From: Dehalococcoidia bacterium
GTDB taxonomy: Bacteria; Chloroflexota; Dehalococcoidia; Bin125
Length of the DNA stretch: 64,000 nt
Assembly: GCA_963662615.2 (NCBI GenBank)
Contig: CAXXSR010000001.1
Coordinates: forward strand, 256,001 to 320,000
Direction: 5' to 3'
This document shows positions 1 to 64,000 of this stretch, one piece after another (the stretch's first letter is position 1; each line of letters starts with the position of its first letter). The notes beneath the pieces were generated by a model. The model was not told the origin of the DNA. It worked only from the letters and a program-made list of their open reading frames with translations, and did not search any database. Both the position numbers and the translations under genes were made by a program.

Positions 1-1
1 C

Positions 2-445
2 GAAGGCGGCGCCACCATCGCGGCTGAGCGGCACGGTGGGGATGGCCTGGGTCAGCTTCTCCATTGGCAGGCAGTGGCCAATGACGCCGGTGCTGTTGAC
101 GAAGACCTCGCTGGGTGCGCAGCCGGCCCGTTCGGCCGCCAGTCGTGCCATCTCACGGGCGTCGGCGATGCCGCGCTCGCCGGTGGCGCAGTTGGCGTTC
201 CCGGAGTTCACGACCACCGTCCGCAGCCGGCCGTCCCGGATGTGCTCTTGGCTGACGAGGAGGGGCGCGGCTTGGACCACGTTCGTGGTGAACGTGGCCG
301 CGGCGACGGCCGGCCCGTCGGCCACCAGGAGCGCCAGATCCGGCAGGCCCGATTCCTTGATCCCGGCCACCGTCCCCCCGGCGCGATAGCCCTGGGGGGC
401 CGTGACCGCCCCGCTCGTCGCTGCCGCCGTCTCTTGCAGCGTCAT
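2..445 (-). CDS. argJ: Bifunctional ornithine acetyltransferase/N-acetylglutamate synthase ArgJ, N-terminal part (runs off window start)
   Basis: Manual translation: MTLQET...VTAPQGYRAGGTVAGIKESGLPDLALL...AATFTTNVVQAAP...VVNSGNANCATGERG...NSTGVIG; ArgJ motifs; directly downstream of argC. Confidence 0.93.
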   Translation of the reverse strand, partial: MTLQETAAATSGAVTAPQGYRAGGTVAGIKESGLPDLALLVADGPAVAAATFTTNVVQAAPLLVSQEHIRDGRLRTVVVNSGNANCATGERGIADAREMARLAAERAGCAPSEVFVNSTGVIGHCLPMEKLTQAIPTVPLSRDGGAAF

Positions 446-470
446 CACCCTGCCTCGCTCCGCCACTCGC

Positions 471-1529
471 CTACGGGTAAAGTCCCAAGGTCGTGAGCCC
501 GGCCGTCTCATCCAGGCCGAACATCAGATTCAAGCACTGCACGGCGCCGCCGGCCGCCCCCTTGACCAGGTTGTCGATGCACGCGATCACCGTGACCTGC
601 CCCGTCACCGCATCCACGTTGGGATAGAGGAGGCAGCTGTTGCTGCCCAAGGTCTCCTTTGTGCTGGGCGGGACGGCGGCCACCTGGGCGAAGGGGTGCC
701 CGCGGTAGAACTCGTGGTAGCGCTCCAGGAGCGCCTCGCGGGCGGCGTCCCGGTGCTGCACGCGGTCGTCCGGCAGAGCGCCGGGGCGGATGCCCGCATA
801 GCAGGTCGCGAGGAGGCCGCGCGTGATGGGAACGACGTGCGGCACAAAGGTCACCTGGAAGTCATCGTCGCCACCGGCGGCTGGTGCCAGCGCGGTGAGT
901 TCCTGCACCATCTCCGGCTGGTGCCGGTGCCCGTCCAGGCCGTAGGCGCCAACACTTCCATCCCGCTCCGAAAAATGCGCTTCCAACGCCAGTGCCCGGC
1001 CCGCCCCGGACACGCCGGACTTCGCGTCCACAATGACGTCGCGATCCAACCACCCGGCCGCGGCCAACGGTGCCAGCGCCAGCAGGGCAGCGGTGGGGTA
1101 GCAGCCCGGCACCGCCACCAAGCGCGATTCTCGGATCTCGTCGCGATGCAGCTCGGGCAGTCCGTAGGTCGCTTGGTCCAACAGCGACGCGGCCGGATGC
1201 GGCCCGTACCAGCGTTCGTACGTCTCCGCATCGTGCAGGCGGAAGTCGGCGCTGCAGTCAATGACGGCGGCGCCCGCCTCGACGTGCGGGCGCAGGGCCT
1301 CCGCGGCGGCTGCATGAGGCAGCGCCGAGATCACCACGTCCACGTCCTCCACCTCCTCCACAATTGGGAGGTCAATGGACCAGAGGTGCGGGAAAACCTC
1401 AGGCAGCCGCTTGCCCGCCTGCGAACGGCCCGTGACGGCCGCGATCTCCACCTGGGGATGCCCCGCCAGCAGACGCGCCAATTCGGCGCCCACGTAGCCG
1501 GTAACGTTGATGATGCCCGCGCGGATCAC
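471..1529 (-). CDS. argC: N-acetyl-gamma-glutamyl-phosphate reductase
   Basis: TGYVGAEL, DCSADFRL, YGLPEL, VPGCYPT, DAKSGVSGAG and DNLVKGAAG motifs. Confidence 0.97.
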   Translation of the reverse strand: MIRAGIINVTGYVGAELARLLAGHPQVEIAAVTGRSQAGKRLPEVFPHLWSIDLPIVEEVEDVDVVISALPHAAAAEALRPHVEAGAAVIDCSADFRLHDAETYERWYGPHPAASLLDQATYGLPELHRDEIRESRLVAVPGCYPTAALLALAPLAAAGWLDRDVIVDAKSGVSGAGRALALEAHFSERDGSVGAYGLDGHRHQPEMVQELTALAPAAGGDDDFQVTFVPHVVPITRGLLATCYAGIRPGALPDDRVQHRDAAREALLERYHEFYRGHPFAQVAAVPPSTKETLGSNSCLLYPNVDAVTGQVTVIACIDNLVKGAAGGAVQCLNLMFGLDETAGLTTLGLYP

Positions 1530-1658
1530 CGCTCCCCCTCTTTCTTCGCGTGCGACGCGCTCACCGCGGCGAAAGATGGATTATATGGCTCGGCCCTGAC
1601 TCCGCCAACGGCGCTCCGTTACCTACGGCACGGTCGCCGTCGCTCCGCCGCGTTCACT

Positions 1659-2456
1659 CTAGGCTGAACGTCGCGGCCGCCTGCGCCTCTGGGCGCCCAC
1701 GGCAGACGGCGCCTCCCGTTCGAACGCGAACGCGGAGGGACAGCGGTCGGCCAGAATGCACTGTTCGCAGAGCGGTCGCGGCGCCTTGCACACCCGCCGG
1801 CCGTGCCGGATCACGAGCACGTGAAAGGGGTAGAAGAGATCGGGCGGCATTTGCGCTTCCAGGGCCGTATGCGCGGCGACGGCGTTCACCTTCGCACCGA
1901 TCAGCCCGAGCCGCTGACTGACCCGATGCACATGCGTGTCAACGGGCAACGCGGGCCGCCCCAGCGCGAACAGGAGCACGCAGGTCGCCGTCTTGGGCCC
2001 CACGCCCGGCAAGCTGGTGAGCCACCCCTTCGCCTCTTCCGTCGGCATCGTCCCCAGGGTCGACGCGTCCCGCTCAGGGCCCAGGCGGGCGCGCAACTCC
2101 CCCAGCAGCGCTTGCAGCCGCGGCGCCTTCGTCTTGGCCAGCCCGCCCGGGCGGATCGTCGCTTCCAGATCCGCGACAGGCGCAGCCTCGACCGCGTCCC
2201 AAGTCGGGTAGCGGTGGACGAGTTCCTGAAAGGCGCGGCCTGAGTTGGTATCGGAGGTGTTCTGGGAGAGGAGGGTGAGCATCAATTCGCCCACTGGGTC
2301 CTGGTGAGGGCGCCAGTCCGGGACCGGCGTCTCGCCGCCCAGCCGCTCGACGATCTCCGCCGGCGTCAGGCGCTCGCTGCGGCGCCCAGCCCGGCCCCTC
2401 CCGACCGAACGCTGGCTGCGCCGGGGCCGGCGAGGGGCCGGCTTCGTTTCGCTCAT
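1659..2456 (-). CDS. nth: Endonuclease III (HhH-GPD DNA glycosylase with 4Fe-4S cluster)
   Basis: LSQNTSD, LPGVGPKTA, PVDTHVHR, CKAPRPLCEQCILADRC; start placed at ATG 2456 after AAGGGA (ORF is open to 2567). Confidence 0.9.
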   Translation of the reverse strand: MSETKPAPRRPRRSQRSVGRGRAGRRSERLTPAEIVERLGGETPVPDWRPHQDPVGELMLTLLSQNTSDTNSGRAFQELVHRYPTWDAVEAAPVADLEATIRPGGLAKTKAPRLQALLGELRARLGPERDASTLGTMPTEEAKGWLTSLPGVGPKTATCVLLFALGRPALPVDTHVHRVSQRLGLIGAKVNAVAAHTALEAQMPPDLFYPFHVLVIRHGRRVCKAPRPLCEQCILADRCPSAFAFEREAPSAVGAQRRRRPRRSA

Positions 2457-2567
2457 TGCGCCGTTTCCCTTACGCGTGGGGCTCGCAAGAGCGGTTCCGC
2501 CGTCATCGGCTCCGCCCGCCGCCGCCGCTTCTCCGCTCCCGCGCGATGACGATCGCGTTAGCGTCAC

Positions 2568-3731
2568 TCAGAATATCCGCTTGCTGAGGGCAAGGCCGGG
2601 CATGCGCGCCAGCTCGCGATCGTAGCTGGAGTCCCCGCGCATCACGCGAAAGAACGCGCTCCAGAGGTAATCAAGCCGGCGGCTCGCGGCGAATGCGAGC
2701 CCGGGCCAGGTGGTCACGCAGCGGTGGTACATCCGCGAAATGGCGCGGGCGGCGTCCAGTTCGGGCTGGATCTCGCGGTTCACCATCGTCTGGTAGCGGC
2801 TGGCCGCATCGCCGTCTGCGCTGGCATCGGGCGCGCCCAACGCGGCCAGGACGGCCGCTGCCGCCAGCCGGCCCGAGTGCAGCGCGTAGGAGATCCCCTC
2901 CGCCGTGAACTCGTCGGCCAGTCCGGCGGCGTCGCCCACCAGCAGAGCCGGCCCCGCGGCGATGCGCTCCGCCCGGCGGCGGAAATGGACGGGATGTCCC
3001 TTGGCGATCGCGATGGTGGCACCGCCCAGCCCCAGCCGCTCGGCGTACTGCTCCGTCCACAGACGAATGTTGCGGCCTTGGCCCGGCGCGAGCACGACGC
3101 CCACCGACAACTTCCCGTCCTTGGGAAAGACCCAGCCGTAGCCCCAGGGGCGGTAGCCAATGTCCACGTTCGCGCGGCCCCGCCAGCGTTCGAGCGCCGC
3201 GGAGGGTGCGTGGAATTCGACCTCCCAGGCGGCGCTCGTGGGCAGCCGCTGCGCCAGCCCCAGCGTCCGTCCCACCACGCCGGTCGTGCCGTCCGCGCCT
3301 ACGACGAACTGTGTTTGGTAGGCGCCGCCTGCGGTCGTGACGCGGGCGAGCCCGTCGGCGACCTCGACGTTGGTGACCGCTTCATCCTGGTGAACCGTCG
3401 CGCCGGCGGCTTCGGCGCCTTCAACCAACAGTCGGTCGAAACGGTCCCGCATCACCATGTAGGCGAAGGGGTGGGGCGAGCGTTTGCTGAAGCTCCGCCG
3501 CCCAAAGTGGCTCACCTCGATCGTGTCGACGGCGTCCTCTACGACCGCATCGATGGGGCCGTCGAGGTGTCGGGCGGCCCGTACGGGAACGCCGCCGCCG
3601 CAGGCTTTGTAGCGCGGATGCGACGCTTTCTCCAGCAACAACGTCCGCGCGCCGGCGGCGGCGAGTCGCCGCGCGGCAGTGCTGCCGCTCGGCCCGCCCC
3701 CGACCACGATCGCGTCCCAGCGCTGTTCCAC
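2568..3731 (-). CDS. Geranylgeranyl reductase family FAD-dependent oxidoreductase
   Basis: VVGGGPSGS, RYKACGGG, VGADG, GYGWVFPK, VGDAAG...EGISYA. Confidence 0.9.
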   Translation of the reverse strand: MEQRWDAIVVGGGPSGSTAARRLAAAGARTLLLEKASHPRYKACGGGVPVRAARHLDGPIDAVVEDAVDTIEVSHFGRRSFSKRSPHPFAYMVMRDRFDRLLVEGAEAAGATVHQDEAVTNVEVADGLARVTTAGGAYQTQFVVGADGTTGVVGRTLGLAQRLPTSAAWEVEFHAPSAALERWRGRANVDIGYRPWGYGWVFPKDGKLSVGVVLAPGQGRNIRLWTEQYAERLGLGGATIAIAKGHPVHFRRRAERIAAGPALLVGDAAGLADEFTAEGISYALHSGRLAAAAVLAALGAPDASADGDAASRYQTMVNREIQPELDAARAISRMYHRCVTTWPGLAFAASRRLDYLWSAFFRVMRGDSSYDRELARMPGLALSKRIF

Positions 3732-3858
3732 CGTCTCAGCCTAACGGACTGCAACCGCCGCTCGCCCTGAGAGGCGGGCCGGCGCCGGCGCGCTCTTTGC
3801 CGTCGCATGCCGTCCGCGACGCTTGGCCCCCTTGCCTGGCGCGCACGCTCCCGAGAGC

Positions 3859-4761
3859 ATGGCGATCATCGTGTCGATACTGTCACGCCGACTCGCGCGT
3901 TTTCTCGCTCTGCTAAGCTTGGCCCTGGCGGTGGCGCTCCTCGGCGCGGCCTGCGGCAACGACGACGACCTGATCCTGGCCACCACCACCAGCGTCGACG
4001 ACAGCGGCCTCCTCGACGTCCTCGTCCCCATCTTCGAGGAGCGCAGCGGCGTGAACGTCAAAGTCATCGCCGTCGGCACCGGCGCCGCCCTGCGGCTGGC
4101 CCAGGACGGCAACGCCGACGCCCTCTTCGTCCACGCCCCCGCAGCGGAAAAGGCGCTGACCGAAGCCGGCGCCCTCGTCGACCGCCACCTCGTGGCCTAC
4201 AACGATTTCCTCATCGCGGGGCCGCCCGCCGACCCGGCCGGCGTCGCCGGCAGCACCGACGCGGCGGCGTCCCTGCGCCGCATCGCCGCGGCCCGCGCTA
4301 CCTTCATCTCCCGCGGCGATGACAGCGGCACGCACACGAAAGAGCGTGCTTTGTGGACCGCGAGCGGGATTGAACCGGGCGGTCGCTGGTACCAGGAGAC
4401 CGGCCAGGGGATGGGCGCGAGCCTTATCATCGCCAGCCAGAAGCGCGCCTACATCCTCACCGACCGCGCCACCTTCCTCGCGCTCAGCGCCAAGCTGGAG
4501 CTGGCGCCCGTCGTGGAGGGCGACCCGTTGCTGGTCAACCTCTACAGCGTCATGCGGGCGGATCCGGCCCAAGCCCGCGTCAACGCTGACGCCGGCGCCG
4601 CCTGGGTCGAGTTCATGCTGGCCGACGAGATCCAATCCCTGATCGCCGGCTTCGGCCGGGAGGAGTTCGGCAGGCCGCTGTTCTTCCCCGCGGCGGGCAA
4701 GAGCGAAGCGGAGGCGATCAATGAGTTCGTTGGAGCCACCACGCGGCGGGCGGGAGGGTAG
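3859..4761 (+). CDS. tupA: Tungstate ABC transporter substrate-binding lipoprotein
   Basis: Lipobox LGAAC; ATTTSVDDSGLL (TupA signature), GTGAAL, FISRGDDSGTH, GQGMG. Confidence 0.92.
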   Translation: MAIIVSILSRRLARFLALLSLALAVALLGAACGNDDDLILATTTSVDDSGLLDVLVPIFEERSGVNVKVIAVGTGAALRLAQDGNADALFVHAPAAEKALTEAGALVDRHLVAYNDFLIAGPPADPAGVAGSTDAAASLRRIAAARATFISRGDDSGTHTKERALWTASGIEPGGRWYQETGQGMGASLIIASQKRAYILTDRATFLALSAKLELAPVVEGDPLLVNLYSVMRADPAQARVNADAGAAWVEFMLADEIQSLIAGFGREEFGRPLFFPAAGKSEAEAINEFVGATTRRAGG

Positions 4762-4764
4762 CGC

Positions 4765-5463
4765 ATGGAATTCCTCTGGAACGGAATCAAGGAGGCCTTC
4801 AACCTCTGGATCCACGGCGACAGCGAGATCATTGAGATCACTCTGCGCACGCTCGCCATCTCCTTCGTCGCCACGGTGCTCGCGCTGGCCCTCGGGGTGC
4901 CCATCGGCGCCGTCTTGGCCTTGAAGCGCTTCCCCGGACGCGCGCCCCTGGTTGCCCTGGTCAACACCGGCATGGGCATGCCGCCGGTGGTGGTGGGACT
5001 GGTGGTTGCGGTCTTCCTCTGGCGCAGCGGGCCCCTGGGGGGCCTCAACCTCATCTACACCCCCACGGCGATGGTCGCAGCACAGCTCCTCATCGCGGTG
5101 CCGCTCGTGATCGGCATCTCCCTCGCGGCCATACAAGCCATCAATCCGCGCTTGCTCGATCAGATAGTGGCGCTGGGCGCGAACCGCATCCAGTTTCTGT
5201 GGCTGATCATCCGCGAAGCCAGACTGGGCCTGCTGGCGGCGCTGATGGCCGGCTTTGGCGCCGTCATCTCCGAGGTCGGCGCCGCGATCATGGTGGGCGG
5301 CAACATCGCTGGGGAGACCCGTGTCCTCACCACCGCCACGGTGCTGGAGGCGGGGCGCGGCAACTTTGAAGTCGCCATCGCCTTGGGCGTTATGCTGCTC
5401 GTCATGGCCTATCTCGTGAACCTGGTCTTCACCGGTGTCCAGCAGCAGCGGCGCCCCACGTAG
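4765..5463 (+). CDS. tupB: Tungstate ABC transporter permease
   Basis: GMPPVVVGL, FGAVISEVGA, GGNIAGETRVLTTA; follows tupA. Confidence 0.92.
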   Translation: MEFLWNGIKEAFNLWIHGDSEIIEITLRTLAISFVATVLALALGVPIGAVLALKRFPGRAPLVALVNTGMGMPPVVVGLVVAVFLWRSGPLGGLNLIYTPTAMVAAQLLIAVPLVIGISLAAIQAINPRLLDQIVALGANRIQFLWLIIREARLGLLAALMAGFGAVISEVGAAIMVGGNIAGETRVLTTATVLEAGRGNFEVAIALGVMLLVMAYLVNLVFTGVQQQRRPT

Positions 5464-6727
5464 GGCGCGCAGGCCGTCGCCCGCCTTGGGCGCGCTGGTC
5501 GGGCCCGACGCGGCCCGGACGTCGCATCGTGCCAGCGACACGGCTGACGCGGACACGGCTGATGCGAATACGGCTGACGCGATCGCCAAAGTCGCCGCGA
5601 AAATCACCGTCCGCGACCTCCTCGTCGTCCGCAACGGCCAGACGGCGCTGGAGATTCCGGTACTCGACATCCCAGCGGGCCGGGTCACCGCGATCATCGG
5701 GCCCAACGGCGCCGGCAAGAGCACGCTGCTCGCTGTGCTGCAGCTGCTCCTCCGCCCGCGGCGCGGCGACCTCCGCCTCGACGGCGCGCCTATGTGGGGC
5801 GACGCCCTCGCGACTCGCCGCCGCCTCGCCTCCGTATTTCAAGAGGCGCTGCTGCTCAACACGTCCGTTCGCAAGAATGTGGAGACGGCGCTGGGCCTGC
5901 GCGGGGTGGCGCGACGCGAGCGACGGCCCCGCGCCGAGCGCTGGCTGGCGCGCTTCGGCGTCGCGCATCTGGCCCGGCGCCACGCGCACGATCTCTCCGG
6001 CGGCGAGGCGCAACGCGTGAGCCTGGCCCGCGCCTTCGCCATGGAGCCGGAGGTCCTGCTCCTCGATGAGCCCTTCGGCGGCCTCGACGCGCCCACGCGC
6101 GTCGCTCTCATCGACGATTTCGCCGACGTCGTCCACGACGCCCGCGTCACGACGGTGCTCGTGACTCACGATCGCGACGAGGCGCTGCGCCTCGCCGATG
6201 GACTCGCCGTGCTCGTTGACGGCAGGCTGCGGCAGTTCGGTCCGCCCCGCACGGTCTTCGCCGCTCCCGCCGATGAAGAGGTCGCGGCACTAGTCGGCGT
6301 CGAAAACGTCTGGCCGGCGCAGCTCTGCGACGTGACGGACGGTGTGGCCACCTACGCCGTTGGCTCGCACCGGCTCCAGGTCGCGCCTGCGGGTCAGGCG
6401 AGCGCGCCGCCGTCGCGGGCGCTCTTCTGCCTGCGCCCGGAGGAGGTGACCATCCAGGCGCCGTCCACCGTCCTGCCTGGCAAGCACAGCGCCCGCAACC
6501 GCTTGCCTGCGACGGTGGTGGCCGTTGAGCCCGTGGGCCCGGTCGTGCGTCTGCGACTCACCATCGCGAGCGAACATCGGGCCGGCGCTGCTGCAGAAAA
6601 ACTGATCGCAACGGTCACCCGCCCGTCCCTGGAGACGCTGGAGCTGGAGCCGGGCAGTCGCGTCATCGCCACCTTCAAAGCGACGGCGGCCCACGTGATC
6701 CCGCGCGCCGCCGGAGACACAGGCTGA
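5435..6727 (+). CDS. tupC: Tungstate/molybdate ABC transporter ATPase with C-terminal TOBE domain (true start uncertain, possibly TTG 5486)
   Basis: GPNGAGKS, LSGGEAQRV, LLLDEP, VTHD; C-terminal SARN...ATVT..S...LEL..G..V.ATFKA (TOBE). Confidence 0.88.
   Translation: MSSSSGAPRRARRPSPALGALVGPDAARTSHRASDTADADTADANTADAIAKVAAKITVRDLLVVRNGQTALEIPVLDIPAGRVTAIIGPNGAGKSTLLAVLQLLLRPRRGDLRLDGAPMWGDALATRRRLASVFQEALLLNTSVRKNVETALGLRGVARRERRPRAERWLARFGVAHLARRHAHDLSGGEAQRVSLARAFAMEPEVLLLDEPFGGLDAPTRVALIDDFADVVHDARVTTVLVTHDRDEALRLADGLAVLVDGRLRQFGPPRTVFAAPADEEVAALVGVENVWPAQLCDVTDGVATYAVGSHRLQVAPAGQASAPPSRALFCLRPEEVTIQAPSTVLPGKHSARNRLPATVVAVEPVGPVVRLRLTIASEHRAGAAAEKLIATVTRPSLETLELEPGSRVIATFKATAAHVIPRAAGDTG
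5537..5581 (+). repeat. 15-bp tandem repeat x3 (GACACGGCTGACGCG-like) encoding DTADA-DTADA-NTADA in the TupC N-terminus
   Basis: Read directly: gacacggctgacgcg gacacggctgatgcg aatacggctgacgcg. Confidence 0.9.
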
Positions 6728-6762
6728 CCCCACGGTCTGGGGCGCAGGGCGCGGTCGCGGGT

Positions 6763-6966
6763 CTACGCCTCAATCCCGAACGTCTTGGCGAGTTCGGAAG
6801 GCGTGGGATCCGTGAGCGCGTGCTTCCCATCGATAACGATGGTCGGCACGGAGCGGTTGCCCTGGTTGATCGCCATCACCCGCGCGGCCGCCTCTTCGTC
6901 CTCGTCGATGTCGATCGTGCGGTAGGGGATGCCCTGCTCGTCCAGGAACCGCAGCGCCGAGCGGCA
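6763..6966 (-). pseudogene. Glutaredoxin/mycoredoxin (NrdH-like) fragment lacking the N-terminus and first active-site Cys
   Basis: Manual translation CRSALRFLDEQGIPYRTIDIDEDEEAAARVMAINQGNRSVPTIVIDGKHALTDPTPSELAKTFGIEA*; no in-frame start before TAG at 7012-7014. Confidence 0.75.
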
Positions 6967-7061
6967 GCGCTGCCCTTGTCCAAGTGCGCAGTCTTGCCCG
7001 CGATCATCGCCCTACGCGGCATCGATCCCTCCACTAACGAACCGAACGCCCTCCGCGATGG

Positions 7062-8510
7062 TTAAAAACCCTCGCCAATGGGATGCAGCTTGAGAAAGTT
7101 GGTCGGCTTGCCCTGGCCCAGGGGCACGCCGCCCACCACCACCACCAGATCGCCGTCTGTGCAGTCCAGCTGCTCCCGTGCGACGTCATCAACGGCGCGC
7201 AGCATGGTCGCCAGGTCGGAGGGGGGATCGCAGCGCGCCGGTGTCACACCCCACAAGAGCGCCGCCCGTTGCTCCACCGGCGGCGTCGGCGCCAAGACAA
7301 CCACCGGCACGCCCATGTGGTCTTTGGCGATCAGCCGCGCCGTATAGCCGCTGACCGTGAACGCGATCACCGCCCGCACGGACGGATTCTGTTGCACAAT
7401 GGAGCGCGCCGCCCAACTGATGCTGCGCGAGGGGTCTCGCCCCCAATCCGTCTCGACGGTCGGCGCCCGCCGCGCGCCCTCGCTCTCCTCCGCCCGCCGC
7501 GCGATCCGGTCCATCATGGCCACGCTCTCCACTGGATGCTTGCCCACCGCCGTCTCCGCCGACAGCATGACGGCGTCAGCGCCGTCCCAGATCGCGTTGG
7601 CGACGTCGCTGGCCTCGGCCCGCGTAGGGCGAGCGTTCTCCACCATGCTCTCCAGCATCTGCGTGGCGATGATCACGGGGACGAGCCGATCCGCCGCCGC
7701 TGCAACGATGCCCCGTTGGCGGATGGGCACGTTTTCCGGGCCGATCTCCACGGCCAGATCACCGCGCGCCACCATGACTCCATCGGCCTGGTGCAGGATT
7801 GCGTCCAGGTTCTCCAGGGCCTGCGCGCTCTCGATCTTGGCGATCAGCTCCACGTCCGAGCCCAACGATTGCAAGACGCTCCGCGCCTCTCGCATGTCCT
7901 CCGGCCGCCGCACGAAGGAGAGCGCGAGGTAGTCGATCCCCTCTGCAACGGCGAAGCGAATGTCCGCCTGGTCGTTGGCCGTGAGCGCGGGCAGACGCAC
8001 GCGCACGCCCGGCACGTTCACACCCGCCCGGCTGGTCAACGTCCCGGCGCTCCGAACCAGCGTCTCAACGGTCTTTCCATCGCTCTCGTTCGCGACGCCG
8101 GTCACCTCCAGCTCAATTGCGCCGTCGCGCAGGAAGATGCTGTCGCCGGCGCGCACATCGTCGGCCAGTCCGGCGTAATCGCAGGAGACGGTCGCGGGGC
8201 CCGCATGTCCGGCAGCCATGCTGATTCGCAACTGCGATCCCGAGGCCAGCGCGATCGGCTCCGGCAGCGGCCCCAGCCGGATCTTCGGCCCGCGCAAGTC
8301 CCCCACGATCGCGAGCGGCTTGTCGCTCTCGGCCTGCACCGCCCGCACGTGCGCGATCAGCGCCCGCAGCGCGCGATGATCCCCGTGCGAGAAGTTGAGC
8401 CGGGCGACGTCCAGGCCCGCCTCGACCATCGCCCGGATGGTCGCCCGCTCCGCCGAGGCGGGCCCCAGCGTCGCGACGATCTTCGCGCCCCGCCTCTCAT
8501 GGCTGCCCAT
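7062..8510 (-). CDS. pyk: Pyruvate kinase
   Basis: KIVATLGPAS, ARLNFSHG, DLRGPKIR, IAKIE, MVARGDL, ATQMLESM, PTRAEASDVANA. Confidence 0.97.
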   Translation of the reverse strand: MGSHERRGAKIVATLGPASAERATIRAMVEAGLDVARLNFSHGDHRALRALIAHVRAVQAESDKPLAIVGDLRGPKIRLGPLPEPIALASGSQLRISMAAGHAGPATVSCDYAGLADDVRAGDSIFLRDGAIELEVTGVANESDGKTVETLVRSAGTLTSRAGVNVPGVRVRLPALTANDQADIRFAVAEGIDYLALSFVRRPEDMREARSVLQSLGSDVELIAKIESAQALENLDAILHQADGVMVARGDLAVEIGPENVPIRQRGIVAAAADRLVPVIIATQMLESMVENARPTRAEASDVANAIWDGADAVMLSAETAVGKHPVESVAMMDRIARRAEESEGARRAPTVETDWGRDPSRSISWAARSIVQQNPSVRAVIAFTVSGYTARLIAKDHMGVPVVVLAPTPPVEQRAALLWGVTPARCDPPSDLATMLRAVDDVAREQLDCTDGDLVVVVGGVPLGQGKPTNFLKLHPIGEGF

Positions 8511-8651
8511 GGGCCCATCCTAGTGCGGCGCCCATCACGAGGGGAACGCGGCGCCGGGCGGTCCCGCGCGGTGCCGCGCGGTGCCGGCGCGGCCAACACG
8601 GCGCGGCCGCGTTCCCATGGCCGCAGCGATCGAATGCCCTAGTCTCCCGTC

Positions 8652-9170
8652 ATGGCGGCACGCGACCAGATGCTGACCCGCGAGTTCCTGCAGCGCGTCC
8701 GTGAACTCGCTCTCGCCGACCTCGGCGACGACTTTGGGCCGCCGACCTCGCGCATCCTTTTCTCTTCGCTCCAGTTTCACTTCGGCGAGCCGCGGCGCCA
8801 CTACGAGGTCTGGCCCGTCCGCAAGACGGGCCGGATCGAGATCGGCCTGCATCTGGAGGGACCGCGCGAATGGAGCCGCCCGCTCGCCGCGCAGCTCGCC
8901 GCCCATGCCGACGAGCTTCGCAGTGTCCTGGGCTCCGGCTACGAGTTGGAGGATTGGACGGCGTCCTGGTCGCGCCTGCACCTGACGGTCCCGCTCGACC
9001 CGCTTACCGACGCCGTGGCCGAGGACCTGGCCGCCCGCCTGGCGCACCTGGTCCGCGCGGTGGAGCCGGTGATTCGCGCGCTGCCGCTCGCCGCGGCGCC
9101 GTCCTCCGAGTCGCGGGTGAGACCGCGCTGGCGCGGGGCGCGCTCAGGCCCCCGTGGTCGCCGGCGCTGA
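8652..9170 (+). CDS. Hypothetical protein
   Basis: Globular-looking 172-aa ORF (HYEVW...IEIGLHLEG...ELEDWTASWSRL) with GC-rich codons; TAGTCT 6 nt before ATG. Confidence 0.75.
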   Translation: MAARDQMLTREFLQRVRELALADLGDDFGPPTSRILFSSLQFHFGEPRRHYEVWPVRKTGRIEIGLHLEGPREWSRPLAAQLAAHADELRSVLGSGYELEDWTASWSRLHLTVPLDPLTDAVAEDLAARLAHLVRAVEPVIRALPLAAAPSSESRVRPRWRGARSGPRGRRR

Positions 9171-9182
9171 ACCGGCGAGCGG

Positions 9183-9213
9183 AAAAACAACGGGCCTCCC
9201 CGTGGGGAGGCCC
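9183..9213 (-). terminator. Intrinsic terminator downstream of groEL
   Basis: Stem GGGCCTCCC-cgtg-GGGAGGCCC (9192-9213), followed on the minus strand by GTTGTTTTT. Confidence 0.8.
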
Positions 9214-9215
9214 CT

Positions 9216-9251
9216 GGCCACCGCATCGGCCACCGCATCGGCCACCGCCTC
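9216..9251. repeat. 12-bp tandem repeat x3 (GGCCACCGCATC)
   Basis: ggccaccgcatc ggccaccgcatc ggccaccgcctc, between the groEL stop and its terminator. Confidence 0.9.
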
Positions 9252-9281
9252 GCCTGACAGCGTGGCGTCGCCGCACAGCGC

Positions 9282-10949
<1,668 letters not shown>

Positions 10950-10960
10950 TCAGACATCGT

Positions 10961-10987
10961 TTAGCACTCTCAAGGGGAGAGTGCCAG
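10961..10987. promoter_or_regulatory. CIRCE element (HrcA operator) upstream of groEL
   Basis: TTAGCACTC-N9-GAGTGCCAG versus consensus TTAGCACTC-N9-GAGTGCTAA; candidate promoter TTGCAA-17-CAATAT just upstream on the minus strand. Confidence 0.92.
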
Positions 10988-11245
10988 CCCTGATATTGCC
11001 TGATCGGCGCGCCCATTGCAAGCAACTTCGCCACGGGCGCGGCGGCTCCCGCGGATCGTTGGCGTCAGGCGGGGGCGATCGCCGCACCCGCGCGCCCAGA
11101 AGCGGAGGCGAGGCGGCTCCAGAGTGCCGTTCCGGGCCCGCCTGTGGCCCACCTTCGGCGCCACTGACGTACGGGTGAGGGGAGAAGAGCAGTGAGGGCG
11201 GCTTCCGAGGGGGTAGGACGCTCGGCGGCAGGGGGTCGGAGCGCG

Positions 11246-12185
11246 CTAGGCCGCCGCGTCGTTGGCCGGCTCCGCCGGTGTCGAGCTGGCGGGGCTGTAC
11301 CACTGAATGGAGCGCTCGTTCGCATTCTGGATGAAGTCGCGAACGCGCTCTTCAATCTCTGCACGCCCGCCCAGGCGCCGGTGCACCACGGCGAAGATCG
11401 GGTCGTTGGTGGTGGAGCTGTACTGCGACGGATAGACACGCGCGCCCTCGTCGGTGTCCAGGCCGCACCAGAGGCGATGACGGTGACAGAGGGCGTTGGC
11501 GTGTGCGACCACGTAGGTCAGTCCGCTGCGGTCGGCCGTGATCGCCAGGTCGTGGTGGTCGGCAATGGCCTCGCGCACGTTGTCGGGAAAGTGCCAGCGT
11601 TGCGCGAGACCGGCGCCGACCTGGGCGTGGTCGTAACCGAACTGGCTGCGCTCCACATCAATCAGCGGCCGGGCTTCCTGCAGGGCCAGGTACAGTGCAC
11701 GGCCGAAGGCGTCGGCGGCGTACTGGCTCAGCACCAGCCGACCCACGTCGTGGAGCACGCCGGCGGTGAACGCCTCGTCGGGGCGGGCGTGGCGGCTCTC
11801 GCGCGCCATCGCCTCGGCCGCCAGCGACGCTGTGGCCCCAGAAGAGGTCGCCGTTGAAGCGGCTCTCGCTCGACACCGTGATCAGGTCGAGGATGGACGC
11901 CGCGATGGCCATCGACCGCACGGAGCGAAAGCCGATCAGCACCACGGCATCGCGGACCGTCGCGATGCGACGGGGAAAGCCGTAGGAGGCCGAATTCGCC
12001 AGCCGCAAGATCTTCGCTGTGAGCGCCGTGTCCGTGGCGATGATCGCGGCGAGATCGTAGGCGGAGAAGCGATCGTCCTCGGTCACGCCGATCACCCGGC
12101 TGGCCGCCTGTGGGAGCGGCGCCAGCTCCTCAACGCGGTCCAGCAGCGCCTCGAGCGATGGCACGTCGGCCCGAAAAGTCGGCAC
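11246..12185 (-). pseudogene. HDOD-domain protein, frameshifted near 11825
   Basis: 5' part LAPLPQ...DTALTAKILRLANSASYG...FWGHSV; 3' part in another frame AFTAGVLHDVG...FGYDHAQVG...WHFP...IADHH; true lesion or assembly error. Confidence 0.85.
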
Positions 12186-12461
12186 GTCCCGCCCTTCGTC
12201 CCTTGAGGCAGCGCGGCACAGGCTTTCACCGCCGCCGGCTCAGCTTCAACTCTAGGGCCGTGGGCGGGCGGTGCTATCGGGGAACCCCCTAGGCGTTCTC
12301 CGGCGTCGCTGCCTCGTCCGACCCGGTTGCGGCTCTGGCGTCAGCGCGCCTCAGCCGTGGGAGGCGACGGCCGCGACGGCCGCGCCGCCGCCCCGCGGCA
12401 TGAAGGCGCCGCGCTCGTGCGCGGCGCTCCGGGCGGGCTCTGCCGAGATGCGGACGGTGCG

Positions 12462-13064
12462 TCAGGCGCTGCGGGCGGCCGCGTGGCGCGCCGCCACATC
12501 TTCCCAGTTCACGAGGTTCCAGACCGCCTTTACGAAGTCCGGCCGGACGTTCTTGTACTGGAGGTAGTACGCGTGCTCCCAGGCGTCAATGACGAGCAGG
12601 GGCGTGGAGCCGCTGGCGATGTTGCCTTGGTGGTCGTACACCTGCTCAATGATCAAGCGTTTGGAGAGGGGCTCGTACGCGAGCATGCCCCAACCGGAGC
12701 CCTGCACCGTGTTCGTGGCGCTGGAGAGCTGCTTCATGAACGCCGCAAAGCCGCCGAAATCCGCGTTGATCGCGTCGGCCAGGTCGCCCGTCGGCTCGTC
12801 CCCGCCGTGCGGGCTCAGGTTCTGCCAGAAGATCGAGTGGAGGATGTGCCCGGAGAGGTGGAAGGCCAGGTTCTTCTCCAGCATGGTGATGCCGCCGAAG
12901 TCGTCCTTCTGACGCGCTTCCATCAGCTTTTCCAGCGTGGTATTGGCACCGGTCACGTAGGTCGCGTGATGCTTGTCATGGTGCAGCTGCATGATCTCGC
13001 CGCTGATATGCGGCTGCAGCGCTCCGTAGTCATAGAGCAGATCGGGCAGGTTGTAGGTCGGCAT
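12462..13064 (-). CDS. sodA: Fe/Mn superoxide dismutase
   Basis: [47 protein letters not shown]. Confidence 0.96.
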
Positions 13065-13136
13065 GGCGGCCCCTTTCGTGGCGGATAGTTGAACCGCGTG
13101 GCCTGCCCGCTCTGGTCCGGGCTCCGTTGCGAGCGG

Positions 13137-13192
13137 CTCGTCGTGGGCACCTCGTCGTGGGCACCTCGTCGCGGGCAGTTCGTCGCAGGCAG
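13137..13192. repeat. 14-bp tandem repeat x4 (CTCGTCGTGGGCAC, degenerating) upstream of sod
   Basis: ctcgtcgtgggcac ctcgtcgtgggcac ctcgtcgcgggcag ttcgtcgcaggcag. Confidence 0.88.
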
Positions 13193-13242
13193 TGGCCCGC
13201 GCCATCCGGTTCTAGCACATGTGCCGACGGCTGAACAGCGGC

Positions 13243-13527
13243 TTAGAAGTCCTCGTCGTCGAAGCTGCCCAGATCCGGAGGGCCGTGGGAGTGCCCCCCT
13301 GGGCCGTGCTCGTGGCCGCCGCCGCCTCCCCCGCCGAACCCCTCATCTTCGTCGAACGAATCGAAGTTCGTCTCACCACCGCCCGTGGTCATGATCGTCG
13401 CGGTGTAGAGACGGCGCGCGCGCGCGCTGCACTGCGGACACTTCGCCGCTTGGCCCGCCTTCGAGAGGGGCCGTGTCAGCTCAAACGCGTGGCTACACTT
13501 GCCGCACTGGAATTCGTAGATGGGCAT
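13243..13527 (-). CDS. FmdB-family zinc-ribbon protein with Gly/His/acidic tail
   Basis: MPIYEFQCGKCSHAFE...CPQCS signature. Confidence 0.9.
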   Translation of the reverse strand: MPIYEFQCGKCSHAFELTRPLSKAGQAAKCPQCSARARRLYTATIMTTGGGETNFDSFDEDEGFGGGGGGGHEHGPGGHSHGPPDLGSFDDEDF

Positions 13528-13603
13528 CGATGGCGACTCCTCGGCCTACTCTCGCGTCTGGCCGCAGGGCAGTCTAGCGCACCCGGCGCGCCCGTTCGAC
13601 CGC

Positions 13604-14305
13604 CTACCCAGGGGGCAAACGCCGGCGGCGAAAGGAGTGCGTGGCGTAGGCGACGCCCTCCTCAATGGTGAATCCCCCTTGGCCCGCCAGCAGTTCGTTG
13701 GAGACGCCCTCCCCGCGGCCCAGCACGAGCGTGGCGCCGGCCAACGCCCAGCGCAGCCCCGTTGTGCTGACGCCACGCACCGTCTCGCTCAGGGGTATCA
13801 GCGACACATAGTCGCCCGTTTCCCCCCGGAAGCGCACCGAGCGCCGCCCCCCAGGGTCCTCCGCCTCACGGCCCGCCGGCAGCGCGCGCAGGCCCACCGC
13901 CTCGGTCCAGCCGTCAATGACGACGAGCGGAAGACGCGCGAACTCTGCGCCCACGGCGTACATCAAGTTGCTCAAGCTGTGATCAAGGCGCTCGCCGCCG
14001 TGTGCCCCCAGCAGGACCACTTCCGTTGCACCCCGCTCCACGGCCAACTCCAGGGCCACCTGCCCGTCCGTCTTGTTCTGCGGATCGGGATGGGGGAGCA
14101 CGTCGCAGCCGGCGCGGCGCAGATCGGCGAGCCGCTCTGGCGGCACCGAATCGAGATCGCCGATCACCAGCGCCGGCCGGATGCCGCAGTCCGCCAGCCG
14201 AGCGGCGCCGCCATTGGCGCCGATGATCAAGTCCGCGTCCGCGATCCGATCGCGCAGCAGCGCCGTGTCCTGCATGGAGCCGCCCAGCGCCACCACCACC
14301 TTCAT
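13604..14305 (-). CDS. thiN: Thiamine diphosphokinase
   Basis: IGANGGA, IGDLDS, KTDGQVAL, GGERLDHSLSN, TTGLRWAL, GVSNE. Confidence 0.88.
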   Translation of the reverse strand: MKVVVALGGSMQDTALLRDRIADADLIIGANGGAARLADCGIRPALVIGDLDSVPPERLADLRRAGCDVLPHPDPQNKTDGQVALELAVERGATEVVLLGAHGGERLDHSLSNLMYAVGAEFARLPLVVIDGWTEAVGLRALPAGREAEDPGGRRSVRFRGETGDYVSLIPLSETVRGVSTTGLRWALAGATLVLGRGEGVSNELLAGQGGFTIEEGVAYATHSFRRRRLPPG

Positions 14306-14366
14306 GGGCCCGTCATTCCCAGTCGGGACGCGCCGCCGCCCGCCGGCCCCCTGAAGCCGGGAAAGC

Positions 14367-15077
14367 CTAGGCTTGTGCCGGCAGGCTCTGCAACTGCTCA
14401 ACCACTTCGGCCGTGGTCTGCACGGAACTCGCGATCATGCGGAAGTTCAGGAGGGCGGCCTGGTAGAAATCTCCGCCGGGGAGCTGAGCGCCCGCGGTCG
14501 CGTCCTTCACCACTGCCACCTCAAAGCCCTGCTCCACCAACTCACGCATGTGCGATTCCACGCAGAGGTTGGCCGACATGCCCGCCAGGATGACCTTGTC
14601 GATCCCCCGCTTGCGCAGCTGCAGCACCAAGTCGTTGGACTCGGGACCATAGACCTTGTGCGGGCTCGTCACCGTGACTCCCTCCGCTTCCAGGTACGGC
14701 TTGAGCGAATCCGCCCAGTCGGCGCCGGAGCCGCTGAACTGGTCCAGGGAGAGCGGGCCTGCGCGGTCGAACATGGTGATGGCGTGCATCATTTTTTCCA
14801 CCGCGCCGCCGAACGCCCATTGGTGGTCTTGGGGGTAGTAGTAGTGGGGCGAGACGACGATCGGCAGGCCGGCGTCCCGCGTCGCCTTGAGCAGCTGCTC
14901 CAGGTGCTCAACCGTGTGGTTTTCCTCCACGCTGGCGCCCACGACGCCCTAGGCGACCCCGCCGGGCGAGAGGAAGTCGTTCTGGGGATCGGTAACCACC
15001 AGGGCCGTGCAACTCGCATCAATCTCGAAACCTGGGTTGGGAAGCAAGTCGTCGTAGGTCTGCTCTGCTGGGGCCAT
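14367..15077 (-). pseudogene. Isochorismatase-family cysteine hydrolase interrupted by in-frame TAG at 14949-14951
   Basis: ALVVTDPQNDFLSPGGVA*GVVGASV...SPHKVYGP...AGMSANLCVESH; both halves share one frame; the family typically has Trp (GVAWGVVG) here. Confidence 0.85.
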
Positions 15078-15421
15078 GTCCGTATCCTTTCCCTTTTCCT
15101 TGCCCAACGCTCGCTTGACGGGGGTCAGCAGCCGGTTGATCGTGCTCACGCGCCCCCCCAACCGTGCGCCTGTGGAGCGCTGCCGACGCCTCCCTGGGCG
15201 CCGTCCGTTCGTGACCCGTGACGGCGAACAGCATACCGGACTAGCGCCCGCGCGATCTTGACGGCGTCTGGCATCGCTTCGAGCAAGCCACGCCTCTGGC
15301 ACTCCGGCCGCGCTACGATGGGGACCCTGACTCGGCCCGCCCGGCGAGGCTGCGTCGGGTCTCTGGTACGGCGGCTGCCTCGCAGTTGGGCAGGCGCCGT
15401 CGTCAGAGGAGAGGCTCGACA

Positions 15422-15757
15422 ATGCAGTTGAACCGATCCAGCACCGATGCGCGAACATACCGCGAGAGCCCTGACGTCATGTACGAGAGCAGCCTCGAGG
15501 CTTTGGCGGCGAGCAACTTCAAGCTCCTTGAGGATTCGCCGCAAGACGGCATGATTCGGGGCCAGAAGCGCATCAATCTATTGACTTGGGGCGAGGACGT
15601 CGAGGTTCTCATCGAGGGGCAGGATGACCGCACGGAAGTCACGTTCCGCTCCCAGTCCCGCGGCTCCCTCTTGGATTGGGGCACGAACGGCCGCAACGTC
15701 CGCAAATTCTTCAAGGAGCTGGACGAGGCCCTGGCCGAGACCCTGGCCGGCTCCTAG
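15422..15757 (+). CDS. Hypothetical protein, DUF1499-like
   Basis: WGEDVEV...TEVTFRSQSR...DWGTNGRNV pattern; GAGG RBS upstream. Confidence 0.7.
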   Translation: MQLNRSSTDARTYRESPDVMYESSLEALAASNFKLLEDSPQDGMIRGQKRINLLTWGEDVEVLIEGQDDRTEVTFRSQSRGSLLDWGTNGRNVRKFFKELDEALAETLAGS

Positions 15758-15811
15758 GCGGCACACCCCAGGGCAGTCGCAGGCGCCGGCCGCGCGACGA
15801 TCGCGGCCCGC

Positions 15812-16873
15812 CTAGGCTGAGACGCGCCCTGCGGCCATGAGGTACGTCACCGCGTCGCCGAACGCCTCGTCCAGCGGACTCTGCGGCAGGCCCAGCTCCT
15901 CCACCGCCTTGCGACAGTCGAACCAGAGCCGGTGCCGCGCCAGCCGCACCCCGGCGATGGGCGCGCGCGGCGGATGGCCCCGGAGCCGGCTGACCAGCCG
16001 CTCATCGATCTGCGCGTAGCCCAGCGCCAGCGCGAACGGGAGCGGCAGCGGCGGCAGCGGCCAACGCCTCCTCGCAGGGCGCGCTTCCTGGCGTGCTCTC
16101 CCGCCCTCCGAATGACGCGCGGCTGCCGCCGCCCGCCGGATCACCTCATGCAGCGTGAGATTCCCCTCCCGATGCCCCAGGATGTAGCGCTCGCCCACCG
16201 CCCCCCGGCGCCACGCCAGTACGTGGCCGCGGGCGACGTCACGCACATGCACGACGTTCAGCCCCGCCGACCGCAGATAGCCCGGCATGGCGCCGTTCGC
16301 CGCGTCCCTGATCAGCCGTCCGGAAGGCGTTGGCTTCGCGTCCAGTGGGCCGATGGGCGTCGTCGGATTGACGACGACCGCGGGCAGGCCATCGCGCTGC
16401 ACCATGTCGTGCACCAGCCGCTCAGCCAGATACTTGCTCTCCTCATAGGGGCCGGGCAGGTCGCGAGCTTCCGGCCAATCGCTCTCGCTGGCGGGCGCGT
16501 CATCAGCGCGGGCGTGCCCGACCGCCGCGATCGATGACGTATACACGACCCGTTCCACCCCCGCCGCCAGCGCCGCTTGCATGAGCGCCCGCGTCCCCTG
16601 CACGTTGACTTGAAAGAGGAGCGGTCGCCGGCGCAACCGCAGGTCGTACAGCGCGGCGACGTGGAACACGACGTCCGCGCCGGCCAGCGCCCGGCCAAGC
16701 GATCCGGCGTCCCTCAGATCGCCCTCCACGCGCTCCACCGCCAGACCGTGGAGGTTGCGAGCGTCGGCGCCGGCACGAACGAGCGCCCGCACGTCCACGC
16801 CCTCCTCCAGCAGCGCCCGCACCACGTGCGCGCCGATAAACCCCGTGCCCCCGGTCACGAGCGCCTGCGTCAT
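15812..16873 (-). CDS. hpnA: Hopanoid-associated NAD-dependent epimerase/dehydratase
   Basis: LVTGGTGFIG, VFHVAALY, YTSS, YEESK, VNPTTPIGPLDAKPTPSG; adjacent to hpnH/hpnG. Confidence 0.85.
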   Translation of the reverse strand: MTQALVTGGTGFIGAHVVRALLEEGVDVRALVRAGADARNLHGLAVERVEGDLRDAGSLGRALAGADVVFHVAALYDLRLRRRPLLFQVNVQGTRALMQAALAAGVERVVYTSSIAAVGHARADDAPASESDWPEARDLPGPYEESKYLAERLVHDMVQRDGLPAVVVNPTTPIGPLDAKPTPSGRLIRDAANGAMPGYLRSAGLNVVHVRDVARGHVLAWRRGAVGERYILGHREGNLTLHEVIRRAAAAARHSEGGRARQEARPARRRWPLPPLPLPFALALGYAQIDERLVSRLRGHPPRAPIAGVRLARHRLWFDCRKAVEELGLPQSPLDEAFGDAVTYLMAAGRVSA

Positions 16874-16880
16874 TGCATCC

Positions 16881-17633
16881 TCAGCCGCCGGCCGCCGCGA
16901 CCAGCGCCTCCAGCGCCCCGTCGATCGATCGCACCGCCGCGCGGCGCTGGCGCGCCAGTCGCAGCAGCGAGTAGGAGAGGGTAGGCCGCCGCACGAGCGC
17001 CCGCGTCACCTCGACAGCGCCCGGCCGGCGCCAGTCCCACGTCACCACCTGGGCGGGCAGGGTCGCCTGTGTGGGGTCCAGCACTGCCCGAATCGACGCG
17101 AAGGGGACGTGCATCTCCTCGGCCGCGAGCGCCCAGGTGTGATCCTCCATCTGTGCCACCAGCGCCCTGGTGTCGCGATGGCGTTGCCGCTTCTCCGCCG
17201 CGGTGAGCACTGGGCCGTCCACGGTGATCGTCTCGCCCGTGCGCACGGCGATGCCGGCTTGGCTGAGGGCGCTTTCAACGAATCGGGAGAATTCCCGCTC
17301 CGCCCGCAGCGGCGGCCCCGCGCTTCCTCCGTCCCGGCGCAGATGGCGGACTCGCTCGGCCAGCACCAGCTCGCCGGCGGCGAGGGCAGGGCTCAGTCCC
17401 GCGGCGACACCCGTTGCCAAGATCCCTGTCGCCGGCGGCGACATCTGGGCGAGTTGGGTGGCGGCCAGCGCTGCCCGCTCGGCGCCCGGCCCCGATACGA
17501 TCACCCGCACTTCCACGGCCCCGCGGCTGCCCCAGACCGCCCAGCCTTCGCCGGCCTCCGTGTGCCGCCGACCGCGCAGCCGCCCCGCGAAGCGCGACGC
17601 TTCCCACGGCAGCGCCGTCACGATCGTCAGCAT
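16881..17633 (-). CDS. hpnG: Nucleoside phosphorylase superfamily protein, probable hopanoid-associated HpnG
   Basis: VTALPWEA, SGPG, GVAAGLSPALAAGELV, QMED, IRAVLD; lies between hpnH and hpnA. Confidence 0.72.
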   Translation of the reverse strand: MLTIVTALPWEASRFAGRLRGRRHTEAGEGWAVWGSRGAVEVRVIVSGPGAERAALAATQLAQMSPPATGILATGVAAGLSPALAAGELVLAERVRHLRRDGGSAGPPLRAEREFSRFVESALSQAGIAVRTGETITVDGPVLTAAEKRQRHRDTRALVAQMEDHTWALAAEEMHVPFASIRAVLDPTQATLPAQVVTWDWRRPGAVEVTRALVRRPTLSYSLLRLARQRRAAVRSIDGALEALVAAAGG

Positions 17634-17771
17634 GCCCGCAGTGTCGCACGCCGACGCCGGAGTCTCCGCCGGCCACCCAGTGACCCGTCGGCTGAGCGCA
17701 GGACAGGCACGTGCAAGACGAACGGTGAGCCGAACGCGAATGCATCCCTTGCGGGCGCCATCCGGTTAACG

Positions 17772-17796
17772 AAAAAGGCCCGGCGCCTGCCGGGCC
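17772..17796 (-). terminator. Intrinsic terminator after hpnH
   Basis: GGCCCGGC-aggc-GCCGGGCC followed by TTTTT on the minus strand. Confidence 0.8.
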
Positions 17797-17837
17797 CCGC
17801 CTGCTCGCGACACGAATGCGCGCTCCGCGACGGCGGC

Positions 17838-18845
17838 TCAGGAAAGCGCGCCTCTGAGTGCGCGCAGCCCCCGCAGCGGGTTCGTTGAGGCGTCGATCAC
17901 CGCGGTCGCTTCAAAGCCAGAATGCACCATGCACTGCTGGCACTTGGGGTTGCCGCTTTGCGGTCCGTAGTTCTCCCACTCCGTCTCTTCCAGCAGCTCC
18001 TGGAACGTGTCGGCATAGCCCTCGTCCAGCAGGTAGCAGGGCCGTTGCCAGCCCAGGACCGAGTAGGTGGGGTTGCCCCAGGGCGTGCACTCGTAGTCGA
18101 TCTCGCCCTGGAGGAAGTCCAAGAACAGCTGGCTGTGATTGAACGACCAGCGATCCGGTTGGTCCCGCAGGATCTCGCGGAAGAGCTCCTTCGTCTGCTC
18201 ACGCTGGAGAAAGTGCTCCTGATCGGGCGCTTTCTGGTAGGCGTAGCCGGGGGAGATCATCAGCCCGTCCACGCCGATCTCCGTCATCACGTCGAACATC
18301 TCGCGCACGCGCGCGGGATCCGTGCCCAGGAAGAACGTGCTGTTCGTCGTGACGCGAAAGCCGCGCTCCTTGGCCGCCTTGATCGCCTCCACCGCGATGT
18401 CATAGATGCCGTCGCGACAGACCGACTGGTCGTGCTCCTCGCGCAGCCCATCCATGTGCACGGAGAACGTGAGGTAGGGGCTGGGCTTGAAGAGGTCCAG
18501 CTTCTTTTGCAGCAAGATCGCGTTGGTGCAGAGGTAGACGAACGTCTTTCGCTCGATCAGCCCCTCCACAATGCGGCCGATCTCGGGATGGATGAGCGGC
18601 TCGCCCCCCGGAATCGAAACCACCGGGGCGCCGCATTCGTCGGCGGCGGCCCAGCACTGCTCCGGCGTCAGCATCGCCTTGAGGATCTCCTCCGGGTGCT
18701 GGATCTTGCCGCAGCCGGCGCAGGCCAGGTTGCAGCGGTAGAGCGGCTCCAGCATGAGGACGAGCGGGTACTTGTCCACGCCGTGGATCCGCTGCTGGGC
18801 AACGTACTTGCCGACCTCCACTGCCTGCCTGATGGGGATCGCCAT
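17838..18845 (-). CDS. hpnH: Adenosyl-hopene transferase (radical SAM)
   Basis: [71 protein letters not shown]. Confidence 0.96.
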
Positions 18846-18980
18846 GGCGATTTCCGCGACGGGCGCGGCCGCGCGTCCGTTTCTCTCTATCCGGGGAACT
18901 ATATCACTGGCATTCGCTGGATGGGCGGGGCATGCCCCTCGCTCCCGAAGTCCCCCTACCCGCGATCGTCGTGGCGCCGA

Positions 18981-19601
18981 TCACGACCGGCCTGGCAGGA
19001 ATCGCCGTCGCGCCGCCTCGTACTCCTCCGGCGTGTTCAGATCGATGACGACCAGCGGGTCGTCTACGTCCACGAACTCCGTGCGCTCGCGATGGCGAGC
19101 GCGCACCGCCCGCAGCCCCTCCGTCTCTTCGCGAACGTCCCGCAGCTCTGCCAGCAGCGCCCCGGCGAACAGCGCCGGGTGCCCGTTCTTGCCGCCGTAC
19201 CGCGGCACGACGATCGACGCCTGGCCCCCGCGCCACCGTCCGATCAGCGAGCGCACGGTCGCCTCCAGGCAGGGCTGGTCCACGGCGGCCACCACCACCG
19301 CGTCGGCGTCGTCCGGCACGGCCTCCGCGCCGGCCCGCACCGAAGAGGCCCGCCCGCGGCGATTGTCGGCGTTCTCAACGATCCGGCAGGGCTCCGCGCA
19401 GTGGATGCGCGCGCGCACCTGCGCCGCTCCGTGGCCCATGACCACGACGACGGGCGCGCATCCGGCCGCCGTGAGCACGTCGATCTGGTGCTGCAGCAGC
19501 GGCGTCCCGCCCCAGTCCAGCAGCGCCTTGGGCTGTCCCATGCGCGTCGATTCGCCGGCTGCCAAGATCAGCCCTGCAACGACGTCCGGGCCCTCCGCCA
19601 T
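18981..19601 (-). CDS. MobA/MocA-like NTP transferase (molybdenum cofactor cytidylyltransferase family)
   Basis: ILAAGESTRMGQPKALL, DQP, GHPALF, DLNTPEEY. Confidence 0.88.
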   Translation of the reverse strand: MAEGPDVVAGLILAAGESTRMGQPKALLDWGGTPLLQHQIDVLTAAGCAPVVVVMGHGAAQVRARIHCAEPCRIVENADNRRGRASSVRAGAEAVPDDADAVVVAAVDQPCLEATVRSLIGRWRGGQASIVVPRYGGKNGHPALFAGALLAELRDVREETEGLRAVRARHRERTEFVDVDDPLVVIDLNTPEEYEAARRRFLPGRS

Positions 19602-19614
19602 CAGGTCGTGCCCG

Positions 19615-20544
19615 TCACGCGCTCGATCGGAGCGCGGGGACCACTTCCGCCCCGACGCGCCGGATCGATGCGAGGATCTTTTGCTGTCCCACCGGGAGGA
19701 AACGGATCATGACGTGGTTGAAGCCCAGCGTCTCCAGCTCCTGCAACTTGGCGATCGCCGCGTCCGCTCCTCCCACGATCAGGACGCTCGGGTCGAAGCC
19801 TCGGTAGCCCGCGGCGACTAGGGGAGCGGCGGTCGCTTCGGCCTCGGCGTCGGACTCGCCCACGTAGACGTCGCGACGCAGCGGGAACACGGACAGCGCG
19901 GCCTGCCGCTCCGCCGATGCCAGCGCTTCCGTGTACCACGCCAGCTTCGTGCGCAGAGCCTCCTCCGTCTCGCCCGGCCCGGCCAACCAGGCGTCGCCCA
20001 GCCGCGCCGCCCGCCGGATCGCGACCTTGACGTCGGCGCCGATCCAGAACTGCGGCGGCGTCGCGGGCTTCGGGTTCAGCGACACCTCGCGCAGCGACCA
20101 ACGCTTCCCCTCGTGCGAGACCCCGTCCTCGCGCAACAGCCGGCGTAGCAGCGGCAACCCCTCCTCCATCCGCTCCGCGCGATCGCGCTCGCTCGCTCCC
20201 AGGGCCGCAAACTGCTCCCTGCCCGCGCCCGCGGCCACGATGCAGTGCAGCGGCCCCTGCGCGACCGCCGCCAGCGTTCCGATCTGTTCGGCCAGCAGCA
20301 CGGGATGCCAGAGCGGGAGCAGGAAGAGCGGATAGACGGGCATAGTCCCCAGCTCGGCGAGGCATCGGGCCAGGATCGGCACGTTCTGCAGGTAATGCCC
20401 CGAGGTGGCGTGGTGGTCGCCCACGGAGAACGATGCGAAGCCGGCTTCGCGCGCCGCCGCCGCCCGCTCCACCACCCAGCCCGCCGCCGTGCGCGCGTCG
20501 GCCGAGCGGGGATGCGCCGTCGTGACCGAGAGGCCGATGTCCAC
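19615..20544 (-). CDS. LLM-class (luciferase-like) flavin/F420-dependent oxidoreductase
   Basis: AREAGF..FSVGDHH, LLPLWHPVLLAEQIGTL, PKP, AIRRAARLGDAW; GTG start inferred. Confidence 0.88.
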   Translation of the reverse strand: MDIGLSVTTAHPRSADARTAAGWVVERAAAAREAGFASFSVGDHHATSGHYLQNVPILARCLAELGTMPVYPLFLLPLWHPVLLAEQIGTLAAVAQGPLHCIVAAGAGREQFAALGASERDRAERMEEGLPLLRRLLREDGVSHEGKRWSLREVSLNPKPATPPQFWIGADVKVAIRRAARLGDAWLAGPGETEEALRTKLAWYTEALASAERQAALSVFPLRRDVYVGESDAEAEATAAPLVAAGYRGFDPSVLIVGGADAAIAKLQELETLGFNHVMIRFLPVGQQKILASIRRVGAEVVPALRSSA

Positions 20545-20658
20545 ATTGCACCCCCTGCTATACGTCGCCGCTGGCGGGCCGCCCCCACGCTGGACAAGTG
20601 AAGACGCCATCTCGGCTGATGAGGCGGAACGTCCTCGGCAACGTTCGGGATTCCTCCC

Positions 20659-21066
20659 TCAACCCGGATCTGCGGCGCCCTCGCCCCGGCGACGCTCATG
20701 ATCCGCCAGCGCCTTCTGCAACGCCCGCGCCGCCAGAACCGAGCAGTGCACCTTGCTCGCGGGCAAGCCGCCCACGGCCTCCACGAAGTCCTGCCGTGTC
20801 AGCCTGCCGGCGTCGTCCAGTGTCATGCCCGTGAGCACTTCCGTCGCCACCGAACTGGTGGCAATGGCCGCTCCACAGCCGCGCGTCAGAAACGATGCCT
20901 TGACGATCGCGCCGTCCTCCACACGCAGGAAGAGCTTCATATGGTCGCCGCAAACGGGATTGCGGTCCTCGCCCACCGCGTTGGCGTCCGGCAGCTCCCC
21001 GGCATTGCGCGGATTGCGAAAGTGATCCAGAACCGTCTCGTTGTAGGCCGTCGCGTCCGATGGCAT
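20659..21066 (-). CDS. iscU: IscU/NifU-N type Fe-S cluster scaffold
   Basis: VLDHFRNPRNAG, NPVCGD, GCGAAIATSS, GGLPASKVHCS. Confidence 0.9.
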   Translation of the reverse strand: MPSDATAYNETVLDHFRNPRNAGELPDANAVGEDRNPVCGDHMKLFLRVEDGAIVKASFLTRGCGAAIATSSVATEVLTGMTLDDAGRLTRQDFVEAVGGLPASKVHCSVLAARALQKALADHERRRGEGAADPG

Positions 21067-21264
21067 ATGGCCAGTTTACTGCCAGGGGGCGCCGTTCCAT
21101 CCAATCGACGCCGGCGCCGCCGGCCACGTCCGCCAGCCCTCGCTCGCCACCATGTCTCGTTGCCGCCGATGGCCACCGCTGATCCCATGCGCCCCTCTGG
21201 AATCGTGTTAGAATTCCTCCCTCGCACGATTCTCGCCCGTCGCGGATCCGAAGGAGAAACTGCC

Positions 21265-21654
21265 ATGGTCACGCAGGTCATCAGCGACATCAACCGCCAG
21301 ATCGTGGACGCGCTTCGCCGCGGCGACGCGGCTGCCTTCGCCGCCCTCTACACGGACGACGCCAGGCTCCTGCCGCCCAACAGCCCCACGCTCACGGACA
21401 GACAAGCCATTCAAGCGTTCTGGCAGGGCGTGATCGATCTGGGCATTAGCGACGTGACACTGGACACCGTGCAGATTGAAGAGTTGGGTGACACCGCGAT
21501 CGAAGTCGGGACCTATACGCTCGATATTCAGCCACCGGGAGGCGACGCCGCGAAGGACGTGGGCAAGTACGTCATAATCTGGAAGCGCCAGGCGGACGGG
21601 GCCTGGAAACTGGCGGTGGACATCTTCAACAGCGATCTGCCCGCCGCGGAGTAG
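21265..21654 (+). CDS. NTF2-like protein (DUF4440/YybH, SgcJ/EcaC family)
   Basis: GDAAAFAALYTDDARLLPP...GKYVIIWKRQADGAWK...DIFNSD; AAGGAG RBS. Confidence 0.88.
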   Translation: MVTQVISDINRQIVDALRRGDAAAFAALYTDDARLLPPNSPTLTDRQAIQAFWQGVIDLGISDVTLDTVQIEELGDTAIEVGTYTLDIQPPGGDAAKDVGKYVIIWKRQADGAWKLAVDIFNSDLPAAE

Positions 21655-21753
21655 AGGTTCGCACCTCCGCGCTCTTCCCACCGCAGCGGCGCTCACCGCA
21701 GGTGTGAAGGCAGGTCCGGACGGTGGAACGCCCGGGACGCGAGCCCCTCAGCC

Positions 21754-22983
21754 CTAGGGGTCCGTCTTGGCGACGTCCAGCACAAGCCGCAGGATGGCGC
21801 GCAGTGAGCGCTCCCGTTCGGCGGGCGCAAAGAACTCGCGCACGCTGTGGTGGTCGCCGGAGCGGCCGCCCCAACTGACGCAGATGGCGGGGACCCCCGC
21901 CGCCATGGCGGCGTTGGCGTCGCTGGAAGAGGACGTCAATCGCGGCCGGAACCCCTCCGCCCGCAGCGCCCGCTGCGCCGCCAGCACCAGCGGCGCGTCC
22001 TTCGGCGTTTCGCCGCTCGGTCGCTCGCCGATCGGCACGATCGTGACGCCGGCTTCCGGGCTGGGGCGGCGCGCAAGCTCCTCGGCGTGGCCCTCCGCCA
22101 CGGCGCGACGAAAGGCGCCTTCGAGGACGTTCAGATCCGCGTCTCGATCGCTGCGCAGATCGACCTCCATGCGGGCCCGTTGCGGAATCGCGGTGATCGA
22201 CGGGCCGGCCTCCATCACCCCGATGTTGTAGGTGCGACGCCGCCGCCGCGGCACGGTGATGGCGCCAATGCGCTGCCCCGCCGCCGCCATCGCCAGCGCC
22301 GGATTGTAGCGGCCGAAATGCCCCCACGAATGCCCGCCTGGTCCCCGGAACTCCACCTCGAACCGCCGGCTGCCCACGCCGCGGTGCGCGATCACGTGCG
22401 GGTCGGGGTGGTCAAGGGTGATGAACGCCTGCAACTGCCGCCCTGGCGGTCGCGAGAAGAAGTAGCGGGCGCCCTTCAGATCGCCGCGCCCTTCCTCTCC
22501 CACCGTGGCCACGAAGAGAAGATCGCGGCGCGTGCGGACGTCGGCGACCGACAACGCCTGCGCGACGGCGATCAGCGCCGCCAGCCCCGCCGCATCGTCC
22601 GCGATGCCCGGGGCGTGCAGCTCCCCTTCCGGCACCGGCTCCCCCTCGCGATACGGGCTGACCTGTCCCGAACGGAACACGGTCACGTCCTGATCGCGGA
22701 GAAACACGCTGTCCAAGTGGGCCGACAGCGCCACGCCGGGCCCGCCGTGGGTGCCCGGCCGCTCCGCGATCACGTTTCCCGCTCCATCACGCCGAGTCTT
22801 GCATCCGCTCGTCCGTAGCCAGCGTTCCACGGCCTGGGCGCGCTCTTGCTCGCCCCCGCTGGGCGCCCCAATCTCACACAGTTCGATCTGCAACTCGGTG
22901 ATCGACGCGGCGCTGTCGCGAAAGAACGCCAGCGCGGCGCTCGCCGCCTCTCCCGTCGCCGCGCCCGGATCGGACCCGCTCAT
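21754..22983 (-). CDS. M20/M25/M40 family metallopeptidase
   Basis: SAHLDSVF, APGIADDAAG, TVGEEGRGDL, GPGGHSWG, SSDAN. Confidence 0.9.
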   Translation of the reverse strand: MSGSDPGAATGEAASAALAFFRDSAASITELQIELCEIGAPSGGEQERAQAVERWLRTSGCKTRRDGAGNVIAERPGTHGGPGVALSAHLDSVFLRDQDVTVFRSGQVSPYREGEPVPEGELHAPGIADDAAGLAALIAVAQALSVADVRTRRDLLFVATVGEEGRGDLKGARYFFSRPPGRQLQAFITLDHPDPHVIAHRGVGSRRFEVEFRGPGGHSWGHFGRYNPALAMAAAGQRIGAITVPRRRRRTYNIGVMEAGPSITAIPQRARMEVDLRSDRDADLNVLEGAFRRAVAEGHAEELARRPSPEAGVTIVPIGERPSGETPKDAPLVLAAQRALRAEGFRPRLTSSSSDANAAMAAGVPAICVSWGGRSGDHHSVREFFAPAERERSLRAILRLVLDVAKTDP

Positions 22984-23459
22984 TGCAGCGTTGCTCCGCC
23001 CAGGTCCACGCCCAATGCCTGGAAGACGGCCTGGTAGTGCTGTCCGTTCGCGGGGTTGTAGTGGGGAATCGACGCCACCACCGTTCCCTCGCCGTCCGCG
23101 ACGAAGACGGCGCGAACGCTGCGCCGGCCGCTCTCATCCACCACGCCGAACGCCCGCGCCGCTTCCAGCTTCGCATCCGCGAGCAGCGGGAACGGCAACG
23201 GGTGCGCTTCCGCGAACGCCCGGTGCGACTCCGCAGAGTCCGCGCTGATCGCGACCAGCACGGCTCCCAGCTCCTCGATGAGATCGAAGTCGTCGCGGAA
23301 GGCGCTCAGCTGCGCGGTGCAGGTCGGCGTCGCGTCTTCCTGGTAGAACGCCACCACCAGCGGTTTGCCTCGGCCCGTCTCCCGCAGCGACACGGGCCCG
23401 TCCGGTCCCTCCAACGTGATGTCGGGCAGGGGCGCGCCGGCGCCGAGTACGGCGATCAT
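22980..23459 (-). CDS. Peroxiredoxin (BCP/AhpC-TSA family)
   Basis: FYQEDATPTCTAQ, ISADS..SHRAFA, LPFPLLAD, RAVFV. Confidence 0.85.
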   Translation of the reverse strand: MIAVLGAGAPLPDITLEGPDGPVSLRETGRGKPLVVAFYQEDATPTCTAQLSAFRDDFDLIEELGAVLVAISADSAESHRAFAEAHPLPFPLLADAKLEAARAFGVVDESGRRSVRAVFVADGEGTVVASIPHYNPANGQHYQAVFQALGVDLGGATLQ

Positions 23460-24712
23460 CCGTCCGCCCGTCCCTCGCTGCCCCGCCCCCGCTCGGGGCT
23501 GCCCAGGCCCGGCAGCTCCGCCGTCAGCCCGCGCGCGAACGCCATCACCTGAATCCGGCCGAGGCCGGCGGGATCGGTCAGCGCTTCGATCGCGCGCCGG
23601 CGCGCTAAGTACGCCTCCATCTCGCTGCCCCGCTGCCCCCCCGCGACGGCCGCCGCCACCGGCGCTTCCTCCGTCGCGCCCAGCGCCGCGAGGAACTCCG
23701 CCTGCGACCGCAACGGATACGCCGCCATCCCCGCCGCCCGGGCCGCTTCCCGCACCGCGTCGACGTCGACGTGGCAGCTGAGGTCTTGCTGCCCCATGCG
23801 CGCATAGGGATCGTCGTCGGCGCTGTGGCGATGGAAGGTGAGCAGCGTGCCCTGCCGGCGCCAGTCCGCGTAGAGCCGATCGCGTGGCCAGCCGTAATCG
23901 AAAAGGAGGAGCAGGCCGCGCCGCAGCGATCGCGCCAGCGTCGTCACCAGCTCTCCCAGCGACGGACACACTTCCACGATCTGCCCAGGGCGGCCGGAGC
24001 CCGGCGGTTGGGATTCCACACGGTCCAGAAGCGCCGCATTGCTGAGCGGGCCGGGCGCATCAATGAAGCGACCCTCGGCGCTGACGTCAACGTACAGCTC
24101 CTCCCAGCCGTCAGCGGTCCGCCGCAGCCGGTGGACCGGCTGCGCATCAAGCAGCTCGTTGGCCAGCGCCAGCCCCACGATGCTGGGGGCATCGGAGAGG
24201 CGCTCACGCCACCCCAGTACGTCGCGGAACGGTGTCAGCCGCTGCTCCTGCCGCGCCCGCGCTGCCGCGGACGGCTCCACCAGCTCCACGCGCAGCGCGG
24301 CGCGGAACGCGGGAGCGACCGGCGCCGCGTCGCTGCGGACCCAGCTCAGGAGGCTCTCCATGAGCGCCCCCGATCCCGGACCGGCCTCGCGCAGGATGAA
24401 CGGATCGGGCCGGTCCATCGCCTCCCACACCGCGGCGGCAAGCGCAGCTATGGCGTAGCCGAAGAGGGGATGCACTTCGGGACTGGTCAGGAAGTCACCC
24501 TCGCGCCCCACGGTCGCCCGGCCGCTGCGGTAGTACCCCAGAGCGGGATCGTAGAGCGCCGCCTCCATGAAGGTCGCGAACGTGACCGGCCCGCCCGCCC
24601 GGATCCGCGCGGCCATCTGCTGTGCGAGGGGGGTGGCGGCGGCGGGCGGTAAGGCGAAGGAGCCGGTCAAGCGCCGCTCGGGCAGAGGCGCCCCCGACGG
24701 AGCGACGGTCAT
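23456..24712 (-). CDS. SAM-dependent methyltransferase, MidA/NDUFAF7 family
   Basis: FMEAALYDPALGYY, GDFLTSPE, EAGPGSG, ANELLDA, DYG, QDLSCHVD. Confidence 0.9.
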   Translation of the reverse strand: MTVAPSGAPLPERRLTGSFALPPAAATPLAQQMAARIRAGGPVTFATFMEAALYDPALGYYRSGRATVGREGDFLTSPEVHPLFGYAIAALAAAVWEAMDRPDPFILREAGPGSGALMESLLSWVRSDAAPVAPAFRAALRVELVEPSAAARARQEQRLTPFRDVLGWRERLSDAPSIVGLALANELLDAQPVHRLRRTADGWEELYVDVSAEGRFIDAPGPLSNAALLDRVESQPPGSGRPGQIVEVCPSLGELVTTLARSLRRGLLLLFDYGWPRDRLYADWRRQGTLLTFHRHSADDDPYARMGQQDLSCHVDVDAVREAARAAGMAAYPLRSQAEFLAALGATEEAPVAAAVAGGQRGSEMEAYLARRRAIEALTDPAGLGRIQVMAFARGLTAELPGLGSPERGRGSEGRADG

Positions 24713-24750
24713 GCGCCGATTATACGTGCGCCCGGCCCGGCCTCACCGCG

Positions 24751-24788
24751 TCGCTCCAGCGCATCGCTCCAGCGCATCGCGCCAGCGC
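24751..24788. repeat. 13-bp tandem repeat x3 (TCGCTCCAGCGCA)
   Basis: tcgctccagcgca tcgctccagcgca tcgcgccagcgc. Confidence 0.85.
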
Positions 24789-24972
24789 CGGATCAGATAG
24801 AGGCGGTCCGTCGTCAGCCCACCCGCACCGGCTCGCAGCAGCTCCATCCCCGTGGCGAAGTCGTTCACCGGGTAGCAGATCGCGCGCAGGCCGGCGGGAG
24901 TTGCGCCCCGCCCCGTGCATAATGAGCCAGGGGAGCCCGTCGGCTCGCGGCACCGCCGCGCCTTCCTTACCC

Positions 24973-25038
24973 AATCAAGAGGGCTTTCCCAAACAAAAAG
25001 GCCGTCCCAGCACGGGACGGCCCTCTTGATTCTTTCTT
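24973..25038. terminator. Nested hairpin / probable bidirectional terminator downstream of yjbQ
   Basis: Inner stem GGCCGTCCC-agcac-GGGACGGCC (25000-25022) with TTTTTGTTT on the minus strand; outer 12-bp inverted repeat AATCAAGAGGGC...GCCCTCTTGATT followed by CTTTCTT. Confidence 0.75.
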
Positions 25039-25069
25039 GGCCGGCCTTGCGCCGCGGCGGCTTAGCGCG

Positions 25070-25594
25070 TCATGACCCCGGGCTGCCCAGCAGAGTCACG
25101 GTTACCCGCCGCTGTCGCGCTCCGTCTAGCTCAACCAGGAAGATGCTCTGCCACGGTCCTAGCTGGAGCGCGCCCGCCTGAATCGGGATCGTCTCGCTGG
25201 TGCTCAGCAGAATCTGCTGGCAGTGGCTGTGCCCGTTCTTGGGCTCGTTCGGGCCCATGTTGACCGTGCGAATGTCGAAGTCGTTGTGGCGGTAGTAGCG
25301 CTCTTGCGGCGCGATCTTTCGGAGCAGCTCTTTGAAGTCCTCAATCAGGAGCGGCTCATTCTCCTGGATACGGATGGCCGCCGTCGTGTGATTGGAGAAG
25401 ACCGTGATCTGCCCCCAGGCGAGGCCGGATTCGTCCGTCAGCCGGCGGAGATCTTCCGTGATGTCCAGAAACCAGGGGCCGCACTCGGTTTCGTAGTGCA
25501 GGTCGTGCTGGGCGAAGATGAACGGTTGCTGGTTGGGCGTGTGCCGGATGAACGGAGGCACCGCCACCGTGCCCGGCGCTCGGGATGCTGCCAT
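25070..25594 (-). CDS. yjbQ: YjbQ (UPF0047, secondary thiamine-phosphate synthase) family protein
   Basis: DITE, HTTAAI..QENEP, YRHND, NGHSH, LGPWQSIFLVELDG.RQR. Confidence 0.9.
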   Translation of the reverse strand: MAASRAPGTVAVPPFIRHTPNQQPFIFAQHDLHYETECGPWFLDITEDLRRLTDESGLAWGQITVFSNHTTAAIRIQENEPLLIEDFKELLRKIAPQERYYRHNDFDIRTVNMGPNEPKNGHSHCQQILLSTSETIPIQAGALQLGPWQSIFLVELDGARQRRVTVTLLGSPGS

Positions 25595-25753
25595 GGCGCC
25601 TCTACCAATAATTGCAAATAACCCGAATAATGCCGCTCTCGGGCCCGAATAATGGAGCGCCCGAAAATCGCTCCAACCATACCACACGCGCCATGCAGCG
25701 GCTACGGACCGCCCCGGCCCGTCGGGACCCTCTCCGAGAGCTCTAGGCCGCCC

Positions 25754-26611
25754 CTACGATTCTCCCCCGGCGCCCGAAGGTCCAGCTCCAGCCAGCCGGA
25801 CTCGCTCGATAAGCGCGTCGACGCGCGCGCCGTCGCGCGCACCGGCCGTGTGCTCCCGATACGCCTCCAGATCGGCCAAGGCGCTGTCGTAGTGGCGGAG
25901 TTGGGAATGCAGGAAGCCGCGGTCGCGCATCTCCTCCAGCGCCCAGGGCGACATCGCCAGCAGGTGCTCCGTCGCCGCCAGCGCCCCCGGATAGTCCCGC
26001 TGGCGGAGGTACGCTCCCTTCAAGTTGGCCAAGATCCGGGCCAGCATCTGCCGCTTCGTCACCCCCACCAAAAGCGGCTCAAGGGACCGTCCGGACGCAT
26101 CAGCCCAGGGGCGCAAGCGGGCCCGGAGCGCTTCCCCTGAGACCTCCACTCCTCCGTGATAGGGGTCGAGAAAGCGGTCGCGGTCCCCGTCACGGAACTT
26201 CACCAGGAAGTGGCCCGGTGCGCCCACTCCCTGCACCGTCAGCCCCGCCCGCCGGGCGACCTCCAGATACAGAAGCGAGAGCGTGATGGGGATCCCCCGC
26301 CGTCGTTGCAAGACCTGGTGCAGGTACGAGTTGGCGGGGTTGTAATAATCCTCTTCATCGCCGCTCCAGCCCTCCTCTCGGAAGAGGCCCGCGACCGCCT
26401 CCACCAGGGCGCCGGCGCCGCCGGCCGGCGACGGCAGGCGCGCCGCCATCGCTGCGCCCATCTGGTCCAGCTCCGCCAGGAAGGGCTGCGGGTCGAGGTC
26501 CGGCTCAATGATGCGCCCAACGATCAGCGCACATCGGGCCAAATCCACCGCGTCGTCCGGCCCCTGGGTCAGAGCGCCGAAGGCGCGCGCCGTCTCTTCT
26601 GTTGCGTCCAC
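25754..26611 (-). CDS. SirB1-like transglutaminase-domain protein with TPR
   Basis: DYYNPANSYLHQVLQRRRGIPITLSLLY, PGHFLV, DPYHGG, EMRDRG. Confidence 0.9.
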   Translation of the reverse strand: MDATEETARAFGALTQGPDDAVDLARCALIVGRIIEPDLDPQPFLAELDQMGAAMAARLPSPAGGAGALVEAVAGLFREEGWSGDEEDYYNPANSYLHQVLQRRRGIPITLSLLYLEVARRAGLTVQGVGAPGHFLVKFRDGDRDRFLDPYHGGVEVSGEALRARLRPWADASGRSLEPLLVGVTKRQMLARILANLKGAYLRQRDYPGALAATEHLLAMSPWALEEMRDRGFLHSQLRHYDSALADLEAYREHTAGARDGARVDALIERVRLAGAGPSGAGGES

Positions 26612-26776
26612 GGTCGTTGTCAGCCCTCTCTGCCCTGTATTCTGGAAGGTAGGGCGGTGGCTGGTGAAGAGAGACGACGCGTCACCCGGCTCTCCAGACC
26701 TTGAATGCGGTCGTTAATGATCACTAGGTCGCCGCGACGGCATTAAGATCGTTCGCGTCAGCGGAGGGAACGGCGG

Positions 26777-28327
26777 ATGAGCCCCCAGGACTCGGCTTCC
26801 AGGGCGGCATCCACGCCCCGCCCCATGCGCGCACGCTCCGCCGCCCGAACCGCGCCGGGGCAACCCATCGACCGCAAAGCGCGCCTCCGCATCCCGCCGC
26901 ACCACGTCACCAAGCAGACCCCCTTCGAGCGTGTTCACAACTGGGATGAGGTCTATCACGGCTACACCCCGGCTCCGGCGATGTTTGAGGCGTTGCGCTG
27001 CATTCAATGTCCGGCCGAGCCCTGCGTGAAGGCCTGCCCCGTTGGCAACGATATCCCCGGCGCCATGGCCCTGCTGGAAGTCGGCAAGATCGGCGAGGCC
27101 GCTGCGCTTTTCCGCCGGACCAGTGAGATGCCGGAACTCTGTGGACGGCTCTGCCCCCAGGAGGCGCTCTGTGAAGGCGACTGCGTGGTGGGCAAGAACA
27201 ACAAGCCCGTCGCCATTGGCAAGCTGGAGGCGTTCGTAGCGGATTGGGACCGTGGCCAGCGCGGCGGCTTTCCCGTGCACAAGCCCCTCCACGAGAGCGG
27301 CGCGCGTGTCGCGGTCGTCGGCAGCGGCCCCGCCGGACTGGCCGTCGCCGAAGCGATGCGGGCACAGGGCCACGCCGTCACCGTCTTCGAAAGCTGGCCC
27401 AAGGCGGGGGGCGTCCTGCTCTACGGCATTCCCAACTTCAAGTCCACCAAGGCGATCGTCGATGAGAAGGTGGCCGCGCTGGAAGCCGCCGGCGTGGAGT
27501 TCCGCTGCGGCGTCCACGTGGGCCGGGACGTTCGCTGGGACGACTTGGCCGCCCACGACGCCGTCTTCCTGGGACACGGTGCCGGTCTGGGCAAGCGCCT
27601 GCGCATGCAAGGCGAGGAACTCCGCCACGTCTATCCCGCGACCGACTTCCTCGTTCGCGCCAATCTCCCGGACGAGGCGCTGCCTCCTGACCAGCGGGGC
27701 CGTCCCTTCGTGGGCGAGAACGTGGTCGTGGTCGGCGGCGGCGATACGTCCATGGACTGTGTCCGCTCCGCCATCCGATTGGGCGCCAAGAAGGTCACGC
27801 TGCTCTACCGCCGCACGGACAACGAGATGGTGGGGCGGGAAGAGGAGCGACGCCACGCCAAGGAAGAGGGCGTCATCTTTGAGTACCTCACGACCCCGGT
27901 CCAGTTACTGCAGCGGGAGGGCCAGGTCGTGGGAGTGGAATGCGTCCGCATGGAGCTGGGCGAGCCCGATGAGAGCGGCCGCCGCCGCCCCAGCCCCATC
28001 AGCGGCTCCGAGTTCGTCATCGACGCCGACGCCGTCGTCGTCGCCGTGGGCTACGACGTCGATAGGGAACTCCTCACCCCGGAGACGGGCGTCGAGGTCG
28101 ATGACTGGGGCCGCGTCGTCGTCGACGACCAGGGCCGCACCTCGCGGCCCGGCGTCTTTGCTGCCGGTGACAACGTCCGCGGCGCGGACTTGGTCGTCAC
28201 CGCCCTGGCCTCAGCGCACCAGGCCATTCCCGGCATGGAGACGCATCTGGCCGGCCTCCTCGCCGCCCGCAAGGGGGCAGGTAGTGGCGGCGGTATCGCC
28301 TGCGAGCAGGATCGCGCCGCCAGCTGA
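26777..28327 (+). CDS. Glutamate synthase small-subunit-like NAD(P)H oxidoreductase (GltD/SudA/NfnB family)
   Basis: RCIQC..PCVKACP, CGRLCPQEALCEGDC, VGSGPAG, YGIPNF, GGGDTSMDC, GVFAAGD. Confidence 0.92.
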   Translation: MSPQDSASRAASTPRPMRARSAARTAPGQPIDRKARLRIPPHHVTKQTPFERVHNWDEVYHGYTPAPAMFEALRCIQCPAEPCVKACPVGNDIPGAMALLEVGKIGEAAALFRRTSEMPELCGRLCPQEALCEGDCVVGKNNKPVAIGKLEAFVADWDRGQRGGFPVHKPLHESGARVAVVGSGPAGLAVAEAMRAQGHAVTVFESWPKAGGVLLYGIPNFKSTKAIVDEKVAALEAAGVEFRCGVHVGRDVRWDDLAAHDAVFLGHGAGLGKRLRMQGEELRHVYPATDFLVRANLPDEALPPDQRGRPFVGENVVVVGGGDTSMDCVRSAIRLGAKKVTLLYRRTDNEMVGREEERRHAKEEGVIFEYLTTPVQLLQREGQVVGVECVRMELGEPDESGRRRPSPISGSEFVIDADAVVVAVGYDVDRELLTPETGVEVDDWGRVVVDDQGRTSRPGVFAAGDNVRGADLVVTALASAHQAIPGMETHLAGLLAARKGAGSGGGIACEQDRAAS

Positions 28328-28338
28328 GGTCCCCGGCG

Positions 28339-28746
28339 CTAGTCCAGATCCAACTCCGCCACCAACTCCTCCGCGGCGTCTCGGCAGAGCACCACCTCGG
28401 CCTCCTCGCGGTCGTTCGGATTGACGAGCTGATGCGGCGCGTTCGCCGGGACGAAGAGAAAATCCCCCGTCGCGGCCAGATGCTCGTGTTCCAGCCTGGC
28501 CCCGTGCCGCATCAGGACCGGCCCGCGTAGCACATAGATGGCCGTCTCGCAGTTGATGTGGGAGTGCGGCGTGCTGCGCAGCCCCGCGGGGATCTTCTGC
28601 CGCGTCATGAACACCTGTGACGATCCGCTCAACTCGCCCGACACGCCCATCTGAATGCGCATCCCCGAGCGGTGGTCGGACCAGGGCGCCTTGTCCCCCA
28701 TCGTCCGTTGCACCTGGAATTCCGCCTTGGCATCAGCGCTGCTCAT
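28339..28746 (-). CDS. Cupin-domain protein
   Basis: HSHINCETAIYVLRG...GDFLFVPANAPHQLVN. Confidence 0.88.
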   Translation of the reverse strand: MSSADAKAEFQVQRTMGDKAPWSDHRSGMRIQMGVSGELSGSSQVFMTRQKIPAGLRSTPHSHINCETAIYVLRGPVLMRHGARLEHEHLAATGDFLFVPANAPHQLVNPNDREEAEVVLCRDAAEELVAELDLD

Positions 28747-28858
28747 CTCGTCCCCTTCTGTTCGCCCTTGAACCGTCCTGCGCGCGCGACGGGCACGGCC
28801 GCGGCCGCTTCGCCCCGCTCCGCAGCGACGAGGCCAGGATACGCGAGGTCAGCGCCGC

Positions 28859-29647
28859 TCACGGCAGCCGCGTGATGAGAATGCTGGTCAGTTGGTTGAC
28901 GAGCTGGAAGAGTTGGCCGGACAGACCAAGATCGTCCGTCTCCAGATGGATCGCCGCGCCGGTCGGGGGCGTGATCGCGATGGCGTAACGGAAGCAACTG
29001 ACGCAGCCGCTGCGGGTGTTGGCGGGCCAGGCGGCGAAGAAGTCGTTACCGCGCAAGATTTCATCGACGCTCGCCAGCGGCGTCGCCTCCACGGTCGTGG
29101 CCGCGGAGACCCCGTCCGCCTGGACGGTACCCTGCCCCGTCTCGTCGAACGCGATCGTCTCCTCCAGTGCAAAGAGCACGGTTGTTCTGGTAAAGGTGAT
29201 CTGCCAGAGAGCGGCAGCCGGTGCGGGCTTCGGCTCGGGTTCGGGTTGGGGGGGTGGCGGGGGCGGCGGCGTCAGCGGCTGCGACCAGGCCCGCTCGCGC
29301 AGCGAGAGCAGGAAGTAGACGCCCCCCGGCTCCAGCGCCGTGACCGAGCGTAACGTCGGCGGAAGCTCCAGGCTCCACAGATTCCACGCCTGCGTGGGCG
29401 CGTGAAACTGCCAGACGACGGGCACGTCTTCGTGGGCGTCGCCCAAGGCGGCGGGCAGGGGCAGCGCGATTCCCTGGTAGGCCACGTTGTTCCAGCCCGC
29501 GTAGAGCTGGACGACGGGCCCGTCTTCCTGCGCCTGCGCGGCGTCTGCGCGCGTGAGCGCCCAGCCAACGAAGATCGCCAGCGCCGCCGCCGTCGCCAGG
29601 GCCAGGAGGAGGAGAGGGGTGCGCGGTCGCGATCGAGTTGGGGGCAT
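28859..29647 (-). CDS. Secreted hypothetical protein: GWN module, Pro-rich linker, emfourin-like C-terminal domain
   Basis: Hydrophobic signal ending ADAAQA; LYAGWNNVAYQG; PPPPPPQPEPEPKP; C-terminal ITFTRT...DFF...CVSCFRYAIAIT; the emfourin resemblance is inferred. Confidence 0.7.
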   Translation of the reverse strand: MPPTRSRPRTPLLLLALATAAALAIFVGWALTRADAAQAQEDGPVVQLYAGWNNVAYQGIALPLPAALGDAHEDVPVVWQFHAPTQAWNLWSLELPPTLRSVTALEPGGVYFLLSLRERAWSQPLTPPPPPPPQPEPEPKPAPAAALWQITFTRTTVLFALEETIAFDETGQGTVQADGVSAATTVEATPLASVDEILRGNDFFAAWPANTRSGCVSCFRYAIAITPPTGAAIHLETDDLGLSGQLFQLVNQLTSILITRLP

Positions 29648-29730
29648 GGCGTGGCCGCTGCCCCGCCGCCAAACCTTCTGCCTTGATCGTAGCGGCAAAT
29701 CGTCCTGCGCGCCGCCGGCGGCGGCGACCG

Positions 29731-30708
29731 TCAGCGCCGATTCGCGATCGTCTCGCGGTGTCCGGCGTGGCAAGGCTCCTGCGGGCGGTCGGGGAATTCG
29801 CAGCAGCTCATGGCCTGGTGGAGGGTGCGAGACTCTGGCTGCAGCGTCACGTGCAGAAGTCCGAAGCGTTCTCGCAGGCGGTGGATCACGGGGACCATCA
29901 CCTCTTGGGCTTTGGTCTCGTCATCGATCTCCAGATGGCAGGACAGCGCGGGGAACCCGGACGTCACCGTCCACAGATGCAGGTCGTGTACCCCCGTGAC
30001 ACCCCGAACCTGTCGCACCTCCTCCGCCACCATGCGCACGTCTATGTCCGCCGGCGCCGCCTCCAACAACACGTCGGCGGTCTCCCGCAGCAGGCGCAGC
30101 GCATTGACCACGATTAGCACCGCGATGCCCAGGCTCACGATCACGTCGATCGCCGTCCAGCCGGTGGCAAGGATCACGACCCCGGCGATGAGGACGCCGG
30201 TGGAGCCCAGCGCGTCGCCAAGCACGTGGAAGTAGGCGCCCCGCACGTTGAGGTTGTCGCGCTGCACTTCCCGCAGCGCCACGGCGCTGGCCACGTTCGC
30301 GACCAGTCCCACGAGCGCGAACGCCAGAAGCTCGGCTCCGGCGATCTCGGGCTCGTCGCCCAGGCGCAGCAGCGCGCGCCAGACGATGATCCCCGCGAGG
30401 GCCAGCATCGCCGTCCCGTTCAGCATGGCGGCGATGATCTCAGCTCGATACCAGCCGAAGGTGCGACGCGCACCGCCGGGCCGTCCCGCCAGCCAGATCG
30501 CGCCCAGGGCCAGCGAGACGGCGGCGACGTCGCCGAAGACGTGCCCGGCGTCGGCGTAGAGCGCCAGACTGTTGGTCACCATCCCGCCGACGATCTCCAC
30601 GACCAAGACCAGGAGGGCGAGCGCCAGTGCCAGGTGCAGGCGTCGCCTCACCCCGCGCCGGGCCGGGCGCAGCGACGGCGCCTCGCTGGAGTGGGTCGCA
30701 GCCGTCAC
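29731..30708 (-). CDS. czcD: Cation diffusion facilitator (CzcD/ZitB-like Zn/Co/Cd efflux)
   Basis: NSLALYADAGHVFGD, TFGWYRAE, LNVRGAYFHVLGD, VHDLHLW, HVTLQPE. Confidence 0.92.
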   Translation of the reverse strand: MTAATHSSEAPSLRPARRGVRRRLHLALALALLVLVVEIVGGMVTNSLALYADAGHVFGDVAAVSLALGAIWLAGRPGGARRTFGWYRAEIIAAMLNGTAMLALAGIIVWRALLRLGDEPEIAGAELLAFALVGLVANVASAVALREVQRDNLNVRGAYFHVLGDALGSTGVLIAGVVILATGWTAIDVIVSLGIAVLIVVNALRLLRETADVLLEAAPADIDVRMVAEEVRQVRGVTGVHDLHLWTVTSGFPALSCHLEIDDETKAQEVMVPVIHRLRERFGLLHVTLQPESRTLHQAMSCCEFPDRPQEPCHAGHRETIANRR

Positions 30709-30711
30709 CGC

Positions 30712-31026
30712 TTACCGTCCCTCCGAGGCGTGGTCCAGGCCCTGCGCGATGAGCGAGCGCGCGTGCGCGTCGGCGAGGCGGTGCCAGACCAGCTTCCCCT
30801 CGCGCCGGCTGGCGACCAAGTGGAGCTGGCGCAGCGTGCGCAGCTGGTGCGAGATCGCGGAATCGCTCAGCCCGAAGGCGGCCGCCAGCTCACTGGTGGT
30901 GTGTTGGCTGCGGCTGAGGGCGTAGAGGATGCGCAGGCGCGTGGGGTCGGAGAGTGCGCCGAACACCTCCGTCATCTGCGCCGCCTGCTCCCAGGGCAGA
31001 AGGGCGGGGCTCGTCGCGACCGTCAC
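30712..31026 (-). CDS. ArsR/SmtB family metalloregulator (alpha5 Zn-site type)
   Basis: FGALSDPTRLRIL, SAISHQLRTLR; D-x-H-x10-H-x2-E in LADAHARSLIAQGLDHASE. Confidence 0.9.
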   Translation of the reverse strand: MTVATSPALLPWEQAAQMTEVFGALSDPTRLRILYALSRSQHTTSELAAAFGLSDSAISHQLRTLRQLHLVASRREGKLVWHRLADAHARSLIAQGLDHASEGR

Positions 31027-31041
31027 CGCGCACCTCGACAG

Positions 31042-31093
31042 TGAAACAATTGCACCATTGCTCAATCATAGTGGCAAGCCCGCAGGGTGGCAA
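31042..31093 (-). promoter_or_regulatory. Sigma70 promoter plus probable ArsR/SmtB operator for the arsR-czcD operon
   Basis: TTGCCA (31093-31088), 17-nt spacer, TATGAT (31070-31065); imperfect inverted repeat TGAAACAAT-tgcacc-ATTGCTCA at 31042-31064. Confidence 0.75.
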
Positions 31094-31103
31094 GCGCGGC
31101 ATC

Positions 31104-31168
31104 GCCGTCGGGACAGGCCGTCGGGACAGGTCGCCGGGAGAGGCCGCTGGGAGAGGCCGCTGGGACGC
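31104..31168. repeat. 13-bp tandem repeat x5 with graded divergence (GCCGTCGGGACAG to GCCGCTGGGAGAG)
   Basis: gccgtcgggacag gccgtcgggacag gtcgccgggagag gccgctgggagag gccgctgggacgc. Confidence 0.88.
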
Positions 31169-31192
31169 TCGCGGGGCGCCCGGCTGTGGCGC

Positions 31193-32449
31193 TTAGCCGG
31201 CGGCGCTGAGATCGGCGAGGCGCTGCACGAAATCGACCAGCCACTGCCCGTCGACCTCAATGAGGTCGAAGCGGATCCTCACGCTCGGCTGGTCGCCGGC
31301 CCCGTCCAGCTCAATGGTCGCCCGGCTGCGCGCCCCCGACAGCTCCGACGTCGTGGCGGCAACCGTTCCCCCCACACCTACGTCGCGGAGCTTCTGCAGA
31401 TCGCGACTCACATCGTCGGCCGACTCCCAGCCCCAGATGTCCAGCGCTTCCGGTCCCGCCAGCGCAAAGAGCGTGACGGCGTCGCCCTGCTGGATGGCGT
31501 CCAGGTACGTGTTCGCGACCGATTCCACACGGCCGCTGATGGCCGGGTCCGCTGTCGGCGCCTCCTCTTGCAGCCGCACCGAGATCTGGTAGGGGCCCAG
31601 CTTCCGGCTCACGGACGCCACCTGCACCTGGTAGGTCCCCGTGGTGGGCAGCTGCAAAAGCAGCTCCGCGTCCAGGGCGTGGCCGCCGTCGTCGTCCTTC
31701 AGCAAGAACACCAGGTCCGGGTCGAAGAGTTCCGCGATGGTATCAACGCCGATAGCGCCGTCCACTACCACCACCACGCGTTGCTCCGCCTCGCCGCTGA
31801 ACCTGAACTCGTCAATGTCGTCCAGGTCGCCCAGCATCCCCTGGACCGTCCCGCCGATGTCGATCAGAGCGGGTTCATAGTCCAGGTCCTCCGGCAGCCG
31901 CTCCACGGTAATGACGAACCGCCCCACGGACGCCTCGTCGAACGCCTCCACCCGCACCACCTGGAGCCCGCCGCTGGGCAGCCGCGCGATGATGAGCGAG
32001 TCCCGGTTGGCGGGGCTGAGGTCGTCGTTCGTCGCGATCTCCGTGCGGTTCGGCTCCAGCAGCGAGGCGACGGGGTCCATGCCGTCTTTGCCGTCCACGC
32101 TGATGCGGACCAGCTCGCCCGCCGCGCCGTCGAAGCGGAACTGGCGGACCTCATCCTCTGCCTCAATGGTGGCCTCCACGGAGTCGCCGTAGGCCAGCCG
32201 CTCGCGGTCGGGGTCGGTGGTCGCGTCTGGCTCGGGGCTGGGCTCGGGACCGGGCTCGGGCGCCGGCGTCACTTGGTCGGGCGGCGCGACGGCGGGCTCG
32301 GCCCCCGGTTCCGGCGCCGGCTGCACCGTGGCGAGGGGTAGCTCGGCTGCCGCCGCTTCGGGCTCCTCGTCGTCGTCGCCGTCGCAGGCGGCCGCTACCA
32401 GGGCCAGGGCCAGGACGAGGGTCGTGGTTAATTGCAGGGGTGCGCGCAT
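31193..32449 (-). CDS. Lipoprotein with two PPC (pre-peptidase C-terminal)-like domains and a C-terminal NTF2-like region
   Basis: Lipobox VAAAC; PEP-rich linker; two repeats of F.G.A...V.I.VDG..G.D....L..P......ND/DD......L.....G.Y.V. Confidence 0.78.
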   Translation of the reverse strand: MRAPLQLTTTLVLALALVAAACDGDDDEEPEAAAAELPLATVQPAPEPGAEPAVAPPDQVTPAPEPGPEPSPEPDATTDPDRERLAYGDSVEATIEAEDEVRQFRFDGAAGELVRISVDGKDGMDPVASLLEPNRTEIATNDDLSPANRDSLIIARLPSGGLQVVRVEAFDEASVGRFVITVERLPEDLDYEPALIDIGGTVQGMLGDLDDIDEFRFSGEAEQRVVVVVDGAIGVDTIAELFDPDLVFLLKDDDGGHALDAELLLQLPTTGTYQVQVASVSRKLGPYQISVRLQEEAPTADPAISGRVESVANTYLDAIQQGDAVTLFALAGPEALDIWGWESADDVSRDLQKLRDVGVGGTVAATTSELSGARSRATIELDGAGDQPSVRIRFDLIEVDGQWLVDFVQRLADLSAAG

Positions 32450-32607
32450 ACGTCCATCCGGCCTCCGTCGGCCGCCGCCATCAGGAGACGCCTGCCCATC
32501 GCCGAGATCGTACCACTCAATTGCATCATCCGCTGCACAGAATCGAGTGGTTCGACGGTGGTGACGCGTCGCACTAAACTCCGCCGGCAACAGGGGAGGC
32601 AGGGACG

Positions 32608-34491
32608 ATGCAGGCGTATTTCCGGTTCGTTGTGGTGTTGATGCTCGCGGCGGTCGGCGGCGGCGCACTGGCGCTGCTGGGCGACTCGCCCGCCGACGCC
32701 CAAACGGAGGTCGCCGAGACCCGCACGGTCGCACTCGACGAGGGCTGGAACCTGGTCGGCTGGACGGGGCCCGACGCCGCGTTCCAGGACGCGATCGCGG
32801 ACATCGTTGCGCAGGCGCAAGTCGCCGCCACCTTCAACGCCGCGACCCAGGCCTTCGACCTCTGGAACACGGACGCCCCGGACTTCCTCAACGCGCTCAC
32901 GGACCTGCCGCAAGGCACCGGCGTCTGGCTCCGCGTGACGGAAGCGACGCCCTGGCCGCAACCGGCGCTGGTCGCAGCACGCAGCGTGTCCTTGCAGCCG
33001 GACTTCAACCTGGTCATGTGGACGGGGCCGAGCGGCGTCCCGGTGGAGGAGGCCTTCGCCGGGTTGGAGGGGAATCTAGAGGCGGCGTTCACCTTCGACG
33101 CGCGGACGCAGAGCACGCGCACCTACCGGCCGGCCGGCCCGGCGTTCCTCAGCGACCTGGACAGCTTGGACTACGGCCAGGGCGTCTGGCTGCTGATGCA
33201 GCGAGCGGCGACCTGGAATCAGGCGGCGACCACGCCCGCCGCGTCCGTGACGGTTGAAGAGCTGGGCGTCACCTTGGACATCCCGGCGGGTGCACTCCCC
33301 GCGGGTGTGGCTCCCGAGGACCTCAGCATCACGGACGGCTCCGCGAACCCAGCGTTTCAACCCACCTCTGGGCCGGAGCCCCTGCTGGTCTTGCAACTCG
33401 AGCCCAGCGGTGTCCGCTTCGCCGAGCCAGTGACGCTCACGACGCAGGTCGCGCTCCCCAGCGGAGCCGCACCGATCGTCATTTTAATCTCCGATAACGA
33501 TGTGGAGGCCGTCCCAGGCGTGACGCTCGCCTTTGATGCGGAATCGGACCTGACCACGCTGGCGATCCCGCTTCCGCACTTCAGCGGCATGACCGTCAGC
33601 GGGCTGACTATGACGGAGGGCCCCGAGTTTATTGATGTTGGGACCGTGGGGGAGGGCGAACAATTCACCGTGAGCGTACCCATCATGCGCCTCGACTTCC
33701 AGTTCAAGTTCGAAATCGGCTCGCTCCCTCTCAGGGAGGGGTTCAAGAGCGAGCAGCATACCGAACTGATGCGCCCCGTGCCTTCGACCAGGGACCTACC
33801 TTTCTTTTGGGCTGTAGATGCCACATTTCTCGTTAAAAGTGGCGCGCTCACTCCCCCGAGGGTCCCCTCAGCGGAGGGGCCTTTTCTAAGGCTCGTCGCG
33901 CAAGACGGTTCGACGCCGCTCGTCCCGGAAGCGGTTTTCACCTGCACGGCGCCGGGGGATTTCTCCATCTTGTTCGAGGGAAAGACGGACGTCGGGGCCG
34001 AATCGACACGCACGTGGCGAATTTCGAGCGAGACGGGGGAGACCACAACGCACACCATCAGGGACGACGATTTCGAGCACGCCACGATCCGCTCCGCGAT
34101 CATCGGCACCTGCGTCGCGCACCCTGCCACGTTCGAGCTGCTCACGGCCACAACGTTCCAGCCGACATCGAACATCTTCGGGGCCGACGGAGTGCACATC
34201 ATCGTGGCGGCCCCGGAGGGCGGCTTGGACGTGCAAACGGCGCTCCCGATCACGCTCAGCGCGACCGACCGCGACAGCGGCGAGGCGATCGACCTCACCC
34301 CGAATGCTGCAGGCGATACGGCGGTGATCCCTGAACCGACGGCGCAGAACTGCCGTGGCGCGACGGGGTGCAGCCTGACGGTTGGGCCAATTACGGTGTC
34401 GCCGGGCACGGTGGTACGGCTGGTCGCGACCGACAAGGACGGCAACATGATCGCCTGGCAGGATTACGAGGCCCCGCCGAGCGGCAACTAG
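32608..34491 (+). CDS. Secreted protein with two GWN modules, ZU5-like domain and divergent C-terminal region
   Basis: Signal peptide ending PADA-Q; LDEGWNLVGWTG and LQPDFNLVMWTG repeats; GVTLDIPAGALP...LEPSGVRFAEPVTL...HFS (ZU5/autoproteolysis-like, inferred). Confidence 0.78.
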   Translation: MQAYFRFVVVLMLAAVGGGALALLGDSPADAQTEVAETRTVALDEGWNLVGWTGPDAAFQDAIADIVAQAQVAATFNAATQAFDLWNTDAPDFLNALTDLPQGTGVWLRVTEATPWPQPALVAARSVSLQPDFNLVMWTGPSGVPVEEAFAGLEGNLEAAFTFDARTQSTRTYRPAGPAFLSDLDSLDYGQGVWLLMQRAATWNQAATTPAASVTVEELGVTLDIPAGALPAGVAPEDLSITDGSANPAFQPTSGPEPLLVLQLEPSGVRFAEPVTLTTQVALPSGAAPIVILISDNDVEAVPGVTLAFDAESDLTTLAIPLPHFSGMTVSGLTMTEGPEFIDVGTVGEGEQFTVSVPIMRLDFQFKFEIGSLPLREGFKSEQHTELMRPVPSTRDLPFFWAVDATFLVKSGALTPPRVPSAEGPFLRLVAQDGSTPLVPEAVFTCTAPGDFSILFEGKTDVGAESTRTWRISSETGETTTHTIRDDDFEHATIRSAIIGTCVAHPATFELLTATTFQPTSNIFGADGVHIIVAAPEGGLDVQTALPITLSATDRDSGEAIDLTPNAAGDTAVIPEPTAQNCRGATGCSLTVGPITVSPGTVVRLVATDKDGNMIAWQDYEAPPSGN

Positions 34492-34705
34492 CCCAATTGT
34501 GGCCTGCTCGTTCGGTGACTCGGATCGTGGTGCTAGCTGACGTTGGTGGCGCTCGTTGTTGTCCAGTCGCGGCTTGGGGTCCAGCTTGAGGCCCCGGCAG
34601 CCGCTTCATTGCCCGCCCGGCGCCGCCTCCCCTACACTGGCCTTGGCGATTGCGGCCGCCCGCACCGATAATCGATCGAGGGCGCGCGGCCCGGCGGAGG
34701 CTCTG

Positions 34706-35215
34706 GTGACCTACGAGATCATCGAGACCTGCATCGGCTGCACGGCCTGCGTTGCCCGCTGCCCCACCAACGCCATCTATGGGGAGCGGAACGTCATCCA
34801 CTACATCGACCCCGTCCTCTGCATCGACTGCGGCGCCTGCGGGGCCGTCTGTCCGGTGGAGTGCATCCTGGATGAGGTGGGCGACGTCTCCCGCAAGTTC
34901 GCCAAGAAGGAGTGGCCCAAGGCCGTCGTCGTGGCCGATCTCTGCATCGGCAGCGGCTGCGAGCTTTGCATCAACGTCTGCCCCTTCGACGCCCTCGTCC
35001 TGGAATACACCGAGGAGGCCAGCGATTTCTTCGGCCAGGCCGTGGTGATTGAGAAGAACTGCACGGGCTGCCGCCTCTGTGAGCAGTCGTGCGGGTGGGA
35101 CGCCGTCCACATCTTCCCGGAGCGGGATCTGCTCAAGAAGAAGCACTACCCGGACGACGAGCCTACGCCGGGGCAGAAGAAGATCGCCAAGGAGAAGGCC
35201 GAGGCCGCCACCTAG
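34706..35215 (+). CDS. Polyferredoxin with four 4Fe-4S motifs
   Basis: CIGCTACVARCP, CIDCGACGAVCP, CIGSGCELCINVCP, CTGCRLCEQSC; GGAGG RBS before GTG. Confidence 0.9.
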   Translation: MTYEIIETCIGCTACVARCPTNAIYGERNVIHYIDPVLCIDCGACGAVCPVECILDEVGDVSRKFAKKEWPKAVVVADLCIGSGCELCINVCPFDALVLEYTEEASDFFGQAVVIEKNCTGCRLCEQSCGWDAVHIFPERDLLKKKHYPDDEPTPGQKKIAKEKAEAAT

Positions 35216-35243
35216 TTTCCCCGCCGCCGCGCTGATTCCAACG

Positions 35244-35267
35244 GGAGGCCCGCCGGGCCTCCTCTTC
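35244..35267. terminator. Hairpin between convergent genes
   Basis: GGAGGCCC-gcc-GGGCCTCC followed by TCTTC. Confidence 0.6.
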
Positions 35268-35297
35268 AATCTTCCGCGAGGGCACGGTTCCCGTCGC

Positions 35298-36377
35298 CTA
35301 GTCGCTCAGGCGCAGCGCCCCGTTCGCGTAGATCGCCTCCAGGAACGACCGCTCCAGGGCGGCTTCCAGGTCCACCGGCTCCTCGATCCCGCCGAACTCC
35401 CGCAGCACGTCGTGCAGGGCGGCGAACTGCTCCGTCGTGAACCAGCCCAGCCCGTTGGCGGCCGTCAGATCGGAGACCGCGTTGGCCAGCTCCGTCTCCA
35501 AGATGAAGCGCTCATGCACCAGGTCCGCCTGTTCCGGGATGAACGCCCGTGTCGCCTCCAGGGCTGCGGCCGGATCGTCGAGCGCGAGCCGGAAGCCGCG
35601 CATCGTCGCCAGCAGGAACCGTCGCAGCGCCTCCCGGTTCGTCGCGTCCTCCAGAAAATCCTCGGAGACCACGTAGGTCACTCCCAGCGTGGGAATGCCG
35701 TCGTCGGCGGCCTGGAAGACGCGAACGGGCGCCCCGATCACTCGCGCCAGTGTGTCGGGCTCGTTGGAGAGGAAGACGGGGTAGACGTCCAGCCGACCCT
35801 CGACAAGGACGACGGGATTGAAACCGGTGCCCACCAGCCGCACATCGTCATCGCTGAGCCCATGCGCTCGCAGCATCGCCCGGAACTCCGCCTGCACCAC
35901 CCCCTTGAAGCCCACGATCTTGCCGGCGAAATCGGCCGGCGAGGTGATGCCGCTCTCCTCCAGCACCGCGTACCCCAAATCGCCCGTCTGCCCGAACAGC
36001 GCCACCGCCACCAGGGGCGCGCCCGGATCGGACCGCCGCTGCAGCAGCTCGCTGGCCGGCTGCGTGCTGACCCCCACCTCGCCTGAGAGCAAGAGGCGAA
36101 TGTGCTCGCCCTGCCCGGATGAGTGCCGGATCGTGACGTCGAGGCCGGCGTCGTCGAAGTAGCCACGCTCCTGCGCCACGTACGCCGCCACGAACGGCAG
36201 ATTCGCCTGCGCCCGAAAGCCGGCCATGAACGTGAGCGAGAGCCGACCTGATTCGTCGGGGCCGGCGGTCCCGTCGTCGCCACAAGCGACCGCGAGCAGC
36301 GCCACGGCTACCATCACGACAGCGATGGCGCCCAGCGCGACCGCGCCCGCCCGTCGCCACGACCGAGCACGTCGCAT
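35298..36377 (-). CDS. NMT1/THI5-like ABC transporter substrate-binding lipoprotein
   Basis: Lipobox LAVAC; FVAAYVAQERGYFDDAGLDV, GITSPADFAGKIVG, SNEP. Confidence 0.88.
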   Translation of the reverse strand: MRRARSWRRAGAVALGAIAVVMVAVALLAVACGDDGTAGPDESGRLSLTFMAGFRAQANLPFVAAYVAQERGYFDDAGLDVTIRHSSGQGEHIRLLLSGEVGVSTQPASELLQRRSDPGAPLVAVALFGQTGDLGYAVLEESGITSPADFAGKIVGFKGVVQAEFRAMLRAHGLSDDDVRLVGTGFNPVVLVEGRLDVYPVFLSNEPDTLARVIGAPVRVFQAADDGIPTLGVTYVVSEDFLEDATNREALRRFLLATMRGFRLALDDPAAALEATRAFIPEQADLVHERFILETELANAVSDLTAANGLGWFTTEQFAALHDVLREFGGIEEPVDLEAALERSFLEAIYANGALRLSD

Positions 36378-36415
36378 CACGTCCCCATGACCTCGCTGAG
36401 GGTGCGCGGACCGGT

Positions 36416-36772
36416 TTATGTGGCCGCGCCGTCCGAGAGGTCGCCCGCGTCCGTCGCGCTGCCCTCGCCGCCGAACGGTGGCTCCTGATTCAGGACGATC
36501 GCCTTGTACCACCAGCCGTCCACTGCGTCCCGGCGAAACTCCGCGACCAGCCGGTGCTTATAGCGCACCTTCAGGTCCGTCCCCAGGTCCACGTCATCCC
36601 CTTCGATCTCCAGCAACGCGTCCACGCCGGTGATCTTGACGACCAGGCGCTGGATCTCGCGCTTGGCGATCTTATTGGGGACGCGGCCTTCGATGTTGGT
36701 CGGGTCCGGGCGCTTCTCCGTCCCTCCCGCAGACGCGCCGCCGGCCGGTTCTGTTATCATAGCCTCTCCCAT
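36416..36772 (-). CDS. Small hypothetical protein inside the ABC operon
   Basis: AAGGGA RBS, GC-rich codons, globular core KIAKREIQRLVVKITG...VDGWWYKAI. Confidence 0.6.
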   Translation of the reverse strand: MGEAMITEPAGGASAGGTEKRPDPTNIEGRVPNKIAKREIQRLVVKITGVDALLEIEGDDVDLGTDLKVRYKHRLVAEFRRDAVDGWWYKAIVLNQEPPFGGEGSATDAGDLSDGAAT

Positions 36773-36782
36773 TCCCTTCGCC

Positions 36783-37628
36783 CTACGACGGGCCCGCCAG
36801 TGTCGAGCGATGCCAGGACAGGGTCATCCGCTCAACGATGGTGATGGCCGTATTCATCAGCACCCCAATGGTCGCCAGCACGATCACGGCCGCGAAGAGG
36901 CGGTCCAGTCGCAGCTCGCGATTCTCCACATCTATCACGGCCCCCAACCCGCCTTGACCGGCGGCGAAGAACTCCGCCACCACCGCGCCGATCAAACTCA
37001 ACGTCGCAGCAATCTTCAAGGCAGCGAAGAGGTAAGGCAAGGCGCTGGGCGCCCGCAAGCGCCGGTACACCTCCAGCGGAGAGGCGTGGATGGAGCGGAG
37101 GAAGTCCAACGCCCGTGGATCGACGTCGCGAAAGCCGGCGATGGCGTTGATGAGCACGGGGAAGTACGTGATCATCGCCGCGATAGCCACCTTCGGCTGC
37201 CAGCCGAAGCCGAACCAGATCACGAACAGCGGCGCCACCGCCACGATGGGCGTGACCTTCACCATGATCGCAATGGGCAGGATCGCGCGTTCCAGCATCC
37301 GCGAGTGCGCCATCACGCTCGCCAGGAGGAGCGCCGCGACGGTCCCGATCGCCAAGCCCGCGATTGAGACCGAGAACGTGCGCAGCCCCTCCCGCGCGAA
37401 AAACCCGATGTCCGTAAAGAGCGCCTTCGCCACCGAGCTGGCGCGCGGCAGCGTGAACTCGCTCGTGTTATTGATCTCCACCCACAGCTCCCAGGCCAGG
37501 GCCAGCAGCAGGGCCGCCAGCAGCGGCGGAAGCGCGTAGGGCAGCGTCATCCGGCCCCACCGCGTCCACTCCAGCCGCAACGGCGGCCGGGGGGCGCCGG
37601 CGGCCCGTCGCCGCACGTGATCGGTCAA
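36783..37628 (-). CDS. NitT/TauT family ABC transporter permease
   Basis: TPIVAVAPLFVIWFGFG, YFPVLINAIAG, PSALPYLFAALK, LIGAVVAEF. Confidence 0.92.
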   Translation of the reverse strand: MTDHVRRRAAGAPRPPLRLEWTRWGRMTLPYALPPLLAALLLALAWELWVEINNTSEFTLPRASSVAKALFTDIGFFAREGLRTFSVSIAGLAIGTVAALLLASVMAHSRMLERAILPIAIMVKVTPIVAVAPLFVIWFGFGWQPKVAIAAMITYFPVLINAIAGFRDVDPRALDFLRSIHASPLEVYRRLRAPSALPYLFAALKIAATLSLIGAVVAEFFAAGQGGLGAVIDVENRELRLDRLFAAVIVLATIGVLMNTAITIVERMTLSWHRSTLAGPS

Positions 37629-38548
37629 GGCAGACCCTCGCTGCGCAGGTGGCCCCGAATCAGGTCCACGTAGTCCAGGAATTCGGGGGAGCGCTCATTC
37701 GCCTGCTCACGGGGCCGCGGCAGCCCGATCTCGATCGACGCCCTGATCCGTCCCGGCCCCCGGCTCAGCACCAGGACGCGGTCCGACAGCGCCACCGCTT
37801 CGGCCACGCTGTGGGTGACGAACAGCACCGTCTTGCGGCGTTGTTCGGCCTTGCGGCGGTGCTCGGCCTTGCGGCGTTGCTCGGCGCTCACCGTCGCGCC
37901 TGCGCCCGCGTCCGCCGCCGACCAGATGCGCAGGAGTTCGTAGCGCATCTGCTCGCGCGTGATCTCGTCCAGGGCGCCCAGCGGCTCGTCCATCAGCAGC
38001 ACTTCAGGGTTGAAGACCAGCGCTCGGCCCAGGGCGACGCGCTGCTCCATGCCGCCGCTCAGCTCGTGCGGACGATAGCCGCGGAACGCTTTCAATCGCA
38101 CCAGCCGCAACAGCTCCTCCACGGAGAGCGCCTGCTGCCCCTGCCGGCGGTTCACCTCCAGGGGCAGGCGCACGTTGCCCTCAACCGTCAGCCAGGGCAA
38201 GAGCGCGGGCTCTTGGAAGACGAACCCCAGCCGCTTCCGCCGTTGGGCAGCGCGTACCGGCCCGCCCAGCACCGTCACCTCGCCCGTCGTGGGCGCAAGC
38301 AATCCGCCGGCCACGCGCAACAAGGTCGTTTTGCCGCAGCCGCTCGGCCCCACGAGCGAGACGAACTCTCCCGGCGCCACGGCGAACGAGACCGCGTCGA
38401 CGGCGAGGAGCCCGCCGGGCCCCCCGTAGCGGACGCTCATTCCCTGGAAGTGGATGGCGGCGTCGTCCGGCGCGGCGGCGTCGCTCGCGCGTCCGTCCAG
38501 CTGCGGTCGCGGGGCCGTGGCGATGGGCCTCGCCTCTGTTCGGGCCAT
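37625..38548 (-). CDS. NitT/TauT family ABC transporter ATPase
   Basis: GPSGCGKT, FVFQEPALLPW, LSGGMEQRV, LMDEPLGALD, FVTHS. Confidence 0.93.
   Translation of the reverse strand: MARTEARPIATAPRPQLDGRASDAAAPDDAAIHFQGMSVRYGGPGGLLAVDAVSFAVAPGEFVSLVGPSGCGKTTLLRVAGGLLAPTTGEVTVLGGPVRAAQRRKRLGFVFQEPALLPWLTVEGNVRLPLEVNRRQGQQALSVEELLRLVRLKAFRGYRPHELSGGMEQRVALGRALVFNPEVLLMDEPLGALDEITREQMRYELLRIWSAADAGAGATVSAEQRRKAEHRRKAEQRRKTVLFVTHSVAEAVALSDRVLVLSRGPGRIRASIEIGLPRPREQANERSPEFLDYVDLIRGHLRSEGLP
37832..37885. repeat. 18-bp tandem repeat x3 encoding AEQRRK-AEHRRK-AEQRRK inside the ATPase
   Basis: cttgcggcgttgttcggc cttgcggcggtgctcggc cttgcggcgttgctcggc. Confidence 0.9.
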
Positions 38549-38721
38549 GTTGCTCCCTTGGAGAAGGCTCCCGCGACGCGGAGCGGACGCCACCGCTCGT
38601 GTGAGGCCGCGCGGCCCTCCGCCCTCGCTCTGGTATTGTTCCACGCGACGGAAGGCGCGGGCAATTTGCTGGTTGCCCCTTGGCAAGGCGGTTCGGCGGC
38701 TTCGATCAGGGAGAGGCGCGC

Positions 38722-39411
38722 TTGGCGACGATCGCGTTCGTGGGCGGCACAGGCCCGGAAGGGCTGGGCCTCGCCATGCGACTGGCGCGGGCGGGCGAAT
38801 CGGTGCGCATCGGCTCGCGACGCCCTGAACGTGCGAGCGAGGCGGTGACGAAGGTGCGGGACGCTCTCACCACCGTAGGCGCCACCGCGGGCGCCACCAC
38901 GGGCGCCCCAGGGGCCGACGTTGCGGGCGGCCTCAACGCCGAGGTCGTGGCGGCCGCCGATATCGTCGTCGTGGTCGTGCCTTTCGGCGGGCACGCGGCC
39001 ATTCTCACCGATCTGCGCGACACCATCGGCTCGAAGTTGGTGATCGACGCGGTCGTGCCGCTGACCTTCCGCAAGGGCGTGCCCGGCGTGGTTGATGTGC
39101 CGGAAGGGAGCGCCACCGAGCAGGCGCAGGCGCTGCTCCCGGAGGCGCGCGTGGTGGGCGCCTTCCACAATCTCAGCGCGGTCAAACTGCAAGCGCTGGG
39201 TCAGCCTCTGACCGGCGACGTCCTGGTCACCGCCGCCGACGACGCAGCGAAGGAGGCCGTTCTGGACTTGGTGGGCCGGATCCCTAACCTGCGCGGCGTG
39301 GACGCGGGTCCGCTGAGCGCGTCGAAGTTCGTGGAGGACATCACGGCGCTGCTGCTGGGCATTAACCGCCGCTACAAGAGCCACGCGGCCGTGCAGATCG
39401 TCGGGCTGTAG
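38722..39411 (+). CDS. npdG: NADPH-dependent F420 reductase
   Basis: FVGGTGPEGLGLA, IGSR, VVPL, EGSATEQ, VGAFHNLSA, DAGPL, INRRYK. Confidence 0.92.
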   Translation: MATIAFVGGTGPEGLGLAMRLARAGESVRIGSRRPERASEAVTKVRDALTTVGATAGATTGAPGADVAGGLNAEVVAAADIVVVVVPFGGHAAILTDLRDTIGSKLVIDAVVPLTFRKGVPGVVDVPEGSATEQAQALLPEARVVGAFHNLSAVKLQALGQPLTGDVLVTAADDAAKEAVLDLVGRIPNLRGVDAGPLSASKFVEDITALLLGINRRYKSHAAVQIVGL

Positions 39412-39426
39412 ACGGGGCCCGCGATC

Positions 39427-40188
39427 GTGCCCGCGCCAACCGAGTTTCACATCTTCGCCGTTGGAGGCCTCCCCGAGGTGCGCGCCGACGATGACCTGGC
39501 CGCGCTGATTCATGCGGCGCTGTCCGCGCAGGGCACGCCGCTGCAATCCGGCGACGTGCTCGTGGTCACGCAGAAGATCGTCAGCAAAGCGGAAGGGCGG
39601 GTCGTCCCGCTGGGCGCCGTCGTGCCGGGCCCGCGGGCGCGGGCGTACGCCGACCGCTGGGGGAAAGACCCGCGCGTGGTCGAGGTGGTCCTGCGCGAGT
39701 CGCGCCGCATCGTGCGGATGGAGCGGGGCGTGATCATCGCCGAGACCCGGCACGCCTGGGTCTGCGCCAACGCCGGCGTGGACCGCTCCAACGTGGGCGG
39801 GTCCGACGTGGTGACGTTGCTCCCGGAGGAGCCCAGCGCCTCCGCCCGCGCGATCCGTCGGGGCCTGGTGGAACGCGGCGCGCCCGACGTTGCAGTGATC
39901 GTCAGCGACACTTTCGGCCGTCCCTGGCGCATGGGCTTGACGAACGTCGCCATTGGCGTGAGCGGGATGGATCCGCTGCGCTCCTACGTGGGCCAGCGCG
40001 ACTCCGACGGCTACGACCTGGAGGTGACGGTCATGGCAATCGCCGACGAGCTGGCCGCCGCCGCGGAGCCGGTGATGAACAAGCTCGACCGAACCCCTGT
40101 CGCCGTCGTGCGCGGCCTCGACATCGCGGTCGAGGAGCACGACCACACTTCCCTCATCCGTCCGCCGGACGAGGACCTGTTCCGTTAG
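39427..40188 (+). CDS. cofE: Coenzyme F420-0:L-glutamate ligase
   Basis: GLPEV, GDVLVVTQKIVSKAEGR, CANAGVDRSN, SDTFGRPWR, ADELAAAA, DLFR. Confidence 0.95.
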   Translation: MPAPTEFHIFAVGGLPEVRADDDLAALIHAALSAQGTPLQSGDVLVVTQKIVSKAEGRVVPLGAVVPGPRARAYADRWGKDPRVVEVVLRESRRIVRMERGVIIAETRHAWVCANAGVDRSNVGGSDVVTLLPEEPSASARAIRRGLVERGAPDVAVIVSDTFGRPWRMGLTNVAIGVSGMDPLRSYVGQRDSDGYDLEVTVMAIADELAAAAEPVMNKLDRTPVAVVRGLDIAVEEHDHTSLIRPPDEDLFR

Positions 40189-40208
40189 GGGCGGGCACGG
40201 CGGCATCT

Positions 40209-40241
40209 CCGCTCGTCCTTCGACAGGCTCAGGACGAACGG
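40209..40241. repeat. REP-like palindromic element of the widespread CCTTCGACAGGCTCAGG ('VRPEPVEG') type
   Basis: ccgctcgtcct-tcgacaggctc-aggacgaacgg hairpin; antisense translation SVRPEPVEGRA; single copy seen in this window. Confidence 0.65.
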
Positions 40242-40259
40242 ACGAACCAAGCAACCGCG

Positions 40260-40376
40260 CTAAGCGAAACTGCGACCGAGTACGATGGGACCGTGGCGGG
40301 ACGGGCCATCCGCGTGGTGGTGGTCACGGGTTTGCAGCCGCCATTGGTGATCACCGTCCACACCATCGCGCGCTAG
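40260..40376 (+). pseudogene. C-terminal remnant of a DUF4258-like (putative toxin) gene
   Basis: LSETATEYDGTVAGRAIRVVVVTGLQPPLVITVHTIAR*; no start codon found in the intergenic region; directly upstream of a DUF2283 gene. Confidence 0.6.
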
Positions 40377-40386
40377 GGAGGTTGCC

Positions 40387-40644
40387 GTGTACTTTCGCTA
40401 TGACGCGGAGGGCGATGTGCTGTTCGTGGAGCTGAGGCCGGAAGCGAAAGCGGCCACGGGGAAGCGCCTCGACGAGCGGCGCATTATTCACCGTAACGCG
40501 GACGGGAGCGTGGCCGCCGTGGAATTCCTGTTCGTCAGCAAGGGGGTCAACCTTGAGGGCGTCCCCGAGGCGGATCGCATCGCCGCCGCCATGCGGTCGT
40601 TCCCCACACCGACGCTAGTCCCTGGTGCGGGTGCGCGCGACTGA
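40387..40644 (+). CDS. DUF2283 domain protein (putative antitoxin)
   Basis: RYDAEGDVLFVEL...IIHRNADGSVAAVEFL; GGAGG RBS. Confidence 0.82.
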   Translation: MYFRYDAEGDVLFVELRPEAKAATGKRLDERRIIHRNADGSVAAVEFLFVSKGVNLEGVPEADRIAAAMRSFPTPTLVPGAGARD

Positions 40645-40689
40645 CGCATGTCCAGGTTCGGCCGTCGGCGCGATGTCCGAATGTCCCAG

Positions 40690-41559
40690 TCAGACTTCCT
40701 TCCCCTCGCCCTCGAGCACGTCGTCAAGAAACTCACGCACGGCTTGTACGAACTCGTCCGGCCTGTCCCCGGCGACGGAGTGACCCGCACCTGCGATGGT
40801 GACCAGCCGCACGACGTCAATTGCGTCGGCGAACCGCTGCGCCTGCTCCTGACTGAGCACGGGGCTCTCGCCGCCGCGGAGCAGCAAGGTCGGGCATCGC
40901 AAGCGGCGGGCCGTCGCCCAGAGGTCCTCGTCGCTGCGGCTGATCCCACGAAAGCCGGCCTCGCGGAAGCGCCGGTCGAACTGCTTGGCCAGCGTGCCCT
41001 CCGCCGTCTCGCGCAGGGGCAGCGCCAGCCGCTCCCGCAGCCGCTCCTGGGAGCGCCAGGGGTAGTAGCGGTGCGTGTGCTCCACCCAGGCATCCAGGCT
41101 CTCCAGCTCGTAGGGGCCGGCGACAAACCGCCGCACCGCCTCGGCGCCGTCCAGGTTGACCTCCGGTCCCACGTCGGCCAGGACCAGCGCCCGGACGGCC
41201 TGCGCTCTTTGCGCGGCGACGGTCATGGCGACGATCCCGCCCATGCTGTGGCCCAGCAGCACCGGTCGCTCCAGCGCCAGCGCCTCCATGATCCCCGTAG
41301 CGTCGCGGACCATGGTGTCGCGGTCGTAATCCTCTGGTCGCTGGGCCCAATCGGAGAGGCCGTGGCCGCGCTGGTCAATCGCCCGCAGGCGGAGGCGGTC
41401 GCGGAGGCGGGGCGCCACCTCGTCCCAGGAGTGGCAGTTCAGCGCGAAGCCGTGCAGCGCCAGGGCCGCAACCGGCGCGTCTCCCCCCCAATCCAGGTAG
41501 TGCAGGTTGAGGCCGTTGACCTCCACCGTCCCGTCCGCGGGTTGAACGGCTGCGGGCAC
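40690..41559 (-). CDS. Alpha/beta hydrolase
   Basis: LHYLDWG, LHG, DQRGHGLS, GHSMGG, GAGHSV; AGGAGG RBS before GTG. Confidence 0.92.
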   Translation of the reverse strand: MPAAVQPADGTVEVNGLNLHYLDWGGDAPVAALALHGFALNCHSWDEVAPRLRDRLRLRAIDQRGHGLSDWAQRPEDYDRDTMVRDATGIMEALALERPVLLGHSMGGIVAMTVAAQRAQAVRALVLADVGPEVNLDGAEAVRRFVAGPYELESLDAWVEHTHRYYPWRSQERLRERLALPLRETAEGTLAKQFDRRFREAGFRGISRSDEDLWATARRLRCPTLLLRGGESPVLSQEQAQRFADAIDVVRLVTIAGAGHSVAGDRPDEFVQAVREFLDDVLEGEGKEV

Positions 41560-41797
41560 TGACCATCCTCCTAGGCAGAACAGCCTCCGAGACGGAACGG
41601 CCTCCTGGAGGGAGCGCCGCCGCCCGTCCATTATCCCGGCTCTCATCATTGCCGGCGCCCGCCAGTCCGGGCACCGTATTTTGGGCGCATTCGCCCTTGC
41701 GATCCTCCAGGGCGCCGTCTACCTTCCTCAGCGACCCGAGCCGCGCGCTTGCGGGAATCGTCGCCCGCCCGAGGGATCACGAGCCAACCTGCCGCAC

Positions 41798-42835
41798 ATG
41801 CCCACCGCCCCCTTCGCCGACGCTCTCACCCCCGACGCGGACGTGCATCCCCACCGCAACAAGCTCATGACCGCGCGAGAGGCGGTCGATCGGTTCGTGG
41901 ATGACGGCGACGTCGTCTACACCGGCTACAGCACGCAGGTCCCCTACGCCCTCACGCACGAGATCATCCGCCGGCGCCGGCGCAATCTGGATGTGGTGGG
42001 CGCCTCCCTGGGCCCGCAGGTGACCCAGCTCGTCCTGGCGGGCTGTTGCAGCCGCGTCCGCACCGGCTACATCTCCGGCGCCCTTCGCCCCGGGCCGCTG
42101 ACGGAGATGATGGCGAGCGGCGCGCTGCAGTTCGAGGATTACAGCAACGGCGCCATCGCCGTCATGCTGATGGCGGGGGCGATGGGATTTCCCTTCGTGC
42201 CGATGAAGTGGTTCCTGGGCAGCGACTACCTCAAGCCCGAGAACCGGGCCCACGCCGCCTCCTTCCTGGGCGAGGCGAAGTGGCGCGTGATCGATTCGCC
42301 CTTCGACGGCGACCGCTACCTCGCCTTGCCCGCCCTGCGACCGGACGTCACGATGATGCACTTCCAACGGGCCGACGTGTACGGCAACGTCCAGGGCTGG
42401 GGCGCCCTCGGCGATGCCCGCTGGGCGCTCTGGGCGGCCGAGAAGGTGATCGTGTCGGTGGAGGAGATCGTGCCCACGGCCGTCGTCCGCCGCGACCCCA
42501 GCCGGACCCTGGTGCCGGGCGCGCGCGTGGCCGCGGTGGTGCACGCGCCTGGGGGCGCGCATCCGACGGCCGTGGCGGGGTACTACGACAGTGACTACTC
42601 CTTCATTCGCCTGGCCGCGCTCGCCTACGAGGGACGGGATCAATTCGACGCCTTTGCCGCGGAGTGGATCTACGGCCGGCCCGACCGCGCCGCCTACATG
42701 GGCCACCTGCGAGAGCGGTTCGGCGATGCTTGGATTGCCAACATCACCCCGGCGCCGCCGCTCCCACCTCTCGCTCCGATTGACTACAGCTTTGCCCCGC
42801 ACTTGGGTTGGATGGACGACCCTGAAGGCGAGTAG
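41798..42835 (+). CDS. Family I CoA-transferase subunit A (glutaconate CoA-transferase-like)
   Basis: KLMTAREAV, HEIIR, GAMGFPFVP, PALRPDV, ADVYGN, SVEEIV, GAHPT..GYY. Confidence 0.88.
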   Translation: MPTAPFADALTPDADVHPHRNKLMTAREAVDRFVDDGDVVYTGYSTQVPYALTHEIIRRRRRNLDVVGASLGPQVTQLVLAGCCSRVRTGYISGALRPGPLTEMMASGALQFEDYSNGAIAVMLMAGAMGFPFVPMKWFLGSDYLKPENRAHAASFLGEAKWRVIDSPFDGDRYLALPALRPDVTMMHFQRADVYGNVQGWGALGDARWALWAAEKVIVSVEEIVPTAVVRRDPSRTLVPGARVAAVVHAPGGAHPTAVAGYYDSDYSFIRLAALAYEGRDQFDAFAAEWIYGRPDRAAYMGHLRERFGDAWIANITPAPPLPPLAPIDYSFAPHLGWMDDPEGE

Positions 42836-42884
42836 CGGAGACGTTGCCCCAGCTCTTCGCAGACCGGATCACGACCCCGCGCCC

Positions 42885-43694
42885 ATGAGCGACGACTACG
42901 CCCTGCCCGAGTTGATGACCATTGAGGCGGGCCGCCGCCTGGGCGAGACAGAGTCCGTGATGGTGGGCCTGGGCCTGCCGGTCCTGGCGGCGACCGTGGC
43001 CAAGCTGACGCGTCGGCCCCACTTCGTCTTCAACACGGAGGTGGGCGCATTCGACTGGGAGCCGGACCCGGCGGCGATCACGCGCGCTCCCATTGGCATC
43101 TCGGACATCAATCTGAACGTGGGTGCGGGCATGGTGTCGGACATGCAGGACGCGCTGGGCGCCTGGGGCCACGGCGGCAAGGTGGACTGCGCCTTCCTCA
43201 CCGCCGCCCAGGTCGATCGGTACGGCAACACCAACACCCTCGTCATCGGCGACTACGCCTCGCCGCGGCGACGGCTCGCCGGGACCGGCGGCAACGCGGA
43301 TCTGGCCTGCACGGCCAAGTGCGCCGTCGTCATCATGTCGCTGGAAGCGCGACGTTTTGTGGAACGGGTCGACTTCATCAGCTCGCCTGCCTACATCGAC
43401 GGCCCCGGCGCCCGTGGGCGCGCCGGCCTGGCGCCGCAGGGCCCGAACGTCGTGGTCAGCACCATGGGCGTCTTCGGCTTCGACACCGCGGACGGCGGGC
43501 GGACCGGCTCCTGCGAGATGGTCCTGACGGACCTCTTCCCCAACGTGGAGGTATCGACGATCCAGGCGATCATCCCCTGGGAGCTGAAGGTCGCCGACGA
43601 GGTCGGCGTCGTGGAGCCGCCGTCGCCGGAAGAGCTGGACTGGCTCCGTCGCCTCGACTCGCTGGGCTGGTACCTCCGCGAGGGGCGGTACTAG
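42885..43694 (+). CDS. Family I CoA-transferase subunit B
   Basis: VGLGLP, catalytic E in NTEVG, AAQVDRYGNTNT, GTGGNAD, FVERVDFISS. Confidence 0.88.
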   Translation: MSDDYALPELMTIEAGRRLGETESVMVGLGLPVLAATVAKLTRRPHFVFNTEVGAFDWEPDPAAITRAPIGISDINLNVGAGMVSDMQDALGAWGHGGKVDCAFLTAAQVDRYGNTNTLVIGDYASPRRRLAGTGGNADLACTAKCAVVIMSLEARRFVERVDFISSPAYIDGPGARGRAGLAPQGPNVVVSTMGVFGFDTADGGRTGSCEMVLTDLFPNVEVSTIQAIIPWELKVADEVGVVEPPSPEELDWLRRLDSLGWYLREGRY

Positions 43695-43742
43695 CGCGCC
43701 GCGCCGCGTTGCGCAATCAGGCGGCTGCGCGATGATGAACGC

Positions 43743-44270
43743 GTGCCACCGGACAGCGCCGTCCCCAACTACCTCCACCTGCCCGACGCGGATCTGCTCA
43801 AACAGTGCCGGGTGGAGACGTTCCGTGTCTCCGGCCCCGGCGGCCAGAAGCGCAACAAGACGGACTCAGCGGTGCGCCTGACGCATGGCGGGACGGGCCT
43901 GACCGCGCAGGCGTTCGAGAGTCGCTCGCAGCACCAGAACCGGAGCCGGGCCCTGGGCCGCCTGCGCGAGGCGATCGCGATCACGGTGCGCCGGCCGGTT
44001 GATCTCGAAGGCTACGCGCTGCCGCCGGAACTGGAAGCGATTCTGCCCGTGACGAAACGAAATCGGCTGGGGCCCAAGCATCGGGACTACTGGCAGGGCG
44101 TGCAGGCGCTGCTGGACCTCTTCGTCGCCGTGGACTGCTCGCTGTCGCAGACGGCCGAGCGGGTCGGCATGAGCAGCGGCGCCCTGGCTCGGTTTCTCCT
44201 TGCCGATCCGCGCTTGATCCGCGCGGTCAACGAATTGCGCGGGGCGCGGGGGCTGGTACCCCTGCGCTAG
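43743..44270 (+). CDS. Peptide chain release factor-like protein (RF-1 GGQ domain plus C-terminal HTH-like region)
   Basis: RVSGPGGQKRNKTDSAVRLTH..TG...ESRSQHQNR. Confidence 0.88.
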   Translation: MPPDSAVPNYLHLPDADLLKQCRVETFRVSGPGGQKRNKTDSAVRLTHGGTGLTAQAFESRSQHQNRSRALGRLREAIAITVRRPVDLEGYALPPELEAILPVTKRNRLGPKHRDYWQGVQALLDLFVAVDCSLSQTAERVGMSSGALARFLLADPRLIRAVNELRGARGLVPLR

Positions 44271-44280
44271 TCACGGCGCG

Positions 44281-45678
44281 TTATTCGTGGCGCGCCGGCG
44301 CGCCTGCGTGCGCCAGCAAGGCCTTGGCTGCGGCGTGCCCACTGCGAACCGCGGACTCCATCGTGGCCGGCCACTCGGTATCGGTCCAGGCGCCCGCCAG
44401 CAGGAGGTTCGGCACCGACGTGACCGGCTGGGGGCGTCGCGAGGCCGTGCCGGGCAGCGGCCGAAAGGTCGCCTCCGGCTCCTTCACGACGCGCCAGCGC
44501 AGCACCTTGGCGTCGCGCGCGTCGGGCAGGGCGCGTCGCAGACCGGCGATGGCCGCCTCGGCGATGGCCGCCTGCGGCATCGTCGCCTCGCGATGCGCGC
44601 CGCTCAGGGAGCACGCCAGCCACTGTCCCTGCCCCTCCCGCCCCAGAATGCGGCTGCGGTTGAACACGTACTGCACGGCCGGGTCCAACACCACGACGAA
44701 CTCCTCCGCCAGCACGGGCCGATCCCACTCCACGTGCACGTTGACGATGGGCGCGAACTCAAACGTGCTCAGATCCTTGAAGCCGGAGCGGTGGCGCCAC
44801 CTCTCCGGCAACAGCAGAACCGCCCCGTTCGGCGGCAGGGCCAGCACGACGCCGTCGGCCGGAATTTGCTCGCCGCCGGCAAGCCGAACGCCGGTGACGC
44901 GATCGTCGTCGCACGTCAGCGCCTCCACACCGCGGCCCAGGCGGGCCTCGCCGCCCGCGGCCTGGAACTGTCGCAGCGCGGTCTCGGCGATGTGCGACAG
45001 CCCCGCCGTCGCTATGCCGATGTCGGCGCCGTGCGCGTCCTGGAACAGTCCCACCTGAAAGACCATCAGCGCCTGTTGGGCGCTGATCTGGTCGGCCGCG
45101 TCGTTACAGGTGGGCAGAACGATGAGGTCCCAGAACCGCTCGATTACCCGATCCGACTGCCCGTGGGCGCGCAGCCAGTCGCCGAAGGAGACGCCGTCCA
45201 GTTTCCGGCGCCCCTTCGCGCCCATGCGCCTGATGGGGAGCGCGGCCCGTCCCAGGCGGAGCTTCTCGGGCCAGGTCAGGTGCGCCGAGCGCAGGATGGA
45301 CCAGCCCAGGTTCAGGGGCGCGGGCAGCCACGGCGGCCACGACTCAATGGCGGATCGCCGGCCCGTCCGAGGATCGAGCACGGGCAGGCGGAGTCGCCGC
45401 TGCAGCCGCACGCTGTCGTGCAGGCCCAGCCGCTCGATGAGGGCGCGGTAGGCGGTGCAGCAGCGCAGGTAGACGTGTTGGCCATTATCCAGCTCCATGC
45501 CGGTGGTGCTGTCCATGAAGGAGTAGGTCTTGCCGCCCACGTAGGGGCGCTTCTCGATCAGGACGGTGCGGACGCCGGCATCGGCCAGATCGAGGGCGGC
45601 CGTGAGGCCGGCCAGGCCGCCCCCCACCACCACGACCGGCGCCGCCGTGCCGTCTAGTTGAGGCGTCGCTGGGGCCAC
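44281..45678 (-). CDS. hpnE: Hydroxysqualene dehydroxylase
   Basis: VGGGLAGLTAA, LDNGQHVYL.C, PIVNVH, EPEATF, LAGAWTDTEWPATMESAVRSG; start approximate. Confidence 0.92.
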   Translation of the reverse strand: MAPATPQLDGTAAPVVVVGGGLAGLTAALDLADAGVRTVLIEKRPYVGGKTYSFMDSTTGMELDNGQHVYLRCCTAYRALIERLGLHDSVRLQRRLRLPVLDPRTGRRSAIESWPPWLPAPLNLGWSILRSAHLTWPEKLRLGRAALPIRRMGAKGRRKLDGVSFGDWLRAHGQSDRVIERFWDLIVLPTCNDAADQISAQQALMVFQVGLFQDAHGADIGIATAGLSHIAETALRQFQAAGGEARLGRGVEALTCDDDRVTGVRLAGGEQIPADGVVLALPPNGAVLLLPERWRHRSGFKDLSTFEFAPIVNVHVEWDRPVLAEEFVVVLDPAVQYVFNRSRILGREGQGQWLACSLSGAHREATMPQAAIAEAAIAGLRRALPDARDAKVLRWRVVKEPEATFRPLPGTASRRPQPVTSVPNLLLAGAWTDTEWPATMESAVRSGHAAAKALLAHAGAPARHE

Positions 45679-46601
45679 GCGCCGCCGATCCAGAGCCGCA
45701 AGAGGAGGAAGAGCCGCCTGCGCGTGGAGAGGCTCACGCGCTCGCTGTAGACGTCGTAGTCGCGATCGATGATCGCGTCCAGGATGCCACGGTAGACGCC
45801 CTGGAGGCCGTTGCAGCACATGCGGCTGCGGCGATCGTCCAGCAGGGGGAGGAGGCGCAAGCCGCCTTCGTAGAGCGCCAGCGCCCGCCGGGCGTATTCC
45901 TGCATCAAGCGGCGAAAGGCGTCGTTGTAGACGCCCGCCTTGAGATCCTCTTCTGAGTAGCCGAAGGCGCGCAGATCCTCCAGCGCCAGGTAGATGCGGT
46001 CGCGCTGGGCGTCCTCCTTGACGTCGCGCATGATGTTGGTGACCTGCATCGCTTTGCCCATATCGATCGCCGCCGCCACGGCCTCGTCGCGACGGCTGTG
46101 GTCGTAGCCGAAAATCTCCGTGCAGATCAACCCGATCACCGAGGCCGCCCGATAGCAGTACGCCTCCAGCTCGGCGTAATCGCGGAAGCGGGTCTGAGCG
46201 ATGTCTTGCTCCATTCCCGCCATCAGGTCCAGGAAGTAGCGCCGGGGAATGTCGTAGCGACTGACCGCGTCCGCCAAGGCGATCTCCAGCCAGGCGTCGC
46301 CCTCCCGCGGCGAAGGGGCGCCGTCGTAGGCGCGGGCGAGCAGTTCGTGGGCGCGCCGCAGGCGTGCGCCCCGTTCGGCGGCGTCGCCCGCCTCGTCGAC
46401 GGCGTCGTCGACCGTGCCGGCGAACGCATAGGCGGCGTAGATGGCGTTGCGCTTTCGTTTGGGGAGGGAAACGAAGGCGTAGTAGAAGTTGGTGGCACGC
46501 CGTTTTGTGAAGGCGCGGCAGGCGGCGTAGGCCTGCTGTAGCGTCAACGGCTGCGACTGCGCGGTGATGGACGCCGCCCGATCACCCGTCGCGCCGGTCA
46601 T
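45654..46601 (-). CDS. hpnD: Presqualene diphosphate synthase (squalene/phytoene synthase family)
   Basis: ATNFYYAF, AYAFAGTVDDAVD, YCYRAASVIG, QVTNIMRDVKED, RIYL. Confidence 0.88.
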   Translation of the reverse strand: MTGATGDRAASITAQSQPLTLQQAYAACRAFTKRRATNFYYAFVSLPKRKRNAIYAAYAFAGTVDDAVDEAGDAAERGARLRRAHELLARAYDGAPSPREGDAWLEIALADAVSRYDIPRRYFLDLMAGMEQDIAQTRFRDYAELEAYCYRAASVIGLICTEIFGYDHSRRDEAVAAAIDMGKAMQVTNIMRDVKEDAQRDRIYLALEDLRAFGYSEEDLKAGVYNDAFRRLMQEYARRALALYEGGLRLLPLLDDRRSRMCCNGLQGVYRGILDAIIDRDYDVYSERVSLSTRRRLFLLLRLWIGGAWPQRRLN

Positions 46602-47500
46602 CAGGCGCCGGCCCAGCGCTGCGCGAGCGCGCGCAGCGCGAGCCAGGCCTTCCGCTGGCGGGAGATCGTGGGCCGGTGCGTCAGCACGTCGTAGTTCTGC
46701 CGTTCAATGGCCCGCAGGACGGCGCGCCCGCCCGCCGTGAAGAGTTGGAGGTCGATGCGCAAGTCCCGATCGACCAGATCAGCCAGCGGCTCGCCGCGGC
46801 GGAAGAGCGCCTCGGCCCGGTCGACCTGGAACTGCATGAGGGCGCGAAAGTTGGCGTCGCACTGCTGCGCCGGGATCTGCTCCTCGCGCACGCCGAAGCG
46901 GTCAAGGTCCTCCAGCGGCAGGTACATGCGCCCGGCGGCGTAGTCGCGCGCCACGTCCTGCCAGTGGTTGGCGAGCTGCAGCGCCGTGCAGGTGGCGTCC
47001 GACAGCGCCCTGCGGTCTGCGTCCGTGTGGCCAAAGAGCGCCAGCACCATCTGCCCCACGGGATTGGCGGAATACTCGCAGTATCCCAGCACGTCCTGAA
47101 AGGTTGCGTAGCGACCTTGCCGTTGATCGCGCCGGTTCGCCTCGATCAGGCGGAGGAACGGTTCCGGCTCCAGCGGATGCGTGCGCGCCACCGCACCCAG
47201 GGCCCGGGTGATGGGATGCCGTCCTCGCTCATCGAAGGCGCGGCGCAGATCCGCTTCCCATTCGTCCAGGAGCGCCTCGCGATCGCCGGGGGCCTCGTCG
47301 CCCAGGTCGTCGGTGAAGCGGCAAAAGGCGTAGACCACGTACATGGGGGAGCGCAGCCGCCTGGGGAGGAACCACGAGACGACGGTGAAGTTTTCGGAGT
47401 GGCGCTTGGCGTAGCGCTGGCACCAGCGCGCGGCGGTCCCGGCATCGGTGGGCGCGAGAGCGTAGCCCGCCTCGATCACGTTCGGCGCCGTCGCGACCAT
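46601..47500 (-). CDS. hpnC: Squalene synthase HpnC
   Basis: HSENFTVVSWFLP, YAFCRFTDDLGDE, YCEYSANPVG, CTALQLANHWQDV, NYDVL. Confidence 0.93.
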   Translation of the reverse strand: MVATAPNVIEAGYALAPTDAGTAARWCQRYAKRHSENFTVVSWFLPRRLRSPMYVVYAFCRFTDDLGDEAPGDREALLDEWEADLRRAFDERGRHPITRALGAVARTHPLEPEPFLRLIEANRRDQRQGRYATFQDVLGYCEYSANPVGQMVLALFGHTDADRRALSDATCTALQLANHWQDVARDYAAGRMYLPLEDLDRFGVREEQIPAQQCDANFRALMQFQVDRAEALFRRGEPLADLVDRDLRIDLQLFTAGGRAVLRAIERQNYDVLTHRPTISRQRKAWLALRALAQRWAGA

Positions 47501-47593
47501 GTCCGCCCGCTTCATGTCGGAAGCCGTGGCGCCGGCTCCCTCGGCCGGAGAGGCGGCGCTTTCGCGCGATTGTACGCCATGGGCGTGGGCCTC

Positions 47594-47640
47594 GGTTGCA
47601 GACCGTGGTTGCGGACCGTGGTTGCGAACCATGGTTGCGG
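47594..47640. repeat. 13-bp tandem repeat x3.6 (GGTTGCGGACCGT) between shc and hpnC
   Basis: ggttgcagaccgt ggttgcggaccgt ggttgcgaaccat ggttgcgg. Confidence 0.88.
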
Positions 47641-47654
47641 CTCGGGGGCGGCCG

Positions 47655-49586
47655 TCAGCGCCGGCCCAGAGCGCGGGCGTAGCGCCCCAGCGCCATGAGC
47701 GGGAAGTAGTGCCGGTAGAGGTGGTAGTTGATCATGAAGTCCGCCGGGAAGCCGGTGCCGGTGAACTGCGGCTCGTCCCAGGTCCCGTCCGGCCGTTGGC
47801 GCGCGATCAGGTACTGGACGCCGCGCGCCGCCGCGGCCGAGCCGTCCTCTCCCGCGGCGATCAGCGCCAGCAGCGCCCAGGCGGTCTGCGAGGGCGTGGA
47901 GGGGCCGCCGCCGCGCAGTTCGGGGTTGGCGTACGTCTCGCAGCCTTCGCCCCAACCACCGTCCTCAAGCTGGTGCCGTTCCAGCCAGCTCACGGCTCGG
48001 CGAACGGCGGGCTGCGTCATGGATTCACCCAGCGCCTCCAGCGCCGGCAGGACGGCGCCGAGGCCGTAGATGTAGTTCACGCCCCAGCGGCCCCACCAGG
48101 AACCGTCCGCCTCCTGCAGGTCGTAGAGGAAGCGGAGCGCTCGCGCCGCCGGCGGGTATTCGCCGGCGTAGCCCAGCCGGCCCAGCAGCTCCAGCGCGTG
48201 GGCGGTCACGTCCGCGGTGGGCGGGTCCAGCGTGGCGCCGAAGTCGGCGAACGGGATCTGGGTCAAAAAGCGGCGCGTGTTGTCGACGTCGAACGAGCCC
48301 CAGCCGCCGTTGTGCGACTGCATGGAGAGCGTCCAGCGCAGCCCCCGCTCGATCGCGCGGCGGGCGGCCGCCGGCTCCGCCGGCTCCATACCGTCGAGCG
48401 CCAGCATCACCACCGCCGCGTCGTCGACGTCGGGGTAGGTCTCGTTGTCGAATTCGAACGCCCACCCGCCCGGGGGCGTGTTCGGATTCTTCACCTGCCA
48501 GTCGCCGCCGGTGAACACCTGTTGGCGGAGCAGCCACGTCCCCGCCTTGGTCAGGGAGGGGTGGTCGCGTTCCAGGCCGGCGTCCAACAGCGCCAGCGCG
48601 GCCAGGGCGGTGTCCCACACGGGGGAGAGGCAGGGCTCCGTCCAGAGCATCCCCGCCTCTTCCCGAGTGAACGTCTCGAAGCCCTTGAGCGCCTTCTGGA
48701 GAACGGGATGATCGAGCGGGTAGCCCAACGCGCGCAGCGCCAGAATGGCGTAGACCCAGGGCGGTTGGATGCCGCCCCAGGAGCCGTCCGCTTCTTGCCG
48801 GTCCAGCAGCCAGCGCTCGGCGGCCGCCAGCGACCGTCGCTGGAAGGGCTGGACGTGGTTGCGCTGCAGGAGCCGCAAGCCCTTGTCCAGGCCGTAGAAG
48901 AAGCCTGCCCAGGAGGCGAGATTCGCGGGTCGCGACACGGCGAAGCGGCGACGGTCCGCCGGATCGCTCCAGAGTTCTTGGACGCTCGCGCCGGCGGGCA
49001 AGGTGGCCGTGGGGCGCAGATTGAAGACGACGGTGATCCCCACGATCGTCGCGCGGGCCCAGGAGGCGAATTCGTAGAGATTGACCGGGAACCACGACGG
49101 CAGCAGGTTGACCCACACCGGCATGGCGGGCAGCCGGTCCCAGTCGTACTGATCGAAAAGGGCGAGCCAGAGCTTAGTGAACACGCGCGCTTCGGCGATG
49201 CCCCCCTGCGCCAGGATCCACTCGCGCGCCCGCGTCATGTGGGGCGAGGCCGCGTCTTCGCCGGCGAGCTTCAGCGCGAAGTACGCCTCAATGGTGGTGT
49301 TGAGTTCACCGGGCCCGCCGTACCACTGCGACCAGAACCCCTCCGGCCGCTGATGATGACGGAGGTAGCGAGCGATCTTGGCCCATTGCTCGCGATCGCC
49401 AATGCCCAGGTGATGGCTGAGCAGCAGGTATTCGGCGGTGATGGAGACGTTCGCTTCCAGTTCGCCCCACCAGTAGCCGTCGGCGTCCTGCCGGCCCAAC
49501 AGCCACTCACGCGCGCGCTGTATCGCCTCCGCGAGCCGGGGCTCCGCCACAGGGACCGCCGTGGAGGCCGAGGAGCCGTCCGCCAC
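47655..49586 (-). CDS. shc: Squalene-hopene cyclase
   Basis: QW repeats (QDADGYW, QEADGSW, QRPDGTW), SPVWDTA, GGWAFEF.N..YPDVDD, WGRWGVNYIYG, FTGTGFP. Confidence 0.97.
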   Translation of the reverse strand: MADGSSASTAVPVAEPRLAEAIQRAREWLLGRQDADGYWWGELEANVSITAEYLLLSHHLGIGDREQWAKIARYLRHHQRPEGFWSQWYGGPGELNTTIEAYFALKLAGEDAASPHMTRAREWILAQGGIAEARVFTKLWLALFDQYDWDRLPAMPVWVNLLPSWFPVNLYEFASWARATIVGITVVFNLRPTATLPAGASVQELWSDPADRRRFAVSRPANLASWAGFFYGLDKGLRLLQRNHVQPFQRRSLAAAERWLLDRQEADGSWGGIQPPWVYAILALRALGYPLDHPVLQKALKGFETFTREEAGMLWTEPCLSPVWDTALAALALLDAGLERDHPSLTKAGTWLLRQQVFTGGDWQVKNPNTPPGGWAFEFDNETYPDVDDAAVVMLALDGMEPAEPAAARRAIERGLRWTLSMQSHNGGWGSFDVDNTRRFLTQIPFADFGATLDPPTADVTAHALELLGRLGYAGEYPPAARALRFLYDLQEADGSWWGRWGVNYIYGLGAVLPALEALGESMTQPAVRRAVSWLERHQLEDGGWGEGCETYANPELRGGGPSTPSQTAWALLALIAAGEDGSAAAARGVQYLIARQRPDGTWDEPQFTGTGFPADFMINYHLYRHYFPLMALGRYARALGRR

Positions 49587-50620
49587 TAGCGCTCCCGCCG
49601 GAGGATGAATTGGGCCACGCTCTCCAGCGTGGCGCGGGCCTCCGCGGGGAGGGGGCACGCCTTGAGGGCTGTCAGGAAGGCATCGTGCTGCTCCCGCGCG
49701 GCCTGCGTCGTCGCCTCCTTGGCGCCCACGGCCGCCAAGAGCCGCGTCACCTCAACGACGTCGGTGTCGCCCACTTCGGCCTGCGCGTAGACGCGATCCA
49801 GCCGCGCCCGCTCTGCTGGCGGCGCCGCCTGGAACGCATAGACGACCGGGTAGGTTTTCTTGCGCCGGCGGATGTCGTTGTCGCTGGATTTCCCCGTCAC
49901 GGCGCTGTCGCCCCAGACGCCCAAGTAGTCATCGCGAATTTGGAAGCAGCAGCCCAGCCGCCGCCCGGCCCGGTTGAGGCCCGCGGCGAGGTCCGCGTCT
50001 TCGCTGCTGAGCAGGGCGCCCAGCGCCATGCTGCAGCCGATCATGGCGCCGGTCTTGCGCTCGATCATGCCCAGGTATTCGTCCACAGCGATGGTCGCCC
50101 GCCCCTCGAAGGCCAGGTCCAGGTACTGGCCTTCGATCATGGTGAGCGCGGAATCGCTCAGCAAGCGGTGCGCCGACAGCACCGTGTCGGCGGAGGCGCC
50201 GGCGTCGCGCGCGCGCTCCAGGGCCAGCTGCGCCAGCTCACGCAGCGCGTCGCCTACGTTGATGCCCTGCGCCATGCCCCATTGCGCCCAAACGGTGGGC
50301 CGATGGTGCCGCTCGGCGTCGCCGTCCTGGATGTCGTCATGGACGAGGCTGAAGTTGTGCACGAACTCCACCGCGGCGGCGCCCGCCGCCGCCCGCGCCC
50401 TTGCCGCCGCCGACCCGTCAATCGCGTCGGCAACCAGCAGGCAGAGGGCCGGCCGGAGTCCCTTGCCGCCGCCGTCGTCGCGCGGGCGGCCATCCGCCTC
50501 CTGCCAGCCCAGCGCGTAGCGGGCCATGTCGTAGATGGGGAGGGGGCGCTCCCGTAGCAGGGAGCGCATCTCGGCGTCCACCAAGGGGCGATGCTGCAAC
50601 AGCGCCTCAGGGATCTGCAC
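49586..50620 (-). CDS. Polyprenyl (FPP/GGPP) synthetase
   Basis: GGKGLRP, HNFSLVHDDIQDGD..RH, EGQYLD, KTG, FQIRDDYLG, KKTYP. Confidence 0.93.
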   Translation of the reverse strand: MQIPEALLQHRPLVDAEMRSLLRERPLPIYDMARYALGWQEADGRPRDDGGGKGLRPALCLLVADAIDGSAAARARAAAGAAAVEFVHNFSLVHDDIQDGDAERHHRPTVWAQWGMAQGINVGDALRELAQLALERARDAGASADTVLSAHRLLSDSALTMIEGQYLDLAFEGRATIAVDEYLGMIERKTGAMIGCSMALGALLSSEDADLAAGLNRAGRRLGCCFQIRDDYLGVWGDSAVTGKSSDNDIRRRKKTYPVVYAFQAAPPAERARLDRVYAQAEVGDTDVVEVTRLLAAVGAKEATTQAAREQHDAFLTALKACPLPAEARATLESVAQFILRRER

Positions 50621-50708
50621 CGGCCCGCTCTCTCCCTGCCCGCCGCCGGCGGCCCTTCCCTGTGGAAGGGCGCGCGCGGCGATCTCCCGCCTCAACGACG
50701 GTGTCCCG

Positions 50709-51143
50709 TCACTCGCCCACGGCTTCGCGGCAGCTCTTGCAGAGGCCGAAGATAGCGAAGTGGTCAACCGACGCGCCGAAGCCAAAGTCTCTGAGGACGG
50801 CGCGTTGCACAGGCTCCAGGTACCGGTGTTCCAGCTCCACGACGTGGCCGCAGCGCTGGCAGACTAGGTGGTGATGGCGCTCCGGCCCGATCCAGGCGTA
50901 GGACAGTTCGCTGCTGCCCAGGTCCGTTTCCGACACCAGCCCCAAGCGCCTGAACGTGGTCAGGGTGCGGTAGACGGTGCTGGCGTTCATGGAGGGGTGC
51001 CGCGCTTGCGCGGTGTCCAGAATCGTCTGCGCGGTGCAGTGCCCTGTGGCGTGGCGCAGCGCGGCGATGATGACCTCCCGCGGGCGCGTCATGCGCAGCC
51101 CGGATCGGTGGAGAACGTCCGCCGTGGTCGCTTCGCAGGACAC
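50709..51143 (-). CDS. Fur-family transcriptional regulator
   Basis: GLRMTRPR, STVYRTL, HHHLVCQRCG, FGLCKSC; GGAGGAG RBS. Confidence 0.92.
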   Translation of the reverse strand: MSCEATTADVLHRSGLRMTRPREVIIAALRHATGHCTAQTILDTAQARHPSMNASTVYRTLTTFRRLGLVSETDLGSSELSYAWIGPERHHHLVCQRCGHVVELEHRYLEPVQRAVLRDFGFGASVDHFAIFGLCKSCREAVGE

Positions 51144-51285
51144 GCCTGCACTCCTCCACCCATCGCCCGCCGCATCGATCGTAGGGCGCGCGGCAGGCCC
51201 GTTCCAAGTCGCGAGCGCGTCGGCCCGCTGCCGCCTCCGCTCCAACGCCAGAGGGCAAAGGCGGCGATCCGCCCCCTCCGCCCCT

Positions 51286-51849
51286 TTACCGCTCGGACCT
51301 TCCTTCCCGGGTAGCGCGCGGCGCGCTGCGTCCGGCGTAGTGCTCTTCGTAGCGGGCCAGGTCGTAGAGGACCGACGAGGCCCGATTGAGGTAGCGCAAC
51401 AGATCTGGGTTGAGCGCATGGCCGCCGGCCCCGAGCCGTGAGACCTCCCGCTCCGCTCGGCGGGTCACCGTGCGCGCCAGGTCCAGGGCGCCGCCCGCCG
51501 GCGTCTCGCCGGGGATGACGAACTCCTTGGGCGGCGGCGCCTCCAACTCCAGCTCGGCCGCCATGGCTTCCAGCCGCTCCACCTCGGTAGCGCCGGTGAC
51601 GAAGTCGGCCGGTACCGGCCGGCCGGGCGCCACCGCCAACTCCGCCATGATCAGGTAGAGGCGCTGCTGGATCTCCTGAGCCAGCGCGTTGGTCTTCGGA
51701 GCCGTGGCCAGGGCGCGGGCCAGGCCCAGCGCGCTGGTCGCTTCGTCAACGGCGCCGTACGCCTCCGGCTGCTGATCATGTTTGGGGACGCGGTCGCCGC
51801 CGTAGAGGCTAGTGCTGCCGTCGTCTCCGCGGCGCGTGAAGTGGGGCAT
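51286..51849 (-). CDS. pduO: PduO-type cob(I)alamin adenosyltransferase
   Basis: TRRGDDGSTSL, AYGAVDE, FVIPG, ARTVTRRAER, YLNRAS. Confidence 0.92.
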   Translation of the reverse strand: MPHFTRRGDDGSTSLYGGDRVPKHDQQPEAYGAVDEATSALGLARALATAPKTNALAQEIQQRLYLIMAELAVAPGRPVPADFVTGATEVERLEAMAAELELEAPPPKEFVIPGETPAGGALDLARTVTRRAEREVSRLGAGGHALNPDLLRYLNRASSVLYDLARYEEHYAGRSAPRATREGRSER

Positions 51850-51978
51850 ACGGCGATTGTAGCCAGGCGACCGCCCGCGCAGGGCAGGCACGCGCGCGTG
51901 ATGCCGCCCGCTGTGTCTGTGTAAGGGCCTGCCTGAGGAGGGACGACGGCCGGCGGGGCCCGGCGTCGGGCGGGCGGC

Positions 51979-53061
51979 TTAGGCCGCCCGAGCGCCCCGT
52001 CTGCGGAGGGAGGAGACGAGGGCGGGGGCGCCCCCGCCGACCAACCGCAGCCGCGGGTGGACCGCCAGCCGGCTCGGCACCGCGCGCGGGAGCCGCTGCG
52101 GCCCCCTGCCGTCGGCCCAGAGCAGGGCCAGGCCGATCACGGTGACGGGTACGACGATCATGGCGTGGAGGGCCACCGCGTAGGCCCCGGCCATCCCCGC
52201 CCCGACGCCGACGGCGCCGAGCGTCTGCGCCACCACCACCTCGAAGGCGCCAATGTTGCCGCCCGCTGGCGGCGCCCCCAACGTGAACTGCGCCACGGCC
52301 ACTAAGACGAGATAGCTTCCTATCCCCAGTGACATTCCCAAGGCTTCGCCCAGGAGCACATAGGCGACCCCCATCAGCGTCCAACAGAGCAGGGAGGCCC
52401 CCAGCACGGACCCCGCCTGCAGGGGGTGGCGCAACGCCTCCAGCCCCGCGATCAGGTGGCGTCCGCCGTTGCCCAGCGCCGCCTGGAAGCGAGAGGGAAG
52501 ACGGCGCAGCAGCGCCCGCCCGGGCCGCCGCGGCAGCCAGCCGCCCAAGACGAGGGCGACGAGCACGGCGGCCAGGCCCATGGAGGCGGCGAGGGCGAAG
52601 GCGGCGGTGCGGACGGTCCCATCCAGCTCGGCAAGCGCCAGCGCCGCCACGATCAGGGTCAGCAGGACGGCGCCGTCGAACAACGCCTCCACGACCATGC
52701 TGCTCCCTATGGCGGCATGACTGAGGCCGGTGCGGCGGCTGAGCAGGTGGACGCGAGCGATGACGCCCGCCTTCACCGGCAGCAGATTGTTGGCCGTGAC
52801 GCCAATGGTGAGCGCGTGAAACGGTCGCCAATAGCCGCAGTCGTGCAGATGAGCGAGCAGGTAACGCCACCTGCCGGCGCGGATCCCGTGCGCGGCCAGG
52901 TAGGCGCCGGCGGCGGCCAGGAGCAGGGCCGGGTTCGCGTTTGAGAGCGCCTCCCCCATGGCGGCGAAGTCCTGCTGCCAGACAAAGAGGCCAATGCCGG
53001 CCACGGAGATCAACAGCAGCAGCCAGAAGCGGCGGGAGTGGAGGGTCGAGCTGCGGGCCAT
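51979..53061 (-). CDS. Lysylphosphatidylglycerol synthase TM-domain (UPF0104, flippase-like) membrane protein
   Basis: RAGRWRYLL, ANNLLP.KAG..AR, VVEALFD, PP.GG.IGAFE; multiple TM segments. Confidence 0.85.
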   Translation of the reverse strand: MARSSTLHSRRFWLLLLISVAGIGLFVWQQDFAAMGEALSNANPALLLAAAGAYLAAHGIRAGRWRYLLAHLHDCGYWRPFHALTIGVTANNLLPVKAGVIARVHLLSRRTGLSHAAIGSSMVVEALFDGAVLLTLIVAALALAELDGTVRTAAFALAASMGLAAVLVALVLGGWLPRRPGRALLRRLPSRFQAALGNGGRHLIAGLEALRHPLQAGSVLGASLLCWTLMGVAYVLLGEALGMSLGIGSYLVLVAVAQFTLGAPPAGGNIGAFEVVVAQTLGAVGVGAGMAGAYAVALHAMIVVPVTVIGLALLWADGRGPQRLPRAVPSRLAVHPRLRLVGGGAPALVSSLRRRGARAA

Positions 53062-53175
53062 GCGCCATCCTGGTCAGGCCGAGATCGCCAACGGTGGGCC
53101 GATCCTCGACCCGTGCCTGAATAATCGGCAGGAACCCCTAAGGGTGTAGGCAGGACCCGTAGGGGGGCGGCGCGA

Positions 53176-53703
53176 TCAGGGTGCCGCTGGGGAAGGGGGC
53201 GGAAGGAGGTAGACGGTCGAGGAGCCGCGGTTGCCGGTCCGGTCCAGCGCCGGCATCGTCTGGACCGGCGCTTGGGGCGTTCCGTCCAGGACGTGATGGG
53301 CGATGATCCGGTGCAGCCGCACGACTTTTCCCCGGGCAGCCAAGGCCTCAACATCGGCCACGGTGAGGAAACGAGCGGCGTCCGTCTCGCGGCCATCGGG
53401 GTGGGGCTCGCCGGGGGCGGCGGCGACGGCGAGGGCGACGAAGGTGTCGGATCCGGCCGCCGTCGCCAGTGAGCGGACCGCGACGATGCCGCCGGCCTGC
53501 CCCGTCAGGGCGGCCTCCTCGCGCAGTTCACGCAGCGCGCAATCCTGCAGCGATTCGCCCGGATGCTGGGTGCCGTTGGGGATGACCCAACGGCCAGCCG
53601 CCCAGCCGTAGGTGGTCCGCACCATCAGGATGCGATTATCGCGGACGACGACGGCGCCCGCGCCCACCGTGACGGGCGGCTGGTCCGGCGCGGGCGGCGT
53701 CAC
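53176..53703 (-). CDS. NUDIX hydrolase
   Basis: VGAGAVVVRD, Nudix box G.QHPGESLQDCALRELREEA. Confidence 0.88.
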   Translation of the reverse strand: MTPPAPDQPPVTVGAGAVVVRDNRILMVRTTYGWAAGRWVIPNGTQHPGESLQDCALRELREEAALTGQAGGIVAVRSLATAAGSDTFVALAVAAAPGEPHPDGRETDAARFLTVADVEALAARGKVVRLHRIIAHHVLDGTPQAPVQTMPALDRTGNRGSSTVYLLPPPSPAAP

Positions 53704-54080
53704 GCCGGACGCTCGCCCTCGGCGGCGGGCTCGAAGGCAATGCACCACAAGGGACGGGAGCGCAGCGCTTTCCAGTCGGCGGGCGTCATGCGGTCGGGGT
53801 GCAGATGATTGATGCGGGCGAAGTGCTGCTCGAACGCCCGGCGATTCTCCCCGCCGTGCGCGCCGGCGGGCCAGCCCTCCGCCTCCAGGTCGGCCTCCGT
53901 CATCCCCGCGAGCGTGCAGCGGCGGAGCGCGGTGACGCGGATGCGTCCCCGCGAGGTGGAGCGGAATGACGTTTGCACGGCGTAGGTCCGACCCACCTTG
54001 ACCCGCGGCTGCCGGAGCCGGAGAGTCTGCCGTTTGCGGCCCGTCAGCACGGCGTCAACCCATTCCTTCTTGAAGAGCAT
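53700..54080 (-). CDS. ASCH domain protein
   Basis: MLFKKEWVDAVLTGRKRQTLR, DLEAEG, W.I.F; stop overlaps the NUDIX start. Confidence 0.85.
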   Translation of the reverse strand: MLFKKEWVDAVLTGRKRQTLRLRQPRVKVGRTYAVQTSFRSTSRGRIRVTALRRCTLAGMTEADLEAEGWPAGAHGGENRRAFEQHFARINHLHPDRMTPADWKALRSRPLWCIAFEPAAEGERPA

Positions 54081-54291
54081 GGGCCGATGCTAGCGGCTCC
54101 GCGCCGCGTCGCTCGACGAGCGGGGGATACGGCGCCAGGAAGATGCGGCCCCGCTGAGGCGCGCTTCGGTCCGTCGCGGTCGCGCCGTAGGGAGTGTCCC
54201 GATGCCGCGCGCTCGCCGCCGCGCGATGATGGGCATAGAGCCCGCAGGGCCGTCCACCGGCGGACCGGCCGCTCAACGGGGGAGGGACAGG

Positions 54292-54390
54292 ATGACGCTT
54301 CTGCGCCGTCTTAGCAGCCTGGGCGCCGCGCTCATCTTCATGGCAGTGGCCTTCGTGCCGGCGTTGCTGATCCCCGTGCTGGCGAGCTAA
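54292..54390 (+). CDS. Putative 32-aa small membrane protein
   Basis: GGGAGG RBS; MTLLRRLSSLGAALIFMAVAFVPALLIPVLAS. Confidence 0.5.
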   Translation: MTLLRRLSSLGAALIFMAVAFVPALLIPVLAS

Positions 54391-54896
54391 CCGCCCTCGG
54401 CCAGCGCGCGCTGGAACGCCTCATACGAGCGCTCGTCGAAGAGGACGAAGCGGATCAGCGCGATCGCCTCGTCGGCGCCGGCGCGCTCCCGCGCCACGGC
54501 GACCATGATGCGTGCACACTCGTCCGGCGAGAATCCGCCCACGCCGGTGCCCAAGGCGGGCAGGGCGATGGAGTGCAGCCCCAGCTCCTCGCCCAGCCTG
54601 AGCGCGCCGGCCGTGGCGGCGCGGATCTTCTCGGCGTCGGTGGCGAGGTCCTGGCCCATGGCGGCGGCGTGAATGACGTGCTTGGCCGCCAGCGACCCCG
54701 CGCCGGTGACCACGGCGCTTCCAATCTCGATCGGCCCCTGCCGTATCGCCTCCGCCTCAATGCCGCGGCCACCCCGTCCCGCGATGGCGCCGGCAACCCC
54801 GGCGCCCATCTAGAGGTGGTTGTTGGCGGCGTTGACGATGGCGTCCACCACCTGCTCGGTGATGTCTCCCCGCACGGCTTCGATCGTCGATGCCAC
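54387..54896 (-). pseudogene. Macro domain (ADP-ribose-binding/hydrolase) protein interrupted by in-frame TAG at 54810-54812
   Basis: GGAGGAG RBS; VASTIEAVRGDITEQVVDAIVNAANNHL*MGAGVAGAI...VIHAA...ALPALGTGVGGF. Confidence 0.88.
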
Positions 54897-55177
54897 GACG
54901 CTCCTCCGGTGCTGCGCTGCGCATTCTTTTGCGCGCGGCGGGCGCTGTCAACGGGGCCGGGAGCGGCTGGGGAGCGCGTCCCGCGAGGCGACACGAGAGC
55001 CGTCCTGGCCAGATGCCGGGGTCGGCAATACGGTACGGGGAGAAACGGAGGCGGCAGGACCCAGGCGCGGCGTTCTGCCGCGACGGTCGCAGGCCGCGAC
55101 TCGCAATGCCCAGGGGCTGCCGTAGCTGTCGTGCACCTGCCGACGCCGGATCGCCGGCGCCGGCGAGGAGAGCGCGG

Positions 55178-56317
55178 GTGACGTTGATCGCGTCGGCGCT
55201 GCTGAGCGTGTTGGCCTTGCTGCTCGTCGCCTGCGGCGACGGCGAGGCCGGGCCCAGCGCCGTCGCCGCGCCGCCGGCCGTGGCGGAGGGCCCAGCGCCG
55301 GTCGAGCGTGCCGATGCGGAGAGCGCCGTCGCCGCAACGCCGGCACGCTCCGACCACGACTCGCAGCCGATTCCGGAGCCGGTACCCCCCGCCGCCGGCG
55401 CTGTCCGCGTCCTCCCCGCGCCCCTTCCGCCGCCCGCGGTTCGCGAAGCGCGCGACGCCCCGCCGCCGCCTTCGCCGGAAGAGCCGGCGGCGATCGAGGC
55501 GGACCCTCCCGCCCCCTCCGGCCCTATCGCGGAGCGGATAAGCGAGGAGCTATCGCTCGACGCCCTCTCCGTCGCCGCCCGCGCCTTCGCCGAGAGCCGC
55601 AGCGGCGTCGTGGCGGTGGCGGTGATCGATCTGCGCGAGGGACACGTCTACACGGCGCGGACGGACACCGTGTTTTCCCTGGCGAGCGTCGCCAAGGTGC
55701 CGCTGATGCTGGCCGTGCTGGACGCCGCGCAAGGGGAAGGCCGCGCGCTGACCGACGCTGAGTCAGAGGCGCTGCGGTTGATGATCACGGCGAGCAACAA
55801 CGCCGCCGCCGACCGCCTCTGGCGTGCGGTGGGCGGTCGGGAGCCCGTGGTGGCGGTCCTGGAGGCGCTCGCGCTGGGCCGGCCCCGCTTCGCGATTGGC
55901 GAGGGCCCCTGGGGAGCGCAGCAAGCCGACGTCCTCAGCGTGGCCCTGCTGTTCGCCGAAATCGCCGAGGGGACCGTGCTCAGCCCCGAGAGCCGCGCCA
56001 GCGCGCTGCAGCTCCTCAGCTCCGTGCAGCCTGACCAGGCCTGGGGCATCACGGAAGGGCTGACGGCGCACTACGGCGGCGCCGAGGTTGCGCTAAAGAA
56101 CGGCTGGTTTCCCGACGACGAGCGGAGCTGGCGTGTGCACAGCGCCAGCTTCGTGCGCTCCCGCGACGGGCATGCGCTCTACGCCCTGGCCATCCTCAGC
56201 GAGGATCAGCCGTCCTACGCCTACGGCCTGCGCACCGTTAAAGGGGTGGCGCGGGAGATCCACCGGGCCCTGGCCGCGCCGGTGTACATGCCCTACGCCG
56301 TTGCGCCGTCGTCGTGA
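55178..56317 (+). CDS. Class A beta-lactamase-like serine hydrolase lipoprotein
   Basis: Lipobox LVAC; Pro-rich linker; ASVAK (SxxK), SNN, KNG motifs. Confidence 0.85.
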   Translation: MTLIASALLSVLALLLVACGDGEAGPSAVAAPPAVAEGPAPVERADAESAVAATPARSDHDSQPIPEPVPPAAGAVRVLPAPLPPPAVREARDAPPPPSPEEPAAIEADPPAPSGPIAERISEELSLDALSVAARAFAESRSGVVAVAVIDLREGHVYTARTDTVFSLASVAKVPLMLAVLDAAQGEGRALTDAESEALRLMITASNNAAADRLWRAVGGREPVVAVLEALALGRPRFAIGEGPWGAQQADVLSVALLFAEIAEGTVLSPESRASALQLLSSVQPDQAWGITEGLTAHYGGAEVALKNGWFPDDERSWRVHSASFVRSRDGHALYALAILSEDQPSYAYGLRTVKGVAREIHRALAAPVYMPYAVAPSS

Positions 56318-56390
56318 GGGATGAAGAGTGCGGTGCAGGAATCACGACGCGATGCTGGGCGACATCGACTCGCGGCTCATAGTGGTGGCA

Positions 56391-57467
56391 CTAGCTCGCT
56401 GCGGGCAGGGGCTTGCTCCGTAGCTGGTTCAGCGCCTCGATGAGGTCGAGCGTTTGTTCGGCCCCGAGGTCATCACCTTGGTAATCAGTCACGAACAGAC
56501 CCCCCAGATTCGTAGGGATTTCTAAGCGCGTGTCCCACACGAGAATGACTCGCTCACCGAAAAGCGCGAGCGCGCCCCCGATCTCGGTGAGGACGTTGTC
56601 GTTGATCTTAGGCGAGCAGCCCTCCGGCGTTTCCGCCTCGTCCAGGCTGACATTAATGACGGCAGCGGCGCATGTGCGCATAGAGTCGAAAACCTTACCG
56701 GAGACCGGCTCAGCAGTGGTTTCGCGTTCGACCTCTATGACCGGCTCCATACTGGCTAGAGCTACCGCTCGCTTGATCGCGGCGCGGATGGTTTCGTTCT
56801 TGCCGTGACCTATGAAGACGCGGCCCAGATCGACTTGGCGTTCTGTAGGCGTGACTGCCTCTCGACCCCTGTCCTGCTGTTCCGCCTCTTGATCCTCGTC
56901 AGCAGCCGGATGTTCATCCACGTGGTCATCGAGCGCCTCGCCCTCGTCCGTGCGCAATGGGGTCCCCTCGACGAACGCACGCAGCTGCTGTCGATTCACC
57001 GCGAAGCGCGTCTCCTTTCCGTGTCGGCCTACGGTCGTGCTGCCGAGACCCGCAGCCTCGCCGACTGAGAAGAAAAAATTCACCGCTGAGGCAAGCGTCT
57101 TGCTCTTCATGCCACCGATCACGCTGTGAATGTGCGCCTGGACCTCCGAGGTGGGCGCCTCCTCGAACTCCTGCTGATAGATCCATTCGAGCACGTCGGC
57201 GTACGGCTCGTAGCCTCGTAGAATCTCAAACTAGGTCCCCTGATGGTTGGGGTTGCGGGCAATCGATCGCCCGATCTGCGTGAGTTCGAGTTGGTCACTA
57301 TCGCCGACCAACTTCAGCGCTCGGTACGCAGACAGTTTTCGGGGATCAAGGAGCCCCTGCTGCACCTTTGAGCGCGCTTTCTCCAGCGGCTCACCTGTGG
57401 GCTTCGTCTTCAGGTAGCTCGCGATGCTCTTGATGTCTTCCGCGGATGTATGAACTGGGAAAGCCAT
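56391..57467 (-). pseudogene. TIR-like nucleotide-binding domain protein (CAP12/Pycsar effector-type TIR, PF10137-like) with in-frame TAG at 57231-57233
   Basis: ORFs 57231-57467 and 56391-57194 are one frame; C-terminal RVFIGHG...DNVLTEIG...IPTNLGG; GGAGG RBS; visibly lower GC. Confidence 0.82.
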
Positions 57468-57479
57468 CCTGAGTTCCTC

Positions 57480-57497
57480 CTAGAACATCTGTTCTAG
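57480..57497. promoter_or_regulatory. LexA/SOS-type box (GAAC-N4-GTTC) upstream of the TIR gene
   Basis: Palindrome CTAGAAC-atct-GTTCTAG abutting the RBS. Confidence 0.75.
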
Positions 57498-57631
57498 ACG
57501 GATGCGGCTCTAGACGCTACAGCGTCGCAACCTCGCGCGCTTACCTGCGGCAGACACCACGATCCTCGCAGGCCTGGGCGGACGGCCTGGCGCTGGGATG
57601 GCGAGCCCCGTGGAGGCGAGGAGCTGTTCTG

Positions 57632-57940
57632 CTAAAAGATGCCCAGCTCGAACTTGGCCTCGTCGCTGGCCATCTCGCGCGGGTCCCAGGGCGGGCTGAA
57701 GACGATCTCCGTCTCCACGTCCTCGACCCCCTCGGTCGCCGCCGCGGCCTCGTGGATCTGCGCCTGCAGCATGGGCCCTACCGGGCAGGCCGGCGTGGTC
57801 AGCGTGAAAATCACGCGGACGTTCTTGCCGTCCTCCGAGGGCTCAATGCGGTAGATCAGCCCCAAGTCCACGACGTTGATGCCGATCTCCGGATCGAAGA
57901 CGGTCTTCAGCCGCTCGCGAACGTCCTCTTCAGTCACCAT
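57632..57940 (-). CDS. sufT: DUF59/MIP18 (SufT-like) Fe-S assembly protein
   Basis: V.DPEIGINVVDLGLIY, TLTTPACP, FSPPW. Confidence 0.9.
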   Translation of the reverse strand: MVTEEDVRERLKTVFDPEIGINVVDLGLIYRIEPSEDGKNVRVIFTLTTPACPVGPMLQAQIHEAAAATEGVEDVETEIVFSPPWDPREMASDEAKFELGIF

Positions 57941-58002
57941 GACGCGGATTCCTTTCCGGCCCCACCGATTCCGCGGAGCACGGGCCTGCCTAGCCGGCCC
58001 GA

Positions 58003-58515
58003 CTAGCCGGAGGCCGAAGCGACGCGCGTTTGAATGTCGCTGTCGGTCTCGACGGAGCCGCCGCTCGCCTCCGCCAACGCCTGTTCCAGCACCTTCCAAG
58101 CCAGCAGCGCGCACTTGATCCGCACGGGAAAGCGGGCCACGCCCTGCAGCGATTCCAAGTCGCCGACGTCGGCGGCGTCGACGTCGAAGCCGTCTTGGGT
58201 GAGCATCGCCTGGACGGCGGCGGAGAGCGCGCGCAGCTCAGCCAGCGACCGTCGCTGCGCCTCCTCGGTCAGCATGGAGGCGGAACTCTGGCTGATGGAG
58301 CAGCCCTGTCCCTGAAAGCGGATGGCGGCGATCTTGTCCCCATTCAGGGTCAGGGCGATCTGGATCTCGTCCCCGCAGGCGGGATTGAAGCCCTCCGCCA
58401 CCACCGACGCGCCCTCCAACGTTCCCTTGTTGCGGGGGCTGCGGTAGTGGTCCAGGATCAGGTCGCGGTAAAGCTCGTCGAACTGGACGGGGTGCTGCGC
58501 TTCTGGGCTGGGCAC
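58003..58515 (-). CDS. sufU: SUF system NifU-family protein
   Basis: LYRDLILDHYRSPRN, NPACGD, GCSISQSSAS, PVRIKCALLAW. Confidence 0.93.
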   Translation of the reverse strand: MPSPEAQHPVQFDELYRDLILDHYRSPRNKGTLEGASVVAEGFNPACGDEIQIALTLNGDKIAAIRFQGQGCSISQSSASMLTEEAQRRSLAELRALSAAVQAMLTQDGFDVDAADVGDLESLQGVARFPVRIKCALLAWKVLEQALAEASGGSVETDSDIQTRVASASG

Positions 58516-58520
58516 GGCCG

Positions 58521-59786
58521 CTATCCGTCCTTGCCGTCGTAGCCGAACAGCCGCCCGGCCTCGCGCAGAGCGTCGAGGAGCGCATCGACCTCGTCAGGGC
58601 GGTTGTAGAGGTAGAAGCTGGCGCGCGCCGTGGCGGCGACGTCCAGGCTGCGCATGAGCGGCTGGGCGCAGTGGTGCCCGGCGCGAATCGCCACGCCGTA
58701 CCCGTCCAGGATCGTGCTGATGTCGTGGGCGTGAATGTCGAGGTAGTTGAACGCCATCACGGCGCCGCGTTGCTCGGGCTCGCTGGGGCCGTAGACGCGG
58801 ACGCCCTCTAGCGCCTTGAGCCGATCGAGGGCGTAGGCGGCGATCTTGATCTCGTGGGCGCGAACGGCGTCCAGGCCGAGGTTCGTCAAGTAGGTCAGGG
58901 CGGGGCCGAAGGCGATCACGTCGGCGATGTTGGGGGTGCCGGCCTCGAACTTGTGCGGCACCGCGGCCCAGCTGGATTCCTCGCGCGTGACGACGCTGAT
59001 CATCTCGCCGCCTCCCAGGAACGGGTCCAGGTCCTCCAGCAGCTCGCGGCGGCCCCAGAGCACGCCCACCCCAGTGGGTCCGAGCATCTTGTGGGCGGAG
59101 AAGGCGAGGAAGTCGGCGCCCAGCGTGCCAACGTCGACGGGCATGTGGGGGACGCTCTGGGCCCCGTCCACGACCATGATCGCGCCGGCGCTGTGCGCGA
59201 TCGCCGCGATCTCCTCCACGGGGTTGATCGTCCCCAGCACGTTCGACATGTGGACCAAGGAGACGATCTTGGTCCGCGGACCGATCAGGGCGCGGGCCTG
59301 GTCCAGGCTGATGCGGCCGCTGGGGTCCACATCAAGGAAGACGAGCGTCGCGCCCGAGCGTCGGGCGAGGAGCTGCCAGGGGACCAGGTTGGAGTGGTGC
59401 TCCATACCGCTGAGCACGATCTCGTCGCCCGGCTGCAGCCGCTGGCCCAGCGTGTAGGCGAGCAGGTTCAGCGACTCCGTGGTGTTGCGCGTGAAGACGA
59501 TCTCGCGCGCACTGGCGGCGCCGATGAAGGCGGCAACCTGCGTCCGCACCGCCTCATAGGCGGCCGTCGCCTCCTCCGCCAAGGTGTGCAGGCCGCGATG
59601 GATGTTGGCGTTGTTGGTGCTGTAGTAGTGCGTCAGGGCGTCGATGACGGCCTGCGGCTTTTGCGACGTGGCCGCGTTGTCCAGGTAGACCAGGGGATGG
59701 CCGTTGACCTCCCGCGTGAGGATGGGAAAGTCGGCGCGGATGGCGTCAACGTCCAGGGCCGTTGCTTGTTGCACCGTGCTGGTCAC
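58521..59786 (-). CDS. sufS: Cysteine desulfurase
   Basis: YLDNAATSQKP, EHHSN, DGAQ, SAHKMLGPTG, EAGTP, RAGHHCAQP. Confidence 0.96.
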   Translation of the reverse strand: MTSTVQQATALDVDAIRADFPILTREVNGHPLVYLDNAATSQKPQAVIDALTHYYSTNNANIHRGLHTLAEEATAAYEAVRTQVAAFIGAASAREIVFTRNTTESLNLLAYTLGQRLQPGDEIVLSGMEHHSNLVPWQLLARRSGATLVFLDVDPSGRISLDQARALIGPRTKIVSLVHMSNVLGTINPVEEIAAIAHSAGAIMVVDGAQSVPHMPVDVGTLGADFLAFSAHKMLGPTGVGVLWGRRELLEDLDPFLGGGEMISVVTREESSWAAVPHKFEAGTPNIADVIAFGPALTYLTNLGLDAVRAHEIKIAAYALDRLKALEGVRVYGPSEPEQRGAVMAFNYLDIHAHDISTILDGYGVAIRAGHHCAQPLMRSLDVAATARASFYLYNRPDEVDALLDALREAGRLFGYDGKDG

Positions 59787-60106
59787 GGCGCATCCTCAAG
59801 CGCGATCTGCACGTCGTCATCGATGACGCGCACGTCGTAGGCGCGCACGCCGCGCACGGCGGGCAGCGTCTGGGCCGCCCCGCTCTTGACGTCGAACAGC
59901 GCCCCGTGGCGGGGGCATTCGATCTCCTCGCCGCGCAGCGTGCCGTCGCCCAGCGGGCCGCTGTCGTGCGTGCAGACGTTGTCGATGGCGTAGATGCGGT
60001 CGCCGGCGACGTGGCAGAGGGCGATGCTGCGCCCGTTCGTCTCCACGATGCGGGCTTCACCGGCCGGCACGTCGGCAACCTTGGCGACAGTTACGTACTC
60101 GCTCAC
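59783..60106 (-). CDS. Rieske-type ferredoxin
   Basis: CTH...CPRHG motifs. Confidence 0.92.
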   Translation of the reverse strand: MSEYVTVAKVADVPAGEARIVETNGRSIALCHVAGDRIYAIDNVCTHDSGPLGDGTLRGEEIECPRHGALFDVKSGAAQTLPAVRGVRAYDVRVIDDDVQIALEDAP

Positions 60107-61457
60107 GCGGCCACTCCCGTATGCAGCTTCTCTTCGATGGCGCGCTCCACGACCTCGCGGGTGTGGGCGTCGGGCAGCCGCTCCACGGCGACCTGGAGGA
60201 AGCCGTGCACCACCATGCGCTCAGCGGTGTCCGGGTCGATGCCACGCGACTGGAGGTAGAAGAGGTGCTCCGGATCGACCGGCCCCACCGCGGCCGCGTG
60301 CGAGCACTTTACGTCGTCCGCCTCGATCTCGAGGATGGGGATGGGGTCGGCGCCGGCGCCCTCGCTGAGGAGGAGATTGCGCAGGGTCTGCGAGGAGCGG
60401 GTCTTCTGGCCCGAAGGGTAGATCTTGATCAGGCCGTACTGGACGGCGTCCGCGTTGTCGTCCAGGGCGCCCTTGATGAGCAGATCGCTGCTGCTGCCGA
60501 CGCCGGTGTGGCTCTGGCGCGTGTCGAACTCGATGTGCTGGTCGCCGGTGCCGACGAAGAGGCCGATCAGGTCGGCGCGGGAGCCGGCGCCCGTGGCGTC
60601 AATCTCCACGCGCTCCTTGTGGAGGCGCGCGCCGAAGGCCGCCGAGGCCAGGAGGACGGTGGCGTAGCGCCCCAGCGAGGCGCGCTCGGTCAGGAAGACG
60701 CTGACATCACGGCCCCACTGCTGCAGCTGGACGACCTGCACCCGGGCCTCGTCCTGCGCCACGATCTCGACCGTGCGGTTGACGAGCGATGCGTCCTCGC
60801 CATCCACGTCGCCGTCGCCGGCCTCATCGCCGGTGGCGGCCGCTTCCACCATCGTCACGGCGCTCCCCTCCGCCGCCACGATCAAGGTGTGGCCGAACAG
60901 GCCCAGCCCCCCGCGCTCTTGCTGAGGAGGTGGTAGAGCGTGGGCTCCACCACCACGCCGCGAGGGACATAGCAGAAGAGGCCCTGCGTCCAGAGGGCGG
61001 CGCTGAGGGCGGTGAAGCGGTCATAGTCGATCGGCGCGACCGTGTTCAGGTGGGCCCGGACGAGGGGCTCATGCTCGCGCGCCGCGATCGAGAGGGGTGC
61101 GAGGAGAACGCCCTTCCGCTCCAGCTCCTGCGAGAGTTCCAAGTGCGTCACGGCGTTGTCCACGTGGGCCAGGAGCCCACCCCGGGTGGGGCCCGCCAGC
61201 GAGAGCAGGTCGGGCGTGGGGACGGCCGTGCGGCCGAGCGGGATACGGTACCGCTCCAGGGGGACATCGCTGAGGGGTGTGCGGCGCCACTCCTCCTCCT
61301 GGCCGCTGGGCCATTGCAGCTCCTCGTACGTGCGCAGGGCGGAGAGGCGGTGCTGGCGCAGCCACGGCGGCTCGTCCAGGGAGCGGGAGACGGCATCGAC
61401 CAGATCGCCGGTTGGCCGGGCGGTCAGTGATTCCTCGAGCACCGCTGCGTTCGTCAC
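60103..61457 (-). CDS. sufD: Fe-S assembly protein SufD, apparent one-base deletion frameshift in a G6 run (60907-60912)
   Basis: 5' part EEWRRT...DRFTALSAALW; 3' part GHTLIVA...QTLRNLLLS...PILEIEADDVKCSHAA...FYLQSRG; one extra G restores the frame. Confidence 0.9.
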
Positions 61458-61591
61458 GGTCCTACTTTCGCTTCACGGTCGCGAAGCGCCCGCGGCCAAC
61501 CGCGCGTCCTTCCCGCAGGAGGACGACCGCCGCCGGCGGGGCTTTTCTAGCCTGCCGCATTCGTATGGCGTTTGCCCGCCTAGCCGCCCGC

Positions 61592-63001
61592 CTAGCCGAT
61601 AGCGCCTTCCATCTGCAGCTCCACCAGGCGGTTCAGCTCCACCGCGTATTCCATGGGCAGCTCTTTGATCACCGGTTCCACGAAGCCGTTGACGATCATC
61701 TTGGCGGCCTGCTCTTCCGTGAGCCCGCGCGACATCAGGTAGAAGAGCTGTTCCTCGCCCAACTTGGAGACCGTGGCCTCATGGCCGATCGAAACGCGCT
61801 TCTCGTCGATCTCCATGGTCGGGTAGGTGTCCGAGCGCGACTTGTCGTCCAGCATGAGGGCGTCGCAACGGACGGTGGCGCGCACGTCGGTGGCGCCCTC
61901 ATAGACCTTGAGGAGGCCGCGGTAGGAGGTGCGCCCGCCGTCGATGGCGAGGCTCTTGCTGTTGATCACCGACGTGGTGCTCGGCGCGGCGTGGACCATC
62001 TTGGCGCCGGCGTCTTGATGCTGCCCCTTGCCGGCGAAGGCGAGCGACAGCACCTCGCCGTGAGCGCCCGGCCCCATCAGGTAGACCGAGGGGTACTTCA
62101 TGGTCAGCTTGCTGCCGAGGTTGCCGTCCACCCAGGTCATGACGGCGTCCTCTTGTGCGACGGCCCGCTTGGTGACGAGGTTGTAGACGTTGTTGGACCA
62201 GTTCTGAATGGTGGTGTAGCGGACCTTGGCGCCGGGCTTGACGATGATCTCCACGACCGCGCTGTGGAGCGAGTCGCTGGAGTAGACGGGCGCGGTGCAG
62301 CCTTCCACGTAGTGCACCTCCGAGCCCGGCTCGGCGATGATGATGGTCCGCTCAAACTGGCCCATGTCCTCCGAGTTGATGCGGAAGTAGGCCTGCAGGG
62401 GGACATCCACCTTCACGCCCTCCGGCACCCAGATGAAGGAGCCGCCGGACCAGACGGCCGTGTTCAGCGCCGCGAACTTGTTGTCGTTGACGGGGATGAG
62501 GCGGGCGAAGTGCTCGCGGAAGAGATCTTCGTGCTCCTGCAGGCCCTGGTCGGCGCCCATGAAGATGACGCCCTTCTCTTCCAGGTCCTTGCGGATGTTG
62601 TGGTAGACCACCTCGGAGTCGTACTGGGCGCCCACGCCGGCCAGCAGCCCCTTCTTCTCCGCCTCCGGGATGCCGAGCTTGTCGTAGGTGTCGCGGATGT
62701 AGTCGGGGACGTCATCCCAGGACTGCTCGTCGCGGTCGGTGGCGCGGACGAAGTAGTGGATCTGATCGAAGTCGAGGTCGTTGAGGTGGCCGCCCCACTG
62801 CGGCATGGGCCGTTCCAGGAAATGCTCTAGCCCGCGCAGCCGCAGCTCCCGCATCCAGTCCGGCTCACTCTTGAGGTCCGAGATGGTGTTGACCACCTCG
62901 CGGCTGAGCCCCTTGGGCAGCTTGAGCAGCGCCTCTTCCTTGTCGTGGAAGCCGAACTCGTAGGCCGCCTTGCTGATTGGGGGCTTGCTTGCCGTTGTCA
63001 T
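61592..63001 (-). CDS. sufB: Fe-S assembly protein SufB
   Basis: [58 protein letters not shown]. Confidence 0.98.
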
Positions 63002-63771
63002 GACGCAATGGCTCCTTCCGCCGCAGCGACTTCCTCAAGGATGGGGTCGTAGCCCTCGGCTTCTAGCTGTTCGGCCAAACTGAAGTCCCCCGACCGCACG
63101 ATGCGACCAGCGGCCAGCACGTGGACCCTGTCCGGGTGGACGTAGTTGAGCATGCGCTGATAGTGCGTGATCAGGAGTATGCCGTTGCTCTCCCCGTGGA
63201 AGGCGTTGATGCCCTCCGCCACGATGCGCAAGGCATCGATATCCAGGCCGGAGTCGGTCTCGTCCATGATCGCCATCTCCGGCTGGAGCAGGCCCAACTG
63301 CAGGATCTCGGCCCGCTTTTTCTCGCCGCCGGAGAAGCCGTCATTGACGTAGCGCCGGACGAACTGCTCGTCCATGTGGAGCGTCGTCAGGGCGGCCTGG
63401 AGCTGCTGGCGGAACTCCCGTACCGGGATCTCCTGGCCGCGACGGGCGCTGACGGCGCGGCGCAGGAAGTTGATCATGGAGACGCCGGGCACGTCGGTGG
63501 GGTACTGAAAGGCGAGAAAGAGCCCCCGGCGCGCGCGCTTGTCGGGGCTCTCTTTGAGGATGCTCTCCCCCTTGAAGCGGACGTCGCCGTCGGTCACGCG
63601 ATAGCGCGGGTGTCCCAGCAGGGCGTTGGCCAGCGTGCTCTTGCCGGAGCCGTTCGGTCCCATGATGGCGTGGACCTCGCCGGCGTCCACGCGCAAGGAG
63701 AGCCCCTTGACGATGGGCTTGTTCCCCACGTTGACGTGCAAGTCGTCGATCTCAAAGAGCGGCGTGCTCAT
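62998..63771 (-). CDS. sufC: Fe-S assembly ATPase SufC
   Basis: [42 protein letters not shown]. Confidence 0.97.
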
Positions 63772-63998
63772 GGCCGGGCCACGTCTCCCTTATCTGTCTC
63801 GCCCTTTGATTTGCCCGCGCGGTTCGATTTGCCCGAGCCCGTAGTGGCGCCCGCGATATCGGCGGCCTCCACGACGTACTCGCAGGCGCGGTCGCCGTGG
63901 ACCAGGCTGCCTATCTGCTCCACCGGCACGCCGATCAGCTTCTCGATCGTGAGGCGGTCGGACTCACAGAGGCAGTCGCTGGCGTCGGCGGCGTCGCG
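63768..63998 (-). CDS. sufR: SufR-like transcriptional regulator, C-terminal part (runs off window end)
   Basis: RDAADASDCLCESDRLTIEKLIGVPVEQIGSLVHGDRACEYVV...; stop overlaps the sufC start (ATGA). Confidence 0.75.
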   Translation of the reverse strand, partial: RDAADASDCLCESDRLTIEKLIGVPVEQIGSLVHGDRACEYVVEAADIAGATTGSGKSNRAGKSKGETDKGDVARP

Positions 63999-64000
63999 AT

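Follow-up and report, generated by a model that had tools for sequence, protein, structure and literature searches.

A stand-alone winged-helix–TIR gene next to sufT with a candidate LexA operator and an in-frame stop codon in a Dehalococcoidia genome

TIR NADases are known as effectors which stay in waiting for a second messenger or for a partner that senses phage. Control by the DNA damage response is known from other genes: toxin genes such as tisB of E. coli are repressed by LexA, and CBASS can be placed under the DNA-damage-responsive control of CapH/CapP. At the locus described here the same type of TIR catalytic domain stands alone behind a module of the nucleic-acid-binding type. The locus lies within a stretch of 64,000 nucleotides from a Dehalococcoidia bacterium (contig CAXXSR010000001.1, positions 256,001 to 320,000), which we call the window and whose coordinates are used throughout. 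On balance we lean towards the reading that the locus is a LexA-repressed stand-alone winged-helix–TIR NADase module, which was inserted next to sufT and has recently been inactivated in the strain of the window. The features are as follows.

56391-57467, minus strand: whole gene for the protein with two winged helices (wH) and a TIR domain, 358 codons plus stop, with one in-frame TAG; very probably a pseudogene in the window's strain
57467-57465, minus strand: start codon ATG
57231-57233, minus strand: in-frame TAG, codon 79
56393-56391, minus strand: terminal stop codon TAG
56958-57467, minus strand: predicted pair of tandem winged helices at the N-terminus, aa 1-170 (wH1 about 7-75, wH2 about 77-170)
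56853-56942, minus strand: acidic linker, aa 176-205, predicted to be disordered (pLDDT below 50)
56415-56822, minus strand: TIR domain of the PF10137 type, aa 216-351
56583-56585, minus strand: GAG codon of E295, which in the alignment falls on the catalytic E84 in the SfSTING TIR and on the equivalent Glu of PycTIR
57480-57497, strand-neutral: 18-bp palindrome CTAGAACAGATGTTCTAG, a LexA-box-like candidate operator with the core GAAC-N4-GTTC
57476-57480, minus strand: ribosome-binding site GGAGG, 8 nt upstream of the ATG and sharing position 57480 with the palindrome
57632-57940, minus strand: sufT (DUF59-type), final gene of the suf operon, upstream edge of the insertion
54890-56317, plus strand: convergent beta-lactamase-like gene, downstream edge of the insertion

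We regard it as practically certain that the gene encodes two winged helices followed by a domain which is a TIR. The family PF10137, for which the cut-off is 24.7 bits, matches aa 216-330 with 55 bits (E 1e-14, profile positions 1-118 of 119) and is also matched by 42 of 43 aligned homologues. A search of the protein against the NCBIfam profiles yielded no family, and an Rfam search of the region 56200-57800 with E up to 1 yielded no match. The AF2 model of the protein has a pLDDT of 87.5, and its TIR part superimposes on chain A of 7un8 with Z 14.2 (rmsd 2.7, 130 aligned residues); the SARM1 TIR is also matched. With Foldseek, the TIR part found 9lmq (E 3.7e-5) and again the SARM1 TIR (about 1e-3). 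When the family profile was compared with the PDB, Cap12/SfSTING 7un8 (E 2.5e-4) and PycTIR 8jsj (E 7e-3) were matched, and the motif NVLTEIG was aligned on NVVFEFG and NVHLEFG, respectively. The Glu of this motif is E295, which is near-invariant across the alignment of 43 homologous sequences. E84 of SfSTING is catalytic and F6, N80 and D110 are active-site residues according to passages of PMC9402430; in the same profile alignment these four residues correspond to E295, F218, N291 and N320 of our protein. These comparisons bear out the first-pass annotation, which had named a C-terminal TIR of the CAP12/Pycsar type with its likely catalytic Glu retained. In those passages of bioRxiv 10.64898/2025.12.03.692087 which mention PF10137, the family serves solely as a search criterion.

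By analogy to Cap12/TIR-STING and PycTIR, a PF10137 TIR with an intact active-site Glu would hydrolyse NAD+ after oligomer formation, and the intact protein is fairly likely to be an NAD+-depleting defence or abortive effector. In the fold search, the C-terminal domain reaches Z 10-13 with each of three folds, TIR, nucleoside 2-deoxyribosyltransferase and MilB-type N-glycosidase, and a Macro-domain gene is located 1.6 kb from the TIR gene. Both observations would also suit a DNA-bound TIR enzyme which is not a suicide NADase and instead makes a signalling nucleotide or modifies nucleic acids or nucleotides, with the effector encoded elsewhere or with none at all. We consider such an enzyme improbable. 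The top matches in sequence and in fold, Cap12/TIR-STING, PycTIR and SARM1, are NAD+-depleting, the homologue loci described below lack a conserved partner, and a convergent gene stands between the Macro gene and the TIR gene.

The N-terminal region had been set aside as uncharacterised. This description can be replaced, as the first 170 residues fold in the predicted structure (fold matches of Z 8-10) into two tandem winged helices, and the N-terminus modelled alone reaches a pLDDT of 92.3. Matches over the whole module are the recognition domain of FokI (Z 9.9, 164 aligned residues), N.BspD6I (Z 9.5), BpuJI (Z 8.2) and BrxA (Z 8.2). The background of this fold search is stated as Z 7-8, which the N-terminal scores of Z 8-10 barely exceed; the three type IIS recognition-domain matches extend over 155-164 residues, with Foldseek E-values of at least 0.015. 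Because the scores are barely above background, we speak of a fold resemblance to these four proteins and not of membership. Each of the two halves resembles winged helices of the MarR/ArsR type, and winged-helix families of Pfam match some of the homologues (AAA_assoc_C matches 8 of 43, with E 9e-7 at best). In the ESM Atlas the best match of the N-terminus (0.91) is an unnamed cluster, and the named rows DUF5343, AAA_assoc_C, DUF7226 and HTH_45 (0.79-0.81) are leads only. Pfam searches detected no nuclease domain in the protein and no cyclic-nucleotide sensor domain (STING, SAVED etc.) in the protein or in the family alignment. Judged from its fold, the N-terminus would most likely be a nucleic-acid-binding sensor or an assembly domain, and the disordered acidic linker would connect it to the PF10137 TIR domain.

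One scan of species-representative genomes gave 430 confirmed loci of the winged-helix–TIR family in many phyla. Though widespread, this family of two-domain proteins has no name. For the upstream and neighbourhood scans the best 80 of these 430 loci were used, among which 67 full-length loci were counted. The first-pass annotation had described a gene without an adjacent cyclase, CD-NTase or other partner, and this picture extends to the homologues. The window gene has sufT and the beta-lactamase-like gene as neighbours. Neither a CD-NTase nor a pyrimidine cyclase was found beside it or among the 129 nearest flanking ORFs of the homologues. The sole ORF cluster widely shared by the 67 loci consists of the TIR gene and its antisense shadows; one further cluster, present in 7 loci, is located inside the gene span, and flanking clusters comprise at most 4 loci. 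With these neighbours, no cyclase and no partner conserved in the 67 loci, we rejected the assignment as effector of a CBASS or Pycsar operon. Thoeris was rejected as well: ThsA is not adjacent to the window gene, and a ThsA_Macro neighbour was seen in 1 of the 67 loci (L076). The genes flanking the homologues are often restriction-modification, toxin–antitoxin, TIR, Abi or recombinase genes.

The locus has the appearance of an insertion of about 1.2 kb with low GC3 between sufT and the beta-lactamase-like gene. As had been read from the letters, the gene just downstream of the suf operon is poorer in GC (0.60 against 0.68-0.74 in the flanks), and its GC3 is 0.716 compared to 0.92 for sufT and sufS. 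In 13 genomes of the same family sufT is present and a TIR homologue is absent within 1.5 kb; in two of the 13 (G009 and G003) sufT and the beta-lactamase-like gene are direct neighbours in convergent orientation. From an alignment of the spacers of these two genomes with the window, no usable boundary of the insertion could be drawn, and the search for terminal direct or inverted repeats flanking the insertion gave just short pairs at chance level. Within the 164-nt upstream spacer there is no small ORF of at least 20 aa wholly contained; one listed ORF enters sufT in antisense. The intact relative found no match in the plasmid and phage collections (tblastn, E 1e-5), and among the 24 sequencing runs carrying the locus no RNA run is listed. 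We suggest that a single-gene module of the defence type entered the interval between sufT and the beta-lactamase-like gene in an ancestor which the window's strain has in common with one metagenomic lineage.

The palindrome CTAGAAC-agat-GTTCTAG (57497-57480) is perfect over 8+8 nucleotides with a 2-nt centre, sits 13-30 nt upstream of the ATG and has its final G in common with GGAGG, so that it indeed abuts the ribosome-binding site as first described. It occurs once in the window against 0.03 expected, even allowing two mismatches. The claim that GAAC-N4-GTTC is the LexA motif also holds for this genome. Among its 37 such sites in 2.66 Mb, five directly precede lexA, recA, two Y-family polymerases and an SRAP operon, and in genomes of the same family a perfect box stands ahead of lexA in 11 of 16 and ahead of recA in 10 of 16. 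The lexA gene of this genome is located at 269691-270392 of its contig C2. We built a symmetrised LexA matrix from 24 sites, namely the boxes of lexA, recA and SOS genes of the same family, from which the TIR site was left out. By this matrix the TIR site ranks first genome-wide with 25.5 bits, compared to 24.7 bits for the box of lexA itself, and the match extends to the flanking TA/TAG positions. Judged from sequence, the palindrome is probably a LexA operator.

The first-pass annotation tied this regulation to the presence of the box upstream of homologues, where the outcome is divided. The 56% orthologue, the single close one, is located at the same position after sufT and keeps CTAGAAT-atat-GTTCTAGGAGG together with the ribosome-binding site, with one mismatch in the core (GAAT), and outside the box the spacer between sufT and the gene cannot be aligned. 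Its site scores 20.5 bits by the LexA matrix and would rank about seventh. The intact-frame alleles X8 and X11 carry GAAT as well, owing to a natural C-to-T change at 57491; the perfect GAAC box accompanies the broken gene. At the more distant loci the box is missing: GAAC-N4-GTTC, even with one outer base relaxed, was found within 200 nt upstream in none of the 67 full-length loci, including 25 assigned by record title to Chloroflexota, Dehalococcoidia or Actinobacteria, and it is also absent upstream of the same-family homologue in G008. Because none of the 67 distant loci has the box, SOS wiring would be a lineage-specific and not a family trait. The E. coli-type box CTGT-N8-ACAG is likewise upstream of none of the 67, and direct repeats of the alphaproteobacterial LexA type are found upstream of 2 of 16 alphaproteobacterial homologues. 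In the literature searched we found no paper which connects LexA and SOS with a TIR domain and NADase. Based on motif, rank and conservation, we propose that the palindrome gates expression: the gene would normally be repressed by LexA and derepressed upon DNA damage or other activation of RecA.

As RNA, the palindrome is predicted to form a hairpin which leaves no base of the Shine–Dalgarno sequence unpaired (-17.1 kcal/mol, z -2.1; 7 of 200 shuffles do equally well), and both the C-to-T change at 57491 and the GAAT of the orthologue preserve the pairing as G-U. Between sufT and the TIR gene our scan found 0 sigma-70-like promoter sites and no terminator; the lone terminator-like site is inside the gene on the opposite strand and at shuffle level. 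Read-through transcription from suf is possible, and a post-transcriptional role of the hairpin fits equally well. It is conceivable that the palindrome, instead of being a LexA site, acts as a hairpin in the 5′-UTR, which occludes the Shine–Dalgarno sequence and keeps synthesis of a toxic protein low, also from suf read-through transcripts. It could also be the operator of another regulator, possibly of the protein's own winged helix, as the N-terminus resembles DNA-binding folds. We hold these options to be rather unlikely taken together, because the region of the orthologue folds no better than shuffles (z 0.16) and the site is the top LexA-matrix match of the genome with its flanking TA/TAG included. 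Moreover, upstream palindromes with arms of at least 7 are found in 11 of the 67 homologue loci versus about 4 expected, yet their sequences are all unrelated. The lack of a common upstream palindrome argues against an autoregulatory operator of the whole family. A LexA operator is our preferred reading of the palindrome.

The in-frame TAG was first reported at 57231, its lowest position, and the stated number of 78 codons ahead of it is correct. The residue aligned to it is Trp: codon 79 reads TGG in P0002, P0158 and P0162, which are 99% relatives, and also in P0003, the 56% orthologue. Position 57232 of the plus strand is T in the contigs X1 and X3 from two studies and C in X8 and X11 from two other studies. 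Because the relatives have Trp and each allele comes from two studies, we take the TAG as a real nonsense allele and not as an assembly error; signs of recoding or of gated read-through were not seen. From these sequence comparisons it is very probably a genuine inactivating allele, and a sequencing error is unlikely as its cause. The TGG to TAG transition would truncate the protein after 78 residues in the strain of the window, and the module is therefore most probably dead in this strain. Intact alleles circulate within the same population as the broken one.

The 90% cluster contains two other split forms whose breaks coincide exactly with homopolymer runs, G4 near 57354 and T6 near 57073-57080. 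Homopolymer breaks are typical long-read errors. By extension, all split forms, the one with the TAG included, could be artefacts of sequencing or assembly and the gene could be intact in the organism. We consider this very improbable, as the defect in the window is a substitution and not an indel, one study's TAG-carrying contig departs from the window elsewhere (at 57516) while two further studies have C at 57232, and the same two pieces of the split protein are on record from 2 contigs. Slightly less probable still is a functional TAG, be it recoded or gated by read-through, or bypassed by re-initiation at GTG 57194, which would yield a shorter active TIR of 267 aa. The frame beyond the TAG is otherwise clean, with four in-gene differences each to X8 and to X11 and no indels, and the 267-aa ORF keeps the entire TIR. 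On the other hand, TAG ordinarily terminates both the TIR gene and sufT, the allele is a single transition from the Trp codon of the relatives, the shortened product would be without wH1 and have an incomplete wH2, and a Shine–Dalgarno sequence is not seen upstream of GTG 57194. Among the three options which the first-pass annotation had offered for the TAG, inactivation is thus favoured over sequencing error and gated read-through.

A more far-reaching reading, which we put forward as speculative, is that in one marine-type Chloroflexota lineage a DNA-sensing winged-helix–TIR suicide enzyme is wired to the genome's strongest LexA operator. SOS would arm NAD+ depletion, on and off alleles would coexist because such arming is costly, and the alphaproteobacterial repeats would represent an independent SOS recruitment. 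In this joint reading the on and off alleles are intact frames with the weaker GAAT box versus the nonsense allele with the perfect box, plus possible homopolymer frameshifts. If the link to LexA is true, it ties the canonical SOS repressor directly to an NAD+-depleting enzyme of the immune type. The locus offers natural GAAC/GAAT alleles of the 18-bp candidate operator, and the gene itself occurs naturally in intact and broken form. With on and off alleles occurring together, the cost in fitness of carrying such a gene can be approached in uncultured marine bacteria.

Compared with described systems, the protein is closest to Cap12, the bacterial TIR-STING of CBASS (7un8, 9lmq), which belongs to the same PF10137 family and is the best fold match. 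The equivalents of the catalytic Glu, F6 and N80 are kept, and the position of D110 is taken by a conserved polar residue, N320. The Cap12 effector is switched on by oligomerisation, which we likewise expect here. In contrast to Cap12, our protein carries its TIR at the C-terminus and not at the N-terminus, has a tandem winged-helix sensor part instead of a STING domain and has no CD-NTase nearby. PycTIR of the Pycsar system (8jsj) also has a C-terminal PF10137 TIR with an aligned Glu motif, whereas here a pyrimidine cyclase is neither adjacent nor conserved and the N-terminal domain is unrelated. FokI, N.BspD6I and BpuJI in their recognition domains and BrxA of BREX share the tandem winged helices over about 150-165 aligned residues, but the identity is 8-13% and our protein lacks a nuclease domain. 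PDC-S35 of PADLOC, on which we found no paper in the literature searched, is likewise a one-gene candidate defence of the TIR type. Five of its models match the C-terminal half (aa 191-346, E 6e-9 to 5e-4), and the first 190 residues or so gave no match in the PADLOC search; as the best model is matched at positions 94-250 of 264, we rejected full-length membership. Finally, the locus resembles SOS-controlled toxic and defence genes in that a potentially self-harming gene would be silenced by a damage-responsive repressor site near the ribosome-binding site or promoter. It differs from tisB and from CapH/CapP in its cargo, a TIR enzyme, and in the candidate site, which is the LexA box canonical for a Chloroflexota-type genome.

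The TIR gene follows the suf operon, and its reading frame is interrupted once. The features at the locus are these:

57497-57480: palindrome CTAGAACAGATGTTCTAG, whose final G is also the first G of the GGAGG ribosome-binding site
57467 (ATG) to 56393-56391 (terminal TAG), minus strand: TIR gene, 358 codons
57233-57231, minus strand: in-frame TAG, codon 79 of the TIR gene
54890-56317, plus strand: beta-lactamase-like gene, convergent with the TIR gene
Before the TIR gene, across a 164-nt spacer: sufT, the final gene of the suf operon

All elements described in the first-pass annotation (gene, TAG, palindrome and ribosome-binding site, low GC, neighbours) were recovered. The GC content of the gene is about 0.60 against 0.68-0.74 in its surroundings, and its GC3 is 0.716 compared with 0.92 for sufT and 0.93 for sufS. 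The only close orthologue, 56% identical, shares the low GC3. In 13 same-family genomes sufT is present but nothing homologous to the TIR protein lies within 1.5 kb of it, and in two of these (G009 and G003) the beta-lactamase-like gene is directly convergent on sufT. Together with the low GC3 these observations support the view that the gene was inserted; no terminal repeats indicating a mobile element were found around the insertion.

Two observations concern the neighbours. The beta-lactamase-like gene has as its longest open reading frame one that opens with an Arg/Pro/Ala-rich stretch of about 90 residues, ahead of a lipoprotein-like signal (54890-55150, plus strand), and its true start probably lies further downstream. 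A Macro-domain gene (PF01661, E = 1.4e-23; 54387-54806, minus strand) is located 1.6 kb beyond the TIR gene. The beta-lactamase-like gene stands between the two, and the orthologue contig ends before that point. ADP-ribose derivatives, the products of TIR domains, are substrates of Macro domains.

For the protein searches the TIR gene was read through with an X at the broken codon. The product matches PF10137, the CAP12/Pycsar TIR family, at residues 216-330 (E = 1e-14), and its TIR domain is a member of this family. NCBIfam gave no match. Five PADLOC PDC-S35 models also match, and since these matches are confined to the C-terminal half we reject a full-length PDC-S35 identity. A profile of 43 full-length relatives retrieved Cap12/SfSTING (7un8, E = 2.5e-4) and PycTIR (8jsj, E = 7e-3) from the PDB, and the N-V-x-x-E-x-G motif of both aligns with NVLTEIG of the TIR protein. 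Thus, the CAP12/Pycsar type assigned at first pass is correct. In SfSTING the catalytic residue is E84, and the active site further includes F6, N80 and D110, the last in trans (PMC9402430). In the profile alignment these correspond to E295, F218, N291 and N320, so that the catalytic glutamate is retained as proposed. In an AlphaFold2 model of the intact 99% relative (pLDDT 87.5), residues 1-170 form a helical N-terminal module and residues 216-351 the TIR domain, joined by an acidic disordered linker (176-205); the TIR part matches 7un8_A with Z = 14.2 and also the SARM1 TIR.

Folded by itself from 40 natural sequences (pLDDT 92.3), the N-terminal module is modelled as a tandem pair of winged helices. 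As a whole it resembles BREX BrxA (Z = 8.2) and three recognition domains, those of FokI (Z = 9.9, 164 residues aligned), N.BspD6I (Z = 9.5) and BpuJI (Z = 8.2), and either half resembles MarR/ArsR-type regulators. These Z values are modestly over the stated background of the tool; we therefore claim from the model a fold class, tandem winged helix of the nucleic-acid-binding type, and not membership in any of these families. Some of the 43 relatives touch winged-helix Pfam families (AAA_assoc_C 8, HemN_C 7, HVO_A0261_N 5).

Of 1.84 billion representatives searched exhaustively, 780 match at E <= 1e-3 and 34 at E <= 1e-30; relatives with both domains at full length show about 35-38% identity. 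Scanning species-representative genomes confirmed 430 homologue loci. From the best 80 of these we kept 67 full-length loci and left out 13 partial ones (L022, L068, L084, L088, L090, L093, L094, L096-L101). The record titles place the loci in Chloroflexota and Dehalococcoidia, Acidobacteriota, Alpha- and Gammaproteobacteria, Actinobacteria, Cyanobacteria and others. Clustering of all open reading frames within 3 kb of the gene revealed no conserved partner in the 67 loci: besides the gene and its antisense shadows, a 7-locus cluster falls within the span of the gene, and flanking clusters comprised at most 4 loci. The gene is thus stand-alone, with no cyclase/CD-NTase or other partner, as first described. 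About 23 of the 129 nearest flanking reading frames, counted by hand, belong to restriction-modification, DndB, Abi, toxin-antitoxin, other TIR, ThsA-Macro or recombinase/transposase families, and the setting therefore resembles defence islands. Plasmid and phage collections contained no match to the TIR protein (tblastn with the intact relative, E = 1e-5). Beside some homologues we noted other TIR_2 genes or a ThsA-Macro gene (L056 2064-2774 and 4168-4863, TIR_2 on both sides; L085 4107-4712; L076 4200-5069), and these settings look like TIR-rich defence islands.

The palindrome has perfect arms of 8+8 nucleotides and is single in the window (0.03 expected with two mismatches allowed). GAAC-N4-GTTC occurs 37 times in the genome against about 23 estimated by hand from base composition alone. 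Five of these closely precede lexA, recA, two genes for Y-family polymerases and a small reading frame with an SRAP peptidase gene after it, which bears out the assumption that this is the LexA motif of the genome. Of 16 same-family genomes, 11 have a perfect box in the 260 nt before lexA and 10 have one at such a distance before recA; beyond the family the counts are 5/9 and 3/7. We built a symmetrised 18-nt matrix on 24 sites, the boxes of lexA, recA and SOS genes in the family, excluding that of the TIR gene (consensus TTAGAACACGTGTTCTAA). In the 2.66-Mb genome the excluded site ranks first with 25.5 bits, ahead of the box of a polymerase gene (24.8) and that of lexA itself (24.7). The orthologue, present on two metagenome contigs, occupies the same place after sufD-Rieske-sufS-sufU-sufT (SufS 79%, SufT 67% identical). 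Its spacer retains CTAGAAT-atat-GTTCTAGGAGG while the remainder is unalignable; with 20.5 bits this site would rank about seventh here, higher than recA's box. The search for the box before more distant homologues, suggested at first pass, went the other way: it is absent within 200 nt upstream in all 67 distant loci, 25 of which belong to phyla that presumably use GAAC-N4-GTTC, and from the intact 37% homologue of the same-family genome G008. The palindrome could instead act as an RNA element or bind another regulator. As RNA it forms a hairpin pairing the Shine-Dalgarno sequence (-17.1 kcal/mol, z = -2.1), but the orthologue's region folds no better than shuffles, and we hold this explanation to be rather improbable. 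The palindrome is probably a LexA operator.

Several other sites were noted. Matrix ranks 4, 6 and 7 have no recognised SOS gene nearby (C1:795369, L004 1770-1781; C2:630862, L010 1863-1874; C1:1469083, L007 1784-1795). The first precedes by about 77 nt a 214-residue reading frame of low GC3 (L004 1049-1693, minus strand) with, by eye, a hydrophobic N-terminus; the third overlaps the ATG of a small frame read by eye as Cys/Arg-rich. In six of the 16 same-family recA regions (L125, L003, L127, L131, L133, L134) the perfect box is preceded, at a distance of 26-30 nt, by an imperfect one (GAAC-N4-GTGC), a predicted conserved double operator. A second recA copy in genome G027 (L140/L141, C1:349606-350390) gives two overlapping RecA-family matches (1-150 and 145-262) and is probably frameshifted or split. 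GTTC-N7-GTTC, the LexA box type of alphaproteobacteria, occurs in the promoter region of 2 of 16 alphaproteobacterial homologue loci (L041 2928-2942, adjoining TTGACG; L046 2913-2927), where roughly 0.1 is expected by chance for 16 loci. This may reflect independent SOS wiring of the winged-helix-TIR family.

For the TAG, inactivation, sequencing error and gated readthrough had been proposed. Codon 79 encodes Trp in P0002, which is 99% identical, and in P0003, the 56% orthologue. We aligned Logan contigs from four runs of four studies onto the locus. At plus-strand position 57232 contigs X1 and X3 have T (TAG) and X8 and X11 have C (TGG), two studies for each allele; no indels were seen among the four. 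At 57516 the window and X3 disagree, and therefore at least one of X1 and X3 is independent of the window's assembly, which makes a sequencing error unlikely. Programmed readthrough is unsupported, TAG being also the ordinary stop of the TIR gene and of sufT. The evidence favours inactivation, and we read the TAG from these alignments as a genuine, recent TGG-to-TAG nonsense allele. The 90% cluster comprises three intact 358-residue variants, the two pieces of the window and two further split forms (P0159+P0161, P0163+P0160). The latter break exactly at homopolymers, G4 near 57354 and T6 near 57073-57080, and their aberrant tails are the window gene in shifted frames right after these runs; they may be recurrent slippage inactivations or homopolymer assembly errors.

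The left half-site in the intact alleles X8 and X11 is GAAT, as in the orthologue. GAAT was therefore probably the original form, and the perfect GAAC arose from it on the stop-bearing haplotype. The arm TAGAAT would also serve as a good -10 hexamer, preceded in the orthologue by TGn, and its T-to-C change in the window could weaken such a promoter; a promoter scan found none. The spacer varies at 57477, 57491, 57512 and 57516, with GGAGG changed to GGAAG in X11 and G to A at 57516 in X3, X8 and X11.

We suggest the following steps. LexA would repress the TIR gene, and LexA cleavage stimulated by RecA would derepress it. The winged-helix module might bind nucleic acid and nucleate TIR oligomers, and these would hydrolyse NAD+ and cause growth stop or aborted infection. 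In the window strain the proposed chain would be interrupted at codon 79. The literature searched contained no paper connecting LexA or SOS to a TIR NADase. The parts are of familiar kinds, the gene is broken in this strain and its function is predicted only; new in detail are the architecture and the predicted SOS wiring, and the natural on/off alleles are attractive.

Since no cyclase or ThsA gene adjoins it and Pfam shows no cyclic-nucleotide sensor domain, we reject a component of CBASS, Pycsar or Thoeris. In action the protein would be most like the Cap12 or PycTIR effectors, from which it differs by a putative sensor of DNA-binding type. LexA-controlled toxic genes exist, and the predicted regulation of the TIR gene resembles theirs.
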